Shown in pieces: positions 1 through 64,000 of a stretch of 64,000 nucleotides of DNA. The translations under genes and the position numbers were made by a program. Within the stretch, counting starts at the first letter, position 1. Each line of letters starts with the position of its first letter. This stretch comes from Acidobacteriota bacterium (GTDB taxonomy: Bacteria; Acidobacteriota; UBA6911; RPQK01; JAJDTT01): assembly GCA_965209055.1 (NCBI GenBank), contig OZ242374.1, forward strand, positions 5,824,001 through 5,888,000. The letters run 5' to 3'. Below the pieces are notes generated by a model. It worked only from the letters and a program-made list of their open reading frames with translations, was not told the DNA's origin and ran no database searches.

Positions 1-258
1 GAGTTGGCGGGCGAGGCCGAGGAGAGCAGCGACATGGCCGTGGGGCAGGGCGCGGCGAATGGAGAGGGTGTCGTCCAGGGGGTGGAAGACTTGACCACCC
101 TTGAGCAGGGCGCGGATGCCGTCGACGATTTCCGGGGGGAGCTTGGAGAGGTTGGCGAGGGTGGTGCGGCGGATGCGTTTGCCCTCGCGTTTGGCGTGGC
201 GGAAGAGGATGGCAGGGGGGCTGTTGCGGTTGGGGATGACATCGACGTGGTAGGACAT
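1..258 (-). CDS. IS1634-family (DDE) transposase, N-terminal part; runs off the window start
   Basis: Not in the ORF track. Manual minus-strand translation from ATG at 258 gives MSYHVDVIPNRNSPPAILFRHAKREGKRIRRTTLANLSKLPPEIVDGIRALLKGG...RALPHGHVAALL, matching the PNRNSPPA / TLANLS / SLPHGHV pattern of IS1634-type transposases. Confidence 0.8.
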   Translation of the reverse strand, partial: MSYHVDVIPNRNSPPAILFRHAKREGKRIRRTTLANLSKLPPEIVDGIRALLKGGQVFHPLDDTLSIRRALPHGHVAALLGLARQL

Positions 259-381
259 GGGGAGGCGACCTCTTACATGGAAACAGTAATGAGCACTGAT
301 ATACAAATGATACAGGATAATACTGACAAACACACCGATCCCATACATGGAAACAAATATCCAGTTAGAGAGTGAGTCTAG
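1..381 (-). mobile_element. End of an IS1634-like insertion sequence
   Basis: AT-rich segment upstream of the transposase, with two copies of TACATGGAAACA (274-285, 344-355), ending near CTAG at 378-381. The exact end is inferred. Confidence 0.6.
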
Positions 382-430
382 CAAACCGTAACCGGCGCTA
401 TTTCAATGATTTGCTAGGGCTTGGGGGGCA

Positions 431-703
431 GTGAAGTTCCGCCGAATCAAGCCGATCAGAGACCTGAAAGCCCACGCATCCGAGGGGACCCGCACGCTCA
501 AGGACCAGTCCGACCCTCTGATCGTCACTCAGAACGGCGAAGCCAAGGCGGTTGTGCAAGACATCGACAGCTACGAGCGAATGCAGTCGAGCGTCGCCCT
601 GCTCAAGATGCTTGCGCTTGGCAACCGTCAGATTGAAGCTGGGCAGGTGCAGCCGGCCGAACGGGTCATTGCGCGGCTTCGGGAACGGCAACAGGCCGAT
701 TGA
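431..703 (+). CDS. Phd/YefM-family type II antitoxin
   Basis: 90 aa; IKPIRDLKAHASE...PLIVTQNGEAKAVVQDIDSYE is a typical Phd/YefM N-terminus. Confidence 0.85.
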   Translation: MKFRRIKPIRDLKAHASEGTRTLKDQSDPLIVTQNGEAKAVVQDIDSYERMQSSVALLKMLALGNRQIEAGQVQPAERVIARLRERQQAD

Positions 704-707
704 CGCC

Positions 708-932
708 ATGGCGCAGTTGACCGATGGCGCCGCAGACGACTTGGAAGGGATCGTCGACTTCTTCTCCGGTCAGGATACGCCAGGGAGAACGGAACATGTT
801 CTCAAACGGATCGGACAGGCCTTCCAATCGCTGTCCGCGTTCCCCGAACATGGGAGCTGCCCGAGGGAGTTGTTGGACCTCGGAGTTCGGGAGTACCGCC
901 AACTGCTCTACAACACGGGTTCCGCCGTTTGA
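708..932 (+). pseudogene. RelE/ParE-family toxin, C-terminally truncated
   Basis: LTDGAADDLEGIVDF...LSAFPEHGSCPRELLDLGVREYRQL directly follows the antitoxin. The usual 'YRIIYRV...DGRRD' C-terminal part is missing; only 74 aa. Confidence 0.7.
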
Positions 933-998
933 TGGCGCCTCACTGAAGGGGACGGCGGGGTGACGGCTTCGCGGGCCTGGTCGAAGCAAGAAAAAAAC

Positions 999-1024
999 GT
1001 CGGCACTTGCTTGTAGGTGCCGAC
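999..1024 (+). promoter_or_regulatory. Inverted repeat upstream of abiEi; putative autoregulatory operator
   Basis: GTCGGCAC-N10-GTGCCGAC perfect 8-bp arms. AbiEi proteins are known to bind promoter inverted repeats. Confidence 0.55.
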
Positions 1025-1042
1025 AGTTGTTACGTTTCATTT

Positions 1043-1645
1043 ATGCCTGAACTCACTGTGACCGCGCTCGAAGCAGCCGGCCTTGGAGCCTTCTTCCGGC
1101 CGCGAGACGTCGAAGCGCTCGGTGTCCCGTACCGTCGCCTCCGCGGACTCGTCGCGGCCGGCGCCGTTGAGAACCTCGGCGGCGGCCTTTACCGGCTGGC
1201 CGAGGTCGAGCCGACGGAGTTGGAAACGGTCGCCATGGTGGCGGCTGCGGTGCCGCACGCGATCGTCTGCCTGATGACCGCGCTACGAGTATACGAGATC
1301 GGAACCGAATCCCCTCACGAAGTCTGGATAGCGATCAACCGCAAGGCGCGCCGGCCCGCCCGAGTGCCGACGCAGGTTCGCGTGGTCTGGTTCTCGAAGG
1401 CGATGCTCACATACGGGGTCGTTAGCCGCCGGATGCTCGGCGTGCCTGTTGCCATCACATCGCCGGCCCGGACGGTCGTGGACTGCTTCCGGTACCGCAA
1501 CAAATTTGGCCTCGACACCGCTCTGGAAGCGCTCCGGGATGTCCTGCGCCAACGGCTCGCCACCGTGGATGAGATCATGCGTGCAGCCAGCGTCTGCCGG
1601 GCACGCACGGTCCTGCAGCCCTACATGGAAGCGGTTCTGTCGTGA
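1043..1645 (+). CDS. abiEi: Type IV TA antitoxin AbiEi (wHTH + CTD)
   Basis: GLYRL, AIVCLMTAL, ITSPARTVVDCFRYRNKFGLDTALEAL motifs; GTGA overlap with the next gene. Confidence 0.85.
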   Translation: MPELTVTALEAAGLGAFFRPRDVEALGVPYRRLRGLVAAGAVENLGGGLYRLAEVEPTELETVAMVAAAVPHAIVCLMTALRVYEIGTESPHEVWIAINRKARRPARVPTQVRVVWFSKAMLTYGVVSRRMLGVPVAITSPARTVVDCFRYRNKFGLDTALEALRDVLRQRLATVDEIMRAASVCRARTVLQPYMEAVLS

Positions 1646-2583
1646 GGACACGTCCACTCAAGAACGTCGCGGCGTCCGTCCGCGACCGGCTGCTCGCTCG
1701 CAGCCGCGAGACTGGCGAGGATTTTCAGTTTCTTCTCTGGAGATATGTGGTCGAACGATTCCTTTTCCGTCTCAGCCATTCGCCCTACCGTGATCACTTC
1801 GTTCTGAAGGGGGCCATGCTCTTCGCCGTCTGGAACGAGTCGCTCCACCGGCAGACCCGGGACATTGACTTCGCCGCCTATGGCGACTCGGAAACCGACG
1901 ACTTGGTGACGGCGTTGCAGCAAGTTTGCCGTACCGGCGTCGACGACGACGGCGTCGTCTTCCACGCCGACCAAATCAGCAGCAGCACAATCCGCGGCAC
2001 AACGGACCAGGGCGGCACCCGCTTCCGTTTCCCGGCGACCGTTGGCCGAGCCCGCATCACTGTGCAGGTGGACATCGGCGTCGGCGATTCGATTCAACCA
2101 CCGCCGGCGGATGCCGAATTCCCGACGCTGCTCGGCACCGCCAAGTACCGCGTTCGCGCGTACCCCAAGGAAGCGGTCGTATCCGAAAAGTTCCATGCCA
2201 CGGTCGTGCACGGTGCGCAGACGAGCCGGTACAAGGATTTCTTCGACCTGTACGAATTGGCCCGGTGCTTCCGCTTCGACGGCGTGCGACTCGTGCAGGC
2301 CCTTGCCGCGACTTTCCAAAACCGTAGTTCACCGACCGACGATGTACCGCTCTCTCTGACCAGGGGTTTCTATACAGACCTCGCGCGGGGCGACCGCTGG
2401 CGCGCCTATCTGACCAAGCGCGGCCGCCTGTCGGCTCCCATGGACTTCGGCGCTATCGGTGAACTCGTCATACTTTTCTTAGCACCGCCGTGGCGTGCCC
2501 TGGCACATGGAGACCGTTTCGTCGCCACGTGGCCTGGCGGCGGGCCGTGGCACTCAAAGATTCGGGCTCGGACGGGAAGTTAA
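1642..2583 (+). CDS. abiEii: Type IV TA toxin AbiEii/AbiGii nucleotidyltransferase
   Basis: NVAASVRDRLL, FVLKGAML, RQTRDIDF, EKFHA and SRYKDFFDL motifs. Confidence 0.88.
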   Translation: MRTRPLKNVAASVRDRLLARSRETGEDFQFLLWRYVVERFLFRLSHSPYRDHFVLKGAMLFAVWNESLHRQTRDIDFAAYGDSETDDLVTALQQVCRTGVDDDGVVFHADQISSSTIRGTTDQGGTRFRFPATVGRARITVQVDIGVGDSIQPPPADAEFPTLLGTAKYRVRAYPKEAVVSEKFHATVVHGAQTSRYKDFFDLYELARCFRFDGVRLVQALAATFQNRSSPTDDVPLSLTRGFYTDLARGDRWRAYLTKRGRLSAPMDFGAIGELVILFLAPPWRALAHGDRFVATWPGGGPWHSKIRARTGS

Positions 2584-2631
2584 GAGACCGTTACCGACGC
2601 AAACGAACGGATCACCAAGCGTCAACAACGC

Positions 2632-2703
2632 CGATTCCTTCCGTACCCGAAGTATAGGTATTCCGGCGTCGAGTGGGTGGGTGAAATCCCAGCGCACTGG
2701 GAG
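2632..2703 (+). pseudogene. hsdS: N-terminal fragment of type I R-M specificity subunit HsdS
   Basis: RFLPYPKYRYSGVEWVGEIPAHWE matches the HsdS 'YKDSGVEWLGEIPEHWE' leader motif. Confidence 0.75.
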
Positions 2704-3336
2704 TCTTTCGAGAATCCCGAGTACCTCTTCCTGGTGGTCGCCAACAAGTTCCAGACCGGCTTCGACCAGCCGCTGCTTCACACCATGTACGTGGACAAGA
2801 AGCTGGGCGGCGTGAACGCGGTCCAGACGCTGTCCCGCCTGAATCGGACCCACGCCGGCAAGCGGGGAACGATGGTGCTCGACTTCGCCAACGAAGCGGA
2901 GGAGATCAAGAAGGCCTTCGATCCTTACTACGAGACTACCCTCCTCTCGGAGGAGACCGATCCCAACCTCCTCTACGAGGTTCAGGGCAGGCTGCTCGAC
3001 TTCGGCGTATTTGCCGAAGCCGACGTCGAAACCTTCGCGCGAGCGTTTTTCGATCCGAAGGCGGGCCAGGACAAACTCTACGCGGCGCTGGAACCGGCGC
3101 GGCAGCGCTTCGCCGATCTGGTGCCGGACGAGGGACGCGAATTCCGCGGCCAGCTCACCGACTACGCGCGCCTCTACGCCTTCCTCTCCCAGGTGCTGAC
3201 GTTCGCCGACACCGACCTGGAGAAGCTCTACGTCTTCGCCCGGCACCTCCGGAAGCTGCTGTCGATCGCCCGGGAAGCGCTGCCTCTCGAGATCCGGGAC
3301 GCCATCGACATGGAGTCCTTACGGATTCGAAGGTAA
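2704..3336 (+). pseudogene. hsdR: Internal fragment of type I R-M restriction subunit HsdR (helicase C region)
   Basis: VANKFQTGFDQPLLHTMYVDKKL...AVQTLSRLNR...VLDF are HsdR motifs V/VI. The N-terminal nuclease and DEAD regions are absent. Confidence 0.8.
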
Positions 3337-3638
3337 TCGGCATCGCCCACGACCGTCTGGAAACCGACGACAAGTTCATGTTGCACCTGGCCCAGGTCGT
3401 GCGAAACGGACTCGGCGACCGCGTTGGCACCTGCATCGATCCCAAGACGCAGATTGTGGAGGGGAAGACCGTCTGTCTCGTGAGTTGCCAGCGAAGTCCA
3501 GAGGCAGTCAACCTACGGTGGAAGGGTCTGGAAAAAACCGCGAAGGGCGATCTCTACGTCCGGAGCGGCCCCGGCACGGTGCGGCTGAGCGAGAAGGATG
3601 CCGGGAAGTACGTCGCCACCCGGTTCGGCTCGGAGTGA
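3333..3638 (+). pseudogene. C-terminal fragment of an AlbA_2/Schlafen-like domain
   Basis: VIGIAHD...VCLVSCQRSPEAV...LYVRSGPGTVRL...YVATRF resembles the C-terminal half of AlbA_2 domains; no N-terminal half present. Confidence 0.55.
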
Positions 3639-3655
3639 GACTTGCCTGAAAAACA

Positions 3656-3721
3656 CCTGTGGAACTGCTGTCGGAATGCTGTCGAGAGGCTGTGGACCGG
3701 CTGTTGGAGAGTTGTGGATCA
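3656..3721. repeat. Six 11-bp-period degenerate repeats (gcTGTggann), DnaA-box-like
   Basis: cctgtggaact gctgtcggaat gctgtcgagag gctgtggaccg gctgttggaga gttgtggatca. Confidence 0.6.
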
Positions 3722-3805
3722 AGAGTCCGTCAACTCGATCCCACCGGAATCCCGGACGACCTGTCCGCCCCAATACTGACAGGGTAAGTCGTGTAGAATG
3801 TAACG

Positions 3806-6154
3806 GTGCCCCCTCGAAGAAGACCCGCCTCCCGCAAGAAACCGTCCCCCCGCCGGCGCCGCTTTCTGGTCTGGGCCACCTGCGCCGTCCTGATCATCGC
3901 CGCGGCGGTGACCGGAACCCTCACCGGCATGGTTCTGACCTGGGGATTCGAACTGCCACAGGTCTGGGAACTGCAGCAGACCAGCCCGGACGTCATCTCG
4001 GAGGTCTATTCGTCGGACGGCCGGATTCTGGGCATCTTCGCGAATGAGAAGAGGCAGGTCGTCACCTACGACAAGATTCCGGATACGGTGAAGAACTCGA
4101 TTCTGGCGGCCGAAGACTCGGACTTCTTCCAGCACGCCGGCATCGACTTCCGCCGGCTCATCTACACCGTATTCCGGAATATCGCCTACGGAGAACGAAA
4201 AGGCGCCTCCACCATCACCATGCAGTTGAGCAAACTGCTGCTGACCAGTCCCGAAGTGACGATCAAGCGCAAGATTCAGGACATGATCTTCGCCATCCAG
4301 ATCGAGCGCACCATGTCCAAGGAGCAGATCTTCACCCGCTACGTCAACCAGTTGTACCTGGGACACGGCAGACACGGGCTGGCGGCCGCCTCCGAGTTCT
4401 ACTTCCAGAAAACCATGGACGCGCTGGAGTGGCACGAAGCGGCCCTGCTGGTGGGACTGTTTCCGAACCCCGCCAAGTATTCTCCGATCAACCATCCCAA
4501 AGTGGCCGTCAAGCGGCGCAACTGGGTCCTGGAACGGGCCTACGAGGAAGGTTTCATCGATGCGGGGACTCTGCGAACCCAGATTCAGGAGCCCTTGGCC
4601 CTGAAGACATGGACCCGGCAACAGGCGTCGGCCCCCTATTTCGTGGAATGGGTGCGCCAGTATCTGGAGAAACGGTACCCGGGCGGAGAAATTCACAGGC
4701 GGGGCCTTAAGATCTACACCACGCTGGATTACGAGTTTCAAAATGCGGCCGAAAGGGCGCTTCGCGACGGATTGAAGGCCTTCGACAAGAAGCGGCCGAG
4801 ATGGCGCGGCGCCAAAGAGAACATCCTCGAGGCCGGCAAGAAGTTGGATGGGTACTGGCGTACCGACTGGAACACGATTTTCTCCCCCGGCCAAATGGTC
4901 CATGGCCTCGTTCTTCGGTCGGACCAGCGCTCTGCAGAAGTGAAGGTCGGCAGCTACCGGGCCACGGTTCGGCCCGGCCATGTGGAATGGACCGGCAAGA
5001 AGCGGCTGGACCGGGTCCTCAAGGCGGGTGACGTTTGTTCCTTCACCCTCGAAAGCATCAATCGTGAGAAACGGACCGTCGAAGTCATGCTGGACCGCAT
5101 TCCCGAGGTCCAAGGGGCGTTGATGGCCATCGAGAGCGAAACCGGCGCCATTCGAGCCATGGTCGGAGGATTCGACTTTCGATACAGCAAGTTCAATCGT
5201 GCCACCCAGGCGGAGAGACAACCCGGTTCCGTCTTCAAGCCCTTCACTTACGTGGCAGCGGTGGAAAGCGGCTACTCGCCGGAGGACACCGTGCTGGACA
5301 AGCCGGTGGAGTTTCTGGACGGTCTGGGGCGCCCCTACCGTCCGGTGAACGCGGACGAGAAATTCAAGGGCCTCATCCCCATCCGCCAGGCCCTGGCGGA
5401 ATCCCGAAACGTCCCCACCCTTCGTCTGGCCAACGCCATGGGGGTCGAGAGAATCGTCGACGTCGCGCACCGGTTCGGGATCCAACGGGATATCCCGCTC
5501 TATCTCCCCACCGCACTGGGGGCGGGCGAAGTCACTCTGGAGGAGATCACGTCCGCCTTCAGCGCCTTCCCCAACGGCGGAGTCCGGGTCCACCCCTATT
5601 ACATCGACCGGGTGGAGGACGCCAACGGTGTCCTTCTGGAGCGGCACGAGACCAGCGTGGACGAGGTCGTCAAAAGGGGGACCGCCGAAGCGTTGGTGGA
5701 TCTTTTGAGAAACGCAGTCCTGACGGGAACCGGCCGCAAGGCCCGGAGTTTGCCCATTCCGGTCGCCGGGAAGACGGGCACCACCAACGACTGTACCGAC
5801 AGTTGGTTCGTGGGATTCAGCAAGCTGCTCACCGCCGGCGTCTGGGTGGGGCACGACACCAAGGTATCGATGGGGGAAAGGGTCTACGGCAGCACTCTTG
5901 CCCTTCCCATCTGGATCGAATTCATGAAGGCCACCGTGGACAAGACGCCCCCGGGAAACTTCGGGACCGAGCTCTACGCCGCCCGCCGAGCCGCGTCAGT
6001 TCCTGCAACGGTGGAAGAGGCGGACCTGGTTGACGGGGGCTCCGATGATGCCGATTCCGGGGAAGGAGACTCAGGGGAGTCCGAGAAACCCAGGCCGAAT
6101 CCGAGACCGCTCCCGAACATCATCGAAGAGGACATTCCTGCGCCGTCCTTCTAA
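3806..6154 (+). CDS. mrcA: Class A penicillin-binding protein (PBP1A family)
   Basis: N-terminal TM helix; transglycosylase motifs EDxxFxxHxG, GASTITMQL, RKIQD; transpeptidase motifs SVFK, SRN, KTGT. Confidence 0.93.
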   Translation: MPPRRRPASRKKPSPRRRRFLVWATCAVLIIAAAVTGTLTGMVLTWGFELPQVWELQQTSPDVISEVYSSDGRILGIFANEKRQVVTYDKIPDTVKNSILAAEDSDFFQHAGIDFRRLIYTVFRNIAYGERKGASTITMQLSKLLLTSPEVTIKRKIQDMIFAIQIERTMSKEQIFTRYVNQLYLGHGRHGLAAASEFYFQKTMDALEWHEAALLVGLFPNPAKYSPINHPKVAVKRRNWVLERAYEEGFIDAGTLRTQIQEPLALKTWTRQQASAPYFVEWVRQYLEKRYPGGEIHRRGLKIYTTLDYEFQNAAERALRDGLKAFDKKRPRWRGAKENILEAGKKLDGYWRTDWNTIFSPGQMVHGLVLRSDQRSAEVKVGSYRATVRPGHVEWTGKKRLDRVLKAGDVCSFTLESINREKRTVEVMLDRIPEVQGALMAIESETGAIRAMVGGFDFRYSKFNRATQAERQPGSVFKPFTYVAAVESGYSPEDTVLDKPVEFLDGLGRPYRPVNADEKFKGLIPIRQALAESRNVPTLRLANAMGVERIVDVAHRFGIQRDIPLYLPTALGAGEVTLEEITSAFSAFPNGGVRVHPYYIDRVEDANGVLLERHETSVDEVVKRGTAEALVDLLRNAVLTGTGRKARSLPIPVAGKTGTTNDCTDSWFVGFSKLLTAGVWVGHDTKVSMGERVYGSTLALPIWIEFMKATVDKTPPGNFGTELYAARRAASVPATVEEADLVDGGSDDADSGEGDSGESEKPRPNPRPLPNIIEEDIPAPSF

Positions 6155-6162
6155 GAAAAACG

Positions 6163-6270
6163 GGGGGGCGATTTCCTATCTCCCGGTTTTCGTTGCCAAG
6201 TTTGTCAGTCAGGAGTTCGGCGATTGGAAATCGCCGCTCCAGTTCGGCGGTTAGGAAACCGCCGCTCCCC
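6163..6270. repeat. REP/BIME-like hairpin cluster (family A)
   Basis: gggcgatttcctatctccc; ggcgattggaaatcgccgctcc; ggcggttaggaaaccgccgctcc, located between convergent genes. Confidence 0.8.
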
Positions 6271-6313
6271 ATGATGAAGGGGGGACAAGAATTTCCCCTT
6301 CCGGGTCATTGCA

Positions 6314-7480
6314 TCATTCGGTGATCGTATCGGTCCACAATCGATCCAGAAACCGCTCCCACGGCAGGATCCAGATGCCGTCGGCGGTGCGCCGGGGAGC
6401 GGCCGCGTTGCAGACGACGACAGCCCGGCGGGGCCGGTGTTCGTCGATATACGCACGAATCGGGCGGAGGTCTCGGGGACCGGGATTAGCGCCACCCTTG
6501 ACCTCGATCGCAACCGCGCCCTCGCGTCCCAGGACGAAGTCGCATTCCAGTCCCGACTTGGTGCGCCAGAAGCGAATCGGATACTCCTGCTCGCGATAGG
6601 TGCGATAGGCCAGCAATTCCATCAGCACGAAATGCTCCAGGGCGCGTCCGAATCCCGGTCCTGAGGCGGATTCGACTCGGCGCCCGGTGAGGTGGCCGGC
6701 CACGCCGACATCGAAGAGGTAAAATTTCGGGGCTCGCACGATGACGGCGCGAGAACGGCGCCGCCGGAACGGCTCAACGAAAACGCCGAGCAGAGTGTCG
6801 ACGAGGATCTGAAAGTATTCCCGGACGGTCTTGGAGTCGACGCCGCAGTCTCTCGCTATGTTGCTGTAGTTCAGCAACTCTCCGTGGGAGAATGACAGCG
6901 CATCGAAAAACCTTGAGAACGCGGCAGTGTTCCGCGTCAACCCTTCGTCGAACACCTCCTCCTTCAGGTAGTCGTCCACGTATCCGGCGAGCAACCGCCG
7001 CGGATTCGGCGTGTCGTAGTGCTGCGGAATCAAGCCTCGGCGGAGCGCGCGCAGCAGTTCGAACCCGGGAATCTCGGGCCAAGCCAGGGGATGAAGCCCG
7101 AAACGCCAAGCCCGTCCTCCCAACAGGTTCGCCCGCCCGCGCTTCAGCTTCCTGGCACTGGACCCGCAGAGCACGAAGCTGAGACCGTCGTCCTCGATCA
7201 GGCGATGGACCTCGTCGAGCAGGGCCGGCACTTTCTGCACTTCATCGATGATGATAATCCTGGCGCGTGTCGCCTCATCCAGCGCCCTTATCCGTTCCGA
7301 GAGGATCCAAGGCGCCCGAGTGAACTCCAGCATCAGGCGGGTATCGAGCAGGTCGAATCGCGCGGAATGCGGGAATCGCCGACGCAGCAATGTCGACTTT
7401 CCAGTCTTGCGGGGGCCCCACAAGAACGCTGAGTGCCCGCGTGGCAGGTCGATGTTGAGGATTCGAGTGTAATGCGCCAA
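6314..7480 (-). CDS. AAA+ ATPase (AAA_14) with DUF4143 and a C-terminal PD-(D/E)XK-like motif
   Basis: GPRKTGKST Walker A; IIIDEVQ Walker B; LCGSSARKL; PKFYLFDVG; ECDFV...AIEVK. Confidence 0.88.
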   Translation of the reverse strand: MAHYTRILNIDLPRGHSAFLWGPRKTGKSTLLRRRFPHSARFDLLDTRLMLEFTRAPWILSERIRALDEATRARIIIIDEVQKVPALLDEVHRLIEDDGLSFVLCGSSARKLKRGRANLLGGRAWRFGLHPLAWPEIPGFELLRALRRGLIPQHYDTPNPRRLLAGYVDDYLKEEVFDEGLTRNTAAFSRFFDALSFSHGELLNYSNIARDCGVDSKTVREYFQILVDTLLGVFVEPFRRRRSRAVIVRAPKFYLFDVGVAGHLTGRRVESASGPGFGRALEHFVLMELLAYRTYREQEYPIRFWRTKSGLECDFVLGREGAVAIEVKGGANPGPRDLRPIRAYIDEHRPRRAVVVCNAAAPRRTADGIWILPWERFLDRLWTDTITE

Positions 7481-7501
7481 ATCGTAAGTAATTCCGAAAA
7501 G

Positions 7502-7539
7502 GTTAAACTAATTCGGAATATACTCCGAAATAGTTTAAC
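7502..7539. promoter_or_regulatory. 16-bp-arm AT-rich inverted repeat upstream of the AAA+/DUF4143 gene
   Basis: GTTAAACTAATTCGGA-atatac-TCCGAAATAGTTTAAC, with one mismatch between the arms. Confidence 0.65.
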
Positions 7540-7615
7540 AGTCCAGAGTGCTCCGCTTGGCTTCATTCCGGTTCCGGGCCGGTGATGAAGAGGGGACAAG
7601 AATGTCCGGTCCTCC

Positions 7616-8614
7616 TCAGTTGTTTCGATCCAGGACGAAGTCGGGCACCTGGAGAAGGGCGTCCCGGTAGATGGAATCGGGAAAGACCGCAAGCGCATCC
7701 CTGGCCTGCTGGGCGTAGGCTCGGGCCCGCAGCTTCAGTTCGTCCAAAGCTCCGTACTTCCAGACCAGACCCAGGATCTCCTGCTTGTTGGCATCGCTGA
7801 AATCGTGCTGAAGGATCACCTGCCGGACGAAGTCCTTTTCCGCCCGGCGGGCACGGCGAAGCATGAAGATGATGGGGAGCGTCATCTTTCCCTCTTCCAA
7901 GTCCTTGAGGACCGGCTTGCCCATGTCCTTCTGGGCGGAGGTGTAGTCGAGCTGGTCGTCCACCAGTTGGAAGGCCATCCCCAGGGACCGGCCGTAGAGG
8001 GCGAGACCCTCCTCCCGAGCCGGATCCATGTTGCCCAGAATCGCTCCCAGGCGGCCGCAACCGGAAAAAAGATACGCCGTCTTGTAGAGACTGATCCGCG
8101 ACTGCTGTGGCTCGGTGATGTCCATGCGCCCCTCCAGCTCAAGCTGCAGGAGCTCTCCCTCCACCATCTTGCGGGTGATGTCGATGAGGATGTCCAGGAT
8201 CCTCATCGACCGCTCCTTCATGGCGATCTGAAAAGAGGTCATGTAGAGCCAGTCGCCCATGAGGACCGTAATCTGATTTCCCCATTTGGCGTTGACCGAG
8301 GGCCGCCCGCGGCGGACGTCGCTGTTGTCGATGATGTCGTCGTGGACCAGCGTGGCGACGTGGATCAATTCCACCACCACACTCAGGCGATGCGCCGCCT
8401 CGGTACGGGCCCCGCACAGCTTGGAAGCCAGCAGCAGGACGGCCGGCCGGAGCCGCTTGCCGCCGCTCGTGTGCAGGTACCGGTTGATGTTGTTGACCAG
8501 GGGAATCGCGCTCTGGATCTCCGTATCGAGCCGGGTCTCCACCTCGGCCAAATCCGATTTCACCAGCAGGAAAATGTCTTTGAGAGTGAGCGGGCGGCTA
8601 GTCTGCACGTCCAT
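7616..8614 (-). CDS. ispB: Polyprenyl diphosphate synthase (IspB-like)
   Basis: GGKRLRP, HDDIIDNSDVRRG (FARM), YKT, FQLVDD, DLEEGKMTLP. Confidence 0.9.
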   Translation of the reverse strand: MDVQTSRPLTLKDIFLLVKSDLAEVETRLDTEIQSAIPLVNNINRYLHTSGGKRLRPAVLLLASKLCGARTEAAHRLSVVVELIHVATLVHDDIIDNSDVRRGRPSVNAKWGNQITVLMGDWLYMTSFQIAMKERSMRILDILIDITRKMVEGELLQLELEGRMDITEPQQSRISLYKTAYLFSGCGRLGAILGNMDPAREEGLALYGRSLGMAFQLVDDQLDYTSAQKDMGKPVLKDLEEGKMTLPIIFMLRRARRAEKDFVRQVILQHDFSDANKQEILGLVWKYGALDELKLRARAYAQQARDALAVFPDSIYRDALLQVPDFVLDRNN

Positions 8615-8669
8615 TCCTGGTCATACGGTCCCGGGAGCGCAAGGCAATCGGGGGAAAACTATACCAACG

Positions 8670-9488
8670 TCAATTTGAGACTGCCAATCTGCCCGGATCC
8701 CGGTGGGGACCGGCGCCGAACAGTCTCTCGAAGTTTGAACCGGTGTTCTCACCCACCTGTTCCAGGGTCAGGTCACGGACCCGCCCCAGTTCCCGCGCGA
8801 CTTCCACCACCCGGGCAGGCTCGTTGGTCTTGCCCCGAAAGGGAACGGGGGCCAGGTACGGGGAGTCGGTTTCGATCAGGATCCGGTCCAAGGGCAAACG
8901 GCTCGCCACCGCTCGCAGCGAATCGGACTTGCGAAAGGTGAGGATGCCTCCCAGTCCGATGAAAAAACCCCGGTCCAGGCAGCGCCGGGCGGTCGGCTCG
9001 TCGGAGGTGAAACAGTGGACCACGCCGTTGAGTCCATCTCCACTTGGGTACTTCTGCTCCAGAATCGAGCAGATCTCATCCTCGGCCTTCCTGGAGTGGA
9101 TCACGATCGGTTTGCCTGCAGCCTGAGCCAATTCGATCTGCGCCAGAAACGCCTCCCTCTGAGCGTCGGCATCAGAGTTCAGATAGTGGTAGTCGAGGCC
9201 GATCTCCCCCAAGGCCAGAGCCTTGGGATGCCGCAACAGATCGGCCAGTTCCGAGGCGATGCCGTCCGAGAAGCAACGGGCGTCGTGGGGATGAACGCCG
9301 AAGGCGGCCCAGAGTCCGTCGTAGCGGTCCAACAGGTTCAGCGTGGTCTCGGCGGAATGACGGTTCCCTTCCAGGCAACAGATGGTCAGAATCCGCTCCA
9401 CTCCCGCCTGCCGTGCCCGGGACAGGACTCCCTCCAGGTCGGCCTGCAGGACGGGGGCATCGAGATGGGCGTGGGAGTCGACAAACAC
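8670..9488 (-). CDS. tatD: TatD-family hydrolase
   Basis: DSHAH, GVHPH, GEIGLDY, IHSR, HCF, ETDSPY. Confidence 0.92.
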   Translation of the reverse strand: MFVDSHAHLDAPVLQADLEGVLSRARQAGVERILTICCLEGNRHSAETTLNLLDRYDGLWAAFGVHPHDARCFSDGIASELADLLRHPKALALGEIGLDYHYLNSDADAQREAFLAQIELAQAAGKPIVIHSRKAEDEICSILEQKYPSGDGLNGVVHCFTSDEPTARRCLDRGFFIGLGGILTFRKSDSLRAVASRLPLDRILIETDSPYLAPVPFRGKTNEPARVVEVARELGRVRDLTLEQVGENTGSNFERLFGAGPHRDPGRLAVSN

Positions 9489-9507
9489 CGGGATTTCTCG
9501 AGCCCGC

Positions 9508-11436
9508 TCAGGTCAGAACCGAACCCGGGCGCACCTTTTCGGTGAAGGTGGCCAGAACCGGTTTTCCTCCGTCCGAAGCCGCCACGATCATTCCGTTGGA
9601 CTCCACACCCATGAGCTTGGCCGGCTTGAGGTTGGTCACAATGACGACCAGACGCCCCGGCAGCGACTCCGGCGAGTACTGCTCGGCGATTCCCGCCACG
9701 ACTTGGCGGACCTCCGACCCCAAGTCCACCTTGAGCTTGAGAAGGCGGGTCGACTTGGGGATGGGCTCTGCGCTCACGATCCGGGCCACCTGCATCCTGA
9801 CCTTGGCGAATTCCTTGATGTCGATGCGGGAATCCTCCCGGCCACCGGCTTTGCCGGCCGCGGATTTTTTCGATTCGGCGCCGACTGCGCCTCGATTCTT
9901 CACTTTCACGCGAAACTCCTTCTTGTCCAACCGGGGATAGATGTGCCCCAACCGCCCGATTGAGGAGCCGCTCTCCAGACCGGCCCACTCCATGGAGGAA
10001 ATCCCATGATCCTCAAGGGGCCGGCGAATGCCGAGCTGGCTCAGTATGGAAGCCGCCCCCTCGGGAACGATGGGACGCAACATCACCGCGATCACCCGCA
10101 ACGCCTCCGCGGCGTTGTACAGGACACTCCCGAGCTGCGCCCGGCGGCTCGGATCCTTGGCCAGAATCCAGGGTTCGTTGACCACCAGGTACTTGTTCAC
10201 GCGGCCGATCAACTCCCAGACGGCTTCCATGGCCTTGTTGATCTGGAGGTCCCCGAATCGTTCCTGGTAGAGCCGCGCGGCCTCGTCACAAGCCTTCCGG
10301 AGCTCCCGGCCCTTCCCGTCCGATTCTCCGGCGTCCGGAATGACGCCGCCGAAATAACTGCCGACCATCTTCAGCGTGCGTTGGGCCAAATTCCCCAGAT
10401 CGTTGACCAGGTCGCTGTTGACCCGTGTCCGCAGCCCGTCGAAGGAGAAGTTTCCGTCGGAACCCAAGGGAATCTCCCGGAGCAGAAAGTAGCGGAAGTA
10501 GTCGGTGCGGACCAGGTTCGAGAGCTCGTCGGCGGTGACGAAGTTGCCCTTGGACTTGGACATTTTCTCCCCTTCGATGGTCCACCACCCATGGCTCAAG
10601 ATCCGCTTGGGGGGAGCCAGCCCGGCCGCCATCAGAAACGCCGGCCAGTAGACCGCATGGAACCGGAGGATGTCCTTGCCGATGAGATGGACGTCGACCG
10701 GCCACCACTTCTCGAACTTCTCGTCGTCGGTGCCGTAGCCCATGCCCGAGATATATCCGGTGAGGGCGTCGAACCAGACGTAGAAGATGTGCTTCTCGTC
10801 GCCGGGGACCGGGATGCCCCAGCGAAATGAAGTGCGGCTGATGCTGAGATCCTGAAGACCGCCTTCGACGAAGCGGACCACCTCGTTCATCCGGGAGCGA
10901 GGGACCACGAAGTCCGGGTTCTCCCGGTAGAACCGCAGCAGCTTGTCCTGGAACGCCGACAGCCTGAAAAAGTAGCTGTCCTCGGTCATGAACTCGGTGG
11001 ACTGGCCACAGTCGGGACAATTCCGGCCCACCACCACATAGGACTCGCAGCTCACGCAGTAGTTGCCCTGGTACTGACCGAGATAGACGCTTCCGCTCTT
11101 CTTGACCGCCCGGAAGAGCTTGGCGACGGCGCGATAATGCCTCTCCTGAGTGGTCCTTATGAACTCGTCGAAGTCCAGCCCGAGCTGCTCCCAGGTGCTT
11201 CGATATTTGGCGGCGTAGGTGTCCACCAGTTCCTGGGGCTCGATGCCCTGTTGCCGGGCCGACCGCTCGATCTTGAGACCGTGCTCGTCGGTGCCGGTCA
11301 GGAAGGAGACGTCGTCGCCGCACATCCGCCGGTAGCGGACGATGGCGTCGGCGATGACGGTGGTGTAGGTATGCCCCACGTGGGGCACGTCGTTGACATA
11401 GTAGAGAGGAGTCGTCAGGTAGAAGGTCTTGGACAT
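9508..11436 (-). CDS. metG: Methionine--tRNA ligase with C-terminal tRNA-binding OB domain
   Basis: YYVNDVPHVGH, GTDEHG, CxxC...CxxC knuckle, YVWFDAL, KMSKS, Trbp111-like C-terminus. Confidence 0.97.
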   Translation of the reverse strand: MSKTFYLTTPLYYVNDVPHVGHTYTTVIADAIVRYRRMCGDDVSFLTGTDEHGLKIERSARQQGIEPQELVDTYAAKYRSTWEQLGLDFDEFIRTTQERHYRAVAKLFRAVKKSGSVYLGQYQGNYCVSCESYVVVGRNCPDCGQSTEFMTEDSYFFRLSAFQDKLLRFYRENPDFVVPRSRMNEVVRFVEGGLQDLSISRTSFRWGIPVPGDEKHIFYVWFDALTGYISGMGYGTDDEKFEKWWPVDVHLIGKDILRFHAVYWPAFLMAAGLAPPKRILSHGWWTIEGEKMSKSKGNFVTADELSNLVRTDYFRYFLLREIPLGSDGNFSFDGLRTRVNSDLVNDLGNLAQRTLKMVGSYFGGVIPDAGESDGKGRELRKACDEAARLYQERFGDLQINKAMEAVWELIGRVNKYLVVNEPWILAKDPSRRAQLGSVLYNAAEALRVIAVMLRPIVPEGAASILSQLGIRRPLEDHGISSMEWAGLESGSSIGRLGHIYPRLDKKEFRVKVKNRGAVGAESKKSAAGKAGGREDSRIDIKEFAKVRMQVARIVSAEPIPKSTRLLKLKVDLGSEVRQVVAGIAEQYSPESLPGRLVVIVTNLKPAKLMGVESNGMIVAASDGGKPVLATFTEKVRPGSVLT

Positions 11437-11442
11437 GGCCCG

Positions 11443-12681
11443 CTACTTTGTCCCGGACGCCTTGCGGATCGCCATCTGTCTCAGGTTCTTCAACGGTAGA
11501 CGGGTCTTTTCGGCGATCCTTTTCAGGTCTTCGTACTCGGGCCAGACGGTGACCGGCTCGCCGCGGAAGAGTCCCACCTTGACCCGTACCGTTCCGTGCC
11601 CGGTCTCCACCTCCCGGAACTCGCGCTCCAGGACCCAACGCCGCCACGGCTTCCAACGAATCCCCAGGGTCGTCGTCTCCCGGAAGATGAGACCCATCAT
11701 GCGGTCCCGGTCCCGGGGCCGGCAAAGCACCGAGAGGTGGTGTCCGGGCCTTCCTTTCTTCATCTGCTGGGGTACGCAACGAACGTCCAGAGCTCCTTGA
11801 CCCAGCGCGGCCTCCATGACGTAGCCGATGGCTTCGGGATCCAGGTCGTCGATATCGGCCTCCAGGACCAGGACTTCTTCGTCGCGCACTCCTTCGGCGG
11901 CTCCCGGGGAGGGCCGTCCCTCGGCGGCTTCACGGCCGAGAACCAGCCTCAACATGTTGGGAATTCCGGGCAGTTCCCGGTCTCCGGCCCCGAACCCCCA
12001 TCGATCCAGGGTCCAGGCGGGGGTCGCAGCGCCGGGCGCCGCCAGCGAGGTGACGATGGCCGCTCCGGTGGGCGTGGTCAACTCGGCCTGCACGTCTCCC
12101 ATGACCACGGGAAAGCCGCGAACCAGATGAGCCGTCGCGGGAGCGGGGACGGGCCAGGTTCCATGGGAGAAGGTCACGGTGCCGCTGCCCAGATTCAGGG
12201 GACTCGAGAAAAAACGGTTGGCGCCCAAATAGTGGATTCCGATGCAGGCGCCGACGATATCCACGATGGCGTCCACCGCCCCCACTTCGTGAAAGTGAAC
12301 GTGCTCCACCGACTCCCCATGGACGGCCGCTTCGGCCCTGGCCAGCCGCCGAAACACCGACAGCGCCATCTCCTTGACCGGATCCTCCAGACGGCTCTCT
12401 TCGATCAGGCCGTAGATCTGCCCTGGCGTGCGTCCATGGGAGTGACCATGGGAGTGCCCGCCATTTTCGAGTTCGACACGGAAATCGGTCCCCGAGAGTC
12501 CGTTCCGGTCGATCTTGCGGGCGCTGAGGCGATAGGGCTCCAGACGCAATGACGCGAGCCGCCGCCTGAGGTGTTCCAAGGGGAGCCCCAGATCCAGCAA
12601 CCCTCCCAGGATCATGTCCCCGCTGACGCCGTTGAAGGCGTCGAAGTAGAGGATGCGATCGCGGCCTCCGTCCGTGCCCAT
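11443..12681 (-). CDS. larC: Nickel-pincer cofactor nickel insertase LarC
   Basis: YFDAFNGVSGDMILG, His-rich HSHGHSHG, VHFHEVGAVDAIVDIVG, ELTTPTGAA, MKKGRPG, ETTTLGIR, PEYED. Confidence 0.93.
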   Translation of the reverse strand: MGTDGGRDRILYFDAFNGVSGDMILGGLLDLGLPLEHLRRRLASLRLEPYRLSARKIDRNGLSGTDFRVELENGGHSHGHSHGRTPGQIYGLIEESRLEDPVKEMALSVFRRLARAEAAVHGESVEHVHFHEVGAVDAIVDIVGACIGIHYLGANRFFSSPLNLGSGTVTFSHGTWPVPAPATAHLVRGFPVVMGDVQAELTTPTGAAIVTSLAAPGAATPAWTLDRWGFGAGDRELPGIPNMLRLVLGREAAEGRPSPGAAEGVRDEEVLVLEADIDDLDPEAIGYVMEAALGQGALDVRCVPQQMKKGRPGHHLSVLCRPRDRDRMMGLIFRETTTLGIRWKPWRRWVLEREFREVETGHGTVRVKVGLFRGEPVTVWPEYEDLKRIAEKTRLPLKNLRQMAIRKASGTK

Positions 12682-12704
12682 GCTGCACACAATAGCACGC
12701 CGGA

Positions 12705-13851
12705 AGGAGGGGCGATTTCCTATCGCCCGTTCTCATGTCGCCGCTGTGGTGCCCGGGGATCCGGCAGTTGGAAGACCGCCGCGGCTGGAAGGGCGATTTC
12801 CTAATCGCCCGGCTCGGCTCGCGTCTCCCGGCAGCTCAGGAATCGGCGGTTGGGAAACCGCCGCTCCTGGAAGGGCGATTTCCTATTCGCCCGGCTCAGC
12901 TCGCGTCTCCCGGCAGCTCAGGAATCGGCGGTTGGGAAACCGCCGCCCCTGGAAGGGCGATTTCCTAATCGCCCGGCTCAGCTCGCGTCTCCCGGCAGCT
13001 CAGGAATCGGCGGTTGGGAAACCGCCGCCCCTGGAAGGGCGATTTCCTAATCGCCCGGCTCAGCTCGCGTCTCCCGGCAGCTCAGGAATCGGCGGTTGGG
13101 AAACCGCCGCTCCTGGAAGGGCGATTTCCTATTCGCCCGGCTCAGCTCGCGTCTCCCGGCAGCTCAGGAATCGGCGGTTGGGAAACCGCCGCCCCTGGAA
13201 GGGCGATTTCCTATTCGCCCGGCTCAGCTCGCGTCTCCCGGCAGCTCAGGAATCGGCGGTTGGGAAACCGCCGCCCCTGGAAGGGCGATTTCCTATTCGC
13301 CCGGCTCAGCTCGCGTCTCCCGGCAGCTCAGGAATCGGCGGTTGGGAAACCGCCGCTCCTGGATGGGCGATTTCCTATTCGCCCGGCTCAGCTCGCGTCT
13401 TCCGGCAGCTCAGGAATCGGCGGTTGGGAAACCGCCGCTCCTGGATGGGCGATTTCCTATTCGCCCGGCTCGGCTCGCGTCTCCCGGCAGCTCAGGAATC
13501 GGCGGTTGGGAAACCGCCGCTCCTGGATGGGCGATTTCCTATTCGCCCGGCTCGGCTCGCGTCTCCCGGCAGCTCAGGAATCGGCGGTTGGGAAACCGCC
13601 GCTCCTGGATGGGCGATTTCCTATTCGCCCGGCTCGGCTCGCGTCTCCCGGCAGCGCAGGAATCGGCGGTTGGAAAACCGCCGCTCCTGGATGGGCGATT
13701 TCCTATTCGCCCGGCTCGGCTCGCGTCTCCCGGCAGCTCAGGAATCGGCGGTTGGGAAACCGCCGCCCCTGGAAGGGCGATTTCCTATTCGCCCGGCTCG
13801 GCTCGCGTCTCCCGGCAGCTCAGGAATCGGCGGTTGGGAAACCGCCGCTCC
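12705..13851. repeat. Tandem array of 13 near-identical 82-bp double-hairpin units (12785-13850) preceded by one degenerate unit
   Basis: Unit: ctggaagggcgatttcctawtcgcccggctcrgctcgcgtctcccggcagctcaggaatcggcggttgggaaaccgccgcyc. Starts at 12785, 12867, 12949 ... 13769. Confidence 0.95.
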
Positions 13852-13895
13852 TGCGCCAAGAATGCCGCCCCTCCTGCGTCTGATATCATTGGCCC

Positions 13896-15926
13896 ATGTT
13901 GCTGCGCCGGGCCCGCCAGAGCGAGGCGTTGTTCCGGGACTTCGTGCGCGAACGATTTTCCTTGGAACTGGGGTCCGCCGCCGCCAAATCCCCTCCCCGG
14001 ATCGAATTCGGGGACCTGGCCTTCGCCTTTCCCTTCGAATTGGCGCGGAGCCTGCGCCGGGCGCCCCGCGACATCGCCTCGGAGACCGCCGCCAACTTCC
14101 CGGTGCCCCCCTGGATGGACCGGGTCGAGGCGGCCGGAGGATACGTCAACGTTTTTCTGAGGCGGGATCGATTCCTGGCCGATCTCCAAGACTCCCTCTC
14201 CCCATCGCCGGAACCGGCGCGCGGCCCGAAGATCATCGTCGAGCACACCAATATCAACCCCAACAAGGCGGCTCACATCGGGCACCTCCGGAACGCGGTC
14301 CTGGGGGACACTTTCGGGCGCCTGTTGCGCTCTCGGGGCCATTCGGTGGAGATCCAGAACTACATCGACGACACCGGCGTTCAGGTCGCCGACGTCGTGG
14401 TCGGATTCCGGCAGTTGCGGAAGTTGAGCCTGGAGCAGGTCCGGGCGATTCCCGAGCCCTTCGACTACTACTGCTGGGACCTGTACGCCCAGGTCTGCGA
14501 CTGGTATGGACAGGAGGACTCGCGCCTGGAACACCGGCGCCGCACCCTTCGAGAGATCGAGGAGGGAGAGGGCGAGACCGGCCGGATGGCCGATCACATT
14601 TCCCTCCGGATCGTGAACGCCCACCTGAGAACCATGTGGCGCATCGGCGTCCGCTACGACGTCCTTCCCCGCGAGAGCCAGATCCTGCGGGAGCGATTCT
14701 GGGACGAGGCCTTCGACCAGCTCAAACAACGCAAGGCCATCACTTTCGTTTCGGACGGACCCAATCGAGGCTGCTGGGTGATGCGGCTTCCAGGCGAGAA
14801 CGGTCAGCCTGCCGAGGAGAAGATCATCGTCCGCAGCGACGGGACCGTCACCTACGTGGGCAAGGACATTGCCTATCAACTCTGGAAGTTCGGCCTGCTG
14901 GAGAAGAACTTTCGCTACCGGGTCGTGCACCGTTATCCGGATCGGGACGAAGTCTGGATGACCAGTTCCGACGGAGCCTCCGACGTCGAGAAGGACTTCG
15001 GACGCGGCCGGAGCGTCTACAACGTCATCGACGTCCGCCAGTCCTACCTGCAGCGGGTGGTGGTCCACGGCCTTCGCAGCCTGGGCCACGATGTCCCCGC
15101 CGATCACTCCACCCACTTTTCCTATGAAATGGTGGCTCTCTCCCTGAAATGCAGCCAGGAACTTGGGATCGAGCTCTCGGAGGCGGATCGCGCCAGACCC
15201 TATGTGGAAGTCTCCGGACGCAAGGGACTGGGAGTCAAGGCCGACGACCTGGTGGACAAGCTGATCGAGAAGTCACTCCTGGAAGTGGCCGACCGGCAGC
15301 CGGACCTGACCCAGGAGGCGCGCCTGCGGATCGCCACCCAGATCGCCATCGGCGCCCTGCGTTATTTCCTCCTCAAATATGCCCGCAACTCGGTCATCGC
15401 ATTCGACTTCGGCGAGGCTCTGAGCTTCGAGGGAGAGACCGGCCCCTATCTGCAATATTCGGTGGTGCGCGCCAACAACATCTTCCGCAAGCTGCGCTCC
15501 CGGCGAGGCGGCGCAGTACAACGGAATCCGGAGGATCGGCAAGAGGAGGGGCGATTTCCAATCGCCCATTCTTCACGCGCTACCGGAGTTCGGCGGTTGG
15601 GAAACCGCCGCTCCAAGGATCTTGGGGAGCACCCGGAACGATTCGCCGATCTGCTCGGGGACGATCAGATCTGGAAGTTGTTGCTTCAGGCCGGAAGGTC
15701 GGAAGGCGCCATCGAGCAGTCTCTCAAGACCCTGGAAATGTCCTACTTGGCCAAGCACGCTTTCTCGCTGGCCCAGATGTTCAACATCTTCTACCATAGC
15801 CATCACATCCTTTCGCAAAAGGACTCGCGCAAGCAGACCTGCTACTTGGCTGTTGCGGACACGGCACGCCGGGCCATGATTCAGTCTCTCGCACTCCTGG
15901 GCATTGAAGTTCCGGAAAGAATGTAG
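13896..15926 (+). CDS. argS: Arginine--tRNA ligase (contains an in-frame REP-derived insertion)
   Basis: VEHTNINPNKAAHIGHLRNA (HIGH), NYIDDTG, SGRKG, FEGETGPYLQY, FYH, GIEVPERM C-terminus. Confidence 0.96.
   Translation: MLLRRARQSEALFRDFVRERFSLELGSAAAKSPPRIEFGDLAFAFPFELARSLRRAPRDIASETAANFPVPPWMDRVEAAGGYVNVFLRRDRFLADLQDSLSPSPEPARGPKIIVEHTNINPNKAAHIGHLRNAVLGDTFGRLLRSRGHSVEIQNYIDDTGVQVADVVVGFRQLRKLSLEQVRAIPEPFDYYCWDLYAQVCDWYGQEDSRLEHRRRTLREIEEGEGETGRMADHISLRIVNAHLRTMWRIGVRYDVLPRESQILRERFWDEAFDQLKQRKAITFVSDGPNRGCWVMRLPGENGQPAEEKIIVRSDGTVTYVGKDIAYQLWKFGLLEKNFRYRVVHRYPDRDEVWMTSSDGASDVEKDFGRGRSVYNVIDVRQSYLQRVVVHGLRSLGHDVPADHSTHFSYEMVALSLKCSQELGIELSEADRARPYVEVSGRKGLGVKADDLVDKLIEKSLLEVADRQPDLTQEARLRIATQIAIGALRYFLLKYARNSVIAFDFGEALSFEGETGPYLQYSVVRANNIFRKLRSRRGGAVQRNPEDRQEEGRFPIAHSSRATGVRRLGNRRSKDLGEHPERFADLLGDDQIWKLLLQAGRSEGAIEQSLKTLEMSYLAKHAFSLAQMFNIFYHSHHILSQKDSRKQTCYLAVADTARRAMIQSLALLGIEVPERM
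15545..15614 (+). repeat. Family-A double-hairpin element inside the argS coding sequence
   Basis: GGAGgggcgatttccaatcgccc...ggagttcggcggttgggaaaccgccgCTCC, the same arms as the intergenic copies. Confidence 0.88.
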
Positions 15927-15928
15927 GC

Positions 15929-16999
15929 ATGTCCTGCGTTTCCCAGATTCCGCTCCTGGCGTTGCTGGCATCGCTTGCCGGCGGACCGGCCTCCGATACG
16001 TTGCCGCGTCTGGAGGAGGTCTTCAGCGTGTCCGAGCTGCGCCTCTATCGGGCGAAGAAGGACTACAAGTCGCACATGAAGCTTTTTCGGAAGGCCCTGG
16101 AGCGAAATTCCAAGCTTTTGTCAGCCTACGCGAAGAAGTCGGACCCCGGGGCCGTCCTGAAGGTGCTGGCGGACATGAAGGCCCTCTCAGAACATGCTCT
16201 GCGGGAAACCCCGGCCCGGGAGAAGGACGGCCGCTCCCGGGAAACGAAGCGTCTGGAAATAAGGGCGAGGCGCATCGTGGAGACGATGGAGGATCTCAAG
16301 CTCGTCCTGCCGTTTGAATACCGGGAAGATATCGACGACTGCATCCGGTCTCTGGAAAAGCTGCGCAAGCACCTGTTGGGTCAACTGTTTGGCCGGATTG
16401 CACCGTCCGGCGCCTTCTCCGCACCCGGTATCGCTCACGGACTGCTGGCTTCCAAGCCGGTGTCGCGGGCAGTCTCCTTTGCCCAGTCCTCAGACGGTTT
16501 CACCGATGAGGAATACACCAAGATCCAAAGGGCGCAGAAACTGGACCGGCGAACCCGCGTGTTCCTGAAGATCGCGGAGGATCGTCTGGAGGCGCTGGAC
16601 GAGCGCTGGACCCGGCTGACGGGGAAGGAACCGCCGGTGACCGGGAAAAAGCGGAAGAAAAAGAAGAAAAAGAAGAGCCGGAACGGCGAGGACGAGGGTC
16701 CGCTGGCGTTCCATGCCCACTGGGAACTGCTCCATGCCTATGAGCGGGCCATCGACGGCATCATGATCAACATCGACGAGAAGGCCAATCAACGGCGGCT
16801 CTCGGGCGAGGAGATCCACAAAGTCCTGAAAAGGTTCTGCGAGAACGTCCTCAAGTTCGAACCGCGCATGGAGACCATGGAGAAGCTGGCGGTCCAACTG
16901 GACGATGACGACTATTGGCTGACCCTGGAAGAGGCCAGGAAGACCACCGAGATCGCCCGCAAGGGATGCCGCCTGGGTCTGGGCGGCGACCTGGAATAG
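15929..16999 (+). CDS. Hypothetical secreted helical protein
   Basis: Signal-peptide-like N-terminus, GC-typical codon usage, starts 2 bp after the argS stop. Confidence 0.7.
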   Translation: MSCVSQIPLLALLASLAGGPASDTLPRLEEVFSVSELRLYRAKKDYKSHMKLFRKALERNSKLLSAYAKKSDPGAVLKVLADMKALSEHALRETPAREKDGRSRETKRLEIRARRIVETMEDLKLVLPFEYREDIDDCIRSLEKLRKHLLGQLFGRIAPSGAFSAPGIAHGLLASKPVSRAVSFAQSSDGFTDEEYTKIQRAQKLDRRTRVFLKIAEDRLEALDERWTRLTGKEPPVTGKKRKKKKKKKSRNGEDEGPLAFHAHWELLHAYERAIDGIMINIDEKANQRRLSGEEIHKVLKRFCENVLKFEPRMETMEKLAVQLDDDDYWLTLEEARKTTEIARKGCRLGLGGDLE

Positions 17000-17044
17000 C
17001 CGGCCGGCGCCCGTCTCGTCCCGCGCAGACCGGTCTCGGATCAA

Positions 17045-17686
17045 TCAGATCTCCGAGTTCGCATGCGGTCCCTCGACCGCCCGCATCAGCCACGTGATCC
17101 CGGCCAGGCCTGCGGCCCCGCAGCTCGCGATGCGGTCCAAATCGGACTCCACGACCCCTCCCAGGGCAAATACCGGGATCTCGACGGAGTGCGCGATGCG
17201 CTCCAATTCCGGGAATCCCAGTGCCGGTGCGCGCGCCTCTTTGGAGAGAGGGTTCCGAACCGGGCTCACCAACACGTAGTCGGCTCCCTCCGCCGCGGCC
17301 CGCAACACGTCGTCACGGCTGTGAGCCGACTTGCCCAGGAGAAACGCCCGGGATCCGTACTGCTCACGGAACCGGATGGCGCACGACAGATCCTGCTTCG
17401 AAGTCAGGTGGCTTCCGCCGGCCCCTTCTTGAAGGGCCAGTTCCACGTGAGTGTTGACCAGGAACACCTTTCCGACCCGGCGCGCCAACTCGGCGCCCCG
17501 CTTCACCAGGGGGCGGGCCTCCGCCGGCGAGAGGTCTTTTTCCCGCCACTGCAGGGCGTCGGCCGGGCTGCCGAAAATGCGATCCAGATAGTCTTCAGGC
17601 GCCAAACCGGGAAAGGCGCCGCGATTTGAGATGCCGTAGAGGTAGGGGGGACTATGTCCTTGGAAAATATCGCTGATAATGGACAA
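17045..17686 (-). CDS. Thiamine-phosphate synthase/TenI family protein
   Basis: LQWREKDL, GKSAHS, ADYVLVSPV, PVFALGGV. Confidence 0.8.
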   Translation of the reverse strand: MSIISDIFQGHSPPYLYGISNRGAFPGLAPEDYLDRIFGSPADALQWREKDLSPAEARPLVKRGAELARRVGKVFLVNTHVELALQEGAGGSHLTSKQDLSCAIRFREQYGSRAFLLGKSAHSRDDVLRAAAEGADYVLVSPVRNPLSKEARAPALGFPELERIAHSVEIPVFALGGVVESDLDRIASCGAAGLAGITWLMRAVEGPHANSEI

Positions 17687-17894
17687 TTTCCCACGTCCCC
17701 AGGATCAGGTTGGCCAACCCCAGACCGGAAACCGCACCGCGAACGAAATTGTTGAGCATGATCACCCGGAGCCAGGGGTAGAGGTCCAGGAGAGAGTTCT
17801 GGCTCCATTGTTCCCACCAGGGAAACAGGAGCAGAAAGATCCCGACCTCGAAGCAGTAGAGCACGTAGAGACCGAACAGGACCTTCTGAATCAT
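17652..17894 (-). CDS. Small two-TM membrane protein
   Basis: 80 aa with two hydrophobic segments (FEVGIFLLLFPW; VRGAVSGLGLANL). Confidence 0.65.
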   Translation of the reverse strand: MIQKVLFGLYVLYCFEVGIFLLLFPWWEQWSQNSLLDLYPWLRVIMLNNFVRGAVSGLGLANLILGTWEIVHYQRYFPRT

Positions 17895-17965
17895 GAACCG
17901 CCGTCTGACACTGACTGCGGAATCTCCCCGTGAACTGTCAGCAGTCCGTGTCCAAGGCCTCCTTG

Positions 17966-18077
17966 ACAGCCCGTGGCAAAAGTCCCGCGAGCACCGAAAC
18001 CGTAGATGAGCCTCCCGGTCCGGGCGCGGCGAGCGATCCCGCCAAGTGAGTCGACCGGGAAGGAACGCCGGCCACGG
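17966..18077 (-). mobile_element. Degenerate MITE copy (family B)
   Basis: cccgtggcaaaagtcccgcgagcaccg closely matches the reverse complement of the right end of the 21792-21950 element. Confidence 0.55.
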
Positions 18078-18122
18078 AATCAGCGCGCAGGCGGAAGGGC
18101 GAGACGAACCCGCGCCGGGCCG

Positions 18123-18464
18123 TCAGCGCTTCTCCCGGATCCTGGCCTTCTTCCCCTTGAGCTCGCGCAGATAGTAGAGCTTGGCCCGCCGGACTCGTCC
18201 TCTGCGCAGTACCTGCACACCTTCGATCAACGGGGAGTGGAAGGGGAAAATACGCTCCACACCGTAGCCGAACGAGATCCTGCGAACCGTGAAGGTGGAA
18301 CCCAGCCCCCGCTTGCGAATGGCGATGACGACTCCCTCGAAGGGCTGCACGCGAGTCTTGTTGCCCTCCCTGATCTTGAAATTGACCCGGACCGTGTCTC
18401 CGGGTCCGAAATCGGGGATCCCGTCCCTCATCTGCGGCTGTTCGACCAGTTGTATCGAATTCAT
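18123..18464 (-). CDS. rplS: 50S ribosomal protein L19
   Basis: [40 protein letters not shown]. Confidence 0.98.
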
Positions 18465-18474
18465 GACTCCACCC

Positions 18475-19179
18475 TCATCCTTTCGCCCTGCCGCAACTCG
18501 CGCCCGAACCGAGCAAATCGGGCCTGCGATCCCGAGTACGTCTCAGAGCCTGTTCCTCTCGCCAGGAACGGATCTCTTTATGGTTCCCCGACAGCAGGAC
18601 CTCGGGGACCGCACGATCCCGGTATGTGGCCGGCCGGGTGTACTGAGGATAGTCCAACAACCCGGTGGCAAACGACTCCTGCTCCAATGAAGCCGGCTTG
18701 CCCACCACGCCCGGGATCATTCGCACGATCGCGTCCACTATCAGCAGGGCCGGCAGTTCGCCACCCGTGACCACGAAGTCTCCCATGGAGATCTCTTCGT
18801 CCACCAGATCATCCAACGCCCTCTGGTCCACTCCCTCGTAACGTCCACATATGAACGTCAGATGGGATTTCCGGGACAATTCCACCGCCTTCTCCTGCGT
18901 GAACCGGCTTCCCTGCGGACTCGGATAGACGACCCAGGGCTTTCGCCGGCCCTGGCGACATCGCTCCACCGCGCGGAACAGGGGTTCGGGCTTGAGCACC
19001 ATGCCCTCTCCGCCTCCGTAGGGCCGATCGTCCACGGTTCGGTGCCGATCCGTCGTAAATTCCCGGAGGTCCACCAACTCCAAGCGAAACAAATCCTTTC
19101 GGATCGCCTGATGCAGGATACCGTAATCGAAAAATCCCTGACACATCCCGGGGAAAATGGTGATGACATCGACCTGCAT
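18475..19179 (-). CDS. trmD: tRNA (guanine-N1)-methyltransferase
   Basis: [38 protein letters not shown]. Confidence 0.97.
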
Positions 19180-19238
19180 TTCAGAAGCAACTCCTGCAGA
19201 CCGTCCCGCTGGTCCGCAGTCAAACGCCCCGCGACATG

Positions 19239-19754
19239 CTAGCCCGAAGGGGCCAGTCCCGGAGGAAGGTCCACCTGGATGACCCCGCGGTCCAGATCCA
19301 CATCCCGAATGAACGCCCGTGCCAACGGGATCATGAGTTCCCCATCGTTCTGGTCCCGGATCACCAGATTCACGCCTTCGGAACCGGTTCGAAACAATTC
19401 GACCACCGTGCCCAGATCGTGTCCTTTCTGCTCGACGCTCAAACCCAGGAGATCAGACTCGAAGAAGGCCCCTTCCGGGAGCGGCATGCGCTCCTCCAAG
19501 GGGATCTGGACCTCCCCCCCGATCAGTTCCCGGACCTGTTCGGGCCGTTCCCTGCCCCGAAACTTCAGCAGCACGCGGCCCTTGTGAAAACGGGCCGACT
19601 CGATGAACTCCTGGTACTCGGCGCCGGGAAGGGCCACCCGGACGTCGTTCGTAGAGGAGAATCGCTCCGGGAAGTCCGTCAGAAGCTCGGCGGAAACCTC
19701 ACCACGTATTCCCCTCGCCTTGACGATGAGAGCTATGGCTATGAATTCAGTCAA
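19239..19754 (-). CDS. rimM: Ribosome maturation factor RimM
   Basis: GIRGEV, DLLGL, PRC-barrel C-terminus; conserved operon position. Confidence 0.93.
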   Translation of the reverse strand: MTEFIAIALIVKARGIRGEVSAELLTDFPERFSSTNDVRVALPGAEYQEFIESARFHKGRVLLKFRGRERPEQVRELIGGEVQIPLEERMPLPEGAFFESDLLGLSVEQKGHDLGTVVELFRTGSEGVNLVIRDQNDGELMIPLARAFIRDVDLDRGVIQVDLPPGLAPSG

Positions 19755-19985
19755 CTACTCGAGGATTTCCAGGACGAACCTTTTGCGCAACTTCATTCCG
19801 GCCGCGCCCAACAACGTCCGAATGGCACGGGCGGTTCGTCCGTGCCTGCCGATGACCTTGCCAAGATCATGCTGGGCGACCCTCAGTTCGAGCACGGTGG
19901 TCTGTTCCCCCGCCACCTCGGTCACTCGAACTTCTTCCGGATCATCGACCAGCGTCTTCGCTATCATCTCGACAAGCTCTCTCAT
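19755..19985 (-). CDS. khpA: KH-domain RNA-binding protein KhpA
   Basis: [17 protein letters not shown]; lies between rpsP and rimM. Confidence 0.93.
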
Positions 19986-20070
19986 AGTTGCCTCCTGGCA
20001 GCGCTGCCGGGAGCCCGTGACCGGCGCCGTTATGGCGCCGGCACGAAGCTGCTCGTGACCATCAACCGAC

Positions 20071-20319
20071 TCAGGGTTGCTCTTGCTGGCGAACCCTGCT
20101 GATCAGTCCGGTGACCGTTCCCGAAGGCTGAGCCCCCAGATTCATCCAGTGGTCGATTCGCTCCAGGTTCAAGCTGAGACGAACCGGTTTGAGAGCCGGA
20201 TTGTAATATCCCAAGATTTCAAGAAATCGCCCGTCCCTGGGACTGCTGCGCTCAGCCACCACAACCCGGTAGTGGGGATCCTTCTTGGCACCGTGTCGAC
20301 TTAGCCGTATTCTCAACAA
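20071..20319 (-). CDS. rpsP: 30S ribosomal protein S16
   Basis: [33 protein letters not shown]. Confidence 0.98.
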
Positions 20320-20362
20320 TCGATTACCTCCAACAAAAACAGTATTTTATCAAAAAGAGGCT

Positions 20363-21694
20363 CTAGACGGGGAAGCCGATGCGACTCCGAGACCGGCCCA
20401 GAAACCCCCGCTTCATACGTTTCATCATGGTTCGAGCCTGCAGATACTGCTTCAGGAGGCGGTTGACGTCGGACACCGTCCGGCCGCTGCCGCGGGCGAT
20501 CCGGCGGCGGCGGGAACCCTTGATGATCCGGGGGTTTGCGCGCTCCATGGGAGTCATGGAATTGATCATCGCCTCCATGGCGTCCAGTTGCTTTTCTTCG
20601 AGCTGGACCTGTCCCATCCCCTTGAACATTCCTCCCTGCGGAAGCATGCCCATAACCTGTTCCAGTGGTCCCAGCTTGCGGAGCTGGCGCAATTGGACCC
20701 TGAAGTCGTCCAGGGTGAATTCATCCCTCCGGATCCTCTCCAGAATCTTCCGGCTGTCCTGCGGCGCCACCGCCGCTTCAGCCTTCTCGATGAGGCGGAG
20801 GACATCTCCCTGGCCCAGTATCCGGCCGGCCATCCGCTCCGGATGAAAGGTTTCGAAGGCGCCGTAGTCCTCACCCGTTCCGATGAATTTGATGGGCTGA
20901 CCCGTGACGGTCCGGATCGAAAGGGCCGCGCCGCCGCGGGCGTCCCCATCCATCTTGGTGAGGACCACGCCGGATAGATCGAGCCGGTCTCCAAAGCTCT
21001 TGGCCGAACGGACGGCATCCTGACCCGTCATGGCATCGGCGACCAAAAGAACTTCGTGGGCCCCCACTCCGGCCACGATCTCCTGCAACTCGATCATGAG
21101 CTCCTCGTCCACGTGGAGGCGCCCCGCCGTATCGACGAGCAGCGGGTCGAATCCCATGTTTGCGGCCCGCTTCCTGGCCGTCCGGGCCCGGCGAACCGGG
21201 TCCCGGGCCGGGGGGTCCTCCACCTCGATCCCGATGGCGGAGCCCACGACCGAGAGTTGATGGATGGCCGCCGGGCGGCGGACATCCGTCGACACCATCA
21301 GGGGCCGCCGGCCCTTGGCTTCGAGCCATCGCGCCAGTTTCCCCGTCGTGGTCGTCTTGCCGCTCCCTTGCAGACCGACCAACACGATCACCGTCGGCCT
21401 TCGAGCTCCCCTGGTCAAATCGGCCGTCTCCGATCCGAGAAGGCGAGTGAGCTCCTCGTTGACGATCTTCACGACCTGTTGACCGGGGGTGAGGCTGCGC
21501 ATCACTTCCTGTCCCAAGGCCTTTTCCCGGATGCCGGAGATGAACGACTTGACCACGCCGAAATGGACGTCGGCCTCCAGCAGGGCGATGCGGATCTGGC
21601 GCAGAGAGGCATTCAGGTGCGCCTTGGAGACGCGCCCCTCCCCCTTGAGATCCCTCAGAATCTTCTGCAGCCGGGAGGACAGGTTCTCGAACAT
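20363..21694 (-). CDS. ffh: Signal recognition particle protein Ffh
   Basis: MFENLSSRL start, GLQGSGKTT, DTAGR, TKMDGDARGGAALS, M domain SRRRRIARGSG. Confidence 0.97.
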   Translation of the reverse strand: MFENLSSRLQKILRDLKGEGRVSKAHLNASLRQIRIALLEADVHFGVVKSFISGIREKALGQEVMRSLTPGQQVVKIVNEELTRLLGSETADLTRGARRPTVIVLVGLQGSGKTTTTGKLARWLEAKGRRPLMVSTDVRRPAAIHQLSVVGSAIGIEVEDPPARDPVRRARTARKRAANMGFDPLLVDTAGRLHVDEELMIELQEIVAGVGAHEVLLVADAMTGQDAVRSAKSFGDRLDLSGVVLTKMDGDARGGAALSIRTVTGQPIKFIGTGEDYGAFETFHPERMAGRILGQGDVLRLIEKAEAAVAPQDSRKILERIRRDEFTLDDFRVQLRQLRKLGPLEQVMGMLPQGGMFKGMGQVQLEEKQLDAMEAMINSMTPMERANPRIIKGSRRRRIARGSGRTVSDVNRLLKQYLQARTMMKRMKRGFLGRSRSRIGFPV

Positions 21695-21791
21695 GACGTC
21701 AGCCTCGAACAGTCGCCTCCATTCTATCGCGCCTGTCAAAACCGGGCCGGCTCCGGCCGAATCCCGCCGCGACCGGCGTCCCGAATTGCCG

Positions 21792-21950
21792 GCAGACCGT
21801 GGCAAAAGTCGTCACGGCATTCGACCGCGTCTGCGCCCGCCGGACTGCGTTGCTCCTCGGTCACATATTCCCGATATGCTCCCTCAGAGCGCCTTGTCCG
21901 GCGGGCGCAGTCCCGGTCTCGGTGCTCGCGAGACTTCTGCCACGAACTGC
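21792..21950. mobile_element. 159-bp MITE (family B) with 19-bp imperfect terminal inverted repeats
   Basis: gcagaccgtggcaaaagtc ... gacttctgccacgaactgc (3 mismatches); internal nested palindrome; no transposase. Confidence 0.7.
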
Positions 21951-21982
21951 ACGTCTGCGGGACGAAATCGGAGTTCCCGGGA

Positions 21983-23908
21983 ATGAGAGACTTTCTGGTC
22001 GGAACCGCCGGTCACATCGATCACGGCAAGACCACCCTCCTGAAAGCCTTGACGGGCATCGACACCGACCGCCTGGAGGAAGAAAAGCGCCGCGGGATCA
22101 CCATCGACATCGGCTTCGCCCACCTGTCCCTGGGTCACGTCCGGATCGGGTTCGTCGACGTTCCGGGGCACGAAAGGCTGGTCAAGAACATGCTGGCCGG
22201 CATCGGCGGCATCGACTTGGCTCTGCTCATCGTCGCCGCCGACGAATCGATCATGCCGCAGACGCTGGAGCATTTTCACATCTGCCGGCTCCTGGACATT
22301 CCCGCAGGAATCGTCGTCCTCACCAAGTGCGATTCGGTGGAGCCGGAACTTCTGAACCTGGTTCGGGAAGAGATTCGAGCCATGACCCGGGGCAGCTTGC
22401 TTGAAAACAGTCCGGTCATCGCCGTGGACAGCATCTCGGGGAGCGGGCTGGAGCGACTGAAACAGGCTCTGCTCGATCATGCTCGAGGACCCGGTCGGAA
22501 TCGTGGCTTCCGGCTGGAAAGAGTGATCCGGCTGCCGGTGGACCGGGTCTTCACCAAGCGGGGATTCGGGACGGTGGTGACCGGCACCCTGACCTCGGGA
22601 ATCATCGAGCAGGGAGACGCCGTTGCCGTCTATCCTTCCGGAAAGAGGGGCAAGATCCGGCGCGTCGAGATCTTCAACCGCGAGGCTGCCAAGGCGGTGG
22701 CGGGCCAGCGGACCGCATTGAACCTCTCGGGACTGGGAAAGGACGACCTGAACCGGGGGATGGTCCTTTCGCGGCCCGGAGGTCTTCGGCCGACTCGTTC
22801 TCTGGACGCCTCGATCAGCGTGCTGACGGACGCGCCGCGCCCGCTGAAACGAAAAACTCCAGTCCGATTTCACCACGGAAGCGGACAGTGGCACGGCCAT
22901 GTGTATCCACTGGAAGGGAAAGTGGTGGCTCCCGGCCGGCGCGCGATGGTTCAGTTGCGACTCGATCAACCCGCCATGTGCTGGATTGGAGACCGGTTCA
23001 TTCTCAGGATGGACTCTCCGCCCGTCACCGTCGGAGGCGGAGTGGTGTTGGACGACCACCCGCCCCGTCACCGTGCCCGGAATCTCTCCGGAGCGCTGTC
23101 GGCATTGAAGGCGCTTCATTCGGGACTGGAAGCCACCTGCCGCGACACGGACCGGATCCGGCTCGAGTTCCTGGTTCGCTCCAAAGGGGAGCCCGGGATT
23201 GACATCGGCGAGTTGGCCGCCCGGACCGGCGCGCCGCGGCGGCGATTGCTGGAACACCTGCGGGAGCATCCGGATATCGAGCTCGTGCCCCAGGAGCCGT
23301 CTCTGGCAGTGACGCGGGCAGCCCTGCGAAGTCTGCAGGAATCGATGCTCTCCTACCTGAACGATTTCCACTCTCGAAACCCGCTGGCCGCGGGCGTCTC
23401 CAGGGAAGAGCTTCGAAACCGGTTCCTGAGGTCCTCCAGTATCGACTACTTCCAGTTCCTGCTGCAGCGGCTGGAGCAGCGGGAACTGATCCGCATCGAC
23501 CGCTCGATCGTCATGCGGCGAGATTGGGCGCCCCGCCTGAATCCGGCTCAGGAGGGAGTGCGGCGGTCCATTCTGGATGCTCTCCGGAGAAGTTTTCCCC
23601 GGCCGCCGAACCTGACGGAGCTGAAGCAGCGGCTGCACCACCCGCCGTCCCGGACCGAAGAGGTCTGTTTCTTCCTGATCCAACAAGGCGATCTGGTCCG
23701 GGTCGGCGGGGAATTCGTCTTGACCCCGTTTCAAATCGACCGTCTCAAAAACGAACTCACGATCAAGTTCTCTCCCGGCCAATCGTTTTCGGTCCCCGAG
23801 TTCAAGGACTCCCTGGGGATCAGCCGCAAGTACGCCATCCCGTTTCTCGAGTACCTGGACCGGGAGGGAGTCACCCGGCGCCAGGGAGACGGAAGAGTCG
23901 TTCTTTAA
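21983..23908 (+). CDS. selB: Selenocysteine-specific elongation factor SelB
   Basis: [28 protein letters not shown]-terminal winged-helix [13 protein letters not shown]. Confidence 0.96.
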
Positions 23909-23972
23909 CCGCCCGTTGCAAAAGCCGGCACGGCATTCGTCCGTCCCTGCACAGGCGCGGACTGCGTTGCTG
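23909..23972 (+). mobile_element. Partial MITE copy (family B, left end)
   Basis: cccgttgcaaaagccggcacggcattcg...ggactgcgttgc aligns with 21797-21853. Confidence 0.55.
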
Positions 23973-24233
23973 CCGGTCTGCGTTAAACCCCTCCCGACCC
24001 GGCGCTGAGCCTCATTTCTCACCCGGCGCAAAAAGTTCATAGACTGAAATTGTGCACAGTGCAACGGTAAGGATGTGGCCGCAGACTTGTCGAACCGGGC
24101 GGCACCGAACTTCCCGCCCGCACAACTCCCAAGACGCACGGACTCGATGTTCCGCCGCGTTACGGGCCAGGTGCGGGTCTGGAGGTCCCGGGCTGCCCAT
24201 GGTCAAAACGTAAAGACGAAAAAGGAGAATCCA

Positions 24234-24932
24234 ATGAAATTCAGGATGAATTCCATTTTCACGGTCTGCATCATTGTGTCTCTCGCCTTGGCCTCCGGCG
24301 CCACCGGCCTCGCTCAGGACACTTTCCAGGTCACAGTCCACAACCTGACCGGGAGTCAACTCATCACCCCGCCTTTGGTCGTGGTGCATGATTCCTCCAC
24401 CTCCCTCTTCACGGTCGGACAGCCCGCAAGCGCCGAATTGGCGACGCTGGCGGAAGAGGGAAACCCCATGCCGCTGATGGAAGCCGCGATGGGAATGGAG
24501 GGAGTATTCGATACCGGAGTGGCCTTCGGTCCCGGAGACCCGCCGGTCATTCCCCCGGGCGAGTCCGCCAGCGTGATGGTGGAGGCCACGCCCCAGTACA
24601 AGTGGCTTTCGGTCGTGGGCATGCTGGCGACGACCAATGATTCATTCTTTGCAGTCAGCAGAGTGCAGCTTCCGGTGCGAGTGGCTTTCTACTTCCTCGG
24701 GCCCCGCTCCTTGACGGTGAGCGCCCCGGCCTACGATGCAGGAAGCGAGGCAAACTCCGAGTCGTGTGACTTCATTCCCGGCCCGCCCTGTGGAAATCAC
24801 GTCCACGATCCGGCCGAAGCCGAAGGCTTCGTTCATATCAGCAACGGGGTTCACGGAACCGGCGACGTCAATGCCGCCGATGCCGACTGGCGCAATCCCG
24901 TAGCCCGAGTGACGATCACCCGGGTCGATTGA
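24234..24932 (+). CDS. Secreted spondin-domain (Spondin_N-like) protein
   Basis: AAGGAG RBS; signal peptide; TPPLVVVH, LAEEG, MLATTNDSF, YDAGSEAN motifs. Confidence 0.8.
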   Translation: MKFRMNSIFTVCIIVSLALASGATGLAQDTFQVTVHNLTGSQLITPPLVVVHDSSTSLFTVGQPASAELATLAEEGNPMPLMEAAMGMEGVFDTGVAFGPGDPPVIPPGESASVMVEATPQYKWLSVVGMLATTNDSFFAVSRVQLPVRVAFYFLGPRSLTVSAPAYDAGSEANSESCDFIPGPPCGNHVHDPAEAEGFVHISNGVHGTGDVNAADADWRNPVARVTITRVD

Positions 24933-24966
24933 AACGCCTGAGGCGGCGGAATGATTCCGCGCTCAC

Positions 24967-24998
24967 GACAGGGGCCGGCGCATGCGCCGGCCCCTGTC
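24967..24998 (+). terminator. Perfect 32-bp palindrome after the spondin gene; probable terminator hairpin
   Basis: gacaggggccggcgca|tgcgccggcccctgtc, followed by only TT. Confidence 0.55.
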
Positions 24999-25086
24999 TT
25001 CCCATGAGAACAGAATTGAACCTACAAGCCCTCCGGGATAGCCTGGACCGCGAAAGGGGCGGCGAGTCTCCTTCTTCAACGGAGGT

Positions 25087-26574
25087 TTGGACATGAGAAC
25101 GGGCAGGTTGGCGGCAGCGGCGTTTTCGCTGGGACTTTCAATGGTGGAGGCTTCGCCCGCCGGGCAGGACAAACCGGAAGGGCCCATCGATATCGGTTCC
25201 CGCCTGGAACTGTTCGTCGACGACTTCCTCATAGAGTCCATGGACGGGCTGGAACTTCGACTGCAGCGCCCGCGGTCCGCCGGGAAAATCGTGGTCTTCG
25301 ACCGGCCCTGGGAAGGCACCACCAGCGTCTATCACACCGTCTTCAAGGATGGAGACGGCTATCGCCTCTACTACCGGGGCAGCAGCGCTGCGGACTATGC
25401 CCACGAGGCCCTGTTGAGTCCGGAGGAAAAGATCGTTCCCAACCATGAATCGGTGACCTGCATGCTGGAGAGCCGGGATGGGATCGAGTGGACCCGGCCC
25501 TCTCTGGGCCTGGTCGAGTTCCAGGGATCCACCGACAACAACATCGTCTGGAAAGGAATGGCATCCTGCTGCTTCGCTCCGTTCAAGGACGACAATCCCG
25601 ATGCTCCCCCCGAAGAACGCTATAAGGCATTGGGCAACGCGGGACCCGGATGGCCCAATCACGTCCTGAAGGCGTTCGTCTCGGCGGATGGAAAGCGGTG
25701 GCGTCTCGCCAGCGAGGAGGCGGCCATCAGCGACGGCAAGTTCGACTCGCTGAACGTCCCCTTCTGGGACCCGGTCCGTCGCCGGTACGGGGCCGTCTAC
25801 CGCGACTCCGACGGAGTCCGCAGCGTCAAGTTCGCCACCTCCAGGGACTTTCTCAATTGGACTCCGGGAACCTGGGCCGACTACGGCGGCACTCCCCGCG
25901 AGCACCTTTACACGAACGGGACACAGCCCTATTTTCGCGCGCCCCACATCCTGATCGCGCTCCCCAAGAGGTTCGTCCCCTGGAGGACGTACCATCCCGC
26001 CATGCCCACCGCGGGCGTCTCGGAAGCGGTCTTCATGAGCAGCCGCGACGGCATTCACTGGGACCGGCGTTTCATGGAGGCGTTCATTCGCCCGGGCCGG
26101 GATCCCCGGAACTGGGTACACCGTACCAATATGCCCTCCGCCGGCGTGGTTGCCACTTCCGATGACGAGATGTCCCTCTACGTGTCGCGCCACTACACCT
26201 TTCCCAGCGCTCACCTGGAGCGGATGGTGCTGAGGACCGACGGCTACGTCTCCATCCACGCCGGCCATGAGGGGGGAGAATGGGTCAGTCGTCCCCTGAT
26301 CTTCGAGGGCGGAAATCTGGTTCTGAACCTTGCCACGTCCGCGGCCGGGAGCATTCGCCTGGAAGTGCAGGACACGAAGGGACGTCCACTCCCCGGGTTC
26401 GCGCTGGAGGAATCTCCCCTGATCTGGGGCGATGAGATCGAGCACACGGTGAGGTGGGAACGCAAGTATGGCCGGCCGGCCTCGGACCAGCCCCTGAAGA
26501 GGATCGCCGGCAAACCGGTTCGGCTCAGGTTCGTCATGAAGGACGCGGACCTCTACTCCCTCAGGTTCAGGTAG
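25087..26574 (+). CDS. Secreted beta-propeller protein, glycoside-hydrolase-like
   Basis: Repeated Asp-box-like S-x-D-G-x-x-W motifs (SRDGIEW, SADGKRW, SRDFLNW, SRDGIHW); RTDGYVS; signal peptide. Confidence 0.7.
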   Translation: MDMRTGRLAAAAFSLGLSMVEASPAGQDKPEGPIDIGSRLELFVDDFLIESMDGLELRLQRPRSAGKIVVFDRPWEGTTSVYHTVFKDGDGYRLYYRGSSAADYAHEALLSPEEKIVPNHESVTCMLESRDGIEWTRPSLGLVEFQGSTDNNIVWKGMASCCFAPFKDDNPDAPPEERYKALGNAGPGWPNHVLKAFVSADGKRWRLASEEAAISDGKFDSLNVPFWDPVRRRYGAVYRDSDGVRSVKFATSRDFLNWTPGTWADYGGTPREHLYTNGTQPYFRAPHILIALPKRFVPWRTYHPAMPTAGVSEAVFMSSRDGIHWDRRFMEAFIRPGRDPRNWVHRTNMPSAGVVATSDDEMSLYVSRHYTFPSAHLERMVLRTDGYVSIHAGHEGGEWVSRPLIFEGGNLVLNLATSAAGSIRLEVQDTKGRPLPGFALEESPLIWGDEIEHTVRWERKYGRPASDQPLKRIAGKPVRLRFVMKDADLYSLRFR

Positions 26575-26585
26575 CTGGAGTCCCG

Positions 26586-27905
26586 GTGAGTGTAGAAACC
26601 AGGGACAGCCGCCGCCGCTTCAGCCGGCTGCTGGCGGGCATTCTGGCATTCGGCTGCCTTGGCGCCTCCCCCAACTCCCTGCGCATTGCCCGGCCGGAGG
26701 AATCCGCAAATCCCGGCTCGGCCGCGGACCAGTTGCGCCGATCCACCGAAACGGTCCTGGCCAGAGTCAGCGCGATTCGCAACCTTCCCGCCACAGGCTC
26801 CGTCGACGTCGGGCTCCGAAGCCGCAACGAGATTCGCCGCTACGTCCTCGCCCGAATGGCTGAAGAGTATCCGCCCGAGGAACTCGATCTCGACCGGCGC
26901 CTTCTGGTGAAGCTGGCCCTGATACCGGAGTCTCTGGACTATCGCAGGACCCTGGTGCGACTGCTCACCGAACAGGTGGCCGGTTACTACGACCCCAAGG
27001 CCCGGACCCTGCATGTCGCCGACTGGGTGCCGGTCCAGGAACAGCTCCCGGTGATGGCCCATGAGCTGGCCCATGCGCTCCAAGATCAGCACTTCGATCT
27101 GGACAAGCTGCTGGAGGGCGTCGAAGGGAACGAAGACACCACCCAAGCCCATGTCGCCGTGGTGGAGGGAGAGGGCCTGGGACTCATGTTGGAATACGTT
27201 CTGGAACCCGCGGGAATGAGCTTCCTGGACATTCCGGACATCGTCCAGATGCAAAAGGACCAGATGGCGAACGCCAGCCAGAGCTATGACGTCTTTCGGA
27301 CGGTTCCCGCCTTTTTCCGGGAGGCGCTGCTCTTTCCCTACGTCCAGGGGGCGCGATTCCTTCAACACTACGTCAGGCGCCACGGTTGGCCGGGTGTGGA
27401 CCGGCTTTACGCCGACCTGCCCCGGTCCACGGAACAGATTCTCCATCCGGAAAAGTACGAGTCCCCGAAGGATGAACCGACTCCCGTGGAACCCCCGCCG
27501 CTTCCCGCCGGCCTCGGGGGGCGCTGGGAGCGGATCTACCGGAACGTCCTGGGAGAATTCATGTTCCGGCTGATCCTGGACCAGTTCCTGGAAGCGGATC
27601 CGGCCCGGGGCGCCGCCGCCGGCTGGGACGGCGACTCGGTCCAGCTTTTTGAGGGCGCCGAAGGAGAGTTGGCGCTTTGGATCCGTTCCGTCTGGGACAC
27701 CGAACAGGACGCCGCCGAGTTCGTCGAGGCCTACGAAGACCTCATCCGGCTCAAGTACGGTCCGGCCGGTCCGCGGGAGGACCCCGACGGGGCGGGGGCG
27801 CGCCGCCTCTGGAGAACGGAAACCGACGTCCTGATTCTGGAGCGGGCCGGTCTGCGTGTCGACCTGCTGGAAGCCACCTTGCAGGGTCCAAGCGGCCATC
27901 CGTGA
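26586..27905 (+). CDS. Secreted putative zinc metallopeptidase (HExxH)
   Basis: AGYYDP...MAHELAHALQDQHF, EGEG, PRSTEQILHP, AAGWDGD. Confidence 0.7.
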   Translation: MSVETRDSRRRFSRLLAGILAFGCLGASPNSLRIARPEESANPGSAADQLRRSTETVLARVSAIRNLPATGSVDVGLRSRNEIRRYVLARMAEEYPPEELDLDRRLLVKLALIPESLDYRRTLVRLLTEQVAGYYDPKARTLHVADWVPVQEQLPVMAHELAHALQDQHFDLDKLLEGVEGNEDTTQAHVAVVEGEGLGLMLEYVLEPAGMSFLDIPDIVQMQKDQMANASQSYDVFRTVPAFFREALLFPYVQGARFLQHYVRRHGWPGVDRLYADLPRSTEQILHPEKYESPKDEPTPVEPPPLPAGLGGRWERIYRNVLGEFMFRLILDQFLEADPARGAAAGWDGDSVQLFEGAEGELALWIRSVWDTEQDAAEFVEAYEDLIRLKYGPAGPREDPDGAGARRLWRTETDVLILERAGLRVDLLEATLQGPSGHP

Positions 27906-27917
27906 GCGGCCGCCGAT

Positions 27918-27947
27918 TTGACAGTGTGGGAGCCGGAGGATTAAGAT
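27918..27947 (+). promoter_or_regulatory. Sigma70-type promoter of tatA
   Basis: TTGACA-N18-TAAGAT. Confidence 0.55.
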
Positions 27948-27992
27948 TCGGTCATCGAATCTTGATTTTGGATATCTGAGAGGTCACCGGCA

Positions 27993-28163
27993 ATGGGTGG
28001 TTTGGGTGTTTCGGAACTCGTCATCATTCTCATTATCGTGGTCGTGATCTTCGGCGCCAGCCGCCTTCCCCAACTGGGGAAAGGACTGGGTCAAGGAATC
28101 CGGAATTTCAAGGATTCCATAAGGGCCTCCCAGGAAAAAGGGATCGAGAAGAAAACGGAATAG
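27993..28163 (+). CDS. tatA: Twin-arginine translocase subunit TatA/E
   Basis: Absent from the ORF track (56 aa): [42 protein letters not shown]. Confidence 0.93.
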
Positions 28164-28214
28164 TCCCGGCGCCCGGTTCCGGAGCCGTCCCCCCTTTCGC
28201 GACCCGCATCCATT

Positions 28215-28385
28215 GGGAAGGGCGATTTCCAATCGCCCGTCTTTCTATTGCCGGTCCGCCCACGCTCCAAGATTCGGCGGTTTGGAAACCGCCGCCCCAA
28301 GGAGGGGCGATTTCCAATCGCCCGTCTTTCTTTCGCCGGTCCGCACACGCTCGAAGATTCGGCGGTTTGGAAACCGCCGCCCCAA
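28215..28385. repeat. Two tandem family-A double-hairpin units
   Basis: gggcgatttccaatcgccc...gattcggcggtttggaaaccgccgcccc twice, between convergent tatA and cutA. Confidence 0.85.
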
Positions 28386-28400
28386 AGAGGGGCTTCCGTT

Positions 28401-28718
28401 CTAACCGGTTTCGGCAACGACCCAGTCCAGATAGGGCCTGCTCCCCTCCTGAACCGGCCAACAGAGGATTTCCGGGACATCGTAGGGGTGGAGTTCCCCG
28501 ATCCGCTCCATTAATTCCCGCAGCCGGCCGTCCCGGGTCTTGATCACCAGCAGGAGTTCGGCGTCCTCCTCGATCCGGCCCTCCCACTTGTAAACCGAGG
28601 TCACGTTCTCGATAATATTCACGCAGGCGGCGAGACGGTCCTCAACCAGCCTCCGGGCCAGTCTTCGGGCGGCGTCGGCGCTGTCGATGGTGCAAAAGAC
28701 GATTCGGACCGGTGTCAT
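28401..28718 (-). CDS. cutA: Divalent-cation tolerance protein CutA
   Basis: LVEDRLAACVN, SVYKWEG, IKT, HPYDVPEI; GGAGG RBS before ATG 28718. Confidence 0.93.
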   Translation of the reverse strand: MTPVRIVFCTIDSADAARRLARRLVEDRLAACVNIIENVTSVYKWEGRIEEDAELLLVIKTRDGRLRELMERIGELHPYDVPEILCWPVQEGSRPYLDWVVAETG

Positions 28719-28731
28719 AGGTTCCTCCTCT

Positions 28732-29064
28732 ATGGCTATCAGTCGCAAGGCACGACGGGAAACCTTCTGGATCCTGCTCCTGGCGGCCTGCTTCTTCCTC
28801 ACCTACATCCTGATCTTCGCCGAAGGGGGCTACCTGGAGTTCCGCAAGGCCCGGGGCGAGTTGCAGCAACTCCTGATGGAAAACCAGGAGCTGCGCCAGC
28901 AGCAGCAACTCTACCGGGAGCAGATCCGGAAGCTGCGCGAAGACCCCGACGAAGTCGAACGCATCGCCCGGGACCGTCACGGCTACGCCAAGCCGGGCGA
29001 CATCATCGTCAACCTGCCCGGCCGGACCGATTCGCCTCCAGGCCGCGATCCAGGAAGTCGATAA
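28732..29064 (+). CDS. ftsB: Septum formation initiator (FtsB/DivIC family)
   Basis: TM helix, G(G)Y, coiled coil, ERIARD..GYAKPGD. Confidence 0.85.
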   Translation: MAISRKARRETFWILLLAACFFLTYILIFAEGGYLEFRKARGELQQLLMENQELRQQQQLYREQIRKLREDPDEVERIARDRHGYAKPGDIIVNLPGRTDSPPGRDPGSR

Positions 29065-30973
29065 ACTCCTCCGGGTTCCGGGTCAACCCCGGAAAAGTGG
29101 CCACCACCTCGTTTTCCGGCGACAGCACCACGTAGAACGGAAGCGCGATGGTCCCGAAGCGCTCCTGCTCGAGACGCATGTTCTCGGCATGCTCCGGACC
29201 CGTGCCGTCGGTGTACAAACGGACCAGAAGATACTGGCGAAACCTCTCTTGAACCTGGGGCAGGGTAAAGACGTTCGCCTCCATCCAGCGGCAATTGGTG
29301 CAGGTGTAGCCGGTAAAATCGATGAAGACCGGCTTGCCCGACTCCCGCGCCCCGGCCAGACCGGACTCATAGTCGTCGATCCAATCCAGTTCTTCGCCGG
29401 CGCCTTGCCCAAGGGAACCCACGACGGACGCCGGATTCCCGTAGTCGCGAGGAGGCAGGAACGCGTCCAACTCTCCCAACGGGAACCCGATGAGTCCCCG
29501 GATCAGATGAATCGATATGGCGGCGAAGAAGACCGCGAAGAAAGCCCGCGAAACTCCGATGGATTCGGTCGCCTGTTCGTGGGGAAAGCGAAACCAGCCC
29601 AGGAGATAGAAAAGGATCATCACCGAAATGGCCAGCCAGATGGCGATGAGGCCCGGCCGGGTCAGGAGTTCCCACTGGTAGACCAGATCCACGTTGCTGA
29701 GGAACTTGAAGGCGAAGGCGACCTCCAGGAAACCCATGGTGATCTTGACCGAGTTCAGCCAGTTTCCGCTTCGGGGCAGCGATTTGAGCCAGGACGGGAA
29801 CAACGCCAACAGGAAGAAAGGCGAGGAGAAGACCACCGCAAAGGCAGTCACGCCCAATATCGACCAGAGCCAGTCCCCCTGAATGGCGGCGACCATCAGC
29901 GTTCCCACGAAGGGGACGGTGCAGGTGAAGGAGACCAGCGAAAACGTCAGAGCCATGAGCAGGATCCCGGCGATCCCCCCCGTGGCCGATGCCTTCCGGT
30001 CCAACGCGGTGGTCCAACTGGCGGGGAGACGAAGCTCCAGCACTTCGAACAGGCTCAGGGCGAAGGCGATGAAGATCGCGGCGATCAGGAGATTGATGCC
30101 CGGATTCGCCGCCAGGCGGTTGATGCCGCCCGATCCGAAGAGGAAAGTGAGGCCGAAGCCCAGCAGCGTAAAGGTCAGGATGATCCCCAGGGAATAGAGG
30201 GAGGCGTCGCGGAGAGCCTGGCCGCGGGTCACGGCCTGGCGCTTGGTGAAGTAGGAGACGGTGATGGGGATCATGGGGAAAACGCACGGCGTCAGGAGCG
30301 CCAGCGCTCCCATGCCCATGGCGAAGGCGATGTAGCCCAGCGTCTCCACCGGAATACCGCCCGAGTCTCCGGCGGGTGCCGGGGCACCCGAAGCGGCGCC
30401 GGGAGGCTCTTCCTGGACGGCCGGGGACGGAGCGGGCTCCGCTTCCTGGGTATCAGCCGGCGGACTCCCGGCGGGGGCCCGAGCCTCCGAAACCCGCACG
30501 GCGGCTTCGAAACCCTTGGTCTGGGGCGGCAGGCAGAGGGTATCGCTGCAGACCATGAAGCGAACCTTGACTCCGAGCGTCTCTGCACCCGGCCCGGTCG
30601 AGGAACGCACTCGGACCGGTACGCCAAAGTCCACCTGTTCCTCGAAGTACTCGGTATCGATATCGAAACTGGGATCGTAGGCGACGATGGGGGTCGGCTG
30701 GGTCACGGGACCGGCGGCCTCGAATCCCGACTCCTTCACGACGGTCACTGTGGTCTTGACCGGTGGAGGAGGCTGGTTGAGCGAGTAGATATGCCACCCC
30801 GGCGCCAACTCGGCGCGCAGCTTTGCCTCGAAGACCTCCCCGGCGGGAACCTCAGCCGAATCCACCAGCAGTTCGAACCGAACCTGGTCTTGAGCTTGTG
30901 CCGGCAGAATCAGGAGCATCCAGATCCAGCCGGCCCCACACACCCTCACAATCCGTCGAATCGCAATTTTCAC
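29009..30973 (-). CDS. dsbD: DsbD-like thiol:disulfide interchange protein
   Basis: GWHIYS / C..LC.PP N-domain, LTPCVFPMIP, FTCTVPF, thioredoxin domain DFTGYTCTNC; GTG start overlaps the pyrC stop. Confidence 0.9.
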   Translation of the reverse strand: MKIAIRRIVRVCGAGWIWMLLILPAQAQDQVRFELLVDSAEVPAGEVFEAKLRAELAPGWHIYSLNQPPPPVKTTVTVVKESGFEAAGPVTQPTPIVAYDPSFDIDTEYFEEQVDFGVPVRVRSSTGPGAETLGVKVRFMVCSDTLCLPPQTKGFEAAVRVSEARAPAGSPPADTQEAEPAPSPAVQEEPPGAASGAPAPAGDSGGIPVETLGYIAFAMGMGALALLTPCVFPMIPITVSYFTKRQAVTRGQALRDASLYSLGIILTFTLLGFGLTFLFGSGGINRLAANPGINLLIAAIFIAFALSLFEVLELRLPASWTTALDRKASATGGIAGILLMALTFSLVSFTCTVPFVGTLMVAAIQGDWLWSILGVTAFAVVFSSPFFLLALFPSWLKSLPRSGNWLNSVKITMGFLEVAFAFKFLSNVDLVYQWELLTRPGLIAIWLAISVMILFYLLGWFRFPHEQATESIGVSRAFFAVFFAAISIHLIRGLIGFPLGELDAFLPPRDYGNPASVVGSLGQGAGEELDWIDDYESGLAGARESGKPVFIDFTGYTCTNCRWMEANVFTLPQVQERFRQYLLVRLYTDGTGPEHAENMRLEQERFGTIALPFYVVLSPENEVVATFPGLTRNPEEFIDFLDRGLEANRSGRAG

Positions 30974-32253
30974 GCTGACTCCTGCCGGTGGACGACCCGG
31001 CCGCCCACCACGGTGAGCACCGGCGCCCCGCGAAGCTCCCAGCCTCGGAACGGACAATTGCGTCCCTTGGACTTGAAGCGCGACGGATCCACCACCTGCC
31101 GGCGTTCCGGATCGATGACCGTCACGTCGGCGTCCGCACCCTCCGCCAAGGTCCCCTTCCCCAGTTTGAGGATCCGGCTGGGATTGAGACTGAAGAGCTC
31201 TACCAGCCTGGGGACCGGGACCACGCCGGCACAGACCAGATGCTCCCAGCAGAGCGGGATGGCCGTCTCCATGCCGATGACGCCGCTGGCCGCCGCCTCG
31301 AACGGCTCCTCCTTGTCCAACCGGGTGTGAGGCGCATGGTCGGTGGCCAGACAGTCGATGCTCCCGTCCGCCAGACCCTCCAACATGGCCTCGACATCGG
31401 CTCTTTCCCGCAGCGGAGGCATCATCTTGAAATCGGTGTCGAAGTCCTGGATGTCGTCGTCGGTCAGGGTGAAGTGATGGGGCAACACCTCGCAGGTGAC
31501 CCGGATTCCCTGCGCTTTGGCGGCCCTCACCTGGTCCAGGGACTCCCGCGTGGAAATGTGGAGAATGTGGACCCGAGCGGCCGTGATCCGGCTCAGGATG
31601 ATGTCGCGGACCACATGGAGCTCCTCGGCGGCGCGGCTCATCCCCCGCAGCCCCAGCCGGGTCGACGACTTCCCCTCGTTCATGCATCCGCCGGCGGCCA
31701 GGAACAGGTCCTCGCAGTGGTCCATCACCGGGATGTCGAAGATCCTGGCGTATTCCAGCGCCCGGCGCATCACCTGGCTGTTCTGCACCGGGCGTCCGTC
31801 GTCGGTGATGGCGACGATCCCCGCCGAGTGCATCTCCCCGATCTCCGCCAGTTGTTCGCCCCGGGAACCCAGGGTGATGGCGCCGGTGGGATAGACGTTC
31901 ACCAGGCCCGCTTCGGCGGCCCGCTCCAGGATGAACCGGGTGATGGCGGCGTTGTCGTTGACGGGAGTCGTATTGGGCATGCAGACGATGCTGGTGAAGC
32001 CTCCCGCCGCCGCCGCCCGGGACCCGGTGAGAATGGTCTCCTTGTCCTCCCGGCCCGGTTCCCGCAGGTGGACGTGCATGTCGACGAAACCGGGGGTGAC
32101 CACACAGCCGTCGACGTCGATGGTCTCGCCGCTCTTGCGAGTGGCCAGGTTCCCCACGCCCGCCACTTTCCCATCCTCGACGAGAATGTCCGTCCGCCGA
32201 TCCAGATCCTGGGACGGGTCCACGACCCGGCCTCCGCGCAACAACAGGCTCAC
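30970..32253 (-). CDS. pyrC: Dihydroorotase
   Basis: [20 protein letters not shown]. Confidence 0.96.
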
Positions 32254-33185
32254 GACTCCTCCTCGCCGGCTCCCAAAAGGAGATACAGGACCGCCATTCG
32301 CACCGCCAGTCCGTTGGTCACCTGATTCAGTATGACCGAATGGTCGCCGTCGGCGACATCCGGATCGATCTCGACGCCGCGATTGATGGGTCCCGGATGC
32401 ATGATGATGGCGTCCTTGCGGGCGGACCGCATCCTCTCCCGGCTCAGTCCGAAGAGACGGAAATATTCCCGGACCGAAGGAAAGAAGACTTCATGCTGCC
32501 TCTCCCTCTGGGTCCTGAGCATCATCACCACGTCCGCGTCCGCCAGGGCCTCCTCCAGATGGAAGGTGACGGTGGCTCCCAACTGTCCGAACTCCAGCGG
32601 TATCAGTGTCGGAGGGCCGCAAATCGAGACCCGGGCCCCCATCTTGTTCAACAGGTAGGTGTTGGACCGGGCGACCCGGCTGTGAGAGATGTCCCCGACA
32701 ATGGCGACCTTCAGGTCCCGGATGGAACCCTTGCGCTCCAGGATGGTGTAGGCGTCCAGCAGCGCCTGGGTCGGATGTTCGTGCATTCCGTCCCCGGCAT
32801 TGACGATGGAGCACTCCCGGCAGGCCTCGGCCAGCAACCAGGGCGCTCCGGCCGCATGATGCCGCAGGACGATGATCTCGGGACTCATGGATTCCAGGTT
32901 GCGGGCCGTGTCGACGAGGGTCTCCCCCTTTCCCACGCTGCTGGTGGAAACGCTGAAGTTCAGGATGTCGGCGCTCAGGCGCTTGGCCGCGATCTCGAAC
33001 GACGAGCGGGTGCGGGTCGACGCCTCGTAGAAGAGGTTGATGATGGATCTGCCTCGAAGCGTCGGCACCTTCTTGATTGGACGGGTGGCGATCTCACCGA
33101 AGCCCCGCGCCGTGTTCAGGATCAGCTCGATGTCGCCGACCGGCATCCCTTCGATTCCCAGAAGATGCCTGCTGCTGAGCGGCAT
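32250..33185 (-). CDS. pyrB: Aspartate carbamoyltransferase catalytic subunit
   Basis: [28 protein letters not shown]. Confidence 0.97.
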
Positions 33186-33188
33186 GGG

Positions 33189-33722
33189 TTAAGCGCCCTT
33201 CCGGGTGAGAAACACCCCCTCGTCCCGGTCCACAGGGGCGATGTGCACGTCGACCGTCTGGTCTTCACGGGTCGCAACCCGGCGGCCCGTGAAGTCCGCC
33301 TGGATGGGAAGCTCGCGGTGTCCCCGGTCGATGAGCACCACCAACTCCACCCGTTCGGGCCGGCCGTAGTCCAGAAGACTCTCCAGGGCCGCCCGCACGG
33401 TACGGCCAGTGTAGAGCACGTCGTCCACCAGCAGCAGGGTCCGGCCGGTGACGGAAAAATCCAACTGGGACGCTCCGACGATGGGCTGCGGCCCGACCAG
33501 TGACAAGTCGTCCCGATAGAAGTTGATGTCCAGGATCCCCAGCGGCAGGCGGTGCCCCGTCAGATCTTCGATATTCTGCTTCAGACGCCGTGCCAGGGGA
33601 ACTCCGCGGCGGCGGATCCCCACCAGAGCCGCCTCCTGGATATCCGGATGGGATTCGACCAGGTCCCTGGAGATCTTCAGGAGCGTGCGCTCCATCTCAC
33701 GATTCGTCATCAACAGTTGCAA
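33189..33722 (-). CDS. pyrR: PyrR regulator / uracil phosphoribosyltransferase
   Basis: LDINFYRDD, LVDDVLYTGRT, DRGHRELPI. Confidence 0.95.
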   Translation of the reverse strand: MQLLMTNREMERTLLKISRDLVESHPDIQEAALVGIRRRGVPLARRLKQNIEDLTGHRLPLGILDINFYRDDLSLVGPQPIVGASQLDFSVTGRTLLLVDDVLYTGRTVRAALESLLDYGRPERVELVVLIDRGHRELPIQADFTGRRVATREDQTVDVHIAPVDRDEGVFLTRKGA

Positions 33723-33908
33723 CGGACTCCTCCGGCACTAACTGAGGGCGGCCTGAGATTTTGAGGTTAGCACAGGGATGGCCCGGCGAGAATGAGTTCC
33801 GGCGAATTCGAAAGAGAGAAGGCCGGCGGGCGAACCCGGTGCTCAGCCGGAGACCTCCCCTTCCCCCACTCCTCTCACACTTTCACTGCCCTGTGCTATC
33901 GTGAAGTG

Positions 33909-34736
33909 GTGATTCACGTGGTCCAGGCGCCGGTCGTCGGGAGCGTCGGCTATCCCGGTTTCAACCACCTCTTGGCGCTTCGTTCCCGTGAGATTGCCGA
34001 CAGCGCCAAACCCGGCCAGTTCGTCATGGCCGGTCTGGCGGACTGCTCTTCCGACCCCCTTCTCAAGCGCGCCCTGGCCGTCTACTCGATCCCTCGCATG
34101 TCCGGCGACGGCGATCTCCTCACGCTGCTGATCAAGGTGGTGGGACCGGGGACCCGCCGGTTGGCGGCGCTCCGGAAAGACGACCGGGTCAGCCTGATCG
34201 GCCCGCTGGGAAACGGATTTGACACCTCCCGGGCCAAGGGCCGGGTCAGCGTTCTGGTCGCGGGGGGAGTGGGCATCGCCTCCGTCTTCCTGTTGGCCAA
34301 GGAACTCAGCGAGGCCGGGGAGGAAGTCCATCTTCTGTACGGCGCCCGCAGGGCCCGGGACCTGGTGGGACTCGAGGACTTTCAGGACCTGGGGATCCAG
34401 GTCCAGGTCGCGACGGAAGACGGCAGCCGAGGTTTCCGGGGACGGGTCACCCAGATTCTGGAGCCTTACTTCCGCTCCTATCCGGCTCGGAGACTGGCCG
34501 TTTACACCTGCGGACCCAATCCCATGATGCAGGCCGTCTCCAGGCTGGCCTCCGCTCACGGAGCCGGTTGCCAGGTATCGGTGGAGACCCCCATGGCCTG
34601 CGGTTTCGGCGTCTGCCTGGGGTGCAGCGTAAGAACCGTCCGCTCCTATCGCCTGGCCTGCACCCACGGCCCCGTGTTCGATGCCCGGGAGGTGGTCTGG
34701 GACACGGCAACGGAAGGGGAAGGGGTCCATGCCTGA
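33909..34736 (+). CDS. pyrK: Dihydroorotate dehydrogenase electron-transfer subunit
   Basis: PGQFV, GPLGNGF, AGGVG, MACGFGVCLGC...C..GPVF ([2Fe-2S]); start inferred. Confidence 0.92.
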   Translation: MIHVVQAPVVGSVGYPGFNHLLALRSREIADSAKPGQFVMAGLADCSSDPLLKRALAVYSIPRMSGDGDLLTLLIKVVGPGTRRLAALRKDDRVSLIGPLGNGFDTSRAKGRVSVLVAGGVGIASVFLLAKELSEAGEEVHLLYGARRARDLVGLEDFQDLGIQVQVATEDGSRGFRGRVTQILEPYFRSYPARRLAVYTCGPNPMMQAVSRLASAHGAGCQVSVETPMACGFGVCLGCSVRTVRSYRLACTHGPVFDAREVVWDTATEGEGVHA

Positions 34737-35691
34737 GCCGGTCAACCTTGCCGTCGAGATCTCCGGCATCCGTTTCAAGAACCCGGTGCTGACGGCCTCA
34801 GGCACCTTCGGCTACGGACTGGAGTTCACCCGCTTCTTCGACATCTCCCGGCTGGGCGGCTTCTGCACCAAGGGACTCTCCCTCCTTCCCCGACCGGGTA
34901 ACGCGCCCGGCCGGATCTTCGAGACTCCGTCGGGGATGCTCAATGCCATCGGATTGGAAAACGTCGGTGTGGAGGCATTCGTCCAGGACAAGCTTCCACG
35001 GCTGGAACCCTACGAGACCCACGTCATCGCCAACATCTTCGGCAAGAGCATCGGCGAATTCACCGCCCTCACCGACCGGCTCAACCCCTGTCCCAAGGTG
35101 AGCGCCCTGGAGTTGAACATCTCCTGTCCCAACATCTCCGAGGGAGGAATCGAATTCGGACACGATCCGGACCTGACCTTCCAAGTGGTCCAGGCCGTGA
35201 CCCGGGTGTCGGCCAAACCGGTCTGGGTGAAGCTGTCGCCCAATGTCACCGACATCGGCATCTTTGCCCGAGCCTGCCAGGAGGCGGGCGCCGACGCCGT
35301 CACTCTGGTCAACACCTTCGTGGGTATGAGCGTGGACGTTCACCGGCGCCGCCCCATGATCTCCAATGTGACCGCCGGCCTCTCGGGGCCTGCCATCCGG
35401 CCCTTGGCCGTTCGGCTGGTCCATCAGGTCGCCGAGAGCGTGGAGATTCCCGTCATCGGCATCGGCGGCATCGCCACCACCCGGGACGCCCTGGAGTTTC
35501 TCATTGCCGGAGCCCGGGCGGTCCAACTCGGGACCGCCAACTTCTCGGATCCGTTGGCTGCCCCGAAGGTGATCCAGGGCCTGGAGGACTATTGCCGGAG
35601 TCACGGAATTCGGGACATCAACCAGATCTCCGGCTCGTTGCGAACCCGGGAGCGGCCGATCCCATCCGGTGCGGCCGGCGGAGGCGCGTAA
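34729..35691 (+). CDS. pyrD: Dihydroorotate dehydrogenase (family 1B)
   Basis: ASGTFGYG, MLNAIGLEN, ELNISCPN, KLSPN, GLSG. Confidence 0.96.
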   Translation: MPEPVNLAVEISGIRFKNPVLTASGTFGYGLEFTRFFDISRLGGFCTKGLSLLPRPGNAPGRIFETPSGMLNAIGLENVGVEAFVQDKLPRLEPYETHVIANIFGKSIGEFTALTDRLNPCPKVSALELNISCPNISEGGIEFGHDPDLTFQVVQAVTRVSAKPVWVKLSPNVTDIGIFARACQEAGADAVTLVNTFVGMSVDVHRRRPMISNVTAGLSGPAIRPLAVRLVHQVAESVEIPVIGIGGIATTRDALEFLIAGARAVQLGTANFSDPLAAPKVIQGLEDYCRSHGIRDINQISGSLRTRERPIPSGAAGGGA

Positions 35692-35694
35692 GAC

Positions 35695-36312
35695 ATGGGA
35701 GTCCACCAGCGCGGACTGAGGCATGGTTTGAGCGTGCTCCTGGCCGGCCTCCACCTGGCCCTGGCGGCTCCGGCGGCCGCCGGACAGTTGTCGCCGACGG
35801 ATACGGCCGAACCGGCGGAGGCCTCGGCCTGCCATGCCTTCGTCGACTACGAGAACATCTGGACCATCGAGCTGATCCGATCGCAAGACGAGAACATCAC
35901 TCCCATCCTGAACATCGTCACGTTCACCAAGGGAGAGTGGGACCTGAGACCCGATCAGATCCACATTTTCAACCGCAAGGGAAAGGAAGCGCGAATCAAA
36001 CGCTTCGCCATGGATACGGGCGTTCCCGGCGACGCCTACAAGAGCAACTACCTGAAGGTCCTGGGAAACAGCTTCGTCGGAGTCGACCTGGAGGGCAAGC
36101 TCAAGGACTTCCCGACTTCACCCCGCGTCACCATCGACCTGGCCCATTATCGCTTCGAGCTCCAGCCTCTGGACTGCCAAGCCTTCGACAACCTGGCCCA
36201 CCGGATCAACAAGATCAATTTCAACAGCCCCGACATCCGGGAAGACTTCGACCTGATCAAGATCCCCCACATGGGACGCAGGCTGCCCCGGCCCAAGCCT
36301 CACGAATGGTAA
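35695..36312 (+). CDS. Hypothetical secreted protein
   Basis: Signal peptide, coding-type codon bias, starts 3 bp after pyrD. Confidence 0.7.
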   Translation: MGVHQRGLRHGLSVLLAGLHLALAAPAAAGQLSPTDTAEPAEASACHAFVDYENIWTIELIRSQDENITPILNIVTFTKGEWDLRPDQIHIFNRKGKEARIKRFAMDTGVPGDAYKSNYLKVLGNSFVGVDLEGKLKDFPTSPRVTIDLAHYRFELQPLDCQAFDNLAHRINKINFNSPDIREDFDLIKIPHMGRRLPRPKPHEW

Positions 36313-36314
36313 AA

Positions 36315-36390
36315 GGAGGCAATTTCCAATCGCCCGTGCGCCGGGTTCCCTGACGTTCCAAGAATCGGCGGTTGGGAAACCGCCGCTCCG
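36315..36390. repeat. Family-A double-hairpin element
   Basis: ggaggcaatttccaatcgccc...gaatcggcggttgggaaaccgccgctcc, between convergent genes. Confidence 0.8.
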
Positions 36391-36449
36391 CTCCCGCTCC
36401 GTTTGGCCGGGCATGGCCCGACGGGGGAGCCTTCCTCTTTCCCGGCGTT

Positions 36450-38093
36450 TTACCTCCTTCCGAGCCGGTCCAGCACCTCACGCGGCGGCGTCCAGCCGTA
36501 GCTTCGGGTTACGTCGGGCCGGTAGGCGACGGTCAGGACGAAGATGCGAAGGTCCCGCGCTTTCTCGGGTGGAACGTTGACCTGAACCTGGGTGAAACCG
36601 TTTCCGAACCAGCTCTGGTAGCCGTCGTCCGGACTCTCGGTGAGAGCGTGTCCGTTCAGACGGACGTCCACCAGTTGAGGCCGGCGGTACGGGATCCGGA
36701 ACCGGAAGCCGATTCCATGCAGGATCCGGGAGGAACCGGGCGCGTCGGACTGGTTTCCCCTGTCCAGCACGACCAGGACTTCGGGGCCCGCCCGGACGAA
36801 GGTCTCCACGGACTGGGCATCGATTCCCGGCCGACCCCGGAGGTTGGATAGGAAGACCTCCGGATCCGAGTCCAGAACCCGGGACGCGTCCCTGTCCACT
36901 GCGACCAAGTAGCTGTCGCGGCCCGCGGTCTGGGGATAGAGGATGCCCTGAAGGAATCGCTCCTGCTTCTCCCAGAGCTCGACGCGGCTTCTGCGGCGCT
37001 CGGCGGCGGTCCGGCCCCAGGCCGTGACGTAGTGCCCGGTGAACGACTTCACCCGGTTTACGGGGTAGCCGGAGATGGGCTGGTCCTGCCAGAATCCGTT
37101 TCCGATCAGCAGAAGCCCCTTCAGCCGGGCGACCCCGGCTTCCTCCCAGCCCACCTCCAGGACGGTCTGAAGGGTATGGTAGCGGGCGTATCCAATTTGG
37201 GCCGTGTAGAAGCGGGTCCGGCCCCGCCACAAGCGGCCGGACAACGCGTCCAGGGCCGGAGCCCAGAACCCCCGCTGGGCATCGGCCTCGGCCCGGTCCG
37301 ATCCATACCCCGCTTCGACCCCCGCCTGAATCATGGCGTCGGTGATCCGCGGATCCCAGGGACGCAGCAGGAAGTTGGAATATGCGGATCCGGTGGACTC
37401 GAACATGGTCTGTCCGCGATAGGACCGCCGGTCCCCCAGCTTGTCCACCGGATACTCCTGAAGTCCGGTGCCATGGATGTCGGCGTGGACCTCCGGACGG
37501 TAACGGTCCATCACGGAAAGGACCGCCCGGATCTCCGGGACCTTGTCCGGTTGCTTGAAGGAGAGGTTCTCCAGATCCCAATTTTCGTCGCCCCCTCCGT
37601 AGGGATTCATGCCTTGAGACGTGCCGAAGCGATCGGTCACGAAGAAGGCGTATGGATTCACGATGGGCATCAGAAGCAGGACCTGCTTGCGCCGGGTCTC
37701 GGCGGCCTCGTCACTGCCGCCCAGGAGCCATTCGGCCAAATGCAAAATGGTGGTGGTGCCGGAACGCTCGGGACCGCCGTGCAGCGCGGTGACGAGGCAG
37801 ACCTGCTTGTCTTCGTCCGGTACGGTCGAATCGGTGATCTTGAGAAGAAAGATGGGCATCTTCTCCGCCGACTCGGCCACACGTTCGACCTGGAGGATCT
37901 TCCCGTGCCGCTCGGACCAGTATTCCAACGTCGCTTCGTACTCCTGGAGCGTGATGCGATGCATCTTCTGCTTCCAGGGTTGGGGCAGTCCGGCCAGCAA
38001 CCGGTCGAGATTCGTGCCGGGTTCCTGGCTCGCGGACAGCCCGCCGGCGAACAATGGAAGTGACGTCAACAGGATCAAAGAAATCTTCTTCAT
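36450..38093 (-). CDS. Secreted M14-family zinc carboxypeptidase-like protein
   Basis: True start MKKISLILL at 38093; HGGPE (variant zinc motif), PIVNP, DIHG. Confidence 0.75.
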   Translation of the reverse strand: MKKISLILLTSLPLFAGGLSASQEPGTNLDRLLAGLPQPWKQKMHRITLQEYEATLEYWSERHGKILQVERVAESAEKMPIFLLKITDSTVPDEDKQVCLVTALHGGPERSGTTTILHLAEWLLGGSDEAAETRRKQVLLLMPIVNPYAFFVTDRFGTSQGMNPYGGGDENWDLENLSFKQPDKVPEIRAVLSVMDRYRPEVHADIHGTGLQEYPVDKLGDRRSYRGQTMFESTGSAYSNFLLRPWDPRITDAMIQAGVEAGYGSDRAEADAQRGFWAPALDALSGRLWRGRTRFYTAQIGYARYHTLQTVLEVGWEEAGVARLKGLLLIGNGFWQDQPISGYPVNRVKSFTGHYVTAWGRTAAERRRSRVELWEKQERFLQGILYPQTAGRDSYLVAVDRDASRVLDSDPEVFLSNLRGRPGIDAQSVETFVRAGPEVLVVLDRGNQSDAPGSSRILHGIGFRFRIPYRRPQLVDVRLNGHALTESPDDGYQSWFGNGFTQVQVNVPPEKARDLRIFVLTVAYRPDVTRSYGWTPPREVLDRLGRR

Positions 38094-38174
38094 ACCGATC
38101 CACCTCCTGACACGGCACCGGACTGGCCGCGCGTCCCCGCTTCCCAATAAACTGGCGCGCACGACTGGGAGAAT

Positions 38175-40298
38175 ATGAAGCCCTTGCCCAAATTTCTCAT
38201 ATCGATCTGGATACCGGTTATGTGCTCGTCCATTCCGTCCGAGGCCTCCCAAACTTTGAGGGTTCTCCCCGAAAGGATCAACCGGGTAGAAACCAGGAAG
38301 ATGGTACGCCAGTATCTCCTGGACCAGGCCGAGAAGGCGTTCCTGCGCCGCGAGGCGGCGTTCGAGGAACTCAAGACTCCCGCGGAAATGCGGGAGCACC
38401 AGCGCCGGATGCGGGAATTCCTGCGGGCCCAACTCGGGGGCTTTCCCGAAAGGACGCCGCTTCAGGCTCGCGTCGTGGGCCGCCACCGGCGCGACGGCTA
38501 CAGCGTGGAGCGCGTCCTGTACCAGAGCCGTCCCGGGCATTACGTCACGGCGCTCCTCTACCTCCCCGACGGTCCGCCCCCCTATCCCGGGGTCCTGATC
38601 GCCTGCGGGCACGCGCCCAGCGCCAAATCGTCGGAAATGTACCAGCGGGCGGCTGTCCTTCTGGCCAAAGGGGGAATGGCCGCGTTGTGCTACGACCCCA
38701 TCGGGCAAGGGGAGCGCCACCAGATTCTCCATCCCGACGGAAGGCCCCGCTTCGAGAACGGAATCGAGCACATGCTGGTGGCGGTGAGTTCCATTCCCCT
38801 GGGCCTCAGCGCCGCCACCTACCGGATCTGGGACGGGATCAGGAGTATCGACTACCTGACGAGCCGCGAGGAGATCGATCCGGACCGGATCGGCCTCACG
38901 GGCAACTCGGGGGGCGGATTGGTGACCACCCTTCTCATGGCGCTGGACGAGCGCATTGCCTGCGCTGCTCCCTCCTGCTACATCACTCACGTGAAGGAGC
39001 TGCTGCACACGCAGGGGCCGGGAGACTCGGAGCAACAGGTCTACGGCGAAATCGCCCAGGGTCTCGGGCATGCCGACTACCTCATGATCCGGGCGCCGAA
39101 ACCGACTCTCATCTGCGCCGCCACCCGCGACGACATGTTCGACATCTCCGGATCTTGGCGGTCCCTGCGGGAGGCCAAACGTTTCTACGGACGCCTGGGA
39201 TACCCGGAAAGAGTCGACCTGGTGGAAGCCGACGTGGTCCACGGTTTTTTTCGACCCCTGCGGGAGGGCATGGCCCGCTGGATGCGCCGCTGGCTCCTGG
39301 GAATCGACGACGCCCTCCGCGAGGACGACTCCCGTCTCCTGAGTGAGGAAGAAGGGTCCATGCAGGAGTTCATCACGGCCTCGGGGCCGGACTACAGCGA
39401 GTTCCGCCCGGTTCGGCTTCCGGTGGTCCGTTCCAGTCCCGAAGGCCAGGTGCAGCTCATCCCCGGCGCCCGAACCGTCTTCCAATTCAATCGGGAGCGG
39501 GAAAAGGAGCTCGCCGCTGTGAGGCGCGCCTTTTGGCGGCGGACTCCCAGAGACGAGGCGCTGAAGGAGGTGCGGCGCCTGGCGGGAATCCGCCGTCTGG
39601 ACGAACTGCCCCTCTTGACGGTGGAAGATTCGGGAACCCTGCCCCGGCCCGGGTATGCGATTCACAAGCAGGTCCTTCACCCGGAGCCGGGCATCCGGCT
39701 CCCCGCCCTGCGCTTCGTGCCCGACGCCGGCGGCCGGGACGTGGTCCTGTACCTTCATGGCGAAGGCAAGCAGGTGGATGCCGAACCCGAGGGCCCCATC
39801 GAGAAGCTGGTGCTGGACGGGCGCGAAGTCCTGGCCGTCGATCTGCGAGGCGTGGGCGAGACTCAGCCGGCCAAGGGGAAGTGGGGCTACGGTCCGTTGT
39901 TCGGAGCGGACTGGGAAGAATTCTACATGGCCTACATGCTGGGCCGATCGTACCTGGGGATGCGGGCCGAGGAGATTCTCGTCATCGCCCGCCATCTGGC
40001 CGAGAGCACGGGGTCCGATGCCGCAAGCAGGGTTCACCTGGTGGGGATCGGCGAGGCCGGACCCGCCGCCCTCCATGCCGCGGCCCTGGAGCCGGCGCTG
40101 TTCGCTTCACTGGAACTGCGCCGGTCGCTGGTCTCCTGGACCAACGTGATTCAGTCCGAGGTGCCCGTCAACCAGTTGGTGAACACGGTCCACGGGTCGT
40201 TGCGGAAGTACGATCTCCCGGACCTCCTGATGAGCCTCTCTGCAATGAAGGTCAGAGTCATCGACCCGGCCGACGCCACCGGTCAGAGGCTGCCGTAG
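38175..40298 (+). CDS. Secreted alpha/beta hydrolase (acetylxylan esterase-like, tandem domains)
   Basis: CGH, YDPIGQGER, DGIRSIDYL, GNSGGG nucleophile elbow; second domain has DLRGVGET. Confidence 0.8.
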   Translation: MKPLPKFLISIWIPVMCSSIPSEASQTLRVLPERINRVETRKMVRQYLLDQAEKAFLRREAAFEELKTPAEMREHQRRMREFLRAQLGGFPERTPLQARVVGRHRRDGYSVERVLYQSRPGHYVTALLYLPDGPPPYPGVLIACGHAPSAKSSEMYQRAAVLLAKGGMAALCYDPIGQGERHQILHPDGRPRFENGIEHMLVAVSSIPLGLSAATYRIWDGIRSIDYLTSREEIDPDRIGLTGNSGGGLVTTLLMALDERIACAAPSCYITHVKELLHTQGPGDSEQQVYGEIAQGLGHADYLMIRAPKPTLICAATRDDMFDISGSWRSLREAKRFYGRLGYPERVDLVEADVVHGFFRPLREGMARWMRRWLLGIDDALREDDSRLLSEEEGSMQEFITASGPDYSEFRPVRLPVVRSSPEGQVQLIPGARTVFQFNREREKELAAVRRAFWRRTPRDEALKEVRRLAGIRRLDELPLLTVEDSGTLPRPGYAIHKQVLHPEPGIRLPALRFVPDAGGRDVVLYLHGEGKQVDAEPEGPIEKLVLDGREVLAVDLRGVGETQPAKGKWGYGPLFGADWEEFYMAYMLGRSYLGMRAEEILVIARHLAESTGSDAASRVHLVGIGEAGPAALHAAALEPALFASLELRRSLVSWTNVIQSEVPVNQLVNTVHGSLRKYDLPDLLMSLSAMKVRVIDPADATGQRLP

Positions 40299-40647
40299 GT
40301 CTTCTGTCCATCTTCCTGGAGGCGACATTCGAGTCGCCCCTCTTCTCCATCCCGGATGCTCCCGGCGGAGCGCGGGGATCAAGACCTTCCGCCCTCAGTC
40401 GGGCCCCGCCCCATTGAGACGCGGGAGTTGCGTCACGACGATTTCCCCGCGCCCAATTCCCGAATCTGTGCGAAAATATCCATCAGCGAGCGTCCCTTGA
40501 AACGCGCCGCGGCAGGAGGTCACCGGCTCCACCCCAGCAGATTTCCACCACACCGACCGAGCGAATCAGCCCTCAGATAGAAGCGCCCCCGGCAGCAGCC
40601 GGCTGGAGACGGACAGCAAGACCTGAAATCCGCAGGAATCGACGCAG

Positions 40648-41967
40648 ATGGCCCAGGACATCAAGAAACTCTACCTCTTCCATCTGTTGCTCTCGGTCTC
40701 TCTGACCGCGGTGGGTTCGTTCCTCTTCATCGATCGGCTTTTTCTCCGCCTGGGGCTGAGCATGTCCCAATTCGGGCTGATCAAGGGGACCGCCTTCCTG
40801 GTTCCCGTCACCCTGAACCTTGTGCTGTCCCCCTATATCGCACGTCTGGGACGAGACCGTGAGATCGTGGCCGTCAGTTACGGGCTCCGGGTCTTTCTCC
40901 CCTACCTGTTTCTGCTACTGCCCTGGTTCCCGGTATCGGCGTCGCTCCTCACGCTCATCTGTGCCCTGATCTTCATGGTCACCCTGATCTGTCCGGTCGT
41001 CGCCCATACCAGCCTTTCGTCACTGTGCAGATACCACATCCCGCAAGAGAAGCTGGGAATGCACATGGGTTACATCCTCTCGTTGATGACGGTTCCCAGT
41101 GTCATTCTGGCCGTTCCCGCCAGTTGGTACATTGATCTCCATACCGCCGAGAGCGACTCGCGGTTCTACGGTGCTTTTCTGCACGTTTTCCTGGCGACGA
41201 CACTGTTCATCCTGGCGGCTGCCTGGTTCATTCTCCGCCTCAATCCGCGGAAGGAGTCCGCCCCCAGACGCAGACGGCCGGGATTCACCGATATCGCGGA
41301 GCCCTTCCGTAATCGTCCCTATCGCGTTTTCCTGCACGCCTCCTTCATGCTCAGCATGGTCGGGACCATGATCACCTCCTTCATCAATCCCTACCTTCTG
41401 GGTCCTCAGAACCTGAGCATGTTCCAGGTCAGCCTGATCACGGTATTGGTCTCCACGGTGGGAGTGGGCTTGAGGCGCCTCTGGGGCCACATGTGCGATG
41501 AGTATGGCGGCAAGAATGTCCTGCGGATCTCGGTGGTGGGGGTCGCAGCCGCGCTATTCGTCCTTACCGGCAAGGGACTGATTCCGATTTTGATCTACGC
41601 CGTCATGGCCTGGAATGTGACCGAGGGTCTGTTCGGCGCGGGACTGTTCACGGGACAGCAGTACCTGAGCCTGGCCCTGAGCGACGGGGAAAGAACCAAC
41701 GTCTACATCGCCGCCACCTCCTTCGCCAATGGCACCGGGATGTTCGCCGGGTCTCTGCTGGGAGGCTTTCTGCTGGACTGGCTGGCCGGTCAGATACGAG
41801 TCGAGCAAACCGGCGCCCACTACGCCATCTACTTCACCTACTGCGCCCTTTTGTACCTGGTCGTGGGCCATTTCGTCACTGCGCTGCGAGAGCGCAGGCG
41901 GCGCGTGAGATCTACGGAACTGGTCCTGAGAATGTACCGGGCGCTCCGGTCCAAAATGCGACGGTAG
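40648..41967 (+). CDS. MFS transporter
   Basis: About 12 hydrophobic segments; WGHMCDEYGGK (MFS motif A variant). Confidence 0.8.
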   Translation: MAQDIKKLYLFHLLLSVSLTAVGSFLFIDRLFLRLGLSMSQFGLIKGTAFLVPVTLNLVLSPYIARLGRDREIVAVSYGLRVFLPYLFLLLPWFPVSASLLTLICALIFMVTLICPVVAHTSLSSLCRYHIPQEKLGMHMGYILSLMTVPSVILAVPASWYIDLHTAESDSRFYGAFLHVFLATTLFILAAAWFILRLNPRKESAPRRRRPGFTDIAEPFRNRPYRVFLHASFMLSMVGTMITSFINPYLLGPQNLSMFQVSLITVLVSTVGVGLRRLWGHMCDEYGGKNVLRISVVGVAAALFVLTGKGLIPILIYAVMAWNVTEGLFGAGLFTGQQYLSLALSDGERTNVYIAATSFANGTGMFAGSLLGGFLLDWLAGQIRVEQTGAHYAIYFTYCALLYLVVGHFVTALRERRRRVRSTELVLRMYRALRSKMRR

Positions 41968-42081
41968 CATGACCGCCGTCGAGTGCTATGCGGCCTCCAG
42001 CGGAACGGGAAACGACAGAAACCGGATTCGGATGGAGGCGGGGCCGGCGTTCCAGGTCAGCGGCTACCCGCCTCGCCGCCC

Positions 42082-43410
42082 CTATCCGGTCTTGGCCTTG
42101 CGGGTGAAATACCCGGCCTTGGCGGGAAATGAACTCAGACGCTGCATCAGGTCGTTTCTGACGCCCCGAAAGGTGTCCAGATGCTGCGGAGCCACCGGTT
42201 TTTCGGGCGGGAATTTGAGCTTGGAGGGATTCCGGTACCGGCCGGTCTGATCCTGGATTCGATAGTCCAGATGGGGCCCCGTGGAAAGGCCGGTGGATCC
42301 GACTCTCCCGATGACGTCCCCCTGATCCACGCGCTGGCCCCGGCGAACCTGGATCCGGGACAGGTGCGCGTAGCTGGTGGAATACTGTCCATGGCCGATC
42401 TTCACCATCTTCCCGTAGCCCCCTTTGCGGCCGGCGAACGAGACGGTCCCGGAAGCGACCGAGATCACCTCGGTGCCGGTGGGAGCGCCATAATCGACTC
42501 CCAGGTGCGGACGGCGGCGCTTCAATATGGGATGGAAACGGGAATAGGAGAAGCCGGAAGTGATGCGGGGATCGAACTTGAAAGGCACCCGGAGGAACGC
42601 TTTCCGCAATGAGTTCCCCTTCTCGTCGAAGTAATCCTGCTTGCCCGTCTCGGGATCAGTGAACAGAATCCCGAACAAACTCCTGTCCATCTGGTCGAAC
42701 CGGACGGCCAGCACATCGCCGTACTTGACGAACCGGCCCGCCCGATACTTCTTCTCCACCAGCAGCGTAAACGAATCTTGAGGCTGCAACTGGGTGAAGT
42801 CGAGGTCCCAGCCGAGAATATCCAGCACCTTGAAGACCAGGGCGTACTTCTCGCCCTGGGAGATCAGGGCTTGCGTCAGACTGGTCCGGATCTCCCCGAA
42901 GACCCGTTTCTCCTCCAACTGGAAATCGTATTTGTGACGAGTCGCCACGTACCGGTCGCGCTCCTGACGGACGACCAGGTACTCCTCTTCGTCGATGTCG
43001 TAGCGGACGCTCCGAAACGATCCGTCGAGTTCCAGCTCCAGCACCAGGCGATTCCCCGGCCGGACCCGGTCCAGGTTGTAGACGGACCGGGTATCCTCCA
43101 CCAGCCGGTGGATCTCCGAACCCGAAACGTCGAATCCGCGGAGTACGGTCGCCAAAGTGGCGCCGCGAGGGATGCCGGCCTTTCGAACCGTCACGGGCTC
43201 GGGCTCGGGAACCTGGGGTCCGGCGTCGGACACCGTCTCGGAAACCGCCGGAGAGGGCGATCCTCCCAACCTGAGGTCGATCCGGTGTCTCTGAAACAAC
43301 ACCACCACGACCAGCACAACCGATACCACGGCCAGAAGGCCAAGACCGTACCTGCTCTTTATCGGACCCACAGGACTATCCCATTCGTTGCGAGACCCGG
43401 ACTCTACCAC
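42082..43410 (-). CDS. M23-family peptidoglycan DD-endopeptidase (MepM-like)
   Basis: RPHLGVDYGAP (HxxxD), YAHL, STGPHLDY; N-terminal TM; start uncertain. Confidence 0.88.
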   Translation of the reverse strand: MVESGSRNEWDSPVGPIKSRYGLGLLAVVSVVLVVVVLFQRHRIDLRLGGSPSPAVSETVSDAGPQVPEPEPVTVRKAGIPRGATLATVLRGFDVSGSEIHRLVEDTRSVYNLDRVRPGNRLVLELELDGSFRSVRYDIDEEEYLVVRQERDRYVATRHKYDFQLEEKRVFGEIRTSLTQALISQGEKYALVFKVLDILGWDLDFTQLQPQDSFTLLVEKKYRAGRFVKYGDVLAVRFDQMDRSLFGILFTDPETGKQDYFDEKGNSLRKAFLRVPFKFDPRITSGFSYSRFHPILKRRRPHLGVDYGAPTGTEVISVASGTVSFAGRKGGYGKMVKIGHGQYSTSYAHLSRIQVRRGQRVDQGDVIGRVGSTGLSTGPHLDYRIQDQTGRYRNPSKLKFPPEKPVAPQHLDTFRGVRNDLMQRLSSFPAKAGYFTRKAKTG

Positions 43411-43420
43411 AGAGATCCCG

Positions 43421-43906
43421 TTATCCGTCCAAAGCGCGCAGACTCGACTCTACGACCTCAGGCACCAGGCCGGTGATCTCCCCTCCCAAGGTGTAGACCT
43501 CCTTGACCAGGCTGGAACTCAGGTACGAGTACTCGGAGGAAGGCAGCATGAATATGGTTTCGATGCAAGACTCCATCCTCCGGTTCATCAGGGCCATCTG
43601 GAATTCGTATTCGTAATCGGTGACGGCCCGGATGCCGCGGACGATGACCCGGGCACCCTTCTCCACTGCGTAACTCACCAAAAGGCCATCGAAAGAATTC
43701 ACCTTAACATTTGGCCATGACCTGGTGACTTGCCGCAGCATGGCGAGCCTCTTCTGGGCGCTGAAAAGTGGTTTCTTTTCCAGGTTTTGCAGCACCGCCA
43801 CGATCACCGTGTCGAAGACGTTCCGGCTCCGGCGGATGATGTCGAGATGCCCGTTGGTCACGGGATCGAAGGATCCCGGATAGATTGCGATGACCGGCTC
43901 ACCCAT
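43421..43906 (-). CDS. coaD: Phosphopantetheine adenylyltransferase
   Basis: YPGSFDPVTNGHLDII, RGIRAVTDYEYE, SSSLVKE. Confidence 0.97.
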   Translation of the reverse strand: MGEPVIAIYPGSFDPVTNGHLDIIRRSRNVFDTVIVAVLQNLEKKPLFSAQKRLAMLRQVTRSWPNVKVNSFDGLLVSYAVEKGARVIVRGIRAVTDYEYEFQMALMNRRMESCIETIFMLPSSEYSYLSSSLVKEVYTLGGEITGLVPEVVESSLRALDG

Positions 43907-44064
43907 GAGATCCGCATCATGTTACGCAGGCCATGATTGAATGACAACCGCGGCGGGGACAGGCAGAGCGTCCGGCAGACCGAGGGGAACGGCGCGGCAG
44001 GTGCCGCAACACCAGCCGCCTGCGCCGTCCATCTGCAGGCCCGAACCAGGACTCGAAATCGGCG

Positions 44065-44094
44065 TTGACACCGCTGGGACCGAATCCCTACAAT
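44065..44094 (+). promoter_or_regulatory. Near-consensus sigma70 promoter of the ECF sigma gene
   Basis: TTGACA-N18-TACAAT. Confidence 0.65.
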
Positions 44095-44186
44095 AGCCGG
44101 CCTGTTTCGCTGCAGGTTTCTCCCACCCCCTGATCGGCCTGCAGCGGCTTGCTAATTTCCGTTTCTGCGAAGCGGGTGTAGACCGC

Positions 44187-44753
44187 ATGCTGGAACGGGT
44201 TTGGCAAAAAAAGTACATCGCTCTTCGCTCCATTGTTCGCAGCTTCCTGTTCGACGACGCACGCGTCGAGGACATCCTCCAGGACGCTCTTTCCCAGGTG
44301 TTAGCCTCGGGGCGGAGCTTTCCTGACGAGCTGGAAACCTACCGCTACCTGCGCCGGTCCGTCTTCAACGCCAGCATCGACCACTACCGCGCTTCCCGGC
44401 GCCGTATCTATCTGCCACTGCCGGAGGAACCGGGTGAGTTCACGCTTCCGATCCACAACGTTCCTGCCGACCCCCTCACTCTCCTGCTCCAACGAGAGAG
44501 GAAGAACCTCAGACATGACGTTCTCCAGGAGATCACGGCGGCCATGTCCGAGCTTCCGGGCGTTCAGCAGGAGGCGATCCGGATGATCATGGGACCGCGG
44601 GAAATGAAGCTGAAGGACCTCTGCCGGATCAAGGGAATTCCCTACAGCACGCTGCGCAGCCGCATGCTGGCCGGCGTCGAACGATTGCGCCGCCGGCTCA
44701 AGGCCAGGAGCCTCTATCGCGAGTACGTGAACCTGGGTCGGAGGAGGAGGTGA
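44187..44753 (+). CDS. ECF RNA polymerase sigma factor
   Basis: Region 2 (VEDILQD...YLRRSVFNASIDHYR) and region 4 (LPGVQQEAI...GIPYSTLRSR). Confidence 0.82.
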   Translation: MLERVWQKKYIALRSIVRSFLFDDARVEDILQDALSQVLASGRSFPDELETYRYLRRSVFNASIDHYRASRRRIYLPLPEEPGEFTLPIHNVPADPLTLLLQRERKNLRHDVLQEITAAMSELPGVQQEAIRMIMGPREMKLKDLCRIKGIPYSTLRSRMLAGVERLRRRLKARSLYREYVNLGRRRR

Positions 44754-44757
44754 CAAC

Positions 44758-45360
44758 TCAAGGATCGACCGCGGACCCGGTTTCATCCGGCCGTCCGCTG
44801 CCCGGATCCCGCGGCTCTCCTGCAATCGCGTAGAAGAGAAGCTTGTTGTCGCCGACCCGCACCGTGCGGGTCCAAGTGATCCGGTGGGACGTTTCCGGAC
44901 GCGGAGTCTTCTTGAACACCTCCAGGACGATGGTGCTCTCCGGGCGCATCCAGGGCATGGCCGAGAGCCTCTCCAGAAGCTTGGCGTGGCGTTTGAACTT
45001 GTAGGGCGGATCCAAAAAGACGAAGTCGACGGCGGGAGGCCGGAGATTCCTCAGCAGGGTGAAGGAATCCTTCTGGTGAATCTCGAATCCCTCCTCCACG
45101 CGGCAAAGGGCCAGATTCTTCCGGACCAGCGCCGTGGATTCCCGGAACCGGTCGTTGAAGATCACGTATCGGGCGCCCCGGCTGATGGCCTCGATTCCCA
45201 CGGCTCCCGACCCCGTGAACAGGTCGAGCCAGACGGAACCCGGGACCCGGTCGCGAACGACGTTGAAGAGTGTCTCCCGGGCCCGGTCGGTGGTGGGCCG
45301 GATATCGGCCCTGAAACCGGCCAGCCTCTTGCCGCGGAATCTACCGGCGATGATCCTCAT
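44758..45360 (-). CDS. rsmD: 16S rRNA m2G966 methyltransferase
   Basis: MRIIAGRFRG, RPTTDRARETLFN, LDLFTGSG, DPPY. Confidence 0.95.
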   Translation of the reverse strand: MRIIAGRFRGKRLAGFRADIRPTTDRARETLFNVVRDRVPGSVWLDLFTGSGAVGIEAISRGARYVIFNDRFRESTALVRKNLALCRVEEGFEIHQKDSFTLLRNLRPPAVDFVFLDPPYKFKRHAKLLERLSAMPWMRPESTIVLEVFKKTPRPETSHRITWTRTVRVGDNKLLFYAIAGEPRDPGSGRPDETGSAVDP

Positions 45361-45376
45361 GCCCGTTCCAGCGGAA

Positions 45377-47500
45377 TCAACCGACGTCGAAGAGACCGAA
45401 TCGGCTCCGCCACTGGTCCGCCAACCGGACCAGTTGGTCCTTGCCCTCTCCCTTTGCGTCTTCTGTCAGGACGCTGAAGTGATGCCGTGCCTCCCGGGCC
45501 GCCAACTCCAGCAGGCGGCGGTCCCGGACGATGTTGCCGAACCGGAACTGGGGAATCCCCGACTGCCGGGTCCCCACGAACTCCCCGGGCCCCCGAATCT
45601 CCAGGTCCTTCTCGGCGATGCGGAAGCCGTCGGAAGTCCGGCACATGATATCCAAGCGGCGGAAGGCATTCTCGGATCGAGCCCCGCCGGTCAAGAGAAC
45701 GCAGGTCCCCCGGTGGCCACCGCGCCCGATCCGGCCCCGCAACTGGTGAAGCTGGGAGAGGCCGAAACGTTCGGCATGCTCCACCACCATGACCGTCGCA
45801 TTGGGAACGTCCAGACCCACCTCCACGACCGTCGTCGCCACCAGAATCTGTATCGTGCCGTCGCGCAGGGCCTGCATCTGCGCATCTTTCTCCTCACTCT
45901 TGAGACGGCCGTGGATCAGGCCCAGCCCGTAGCCCGGGAACACTTCCCGGAGTTGACCGGCCATCTCCTCGGCGGCGCGCAGTTCCAGCTTGTCCGATTC
46001 CTCGATCAACGGATACACCACGTACGCTTGACGGCCCTGGGCCAGTTCCCGCTTCAGGAGGCCGTAGACCCGGTCCCGGTCCGGTTCCGAGTAGAGGACC
46101 GTCTCGACCGGCTGGCGCCCCGGAGGCAACTCGTCCAGGACCGAGAGGTCCAGGTCGCCGTACACCGTCAGGGCGAGGCTTCTTGGAATCGGAGTGGCCG
46201 TCATGATCAATACGTCGGGTTGATCCCCCTTGCCCATGAGCCGCGACCGTTGCAGCACCCCGAAACGGTGTTGCTCGTCGATCACCGCCAGACCCAGGTC
46301 CCGAAACCGGACCGGCGCCTCGATCAGGGCGTGAGTCCCGATGACCAGTTGGACGGCGCCCGAACGGATCTGTTCCAGGATGCCCTGGCGCCGCTTGCCC
46401 CGGACCCGTCCCGTGAGCAGCGCCAACCGGTAACCGGTGTCCCGCAGGTATCGCGAAAGCGTCTGGAAGTGCTGCTCGGCCAGGATCTCCGTCGGCGCCA
46501 TGAGAGCGGCCTGCAATCCGTTCTCCAGCACCACCACCATGGCCTGGAGGGCGACGATGGTCTTGCCCGAGCCCACGTCCCCATGGAGCAGCCGTCTCAT
46601 GACGTTGCCGCTGAGCAGATCGTCGACGATCTCGCCCACCACTCTCTTCTGGGCGGACGTGGGATGGAAGGGAAGGATCCCCTTCACCACCTCCCGAACC
46701 CCATCGTTGATCTCGATCCGACGGGTCTTGGGCAGAGACTCCCGGTCCCGGCGCACCACCTGGAGACCCAGGTGAAACAGGAAGAACTCCTCGAAGACGA
46801 ATCTGCGCTGCGCCGGAGTCGCGCTCGACTCCAGGTCCTCCAGGAAAGCCTCCCGCTTCCGGTCTTCCGGCCGGACGGGGAAATGGAGTTCGCGCCACGC
46901 CCGGCGGCGGTCCGGCAGGCCGTGCTTCTCCAGCAACCGGTCCGGAATCGGGTCCTGGATGTCCCGCTGCAACCCGGTCACGGCGCGATGGACGATGGCG
47001 CGCAGCGACCGGGTCGTCAGTTTTCCCACCCGCCGGTAGATGGGAACGATCCGCCCGGAATGGATGGCCGAGTCCGACGAGGAAATCACGAGCTCCCATT
47101 CCGGGTTCAGGAGCACCGGGCGGAGAGTGTAGTCGTCGCGGCGAACCTGGCCATAGAGAATCAGCCGCTGTCCGTTGCGGAGGACGTGTTGGAGGTAGGG
47201 TTGGTTGAAGAACTTGACCGCAAGCGCTCCCGAACGGTCCTCCACCACCATTTCGAAGATCCGGACCTTCTTCATCGGGGTGGAGTAGTTCCCGCAAACG
47301 GCGATCTCGCCCTCCACCAGGGCGTCCTCACCGACCTGTAGCTGGTTCACGAGCCGGAAGCTGGACCGGTCCTCGTAGCGAAACGGCTTGTAGTTGAGGA
47401 GATCCTCGACGGTGCCGATCCGGGCTTTCTGCAGCATGGCGGCCCGGGCCGGCCCCACTCCCTTCACGTACTGAACCGGCACTTCCAACCGCAGCGGCAT
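45377..47500 (-). CDS. recG: ATP-dependent DNA helicase RecG
   Basis: GDVGSGKT, DEQHRFGV, TATPIPR, QLHQLRGRIGR, DLEIRGPG. Confidence 0.97.
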   Translation of the reverse strand: MPLRLEVPVQYVKGVGPARAAMLQKARIGTVEDLLNYKPFRYEDRSSFRLVNQLQVGEDALVEGEIAVCGNYSTPMKKVRIFEMVVEDRSGALAVKFFNQPYLQHVLRNGQRLILYGQVRRDDYTLRPVLLNPEWELVISSSDSAIHSGRIVPIYRRVGKLTTRSLRAIVHRAVTGLQRDIQDPIPDRLLEKHGLPDRRRAWRELHFPVRPEDRKREAFLEDLESSATPAQRRFVFEEFFLFHLGLQVVRRDRESLPKTRRIEINDGVREVVKGILPFHPTSAQKRVVGEIVDDLLSGNVMRRLLHGDVGSGKTIVALQAMVVVLENGLQAALMAPTEILAEQHFQTLSRYLRDTGYRLALLTGRVRGKRRQGILEQIRSGAVQLVIGTHALIEAPVRFRDLGLAVIDEQHRFGVLQRSRLMGKGDQPDVLIMTATPIPRSLALTVYGDLDLSVLDELPPGRQPVETVLYSEPDRDRVYGLLKRELAQGRQAYVVYPLIEESDKLELRAAEEMAGQLREVFPGYGLGLIHGRLKSEEKDAQMQALRDGTIQILVATTVVEVGLDVPNATVMVVEHAERFGLSQLHQLRGRIGRGGHRGTCVLLTGGARSENAFRRLDIMCRTSDGFRIAEKDLEIRGPGEFVGTRQSGIPQFRFGNIVRDRRLLELAAREARHHFSVLTEDAKGEGKDQLVRLADQWRSRFGLFDVG

Positions 47501-47580
47501 CCGGTCAATCTACCACTCCGGTACGGCAGGACACGCCGGGTGCATAGCGAGAGTCGCGGCGCGCTGCTAACATGAAGAAT

Positions 47581-48141
47581 GTGAAGCGGATACTCATGGC
47601 AGTGTTCTTTCTGCCTCTCCTGGCTTGCGGCAAGAGTCTGGAGAGGCAGATCGTCGACGACCTGAGCAACATGGACCAGGCCCGGCTCGGCAAGGGGCAG
47701 GTCCGCATCGACAAGCTGAGACGAACCGGGAACCATGCCGTCGCCGAGGTGACCCTCAAGACCGCAGTCAAGCTCATTCGACGAGACCGCGCGTGGGTCA
47801 TCGAAGAGATCCGGCTGGGCGACCGGAGATGGGAAAGGGTGGAGAACATTCTGGCGGCGTTGGACGAGGAAAGGTCGCTGCGCACGCGCTCCGACCTGAA
47901 GCTGATCGACTCTGCCATCAGCCGCTACCGGCTGGAACGCGGGGAGCTGCCGCCGGCCGGGAGCTACCGTGAGCTCATGGACCACCTGACCCCGGAATAC
48001 ATGCAGCCCACCACCGAGCTGGATGGATGGTTCAAGCAGTACGTTTATCGGACCCTGTCGGCCGAGGACTACGATCTCCGTTCGGCGGGACCCGACGGGA
48101 TCGCCCGAACCTCGGATGACGTGACATTGGAGCAACCCTGA
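47581..48141 (+). CDS. Lipoprotein with a C-terminal GspG (T2SS pseudopilin)-like domain
   Basis: Lipobox LLAC; C-terminal DGW...Y.Y...LRSAGPDG...DD. Start is 47572 or 47581. Confidence 0.65.
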   Translation: MKRILMAVFFLPLLACGKSLERQIVDDLSNMDQARLGKGQVRIDKLRRTGNHAVAEVTLKTAVKLIRRDRAWVIEEIRLGDRRWERVENILAALDEERSLRTRSDLKLIDSAISRYRLERGELPPAGSYRELMDHLTPEYMQPTTELDGWFKQYVYRTLSAEDYDLRSAGPDGIARTSDDVTLEQP

Positions 48142-49010
48142 TGCGAAAAGACACCAGTGTTCTGCTCGCGACTCTGGGACTTTGCCTGGTGCTGCTGGTG
48201 GGGTTCTCCCTCTACCGGTCCCTGCCCGACCGGCTCCCCTGGATTCAGAGCTATCAACAGGCCCTGAAGCAGGCGCAGCAGGAAGGCAAGTTCGTCCTGG
48301 CGTACCTCTATACGGATTGGTGCGGATACTGCAAGAAGATGGAGGCGGAGACCTTCACCGACCAGGCGGTCATCGACGAGATGTCCGACAGCTACGTCTG
48401 GCTCAAGCTCAACGCCGAAACGGACCGTGAGGGCCAGCAACTCCAGGAGAGGTTCAACATCACCGGCTATCCGGGTCTGATTCTGCTCGACGGCGACGGG
48501 CAGGAGATGGAGCGGATCTCGGGTTTCGTCCCTGCGGAAGCATTTCGGCAGCGCGTGGCGGCCGCGGCAGGCGGCCCGGGCTCCTTCGCCAGCCTCTTGC
48601 GAACGGCGAGCCGGGAACCCGATTCCATCGATGTCCAATATCGCCTGGCCGAGGAATACATCGAACGCCAGGATTTCTCCGCCGCCATCGAACGGCTGCG
48701 CCGGGTCATCGAGCTGGATCCTGAGAACAGCTCGGGGAAGGCCGACTTGAGCTACTACTACCTGGCTCTGAGCCTGGCCTCCCAGGGGAACGAGGAACTG
48801 GCGCTCGTGGAACTCGATTCCCTGCAATCCAACTTCCCCGGGAGCGACTACATCGCCGACAGCACTTTCCTGAGGGGCCAGATCTACTACCACTCAGGGA
48901 ACCGGGATCAGGCCGAGAAGGTCCTCGCGGCCTACGTGCAGGATTTTCCGGAGCACATCCACGTTTCCAAGGCCCGCGACATTCTGGCGGAAAGAGAAGA
49001 AGCGGAGTAG
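48141..49010 (+). CDS. Thioredoxin-fold + TPR protein
   Basis: WCGYC, GYP cis-Pro motif, C-terminal TPR-like repeats. Confidence 0.85.
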   Translation: MRKDTSVLLATLGLCLVLLVGFSLYRSLPDRLPWIQSYQQALKQAQQEGKFVLAYLYTDWCGYCKKMEAETFTDQAVIDEMSDSYVWLKLNAETDREGQQLQERFNITGYPGLILLDGDGQEMERISGFVPAEAFRQRVAAAAGGPGSFASLLRTASREPDSIDVQYRLAEEYIERQDFSAAIERLRRVIELDPENSSGKADLSYYYLALSLASQGNEELALVELDSLQSNFPGSDYIADSTFLRGQIYYHSGNRDQAEKVLAAYVQDFPEHIHVSKARDILAEREEAE

Positions 49011-49064
49011 GAAACCGGAAGGCGGCGCCGGGACCCCGATCGCCGCGCCCGAGACGATCTCCCT

Positions 49065-49664
49065 CTACAACAGGTGCCCGAGCTTTTCCTTCTTGGTCTT
49101 CAGGTACTCTTGCGAGACCGGTGAGGGCTCCACGACCAGGGGAACCCGTTCCACCACCTGGAGCCCTTCGGCCTCCAGGCCGCGAATCTTGGCGGGGTTG
49201 TTGGACATGAGGCGAATCCGGGAGATTCCCAATCGGAGGAGCACCACCGCGCAAAAGCGATAGGAGCGCAGGTCCGCCTCGAAACCCAGCCGGGCGTTGG
49301 CCTCCACCGTATCGGCCCCCTGATCCTGGAACTGATACGCGTGAAGTTTGTTGATGAGGCCGATTCCCCGGCCTTCTTGAAACTGATAGAGCAGGACGCC
49401 GCTGCCGGCCTCGGCGATCATCTGAAGGGCCCGTTCCAACTGTTCCCCGCAATCGCAGCGGAGCGAGTGAAAGATGTCGCCGGTGACGCACTGCGAGTGG
49501 ATCCGCACCAGGGTGGGCCTCTGGTCACTCAGAGGCTGGCGGACCAGCGCCACCAACTGTTCGTCGTCTTCCTCGCTTTCGAACCCGTAGATCCGGAACG
49601 GTCCGAAACGAGTCGGCAGCGCCGCATTGGGCACCGTATCGAGACTCGCCAGGACCTCACTCAT
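49065..49664 (-). CDS. ribA: GTP cyclohydrolase II
   Basis: [10 protein letters not shown]...[18 protein letters not shown]. Confidence 0.96.
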
Positions 49665-49676
49665 GGGCTGATAGTA

Positions 49677-50273
49677 TCACTCCGCGCGGCGAGCGAGTGA
49701 ACTCGACGGCGTGGCCCAGCGCTTCATTCCCTTGACGGAGATGTCGAAGACATCCAGGGCCCGGCCCAGGCTGTGGTCCACCAGATCCTGGAGACTTTCG
49801 GGATGATGGTAGAAGGAGGGGATGGGCGGGGCGACGATCGCTCCCAGCTCCGCCACTTCCACCAGCCGCCGGAGATGTCCCAGGTGCAATGGAGACTCGC
49901 GCACCAGCAGCACCAGCGGCCTTCTCTCTTTCAGGGTCACGTCCGCCGCCCGGGTCAGGAGGTCCTTGGTAATGGAATTGGCCAGGCAGGAGACGGTATG
50001 GATCGAGCAGGGGGCGACGATCATGCCCCGGGTCTTGAAGGAACCACTGGAAATCGCGGCCGCCATGTCGCCCGGTTCATGGACCACGTCAGCCAGATTC
50101 CGCACCTGGTCCAGTTCGTAGCCGGTTTCCAGTTCGACGGTCCTGGGCACGGTCCGGGTGTAGACCAGGTGAGTCTCCACCTCCGGGACGGCGCTCAGAA
50201 GCTCCAGCAGCCGGATTCCGTAGATGGGCGCCGACGCGCCTGACAACCCGACCACCAGTGGAAGAGAATTCAT
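49677..50273 (-). CDS. ubiX: Flavin prenyltransferase UbiX
   Basis: GLSGAS, SSGS, APCS, RAADVTLKERR, RESP, PSFY. Confidence 0.94.
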   Translation of the reverse strand: MNSLPLVVGLSGASAPIYGIRLLELLSAVPEVETHLVYTRTVPRTVELETGYELDQVRNLADVVHEPGDMAAAISSGSFKTRGMIVAPCSIHTVSCLANSITKDLLTRAADVTLKERRPLVLLVRESPLHLGHLRRLVEVAELGAIVAPPIPSFYHHPESLQDLVDHSLGRALDVFDISVKGMKRWATPSSSLARRAE

Positions 50274-51313
50274 GCCCCCGATTCCGGGAGGATTTCGAGC
50301 CCCTGGGGAGCCCGCCACTCGTCGACCAGGGAGGCTTGGTGGACACAGGAAACGGTGCAGTACGGAGCGCAACTTTTTGGGGTCCGGTGCTCCCGCCGGA
50401 TATCCGCCAGAGTGTATTCCGCCAGAGGAATTCCCGGGTGGCCGCGTTGCTGGGAACAGTAGTGCACGAGCCCGTCTTCGCAGACATACAGGTACCGGGA
50501 CCCCGCCCGGCAGCGCCAGTCGTTGGGCCGGCCGGCAGCCAGGTTCTCCTGAAAGACCCGGTTCAGACGGGAATAGCCCCTTTTCGCCATGCTCTTGACC
50601 TGGTGGAAGATGTGCACTTCCTCGGAGCTGAGGGGCTTGAGCCCGCCATGCCCGTCATGGATGACGCCGACGGTGCAAGTGAACCCCAACGCAACGGCCC
50701 GGCGCGCGATGACCAGGGCATCTTGGGGATGATTCACGCCGGAACCCAGAACCGTATTGATGTTGACCTGGAACTCCGCCAATTCCGACAGGTAGAGGAG
50801 CTTCTTGTCCAGCACCTTCAGGCTCTTCATGGAGTTCTTGTCGGGCTTCACGTTGTCGATGCTGATCTGCAGATGCTCCAGCCCGGCCCGGTTCAGGGAC
50901 CGGATCCTCTTGCGCGCCAGGAGGTATCCGTTGGTGATGAGACCGGCGATCATGTTGCGGTCCCGGATCCGGGTGATGACGGCCTCCAACTCCCGATGCA
51001 TCAAAGGCTCACCGCCGCTGATGGTGACAATGGAGGTCCCCAGGCGGGCCAGTTGATCGATCCGCTCCAGCATCACTTCGGTGGGGATGGGCGGGGAGAA
51101 GTCATCGTACTCGTTGCAGTAGGAGCAGGAGAGATTGCAACGCCGCATGGGGATGATGTGCGCCAGAATCGGGTGACTCTGCGAGAGCAGGGCGCGACCC
51201 ACCATCTTCAACTCACGCACGCGGATCTTGACGGATTGGAGTCTGCGCATGGGCCTGTGGCGGGCGCCGTTGGAACGGGTGCGGATCATAGCAGCCTGGT
51301 CCGGGGCCGTCAA
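50270..51313 (-). CDS. Radical SAM protein with C-terminal SPASM/twitch-like cysteines
   Basis: CNLSCSYC, SGGEP, CRAG...YC...CAPYCTVSC; start uncertain. Confidence 0.88.
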   Translation of the reverse strand: MTAPDQAAMIRTRSNGARHRPMRRLQSVKIRVRELKMVGRALLSQSHPILAHIIPMRRCNLSCSYCNEYDDFSPPIPTEVMLERIDQLARLGTSIVTISGGEPLMHRELEAVITRIRDRNMIAGLITNGYLLARKRIRSLNRAGLEHLQISIDNVKPDKNSMKSLKVLDKKLLYLSELAEFQVNINTVLGSGVNHPQDALVIARRAVALGFTCTVGVIHDGHGGLKPLSSEEVHIFHQVKSMAKRGYSRLNRVFQENLAAGRPNDWRCRAGSRYLYVCEDGLVHYCSQQRGHPGIPLAEYTLADIRREHRTPKSCAPYCTVSCVHQASLVDEWRAPQGLEILPESGA

Positions 51314-52266
51314 CGGCCGGCCGGACCGGACCCGTCGTCCTTGCGAGCCTTCTGAACCACCGTCATGGCCGAGGCGATCATGCCGGCCATGTCGGACAGG
51401 TTGGAGGGAATGATCAGGGAATTGTTGGTCCGCGCCAGATTGCCGAACTGCTTGATGTACTGCTCCGCGACCCGCAGGTTGACGGCATCCTGACCGCCCT
51501 GCTCATTGATGGCGGAGGCGATTTCCCGGATTCCCTTGGCCGTGGCCTCGGCCACCTTCTCGATCTCCGTCGCTTGCCCCACGGCTTCGTTGATCCGGCG
51601 CTGTTTCTCCCCCTCGGAGCGCTTGATCAACTCCTGCTTTTCCCCCTCGGCAACGTTGATCTTCGCCTGTTTCTCCCCTTCCGACTGCGCCACCAAGGCC
51701 CGCTTCTCCCGCTCGGCCCGCATCTGCTTCTCCATGGCGCTCTTGATGCTCTGCGGAGGAATGATGTTCTTGACCTCGTAGCGGGTCACCTTCACGCCCC
51801 AGGGATCGGACGCCTTGTCCACCGCGTCGACGATCTCCGAGTTGATGGTCTCCCGCTCCTCGAAGGTGCGGTCCAGCTCCAGCCGGCCGATGACGCTTCG
51901 CATGGTGGTCTGGGCCAACTGCGTGGACGCGAACTGGTAGTTGTTGATTCCGTAGGAGGCCTTGCCGGCGTCGATCACCTGCAGATAGAGAATGCCGTCC
52001 ACCTCCACCGAGATGTTGTCCTGCGTGATGCAGGTCTGAGGCGGAACGTCCACCGCCTGCTCCTTGAGCGTATGCCGGTAGGCGACCTTGTCCACGAACG
52101 GCGTCAGGACATGGAACCCGGCCTTCAACGTGGCCCGATACTTGCCCAGGCGCTCCACGATGAAGGCGGACCTCTGTGGAACGATCCGGATGGTCTTGAA
52201 AAACGCGATCAGCGCCAACAGGATCAGGCCGATCAGAACAACCGTGCTCATGTCCACCATGGTCAC
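51310..52266 (-). CDS. SPFH/stomatin-like protein (paraslipin)
   Basis: IVERLGKY, AQTTMRSVIG, WGVKVTRYE, QMRAERE. Confidence 0.92.
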   Translation of the reverse strand: MTMVDMSTVVLIGLILLALIAFFKTIRIVPQRSAFIVERLGKYRATLKAGFHVLTPFVDKVAYRHTLKEQAVDVPPQTCITQDNISVEVDGILYLQVIDAGKASYGINNYQFASTQLAQTTMRSVIGRLELDRTFEERETINSEIVDAVDKASDPWGVKVTRYEVKNIIPPQSIKSAMEKQMRAEREKRALVAQSEGEKQAKINVAEGEKQELIKRSEGEKQRRINEAVGQATEIEKVAEATAKGIREIASAINEQGGQDAVNLRVAEQYIKQFGNLARTNNSLIIPSNLSDMAGMIASAMTVVQKARKDDGSGPAGR

Positions 52267-52293
52267 CTCCCGGCATTTCCGATGCCGATGAAA

Positions 52294-52746
52294 TCAGATC
52301 TTCTTCACTGTCAGCGTCAGATTTTCCTTGTCCAGGATCTCGACCGCCGCGCCTTCGGGAATCCTCTCCCCGGACTCGGCTTCCCACGTGGTGCCCCGGT
52401 AATCGACGCGGCCGGAGCGGTCGGACCGGATCTCACGGGTCACCAGCGCGCGCCCGCCCACGAATTCGTCGGAGTCGACGCCGCCGGCCGCCGGCCGAGG
52501 GCGGTTGATCCTCCCCTTGATCCGGTTTCGGAAGATTAGCAGCAGCACGACGGACGAAACCACGAACACTCCCAACTGCAGGTTCAGGGAGACCTCCGCC
52601 GTTATGCAGAGGAGGGCCACCAGCCAGGCGCCCAAAGCGAAGAAGATGAGGACCACTCCGGGATTGGCGAACTCCATGAGCAGCAGGACGACTCCCAGCC
52701 CGAACCAGAGGAATTGGGGTCTGAGCCATTCCTGAAGAGAATCCAT
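52294..52746 (-). CDS. NfeD-family protein
   Basis: Three TM helices plus an OB-fold (GRV...GTTWEA); adjacent to the SPFH gene. Confidence 0.88.
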   Translation of the reverse strand: MDSLQEWLRPQFLWFGLGVVLLLMEFANPGVVLIFFALGAWLVALLCITAEVSLNLQLGVFVVSSVVLLLIFRNRIKGRINRPRPAAGGVDSDEFVGGRALVTREIRSDRSGRVDYRGTTWEAESGERIPEGAAVEILDKENLTLTVKKI

Positions 52747-52958
52747 CCATCCACCTCCGTTTCGCCGCTTGCCGCTCCTACTAGCCTATCAGTCCGCAGC
52801 CAAGGCCGTGGGGGCCTGCCCCCGGTGGCAAGGCGCCTCTGTCCTCCCTTGTCGCCGGCTGTATCATGTGGACGCCCACGCCGAACTGCGGGAGAGCGGA
52901 TCTTGCGGCGTCAGGGCCCATGGTCACGCCGCGCCGGGCGGACCGGAAGGATCTTCAG

Positions 52959-53888
52959 ATGGCCGGTTCCAAACTCGACCGGGACGTTCCCGAAACCTCC
53001 GCATCGAGTGGACTTCGCCTGGGTCTGGTCCAGAGCCGCTGCACTCCCGATCCGGAGGAGAACCTGCAGCGGGCGCTGGACGGAGCGCGGGAAGCGGCCG
53101 CCGGAGGAGCCCACGTCGTCTGCCTGCAGGAACTCTTCCAGTTTCCCTACTTCTGCCAGCGGGAGGACCCGGCGTTCTTCGACTGGGCGGAGCCGATCCC
53201 GGGACCGGCGTCCCGGCGGCTGTCGGTGCTGGCCCGCGAACTCGGCGTGATTCTCGTCGCTCCCCTCTTCGAGCGGCGCGCTCCCGGCCTCTACCACAAC
53301 ACGGCCCTGATCCTGGACGCCGGCGGCCGATCCCTGGGGCTGTACCGCAAGATGCACATTCCCGACGACCCCTTCTACTACGAGAAGTTCTACTTCACCC
53401 CGGGGGACCTGGGCTTCCAGGCTCATGCCACTCCCCACGGATCCGTCGGCGTGCTCATCTGCTGGGACCAGTGGTTCCCCGAAGCCGCCCGGGCGACAGC
53501 CTTGGCCGGCGCCCGGTTGCTCCTCTACCCCAGCGCCATCGGCTGGTTCCGGGACGACTCGCCCCGGGAGCGGCACGAGCAACAGGACGCCTGGGAGACC
53601 GTTCAACGCGCGCACGCCATCGCCAACGGGGTCTTCGTGGCGGCGGTCAACCGGGTGGGCAACGAGGGCGCCATCGGGTTCTGGGGACGCTCCTTCGTCT
53701 GCGACCCCTGGGGAAGGGTCCTGGCCCGCGCACCGGATGACCGCGGCCAGGTCCTGGTCGTGGAATGCCGGTTGCCGGAGGTGGAGGCCACCCGCAGGAC
53801 CTGGCCGTTTCTCCGGGATCGGCGGATCGAGAGCTATGACGGCCTCCTGTCGCGGTGGGGTTCCAAGCCGGATTTGCCGGACCTCTGA
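52959..53888 (+). CDS. aguB: N-carbamoylputrescine amidase (nitrilase family)
   Basis: LQELF, YRKMHIPDDP..YEKFYF, ICWDQWFPE; adjacent to agmatine deiminase. Confidence 0.88.
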   Translation: MAGSKLDRDVPETSASSGLRLGLVQSRCTPDPEENLQRALDGAREAAAGGAHVVCLQELFQFPYFCQREDPAFFDWAEPIPGPASRRLSVLARELGVILVAPLFERRAPGLYHNTALILDAGGRSLGLYRKMHIPDDPFYYEKFYFTPGDLGFQAHATPHGSVGVLICWDQWFPEAARATALAGARLLLYPSAIGWFRDDSPRERHEQQDAWETVQRAHAIANGVFVAAVNRVGNEGAIGFWGRSFVCDPWGRVLARAPDDRGQVLVVECRLPEVEATRRTWPFLRDRRIESYDGLLSRWGSKPDLPDL

Positions 53889-53889
53889 G

Positions 53890-54954
53890 ATGGCGTCCGG
53901 AACCGGCGCGCCGACTCCTCGAAGACTCGGCTACTTCATGCCTCCCGAGTGGCATCCCCACGAGTCCACTTGGCTGGCCTGGCCCACGAACCGGGAGACG
54001 TGGCCCGGACGCGTGAGGCGAATCCAGTCGCTCTTCCTGGAGATGATGCGGCTCCTGGCGTCCGGAGAGAGAATCGACCTGCTGGTGGACCACCGCGAGC
54101 AGGAGGAGGAAGTCCGCGGCCGTTTGGACCCGGCCGCGCGGCGGAGGGTTCGATTCCACTGGATCGCTACGGGCGACGCGTGGATCCGGGATTACGGTCC
54201 CAACTTTCTGATTCGATCCGGCGGCGAACAGGCCGCCGCCGGCTTCAACCAGTGGCGCTTCAACGCCTGGGGAGGCCGATACCCGGAATTGGCGGTGGAC
54301 GGAGACGTCCCGAGCCGGCTGGCCCCGTTGTTGGACATGCCTCGTTTCCGGCCCGGGCTGATGCTGGAGGGAGGCGCCATCGACGTGGACGGCCGGGGCG
54401 GGGTCCTGGCCTCTGAAACCTGCCTGCTCAATCCCAACCGAAACCCGGGACGAAGCCGGAAGGTCGTGGAGGACGGCCTGAGGAGCCATCTGGGCGCGTG
54501 CCGGACGATCTGGCTGGGAGACGGGTTGCCGGGTGACGACACCGACGGCCACGTGGACAACCTGGCGCGGTTCGTGCGCCCGGACACCATCGTCTGCGCG
54601 GTGGAGGAGGACTCCAGTCGACCCCATCACCACATACTCGAGGACAACCGACGGCGCCTGACGCTGGCCCGGCGGACGGACGGCCGCCGGTACCGGATCC
54701 TGACCCTGCCGCTGCCCTCCCCGCGTGAGACCGGACTCGAAGGACTCCCGGCTTCCTACTTGAACTTCTACATCGCCAACCGGAGGATAATAGTCCCGGC
54801 GTTCGGATGCCGGCAGGACGAACTGGCCCGCAAGACCGTACAGGAGCTGTTCCCGCGGCGGCGGGCCGTCAGCCTGAATTGCCGGGACCTGATCCGGGGA
54901 CTGGGAGGCATCCATTGCATCACGTTGCAACAGCCCCGGGCCGTCAGGGGTTGA
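53890..54954 (+). CDS. aguA: Agmatine deiminase
   Basis: MPPEW, WIRDYGP, LEGG, DTDGHVD, ASYLNF, GGIHCITLQQP. Confidence 0.92.
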   Translation: MASGTGAPTPRRLGYFMPPEWHPHESTWLAWPTNRETWPGRVRRIQSLFLEMMRLLASGERIDLLVDHREQEEEVRGRLDPAARRRVRFHWIATGDAWIRDYGPNFLIRSGGEQAAAGFNQWRFNAWGGRYPELAVDGDVPSRLAPLLDMPRFRPGLMLEGGAIDVDGRGGVLASETCLLNPNRNPGRSRKVVEDGLRSHLGACRTIWLGDGLPGDDTDGHVDNLARFVRPDTIVCAVEEDSSRPHHHILEDNRRRLTLARRTDGRRYRILTLPLPSPRETGLEGLPASYLNFYIANRRIIVPAFGCRQDELARKTVQELFPRRRAVSLNCRDLIRGLGGIHCITLQQPRAVRG

Positions 54955-54997
54955 GGAAGCGTTGGCCGGACGCGGTGGTCACGCTCCTGAGGGATCA

Positions 54998-55903
54998 ATG
55001 ATGCGACAATTTTTGTGGTTCCTGCTGGTCTTGGCATCCGGATTCTTTGCCGGCTCATACGACGGCGGCCTTGCCGGCGAAAGCCGCACGCGGCAGCAGC
55101 GACAGGTCGAGGAAAACCCTCCTGTTCTCAGGCCGGGGGAAGCTGCAGGCGTGAGGATCGCGCCCGGGATGTGGCGGCCGCACTATCCCTACGAGCAGAT
55201 CGTCTGGATCAGCCCTCCCTGGCCCAGCGCCGATTACATCTGGTTGGATTTCCCGGAGGCCATCTTCTCCGATCAGGGGCTCCTCTACCTGAGTCATGTC
55301 AATTCGGACTATCCCCCGCTGTTTCCCGATCTACCGCGGACCCCATGGCGGGAGATCCCGAATGGGGTGGCCTTCGAACGGCAATTGCCGAATGGAGTCC
55401 GTTTCGGAGGAAGAGTGGTCAAGACGGACGACACGACCGTCGCACTGGAACTCCACATCGAAAACGGCAGTCCCCGTCCTCTGACCAATATCCGACTGCA
55501 AACCTGCGGCTATCTGCGGGCCATCCGCGAGTTCGCCGATTTCACCAATGACAACAAGTTCGTTCATCTGCCGGGCCAGGGCTGGCAATCTCTTCGGAAG
55601 TCAATCGAAACCAGGGCTTCGGCGGGGAGATATGCCATTGGATTTCGGGGTATCGGCCTGCCGGGAGCCGACCTGCCGGTCATCGCTGCACTCTCCAGCC
55701 TCGGTCAACGTTTCGTGACCATGACCTGGTTCGATGACACGTTGTCGCTGACCGGGAATTACAGGCACCCCTGCTTCCACGCGGATCCCGGTTTTGCGGA
55801 CCTCTCACCCGGAGAATACGCTTCCATCGAGGGGACGATCCTTTTCTTCGAAGGGACTCTCGACCAGCTCGAAGCACGGATGAAGGCGAGCCGATCGCCT
55901 TAG
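54998..55903 (+). CDS. Hypothetical secreted protein
   Basis: Signal peptide; long ORF; DFPE and HPCFHADP motifs not assignable. Confidence 0.7.
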   Translation: MMRQFLWFLLVLASGFFAGSYDGGLAGESRTRQQRQVEENPPVLRPGEAAGVRIAPGMWRPHYPYEQIVWISPPWPSADYIWLDFPEAIFSDQGLLYLSHVNSDYPPLFPDLPRTPWREIPNGVAFERQLPNGVRFGGRVVKTDDTTVALELHIENGSPRPLTNIRLQTCGYLRAIREFADFTNDNKFVHLPGQGWQSLRKSIETRASAGRYAIGFRGIGLPGADLPVIAALSSLGQRFVTMTWFDDTLSLTGNYRHPCFHADPGFADLSPGEYASIEGTILFFEGTLDQLEARMKASRSP

Positions 55904-55947
55904 ACTCATGCTGTGGGACCGTTGTGCCCCCGGCGAGCAATGCGGGC

Positions 55948-56397
55948 CTACGGGTGCGCGTCCGTCCATGGATTCACCGTGATCACGCCGGTATTGCGAA
56001 AGTCCCGTTGGTTTCGTGTGACGACGGTCAGGCCGTGGCGTTTCGCCGTGCCCGCCAACATGGCATCGGGAAGATGCCCGTCGAGCGGCTCGCCCAGCCG
56101 CCGTTTGGCTTCCATGATGCGGGCACAGACCCGGGCATCGGCGGCCGTCCAATCGAACACTCGATCCTGAAAAAGGCGATCCAGAACGCCTTCAAACCGG
56201 TGGGCAATGTCCTCCCGGAGCCGGCCAGGCTCGATTCGTCCGATTCCGTTGAAAATCTCCCAGACGGTGATGGACGCAAGTCCGATCCCCTGTCCGGCGA
56301 TTCGGTCCAGAAACCTTTCGACGCGCCGCTCCGGACGAGGCCGCATCATTTCGGAAACGACGTTCGTGTCGAGGAGCCAGGCTATGGGAGCCCTCAC
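55948..56397 (-). CDS. vapC: PIN-domain toxin (VapC/FitB)
   Basis: LLDTNVVSE, DAMLAGTA, VVTRNQRDF. Confidence 0.92.
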   Translation of the reverse strand: MRAPIAWLLDTNVVSEMMRPRPERRVERFLDRIAGQGIGLASITVWEIFNGIGRIEPGRLREDIAHRFEGVLDRLFQDRVFDWTAADARVCARIMEAKRRLGEPLDGHLPDAMLAGTAKRHGLTVVTRNQRDFRNTGVITVNPWTDAHP

Positions 56398-56675
56398 ACG
56401 CCGTCCTCGTCTGCGAATTCCACTGGCTTGTAGCCATAGCGGTCCGGCGGCGGCAGATCGATTCCGTCCTCCGGCCCGAAGTACCGCTTGAACACCTCGG
56501 ACGGCTTGGTGCGCCGTTCGGCCCTCTCCCGTCCTTCACGAATGAGCCGGCGGACGAACTCTTCCATGGAGACGCCGGCATCCCGCGCTGCCCTTTTCAG
56601 CCAGGACTTGTCCCCGGGTTCGATTCCACGGACGGTGATAACGGTACTCATCGTGGTGATTCCCTCGGACTGCAT
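56394..56675 (-). CDS. FitA-like ribbon-helix-helix antitoxin
   Basis: ITVRGI...LKRAA...GVSMEE..R.LI; 4-bp overlap with the toxin gene. Confidence 0.82.
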   Translation of the reverse strand: MQSEGITTMSTVITVRGIEPGDKSWLKRAARDAGVSMEEFVRRLIREGRERAERRTKPSEVFKRYFGPEDGIDLPPPDRYGYKPVEFADEDGV

Positions 56676-56699
56676 TTTTCACACCTGAGGCGGACCCTA

Positions 56700-56720
56700 T
56701 GCTAGCACAAAATGCTGTCA
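56700..56720. promoter_or_regulatory. Putative FitAB operator
   Basis: TGCTAGCA-N5-TGCTGTCA, overlapping a minus-strand TGnTAGCAT -10 element. Confidence 0.5.
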
Positions 56721-56826
56721 CCACTGGGACGAGTCCTGCCGTTGTTCGTACGAACGGCGAGATGGAGGTTACTGTGAAGAAAACGGACGTAGACTCGAAG
56801 CGCGGCGTAATCCCATGCCGCCTCGA

Positions 56827-57093
56827 CTAGGGTCCGAGCGTTCCTTCGGGGAGATAGCGATCCAGGAAACAGGCCACGGCAATTGCGGTGCCGACCAGGC
56901 CGACAAGCGCACCCACGATCCCTCCGGCCTGGACCCAGAGTGCCCGGTAGAGTCTGGTTTCCAGCCGCGCGATGTCCTGCTTCGTGGCCAAATGCTCACC
57001 GATTGGAACGGCTGCCGCTGCCGCTCTCGCCTTGGCCTCTTCCACACCTGCGTCAATAAACGCGTCGTAAATCTCGCTGACCATAACTCCCAT
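56827..57093 (-). CDS. CCDC90/DUF1640-like small membrane-anchored coiled-coil protein
   Basis: YDAF..AG..E..A, LATKQDI, C-terminal TM. Confidence 0.6.
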   Translation of the reverse strand: MGVMVSEIYDAFIDAGVEEAKARAAAAAVPIGEHLATKQDIARLETRLYRALWVQAGGIVGALVGLVGTAIAVACFLDRYLPEGTLGP

Positions 57094-57231
57094 GAGCGCC
57101 CCTGCTCAGTCCAGTCTACCTTCTTGCTGATGAATCAGACAGCTTCCGCGGCAAATGCCCAGCACTGCTGCGACGAGTCTGATCCCTGTTTGTAGGAACG
57201 GCGGGACGGAGGAAACTGCGAAGAAAATGAG

Positions 57232-57525
57232 CTACTCGCCGCGGATTTTGCGGAGCTCCCGCTCCATCTGGCGATTCAGGCGGGACTTGTCCCGGGAAAG
57301 CTGCTGGTTCAGTTCCTGGATCTTGTCCGCGGCCCCCGTCTCGGCGGCCGCAGCGATCTGAGCCTGCTTGTGGATCTCCACCTCGGCGATGCGGGCCTGG
57401 TACTTGTTTCGGACCCGGGCAATGGCATCCCGCTGCTCGTCGTTCAGGCTTACGACCGAATATTCTTCCTGAGCCTCCAGCTTCTCGAGAGCCAGTTCCC
57501 AAGCGGACTTCAACTCGCCAGGCAT
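57232..57525 (-). CDS. Hypothetical coiled-coil protein
   Basis: LKSAWELALEKL; AAGGA RBS; directly downstream of ilvB. Confidence 0.7.
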   Translation of the reverse strand: MPGELKSAWELALEKLEAQEEYSVVSLNDEQRDAIARVRNKYQARIAEVEIHKQAQIAAAAETGAADKIQELNQQLSRDKSRLNRQMERELRKIRGE

Positions 57526-57549
57526 CGGCAGATCCTTTCCAGCTCGGCC

Positions 57550-59301
57550 CTAGGCCTCGTCGTAGATGGTATCGGCGAAGGTGTGTCCCGACGGAATCAT
57601 GGGCAGGACGTGCTCCGTATAGGGGATCACGACGTCCAGAACGTAGGCGGTCTTGCTGGCCAGCATCTCGTCCAGGGCATCGGAAACTTCCTCCCGCCGG
57701 GTGATTCGGCGCGCCGGGAGCCCGAACCCCTGGGCCAGAGAGACGAAGTCGGGATAGATGTTCTTCGGATCCCGGGGATCGCCGATGAAGGTGTGAGCCC
57801 GATTGCTGGAGTAGAAGCGATCCTCCCACTGGACCACCATGCCCAGGTGCTGGTTGTTCAGGATCAGCGCCTTGACCGGGATTTCCTCGGCATAGGCGGT
57901 GGCCAGCTCCTGGATGTTCATGACGAAGCTTCCGTCTCCGTCCACGTCGATGACCTCCCAGTCGGGGCAGCCCAGCTTCGCGCCCAGCGCCGCCGGATAG
58001 CCGAATCCCATGGCCCCGAGGCCTGCCGAAGTCAGGAGCGTGCGAGGATAGACGAACTTGAAGTACTGCGCGGCCCACATCTGGTGCTGGCCCACCCCGG
58101 TGGTGAGAATGGCCTTGCCCCGGGTTTTCCGGGAGAGGAGGTCCAGAACGTACTGCGGCATGATCTGGTCTCCCTCCTGACGATAGTGGAAGGGCTTGGA
58201 ACGCTTCACCTCCATCAAGTTCCACAACCAACCGGAGTAGTCCGTCTTGCCCAGGTCCATCCGGTTGAGACGCCGCAAGAGGTCGTGGACGTCCCCGGTC
58301 ACCGGAATCTGGGCCGGCTTGATCTTGTTGATCTCGGAAGAATCGATGTCCACGTGGACGATGGTGCCGTGCTTGGCGAATTCCTCGGCCTTTCCGGTGA
58401 CGCGGTCATCGAAGCGAACTCCGAAGGCCAGCAGCAGATCGGCGTTGTTGACCGCGTAGTTGGCGTAGACGGCGCCATGCATGCCCAGCATGTCGAAGCA
58501 GAGAGGATGGCCGGCCGGGAAACTGCCCAGGCCCAGGACCGTCATCACCGTGGGAATGCCCGTCTTCTCGACGAAGCGCCGCAACTCTCCGGAGGCATTG
58601 GAGCAGATGATGCCGTTGCCGGCGTAGATGATGGGGCGCCTGGACGTGCGAATCGCCCGTGCGATCTGACCCAGTTCCCGGTCCCTGGCCTTGATTTTCG
58701 GGCGATAGCTCCGGAGGTCCACGCGGGACGGCCACTTGGGCTTGGCGCTGGACTGTTGGACGTCCTTGGGAATGTCGATCAGAACCGGACCGGGCCGCCC
58801 GCTGGACGCCACGTGGAAGGCCTCCTTGACGATGTGGGGCAGGTCCGAGACCTTCTGGACCAGGTAGTTGTGCTTGGTGATGGGACGGGTGATCCCGACA
58901 ATGTCGGTCTCCTGAAAGGCGTCCTTCCCGATCATGGTCTGGGGCACCTGTCCGGTGACGGCCACGATGGGGACCGAGTCCATCTTGGCGTCGGCGATTC
59001 CCGTCACCAGGTTGGTCGCCCCGGGACCGGACGTCGCCAGGGCAACGCCCACCTTTCCCGTGGCCTTGGCATACCCTTCCGCCATGAAGATGCCGCCTTG
59101 CTCATGACGGGGAAGGATGACCCGGATCTTGTCCTGGACTCCCAGCCGGGTCAGAGCCTGATGAATCTCCATCGAGGCTCCGCCGGGATACCCGAAAATC
59201 ACCTCTACGTTCTCCCGCACCAGAGCCTCGGCCAGAATGTCCGAGCCCTGGAGTGTCTGCACTCGGGAGGGGGCGCTGGGGGAGACACTTGAGGAAGCCA
59301 T
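57550..59301 (-). CDS. ilvB: Acetolactate synthase large subunit
   Basis: FGYPGG, RHEQG, TSGPGATN, DAFQE, GVGQHQM, GDGSF...NN TPP-binding motif. Confidence 0.95.
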   Translation of the reverse strand: MASSSVSPSAPSRVQTLQGSDILAEALVRENVEVIFGYPGGASMEIHQALTRLGVQDKIRVILPRHEQGGIFMAEGYAKATGKVGVALATSGPGATNLVTGIADAKMDSVPIVAVTGQVPQTMIGKDAFQETDIVGITRPITKHNYLVQKVSDLPHIVKEAFHVASSGRPGPVLIDIPKDVQQSSAKPKWPSRVDLRSYRPKIKARDRELGQIARAIRTSRRPIIYAGNGIICSNASGELRRFVEKTGIPTVMTVLGLGSFPAGHPLCFDMLGMHGAVYANYAVNNADLLLAFGVRFDDRVTGKAEEFAKHGTIVHVDIDSSEINKIKPAQIPVTGDVHDLLRRLNRMDLGKTDYSGWLWNLMEVKRSKPFHYRQEGDQIMPQYVLDLLSRKTRGKAILTTGVGQHQMWAAQYFKFVYPRTLLTSAGLGAMGFGYPAALGAKLGCPDWEVIDVDGDGSFVMNIQELATAYAEEIPVKALILNNQHLGMVVQWEDRFYSSNRAHTFIGDPRDPKNIYPDFVSLAQGFGLPARRITRREEVSDALDEMLASKTAYVLDVVIPYTEHVLPMIPSGHTFADTIYDEA

Positions 59302-59516
59302 GACCATGTAACCTGTCAGTTGTTCCGATTTCAGGGAATTCCTATCGTCACCAGACGAATCTCGGATTCTATCACCAAATTTCAGCGGCGGCGCAAATGG
59401 GCGGGATTCGCGGATCGGCAACCAGGGACTGTGCTTAGGAGAATTATGTTTGGAATTCAGGTGAGGCCGGACAGCTTGCGAAGCTTCGGAACCGGGTGAT
59501 AAAACTGGCCTTCGAC

Positions 59517-60275
59517 ATGCGCCTCAAGGACAAGGTCGCCATCATCACGGGAGCCGCAGCCGGCATCGGAGAGGCCTCCTCCCGCCTGTTCGCCGCCGAA
59601 GGAGCCACGGTCGTGGCGCTGGACCTCGACCCGGCGGGTCTGGAGCGGTTGGTGGACGATCTTCGGGACCAGGGATTCGCCTGCCACGGCCTCTGCGTCG
59701 ACGTGACCTCCTCCTCCCGGTGCCGGGAAGCCATGGAGTGGACGGCCCGGGAACTGGGCCGGATCGACATATTGTTCAACAACGCCGGCTTCGTGCACCA
59801 AGGGACGCTGCTGGAGGCTACGGAGGAGGACTGGGACCAGGCCCTGGACCTCAATGTCAAGAGCATGTTCCGAACCTGCCGCCATGCGCTTCCCGTCATG
59901 CTGCGCCAGGGCTCGGGAAACATCATCAACACCGCGTCCGTCGCCGGCCTCTCCGGAGTCGTGAAACGGGGCGTCTACTCGGTCTCCAAAGCGGCGGTCG
60001 TGGGCCTGACCAAGAGCCTGGCCATCGATTACGTCAACAACGGGATTCGCGCCAACTGCATCTGTCCGGGGACGGTGGACACGCCCTCGCTTCAGTCCCG
60101 GATCAACACTGCGGCGGATCCCGTGCAGGCCAGGAAGGACTTCATCGCCCGCCAGCCCCTGGGCCGCCTCTGCCAAGCCGAGGAGATCGCGGCGCTGGCC
60201 CTCTACCTGGCCTCCGACGATTCCGTTTTCATGACCGGCCAGGCGGTGATCATCGATGGAGCCATGACCCTCTAA
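59517..60275 (+). CDS. SDR-family oxidoreductase
   Basis: TGAAAGIG, NNAG, YSVSK, ICPGTVDT. Confidence 0.92.
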   Translation: MRLKDKVAIITGAAAGIGEASSRLFAAEGATVVALDLDPAGLERLVDDLRDQGFACHGLCVDVTSSSRCREAMEWTARELGRIDILFNNAGFVHQGTLLEATEEDWDQALDLNVKSMFRTCRHALPVMLRQGSGNIINTASVAGLSGVVKRGVYSVSKAAVVGLTKSLAIDYVNNGIRANCICPGTVDTPSLQSRINTAADPVQARKDFIARQPLGRLCQAEEIAALALYLASDDSVFMTGQAVIIDGAMTL

Positions 60276-60288
60276 AGGAGAGTTCGGC

Positions 60289-62565
60289 ATGGGCAGAAAA
60301 ACTCTGCTGGTTGCAATCTTGGCCGCGGTTCTGGCGGGGATCATCCTCTGGTTGCCGCTGTCGGATCCGGCTCCCGTCGGCATCGAGCACCGGGAAGCGT
60401 GGACCACCTCGCGGGTCCACGGCACGCCGGATCCGCCCGATCCCTACACCACGGAAGTCGCGTTTCCGGAGATTCGCTTCGACCAGCCTCTGGAGGTGAC
60501 GACCGTTCCCGGCACCAACCTCATCGCCGTGGTCGAGCGTTTCGGCAAGATCTACGTCTTCGAGAATCGTCCCGGAGTCACCGAGACGCACCTGTTCATG
60601 GACGTCGGGAAGCCGGTCTACGGACTGGAGTTCCACCCCGACTTCCAGGAGAACCGGTACTTCTACGTGAGCCAGGTGGACCATCACACGAAGGAACTGC
60701 CGGAAGGCAGCCAACTCTCCCGCTACCGGGCGAATCCGGGGCACCCCCTCACCGGCGACCGGGACTCGGAAACGGTCCTCCTCGTCTGGCCTTCGGGTGG
60801 CCACAACGGAGGCTGCATCCGGTTCGGTCCGGACGGATACCTCTATCTGGGCACCGGCGACGCGAGCGGCATCGCCGACAGCCTGGTGACCGGCCAGAAC
60901 CCCGACGACTTCCCGGGATCGATCCTCCGAATCGACGTGAACCGTCCCGATCCCGGGAAAAACTACGGCATCCCGTCCGACAATCCCTATGTGGGGAGAG
61001 AAGGATTTCGACCGGAGGTCTGGGCCTACGGACTCCGTCAGCCCTGGAAGTTCAGCTTCGGTCCGGCCCGCCGCCTGTGGGTCGGCGAGATCGGCCAGGA
61101 CCTCTGGGAGATGATCCACATCATCGAGAAGGGAGGAAACTACGGCTGGAGCGTGATGGAGGCGACCCATCCCTTCCGGCCCGAGCGCCCCCTGGGTCCC
61201 ACGCCCATCCTGCCTCCGTTGGTGGAACACTCCCACACCGACTTCCGTTCCATCACCGGCGGCTACGTCTACCGGGGAACGCGCCTGGAGTCGCTGGCGG
61301 ACAGCTACGTCTACGGAGACCACGACACCGGGAAGATCTGGTCCCTCGATTACGACGGCACGCGGGTTGAGAATCACCGCCAACTGGCCGACACGCTGCT
61401 GCGAATCGTCGCCATCGGTCAGGACCAGAACCACGAACTCCTGTTCTTGGACTTCGTCGGCGGCCAGTTCCACCGATTGGTTCCACGCCCCGAATCCCCC
61501 GGTCAAACGGCGGATTTTCCCCGGTTGCTGAGCGAGACCGGGCTGTTCACCTCCACCAGGGAGATGACCCCCGCCCCGGGCCTGATCCCCTATTCGGTCA
61601 ACGCCGCCCTCTGGTCGGACCACGCCGCCAAGGAACGCTACATCGCGTTGCCGGACCTGTCGCAGATCGAGTACGACACGGTGATCTACCCGCAGCCGGC
61701 GCCGGGCGTCCCCCCAGGTTGGAAATTCCCCGACGGAACCGTCCTGGTCAAGACCTTCTCCCTGGAGATGGAGAGGGGAAACCCCGACAGCCTCAGGCGA
61801 TTGGAGACGCGGCTTCTTCACCACGAGCGGATTCCCGGAACCGATGAAGTGGGAGCGCAGGTCTGGAAGGGATATGTCTACCTCTGGAACGAGGAGCAGA
61901 CCGACGCCGAGTTGTTGGAAAGCGAGGGCCTGGATCGGGCGTTCACCATTCGGGAGGCGGACGGCGGCACCAGCGAGCAGACCTGGCGGTTCCCCAGCCG
62001 CGCCGAGTGCACCCTCTGCCACACCACTGCCGCCAGGTACATCCTGGGCATCAGCACCCTGCAGATGAACAAGGACCACGACTACGGGGGAGTGGTGGCC
62101 AACCAGCTTCGGACCTTGGACCATCTGGGCGTCTTCACCAAACCTCTACCGGCTTCGCCGGAGAAGCTGGCCCGGCTCGTCGACTACGGGAATCCCGATC
62201 TGGAAACCGATCTGCGGGCGCGCGCCTATCTTCACGCCAACTGCTCCCACTGTCACGTGAAGTGGGGGGGCGGCAACGCCGATTTCCAATTGATCGGCAC
62301 CATGCCGCTGGAGCAGACCGGCATCGTCGACACCGTCGCCGCTCATGGCGGATTCGACCTGGATCAGCCGCGGCTGGTGGTCCCGGGACACCCGAACCGG
62401 TCCATCATCCCCCATCGCATGGCCATGCTGGGCCTGGGCCGCATGCCCCACATCGCCTCCAACGTGGTGGATGAAGAGGGAGTTCGCCTGGTTCGGGAGT
62501 GGATCCGGAGTCTGCCGGTCCAACAGACGCGGAACCGTTCCAAGGATGGCAACGGACCCGGTTAA
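60289..62565 (+). CDS. Secreted glucose/sorbosone dehydrogenase-like beta-propeller fused to a di-heme c domain
   Basis: HNGG..FGPDGYLY, WAYGLRQPW, GNYGW; CTLCH and CSHCH heme motifs. Confidence 0.85.
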   Translation: MGRKTLLVAILAAVLAGIILWLPLSDPAPVGIEHREAWTTSRVHGTPDPPDPYTTEVAFPEIRFDQPLEVTTVPGTNLIAVVERFGKIYVFENRPGVTETHLFMDVGKPVYGLEFHPDFQENRYFYVSQVDHHTKELPEGSQLSRYRANPGHPLTGDRDSETVLLVWPSGGHNGGCIRFGPDGYLYLGTGDASGIADSLVTGQNPDDFPGSILRIDVNRPDPGKNYGIPSDNPYVGREGFRPEVWAYGLRQPWKFSFGPARRLWVGEIGQDLWEMIHIIEKGGNYGWSVMEATHPFRPERPLGPTPILPPLVEHSHTDFRSITGGYVYRGTRLESLADSYVYGDHDTGKIWSLDYDGTRVENHRQLADTLLRIVAIGQDQNHELLFLDFVGGQFHRLVPRPESPGQTADFPRLLSETGLFTSTREMTPAPGLIPYSVNAALWSDHAAKERYIALPDLSQIEYDTVIYPQPAPGVPPGWKFPDGTVLVKTFSLEMERGNPDSLRRLETRLLHHERIPGTDEVGAQVWKGYVYLWNEEQTDAELLESEGLDRAFTIREADGGTSEQTWRFPSRAECTLCHTTAARYILGISTLQMNKDHDYGGVVANQLRTLDHLGVFTKPLPASPEKLARLVDYGNPDLETDLRARAYLHANCSHCHVKWGGGNADFQLIGTMPLEQTGIVDTVAAHGGFDLDQPRLVVPGHPNRSIIPHRMAMLGLGRMPHIASNVVDEEGVRLVREWIRSLPVQQTRNRSKDGNGPG

Positions 62566-63251
62566 CCCGCAGTTCTCAAGTACGTGAGCAACTCCACCAT
62601 CAGTCCGTTGACGGCCCGGTAGTTCCCGGCCGGGGCGTGGAGCAGTTCGCCCTCCGACTGCACGTACTTGGAAGGGATGAGTTCCGCCCGGCAGTTGACG
62701 ACCAGTTTCCTTGCCGCGTCCGGCGTCGTCTCCAGGTGGAACTGCATGCCGACGGCCGATCTCCCGATCTGGAAGGCCTGATTCTCGCAGCCGTCGCTTC
62801 GCGCCAGATGGACCGCGCCGGGAGGCAGATCGAAGGTCTCCCCGTGCCAGTGAAATGCCTGGATGACCTCGGGAAACCGGAAGCAGTCCGGTCCTCCGTC
62901 GATTCCACGCAGCGGAAGCCAGCCGATCTCCTTCAGCTCGTTGGGGTAGACCCGGGCGCCCAGGGCGCTGGCGATGAGCTGTGCACCGAGGCAGATCCCC
63001 AAGACCGGCTTCCCGGCCTCGATGGCCCGGCGGATGAACCGCTTCTCGGAGACCAGCCAGGGAAGCTCCTCCTCGTCGTTGACGCTCATGGGGCCGCCCA
63101 TGGCGATGAGGAAGTCGACGTCGTCCAGCTCGGGCACCTCTGCCGATTCAAAGAATCTCGTGCAGGTCACCTCGTAGCCGGCGTCGACCAGCCAGGGCCG
63201 GATGCATCCGAGGCCTTCGAAGGGAACGTGCTGGAAATAGTGAGCGCGCAT
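62562..63251 (-). CDS. Type 1 glutamine amidotransferase-like protein
   Basis: QHVPFE, GGPMS, GICLGAQ, WHGETF, QFHLE. Confidence 0.9.
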   Translation of the reverse strand: MRAHYFQHVPFEGLGCIRPWLVDAGYEVTCTRFFESAEVPELDDVDFLIAMGGPMSVNDEEELPWLVSEKRFIRRAIEAGKPVLGICLGAQLIASALGARVYPNELKEIGWLPLRGIDGGPDCFRFPEVIQAFHWHGETFDLPPGAVHLARSDGCENQAFQIGRSAVGMQFHLETTPDAARKLVVNCRAELIPSKYVQSEGELLHAPAGNYRAVNGLMVELLTYLRTAG

Positions 63252-63351
63252 GGGATTGTCAATTGACGGTCCGTGCTGAAATTCGTGACGGGCTGTGGAG
63301 TTTGTATCTGCAACGGATCAAGAAGGCAAGCTGGGGGTCACGGACGACGAC

Positions 63352-64000
63352 TCAACCGCGGCGGACGGCCAGCGCCAGCACGACCCACAATCCTGCCAGT
63401 ACGATGATCGCCATGCTGATCCAGTTGACCGAAAAGTGCAGGAAAGAGGTGAGGACCAGCAGCAATCCCCCGGCCAGACCTCTCGACCATCGATCCACGA
63501 AGAGGTCGATGAACACCTTGGCCCGCTTCTTGACCTCGAGGGGCACCGGCAGGAAGAGCAGTTCCCTGCCCGTCTTGTCGACGGAGGGACGGAGGCTGCC
63601 GTCGATACCCCGCAATATGACGGCGCCCCAGAGAGTGGGGACTGCCAGCATGCCCACTGAAGTAAACAGCAGCCCCAGCGGGAGCAACAGGATAGCCCCG
63701 GACACGCCCCAGAACCGGATCAGCCGGTAGGTCAGAAAGGTCTGTAGAAGCAAGGATACGATGTTGAGTCGCCCGTAGAACTTTCCCAGGAAGGCTGCCA
63801 GCGCCTGCTGGTCCGGATACGCCTGGACGGCGACGGTCTTGAACTGGAAAACCACCAACGTGGCCACCACCGCGCTGAGGAAAAGCAGGCCCCCGATGCC
63901 GGCGAGATGGCGGTGGTCCCGGAGCATTGAGCGCACTTCCCGCAAAGAGTTTCGCACCGGTTCCTGGAGAGGGGCCGCCGTTGCGGGAGTCCGGCCGGGC
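63352..64000 (-). CDS. NTT/TLC (Npt1/Npt2-like) nucleotide-transporter-family MFS protein, 3' part; start lies beyond the window
   Basis: FQFK, FYG.LN, SLR.SVDK..RELLFLPVP...K..AK.FID..V.R motif and multiple TM helices. Confidence 0.75.
   Translation of the reverse strand, partial: PGRTPATAAPLQEPVRNSLREVRSMLRDHRHLAGIGGLLFLSAVVATLVVFQFKTVAVQAYPDQQALAAFLGKFYGRLNIVSLLLQTFLTYRLIRFWGVSGAILLLPLGLLFTSVGMLAVPTLWGAVILRGIDGSLRPSVDKTGRELLFLPVPLEVKKRAKVFIDLFVDRWSRGLAGGLLLVLTSFLHFSVNWISMAIIVLAGLWVVLALAVRRG

What the first reader, a model, noticed from the sequence alone, without database searches (positions are those of the whole stretch)
12705..13851. 1.1-kb tandem amplification of an 82-bp double-hairpin unit between divergent larC and argS
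Seen: 13 copies at an exact 82-bp period, differing at a few positions arranged in blocks (gaag in units 1-7 and 13 versus gatg in 8-12; ctcAg in 2-8 versus ctcGg in 1 and 9-13), preceded by an older degenerate unit with a different linker. Unlike the other intergenic copies in this window, it lies between divergent genes and abuts both putative -10 elements. Inference: a recent, still-evolving expansion by slippage, unequal recombination or rolling amplification. It could form about 26 hairpins, act as a nucleoid/gyrase platform, be processed into unit-length RNAs, or tune argS and larC-metG expression by copy number.
Basis: partly seen in the sequence, partly recalled or inferred. Interest (0 to 1): 0.7.

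Follow-up and report, generated by a model that had tools for sequence, protein, structure and literature searches.

The report
Tandem array of REP hairpin doublets
A small mobile DNA hairpin pair has been copied 13 times head to tail between the start sites of two housekeeping genes in a sponge-associated bacterium; it is a large but ordinary example of a known kind of bacterial repeat.

Summary
Window 12787-13852 holds 13 head-to-tail units of exactly 82 bp, with no indels and 93-100% pairwise identity. An older, different doublet precedes them at 12705-12786. The array lies between divergent larC and argS.

The two hairpins of a unit are one 20-nt REP (8-bp stem, RGRA tetraloop) in opposite orientations. 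The unit is therefore a REP doublet (REPIN/BIME-like).

- Family size: about 208 full doublets at 218 loci in this 6.08-Mb genome, and nine other smaller tandem arrays.
- Distribution: found in all 8 same-genus genomes searched and in none of 6 from the sister genus.
- Candidate mobiliser: one RAYT-like Y1 transposase gene has family REPs directly upstream.
- Recent mobility: a 72-bp doublet sits in frame inside argS and is absent from 7 relatives.

The nearest relative has a single doublet at the same larC-argS site, so the 13 copies arose in place. Variant blocks with all four site combinations point to continuing unequal exchange. Both core promoters (extended -10, apparently leaderless) are intact.

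Copy number could not be checked with long reads. No function was shown.

Verdict: a new, unusually large member of the BIME/REPIN-cluster kind, in Acidobacteriota.

The parts
12705..12786 (.). Unit 0: an older REP doublet, also 82 bp long, with a different 33-nt inner linker and degenerate hairpins
   Evidence: It matches the array consensus in 62 of 85 aligned columns. Its linker alone is not significantly similar to the array linker (81 of 1000 shuffles score as well). It resembles the single doublet at the same site in the nearest relative G008.
12787..13852 (.). 13 head-to-tail units of 82 bp. Each unit is REP(-) GGGCGATTTCCTA[T/A]TCGCCC, a 33-nt linker, REP(+) CGGCGGTTGGGAAACCGCCG, and a junction of about 9 nt
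   Evidence: The period is exact, with 0 indels and 7 variable sites. The cluster holds 26 alternating REPs.
13853..13880 (.). Spacer between the array and the argS promoter, with a weak REP-like remnant (GCGCCAAGAATGCCGCC); its argS-proximal part (about 13868-13880, CCCCTCCTGCGTC) is conserved in the genus
   Evidence: The CCTCC[T/G]GCGTC part is present in 7 of the 9 genus genomes (variants CCTCCTACGTC in G002 and G003; CTCAGACGTC in G006).
13881..13895 (+). Putative extended -10 of argS (TGATATCAT) followed by a 6-nt spacer to the ATG at 13896, which implies a leaderless mRNA
   Evidence: The sequence is conserved in 9 of 9 genus genomes. Genome-wide, TGnTANNNT peaks exactly 6 nt before start codons: 32 cases against a background of about 3. 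This is an inference; no transcription start was mapped.
12679..12697 (-). Putative extended -10 of larC (TGCTATTGT, 12697-12689) with 7 nt to an in-frame ATG (12681-12679). The ORF tool instead starts larC at the GTG at 12690
   Evidence: The AATAGCA core is conserved in 9 of 9 genus genomes. This is an inference.
11443..12690 (-). larC (nickel insertion protein), with metG downstream at 9508-11436
   Evidence: PF01969, E = 6.7e-140.
13896..15926 (+). argS (arginyl-tRNA synthetase)
   Evidence: PF00750, PF05746 and PF03485.
15543..15615 (+). A 72-bp REP doublet of the same family inserted in frame inside argS, adding 24 residues in a variable linker. It shows the doublet is the mobile unit and moved recently
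   Evidence: ArgS is 676 aa here and 652 aa in 7 relatives. The insertion is missing from all 7. The boundaries are ambiguous by about 3 nt.
6162..6268 (.). Another locus of the same REP family in the window, between convergent genes
28215..28393 (.). A small array of the same family (85 bp x 2.1), between co-directional genes

Best explanation
The region is a BIME/REPIN-cluster-type tandem array: a non-autonomous REP doublet amplified in place.

Shown:
- Each 82-bp unit is two inverted copies of one 20-nt palindrome (8-bp stem, RGRA tetraloop) around a 33-nt linker.
- The doublet is a dispersed genome-wide family confined to this genus.
- A doublet has recently inserted in frame into argS.
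- The nearest relative carries one doublet at the larC-argS site.
- The 13 units are far more alike than any is to another locus, and their variants are shuffled among units.

Inferred history:
1. A doublet was mobilised by the genome's REP-adjacent RAYT-like HUH/Y1 transposase acting on single-stranded hairpins. It landed in the only dispensable stretch between the back-to-back, extended -10, leaderless promoters of larC and argS.
2. A second doublet came to lie directly beside it (unit 0 plus unit 1, exactly 82 bp out of register).
3. Misaligned pairing between the neighbouring REPs, through replication slippage or unequal sister-chromatid exchange and possibly helped by transposase nicking, duplicated the inner unit. 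Long homology then drove expansion to 13 copies, with continuing exchange.

Both promoter cores are untouched, so the array is tolerated. Its most likely status is selfish or neutral. Its only sure effect is to move the two promoters from tens of bases to 1.2 kb apart and to place hairpin-prone DNA upstream of both.
For: Anatomy:
- Exact 82-bp period, 13.3 copies, no indels.
- 26 REPs alternate -+ with spacings 53/29.
- As single-stranded DNA the unit folds into the two 8-bp or 6-bp stem hairpins. As RNA one unit can also form the long doublet hairpin.

Family:
- 286 REP hits in 173 clusters.
- A doublet profile gives 394 hits at 218 loci, with 208 non-overlapping full doublets, 14 of them here.
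- Nine other REP arrays have periods of 28-94 bp and their own linkers. This array is the largest.
- The family was found in 8 of 8 same-genus genomes, 0 of 6 of the sister genus, and 1 (weak) of 26 others in the order.

Amplification in place:
- Units are 92.7-100% alike.
- The best match elsewhere in the genome is 84-88%.
- G008, the nearest relative (ArgS 97% identical), has a single doublet at the same site in a 128-bp spacer. G004 has a 44-bp spacer with none.
- Five of six informative site pairs show four combinations.

Mobility: the 72-bp in-frame doublet in argS is absent from 7 relatives.

Mobiliser:
- A 252-aa protein at G000:C1:1142805-1143563 scores 77.4 bits on NF047646, REP-associated tyrosine transposase (cut-off 80), and 29.7 bits on PF01797.
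- Its only PDB match is E. coli TnpA_REP, 4ER8, with the HUH and YxxxNP stretches aligned.
- Three REPs lie 62-161 bp upstream of it. None lies within 2.5 kb of the six weaker Y1-like genes.
- Its best orthologue in G003 also has two doublets directly upstream.
- Close homologues (64% identity or more) occur only in this genus.
- The two nearest homologues outside it, L032 and L033, have 8-bp-stem RGRA-loop hairpins at the gene.

Promoters: both cores are conserved in 9 of 9 genus genomes, and a genome-wide class of TGnTANNNT lies 6 nt before start codons.

Independent data: a run from another study (X7) carries the same left and right array junctions.

Literature (passages read):
- In E. coli, tandem BIME copies are well conserved within a locus, differ between loci and vary in number between strains. 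TnpA_REP recombination in vitro assembles tandem copies (PMC3333891).
- Ordered tandem REPIN clusters occur in P. fluorescens SBW25 (PMC3116915).
Against: Copy number:
- No read spans the array. All runs were available only as short assembled contigs, which break inside it, so 13 copies rests on the one assembly.
- In-array contigs in X1 are only about 3 times as deep as the flanks, where 4-5 identical copies of those words would be expected. The tool warns that this depth is not a copy number.

The transposase link is incomplete:
- The protein scores just under NCBIfam's cut-off.
- REPs flank only its 5' side.
- In this genome a multi-copy integrase gene lies just beyond those REPs.
- Only 3 of 17 homologue loci in the genus, and 2 of 31 outside it, have such hairpins at the gene.

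Mechanism:
- Array junctions in the other arrays carry 1-8 extra bases. The data therefore do not decide between slippage or unequal exchange and transposase-made concatemers.
- Ten of 13 units carry a T that shortens one stem from 8 to 6 bp, so perfect hairpins are not being maintained.
- G008 is a 670-contig assembly, in which an array could in principle have collapsed.

Neutrality is assumed, not shown.
Confidence: 0.8

Rival explanations
1. Transposase-made concatemer. The RAYT-like enzyme excised a single-stranded doublet circle and rolling-circle copying, or repeated end-joining next to a resident copy, laid down the units. Host recombination played no part in building the array.
For: - The period equals one complete element. 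The argS insertion defines a 72-bp element with a 23-nt linker, and a 33-nt linker gives 82 bp.
- All six doublet arrays have periods only 1-8 nt longer than an element, and none includes long flanking DNA.
- In vitro strand transfer by E. coli TnpA_REP gives tandem BIMEs, and a rolling-circle model has been published (PMC3333891, passages).
Against: - The phase of a tandem array cannot be seen in its interior. Two adjacent 82-bp doublets (unit 0 and unit 1) suffice to seed homologous expansion.
- The four-combination pattern of variants needs exchange between units anyway.
- Junction spacers differ between arrays.
- The enzyme's activity is untested.
Confidence: 0.25
2. Selected regulatory spacer. 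The array uncouples or tunes the two back-to-back promoters through distance, cruciform or supercoil absorption, or protein binding. Copy number sets argS and larC-metG expression.
For: - The spacer between two conserved promoter cores ranges from 44 to 1205 bp across 9 genus genomes.
- It was tandemly amplified twice independently: 82 bp x 13 here, and 393 bp x 3, including the first 64 codons of larC, in G002.
- 4 of 10 arrays lie between divergent genes and none between convergent genes.
Against: - No expression data exist.
- G004 manages with a 44-bp spacer.
- Genes next to the other arrays share no theme: glycosyltransferases, an LRR protein, solute symporters, an ABC transporter, a PSD1/PSCyt protein.
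- Family loci as a whole are, if anything, depleted at divergent gaps: 16 of 101 intergenic clusters against 20% of gaps.
- Stem-weakening variants spread within the array.
Confidence: 0.12
3. Assembly artefact. The true locus has one or a few units, and the assembler over-expanded a short repeat.
For: - No independent read spans the array.
- In-array contig depth in X1 is lower than 13 copies would naively suggest.
- Genome contamination is estimated at 7.4%.
Against: - The 13 units carry 10 distinct sequences in an ordered block pattern, which simple over-expansion would not create.
- The genome is a single 6.08-Mb contig.
- Both junctions recur in a second study's run, X7. In-array words are multi-copy relative to the flanks in X1.
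- Nine other arrays of the same family exist in this genome.
Confidence: 0.05
4. An array of structured non-coding RNAs, CRISPR-like or sRNA precursors, processed to unit length.
For: - Regular hairpins; the RNA fold of two units has z = -2.1.
- Ten terminator-like sites on the plus strand against 1.5 expected.
- One RNA-library contig from a relative reaches the last REP.
Against: - No Rfam family matches.
- There are no unique spacers between repeats.
- No promoter-like site lies inside the array.
- The same hairpins are scattered at 218 loci in every gene context, including inside genes.
- RNA-library contigs may derive from DNA (tool caveat).
Confidence: 0.03

Closest known systems
E. coli BIME-2 and atypical BIMEs (tandem REP/iREP arrays associated with TnpA_REP/RAYT)
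   Same: - 20-40-nt palindromes in alternating orientation, separated by alternating short and long linkers.
- Tandem copies that are well conserved within a locus but differ between loci.
- Copy number and edges that vary between strains.
- An HUH/Y1 transposase relative with REPs beside its gene (PMC3333891, passages read).
   Different: - There is no GTAG or CGTC tag at the foot of the REP. The conserved features here are an RGRA tetraloop and GGAG...CTCC ends.
- The phylum is different (Acidobacteriota record titles).
- The array has 26-28 REPs. I recall, from no call, that E. coli arrays reach about a dozen.
- It lies between two promoters rather than at 3' ends.
- Binding of gyrase, IHF or Pol I is untested.
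REPINs and ordered REPIN clusters of Pseudomonas fluorescens SBW25
   Same: - The replicative unit is a doublet of inverted REPs able to form a hairpin.
- Doublets dominate the family.
- Tandem repeats of nearly identical doublets occur.
- A REP cluster lies beside the RAYT gene (PMC3116915, passages read).
   Different: - The largest ordered SBW25 cluster described has four REPINs plus one REP, and its repeat units include flanking sequence. This array has 13-14 doublets, and the period is essentially the bare element.
- The RAYT-like gene here has REPs on one side only and scores just under the family cut-off.
Intragenic palindromic elements (REPs within coding regions; Rickettsia palindromic elements)
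   Same: This comparison applies to the side observation. A palindromic repeat is inserted in frame in a housekeeping gene without breaking it. Intragenic GTAG and CGTC REPs are reported in PMC3733652 (passages read).
   Different: The Rickettsia comparison is recalled, not checked. The element here belongs to a different family, and the insertion is species-specific.

Membership tests
BIME (tandem REP/iREP mosaic element) | Built from a short imperfect palindrome present in high copy number in the genome, mostly outside genes | tested here: met
   There are 286 REP hits in 173 clusters. Of 218 doublet loci, 196 lie outside my crude gene calls.
BIME (tandem REP/iREP mosaic element) | REP and inverted REP alternate, separated by alternating linkers | tested here: met
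   26 REPs alternate -+ with spacings 53/29.
BIME (tandem REP/iREP mosaic element) | Tandem copies are conserved within a locus and differ between loci | tested here: met
   Identity is 92.7-100% within the array and at most 88% to other loci. Each of the other arrays has its own linker.
BIME (tandem REP/iREP mosaic element) | Copy number at a locus varies between strains | tested here: inconclusive
   Run X5 shows a different left edge, with no unit 0. The congener G008 has one doublet. No copy count could be made in any other strain.
BIME (tandem REP/iREP mosaic element) | Binding of DNA gyrase, IHF or Pol I | not testable with these tools
   This needs biochemistry.
GTAG- or CGTC-tagged REP superfamilies | A conserved GTAG or CGTC tetranucleotide at one end of the stem | tested here: not met
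   Neither the unit consensus nor the doublet consensus contains GTAG/CTAC or CGTC/GACG at the stem feet. The definition is taken from PMC3733652.
REPIN-RAYT system | Inverted REP doublets are the main, best-conserved form | tested here: met
   291 of 394 profile hits are full length, giving 208 non-overlapping doublets.
REPIN-RAYT system | The doublet folds into one long hairpin | tested here: inconclusive
   The RNA fold pairs the two REPs of one unit. The DNA fold prefers two local hairpins.
REPIN-RAYT system | A RAYT (HUH plus Y motif, TnpA_REP family) is present | tested here: inconclusive
   NF047646 scores 77.4 bits against a cut-off of 80. PF01797 passes. The only PDB hit is 4ER8, with both motifs aligned.
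REPIN-RAYT system | The RAYT gene is flanked by its cognate REPs | tested here: inconclusive
   REPs lie 62-161 bp on the 5' side only. The same holds in G003 and G008. Only 3 of 17 homologue loci in the genus show this.
REPIN-RAYT system | Evidence that doublets move | tested here: met
   A 72-bp in-frame doublet in argS is absent from 7 relatives.
CRISPR array | Direct repeats separated by unique spacers of similar size | tested here: not met
   The whole 82-bp unit repeats and there are no unique spacers. A true CRISPR array lies elsewhere in the genome.

The most novel reading that the evidence does not exclude
The larC-argS spacer is an amplification hot spot driven or selected by divergent transcription. 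Two back-to-back leaderless promoters generate negative supercoiling. This extrudes hairpins, promotes slippage, and favours long hairpin-rich spacers that absorb torsion and uncouple the promoters. That would explain why the same 44-bp core was expanded by tandem amplification twice independently in one genus: 82 bp x 13 here and 393 bp x 3 in G002. It would make REP arrays copy-number-variable promoter insulators rather than mere passengers.
Probability: 0.1. Interest if true: 0.6.

Novelty: new member of a known kind. Interest (0 to 1): 0.33.

Why it matters
REP/BIME and REPIN-RAYT systems have been worked out almost entirely in Proteobacteria. This case offers several things.

- It is a clean example in an uncultured, sponge-associated Acidobacteriota genus, with a REP that lacks the GTAG and CGTC tags.
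- It has a candidate cognate transposase from a clade shared with Verrucomicrobiota and Kiritimatiellae.
- It includes a dated insertion into an essential gene.
- Its array is larger than those described in the passages I read.
- For annotation, it warns that the 1.2-kb 'intergenic region' and the long open frame through it are repeat DNA.
- For population work, it offers a ready VNTR-like marker.

It opens no long-standing question.

Tried and rejected
- **Rfam:** a scan of the whole window at gathering thresholds gave no match.
- **Promoter scan:** the sigma-70 -35/-10 scan of 12500-14000 found no site. The promoter reading rests instead on extended -10 motifs and their conservation.
- **Coding reading:** the long ORF 12653-15127 runs through the array. 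I rejected it as coding. The period is not a multiple of 3, the frame differs from argS, and my GC3-based gene caller places no gene between 12690 and 13896.
- **Two mobile families at one site:** I tested whether the same spacer was hit by a second mobile family. The purine-ended 251-bp spacer of G001 matches only itself in 9 genus genomes, so it is not a repeat family.
- **Common theme among array neighbours:** none was found.
- **Hairpins beside distant RAYT homologues:** 29 of 31 loci outside the genus have none by my strict criterion.
- **Copy number and transcription from public runs:**
  - Only short assembled contigs were available, none spans the array, and several bins have no cover.
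  - Summed depth in the array bins (310-356 against 24 in the flanks) includes other REP loci and is not a copy number.
  - The RNA-library run X18 holds only 7 contigs here, from a 93%-identical relative.
- **Earlier scan notes on look-alike stretches in other genomes:** none.
- **Literature:**
  - 'repetitive extragenic palindromic' + sponge + symbiont gave 2 irrelevant papers.
  - RAYT + Acidobacteria gave only general surveys.
  - I found nothing in print on this family with those two searches.
  - I did not open the supplements of the papers I cite. They may list larger arrays or Acidobacteriota RAYT classes.

Full report
**Observation**

Tandem Repeats Finder reports 12762-13853, period 82, 13.3 copies, 97% matches, no indels, score 1995. 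In register, 13 units of exactly 82 bp occupy 12787-13852. An 82-bp degenerate unit lies at 12705-12786.

The block-wise variants are exactly as described. In total there are 7 variable sites and 10 distinct unit sequences, with pairwise identity of 92.7-100%. The two hairpin patterns occur 19 and 13 times in the window, against 0.04 and 0.01 expected.

The flanks are larC (with metG behind it) on the minus strand and argS on the plus strand.

**What the unit is**

The 'double hairpin' is one palindrome used twice. Read on the minus strand, the first hairpin is GGGCGATT-AGGA-AATCGCCC. The second, on the plus strand, is CGGCGGTT-GGGA-AACCGCCG. Each has an 8-bp stem and a purine tetraloop.

A mismatch-tolerant scan finds 26 such REPs here, strictly alternating -+ with spacings of 53 and 29 nt. 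The unit is thus a doublet of inverted REPs around a 33-nt inner linker, and successive doublets are joined by about 9 nt.

As single-stranded DNA, two units fold into the four local hairpins (z = -2.9). As RNA, one unit can instead pair its two REPs into a long hairpin.

**The family**

The window's genome is one 6.08-Mb contig with 62.8% G+C.
- It holds 286 REP hits in 173 clusters.
- An iterated nhmmer profile seeded with one doublet gives 394 hits at 218 loci. Because the element is quasi-palindromic, many positions hit on both strands. This reduces to 208 non-overlapping full-length doublets, 14 of them in this array.
- A whole-genome tandem-repeat scan shows nine more REP arrays. Their periods are 28, 32, 34, 43, 80, 81, 82, 85 and 94 bp, with 3-9 copies each, and each has its own linker. 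This array is the largest.

I used a crude GC3-based gene call: 4470 genes, which recovers larC, metG and argS correctly. On that basis the 218 loci lie between co-directional (107), convergent (60) or divergent (29) genes, or inside calls (22). Of the 10 arrays, 4 lie between divergent genes, 6 between co-directional genes and none between convergent genes. Genes next to the five larger arrays share no theme.

The family occurs in 8 of 8 same-genus genomes, 0 of 6 of the sister genus and 1 (weak) of 26 others in the order. Record titles of the nearest relatives read 'MAG: Acidobacteriota bacterium'. The runs that hold the stretch are labelled sponge metagenomes or carry coded host organisms.

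**History of the locus**

larC and argS are adjacent and divergent in all 9 genus genomes. Two short cores are conserved in all of them:
- AATAGCA next to larC;
- GTCTGATATCAT (plus 6 nt) next to the argS ATG.

The DNA between these cores is 44 bp in G004, 97 in G006, 128 in G008, 195 in G003, 251-287 in G001, G007 and G005, 1067 in G002 and 1205 here.

G008 is the nearest relative (ArgS 97% identical). It carries a single REP doublet at this site. That doublet's linker begins like that of unit 0 here. The 13 array units must therefore have been added on this lineage.

They are 93-100% alike, yet no other locus in the genome matches them better than 84-88%. This argues for copying in place rather than repeated arrivals. 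Five of six informative site pairs show all four combinations, which calls for exchange between units or recurrent mutation.

Unit 0 aligns to the consensus at 62 of 85 columns, and its linker is not significantly similar to the array linker (81 of 1000 shuffles score as well). I therefore read it as a separate, older doublet rather than a decayed array member.

Unit 0 is also 82 bp long, so its REPs lie exactly one period from those of unit 1. Misaligned pairing between these neighbouring REPs would duplicate precisely an inner-type unit and seed the array.

**Mobility and the candidate mobiliser**

ArgS is 676 aa here and 652 aa in 7 relatives. The difference is a 72-bp doublet of the family inserted in frame at about 15543-15615, in a variable linker. 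This defines the mobile unit and shows recent movement.

With its 23-nt linker that element is 72 bp. With a 33-nt linker it would be 82 bp, which is the array period.

Seven genes in the genome hit the REP-associated tyrosine transposase model.
- The best is a 252-aa protein at G000:C1:1142805-1143563. It scores 77.4 bits against a cut-off of 80, and passes Pfam Y1_Tnp.
- Its only PDB match is E. coli TnpA_REP (4ER8), with the HVH and YIRENP stretches aligned to HMH and YIYINP.
- It alone has family REPs nearby, three of them 62-161 bp upstream. None lies on its 3' side.

Against the link:
- In this genome a multi-copy integrase gene (29 tblastn hits) sits just beyond those REPs.
- Only 3 of 17 homologue loci in the genus have REPs within 80 bp upstream. 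I left three fragmentary matches out of that count.

For the link:
- The best orthologue in G003 (77% identical) has two doublets directly upstream and no integrase.
- Close homologues (64% identity or more) are confined to the genus.
- The two nearest homologues outside it have different 8-bp stems but the same RGRA/TYCY tetraloop hairpins at the gene. They are a Gammaproteobacteria MAG and a Kiritimatiellae MAG, at 61% and 59% identity. The other 29 of 31 loci examined have none.

I rate the RAYT-REP pairing as likely but unproven.

**Promoters**

The consensus -35/-10 scan finds nothing.

argS has TGATATCAT ending 6 nt before its ATG. Genome-wide, TGnTANNNT peaks sharply at exactly that spacing: 32 cases against about 3 at other offsets. 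argS therefore probably belongs to a class of leaderless genes with extended -10 promoters.

larC has TGCTATTGT 7 nt before an in-frame ATG.

Both cores are outside the array. On the larC side the array complex starts about 8 bp from the -10. On the argS side 28 conserved bases intervene. The insertion thus occupies the one stretch that both promoters can spare.

**Reads**

All four runs laid were short assembled contigs, and none spans the array.
- In X1, the best holder and possibly the source, one contig runs from larC into unit 1 and another from unit 13 into argS. In-array contigs are 72-80 deep against 24-27 in the flanks.
- X7, from another study, has identical left (12628-12814) and right (13796-13895) junctions.
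- In X5, whose flanks are about 99% identical, a 6.4-kb contig passes from the larC flank straight into an array-type unit and skips unit 0. The left edge therefore differs between strains.
- An RNA-library contig (X18) from a 93%-identical relative covers 13828-14212. The tool warns this does not show transcription.

Copy number remains unverified.

**Comparison with what is known**

The passages I read in PMC3333891 describe E. coli BIME-2 as tandem REP/iREP copies with the following properties:
- they are well conserved within a locus;
- they are variable between loci;
- they are variable in number between strains;
- TnpA_REP recombination in vitro yields tandem copies;
- slippage-free models are offered, including rolling-circle amplification.

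PMC3116915 describes ordered tandem REPIN clusters in SBW25. The largest has four REPINs plus one REP.

PMC3733652 sorts most REPs into GTAG- and CGTC-tagged superfamilies and reports intragenic REPs. The present REP has neither tag.

The bioRxiv preprint 10.1101/279083 classifies TnpA_Y1 proteins. I did not place this protein in its scheme.

**Verdict**

This is a genuine, recently amplified BIME/REPIN-cluster-type array. It is unusually long, sits in an unusual host lineage and has an unusual REP signature, but it is of a known kind. Functions beyond being a tolerated passenger are untested.

Noticed in passing
window 15543-15615 (inside argS): A 72-bp REP doublet is inserted in frame in the essential argS gene. 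It adds 24 residues in a variable linker and is absent from 7 congeners. My crude gene calls put 21 further family loci inside genes.
   Followed up: partly
L026 (G002) 434-1500: In congener G002 the larC-argS spacer is 1067 bp. A 393-bp unit is present three times. It comprises the larC promoter, the first 64 larC codons and a purine/pyrimidine-ended spacer. This is a second, independent tandem amplification at the same site.
   Followed up: partly
L025, L027, L029 (G001, G005, G007) larC-argS spacers: These spacers of 251-287 bp begin with a purine-rich run (GGAAAGGAAAG...) and end with its pyrimidine-rich inverse. They could form a long hairpin or triplex. The G001 copy is single-copy in all 9 genus genomes.
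   Followed up: partly
G000:C1:1143837-1144682 and 28 other tblastn hits, about 26 of them full-length (85-100% identical): A 282-aa tyrosine-recombinase-like gene gives 29 tblastn hits in the genome, about 27 of them full-length copies at 85-100% identity. One copy lies just beyond the REP cluster upstream of the RAYT-like gene. An earlier scan note reads it as an integrase element that targets REP hairpins.
   Followed up: partly
G000:C1:4890985-4893914: A CRISPR-like array with a period of about 67 bp and the repeat GTCGCCCCCTTACACGGGGGCGTGGATTGAAAC.
   Followed up: no
L032 and L033, 2100-2500: In a Gammaproteobacteria MAG and a Kiritimatiellae MAG, the nearest RAYT homologues and their hairpins follow the same conserved coding sequence (...DQIRRYHRETPELF...IFNWK). 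By recall this looks like part of a type I restriction enzyme subunit. It suggests a shared insertion site or joint transfer.
   Followed up: no
genome-wide, upstream of start codons: TGnTANNNT lies exactly 6 nt before the start codon in 32 crude gene calls, against about 3 at other spacings. This points to a sizeable class of leaderless genes in this Acidobacteriota genome.
   Followed up: partly
window 12653-15127 (+): An 824-codon open frame runs through the whole array and into argS in another frame. The unit has no stop codon in any plus-strand frame, so automatic annotation could miscall it as a gene.
   Followed up: yes
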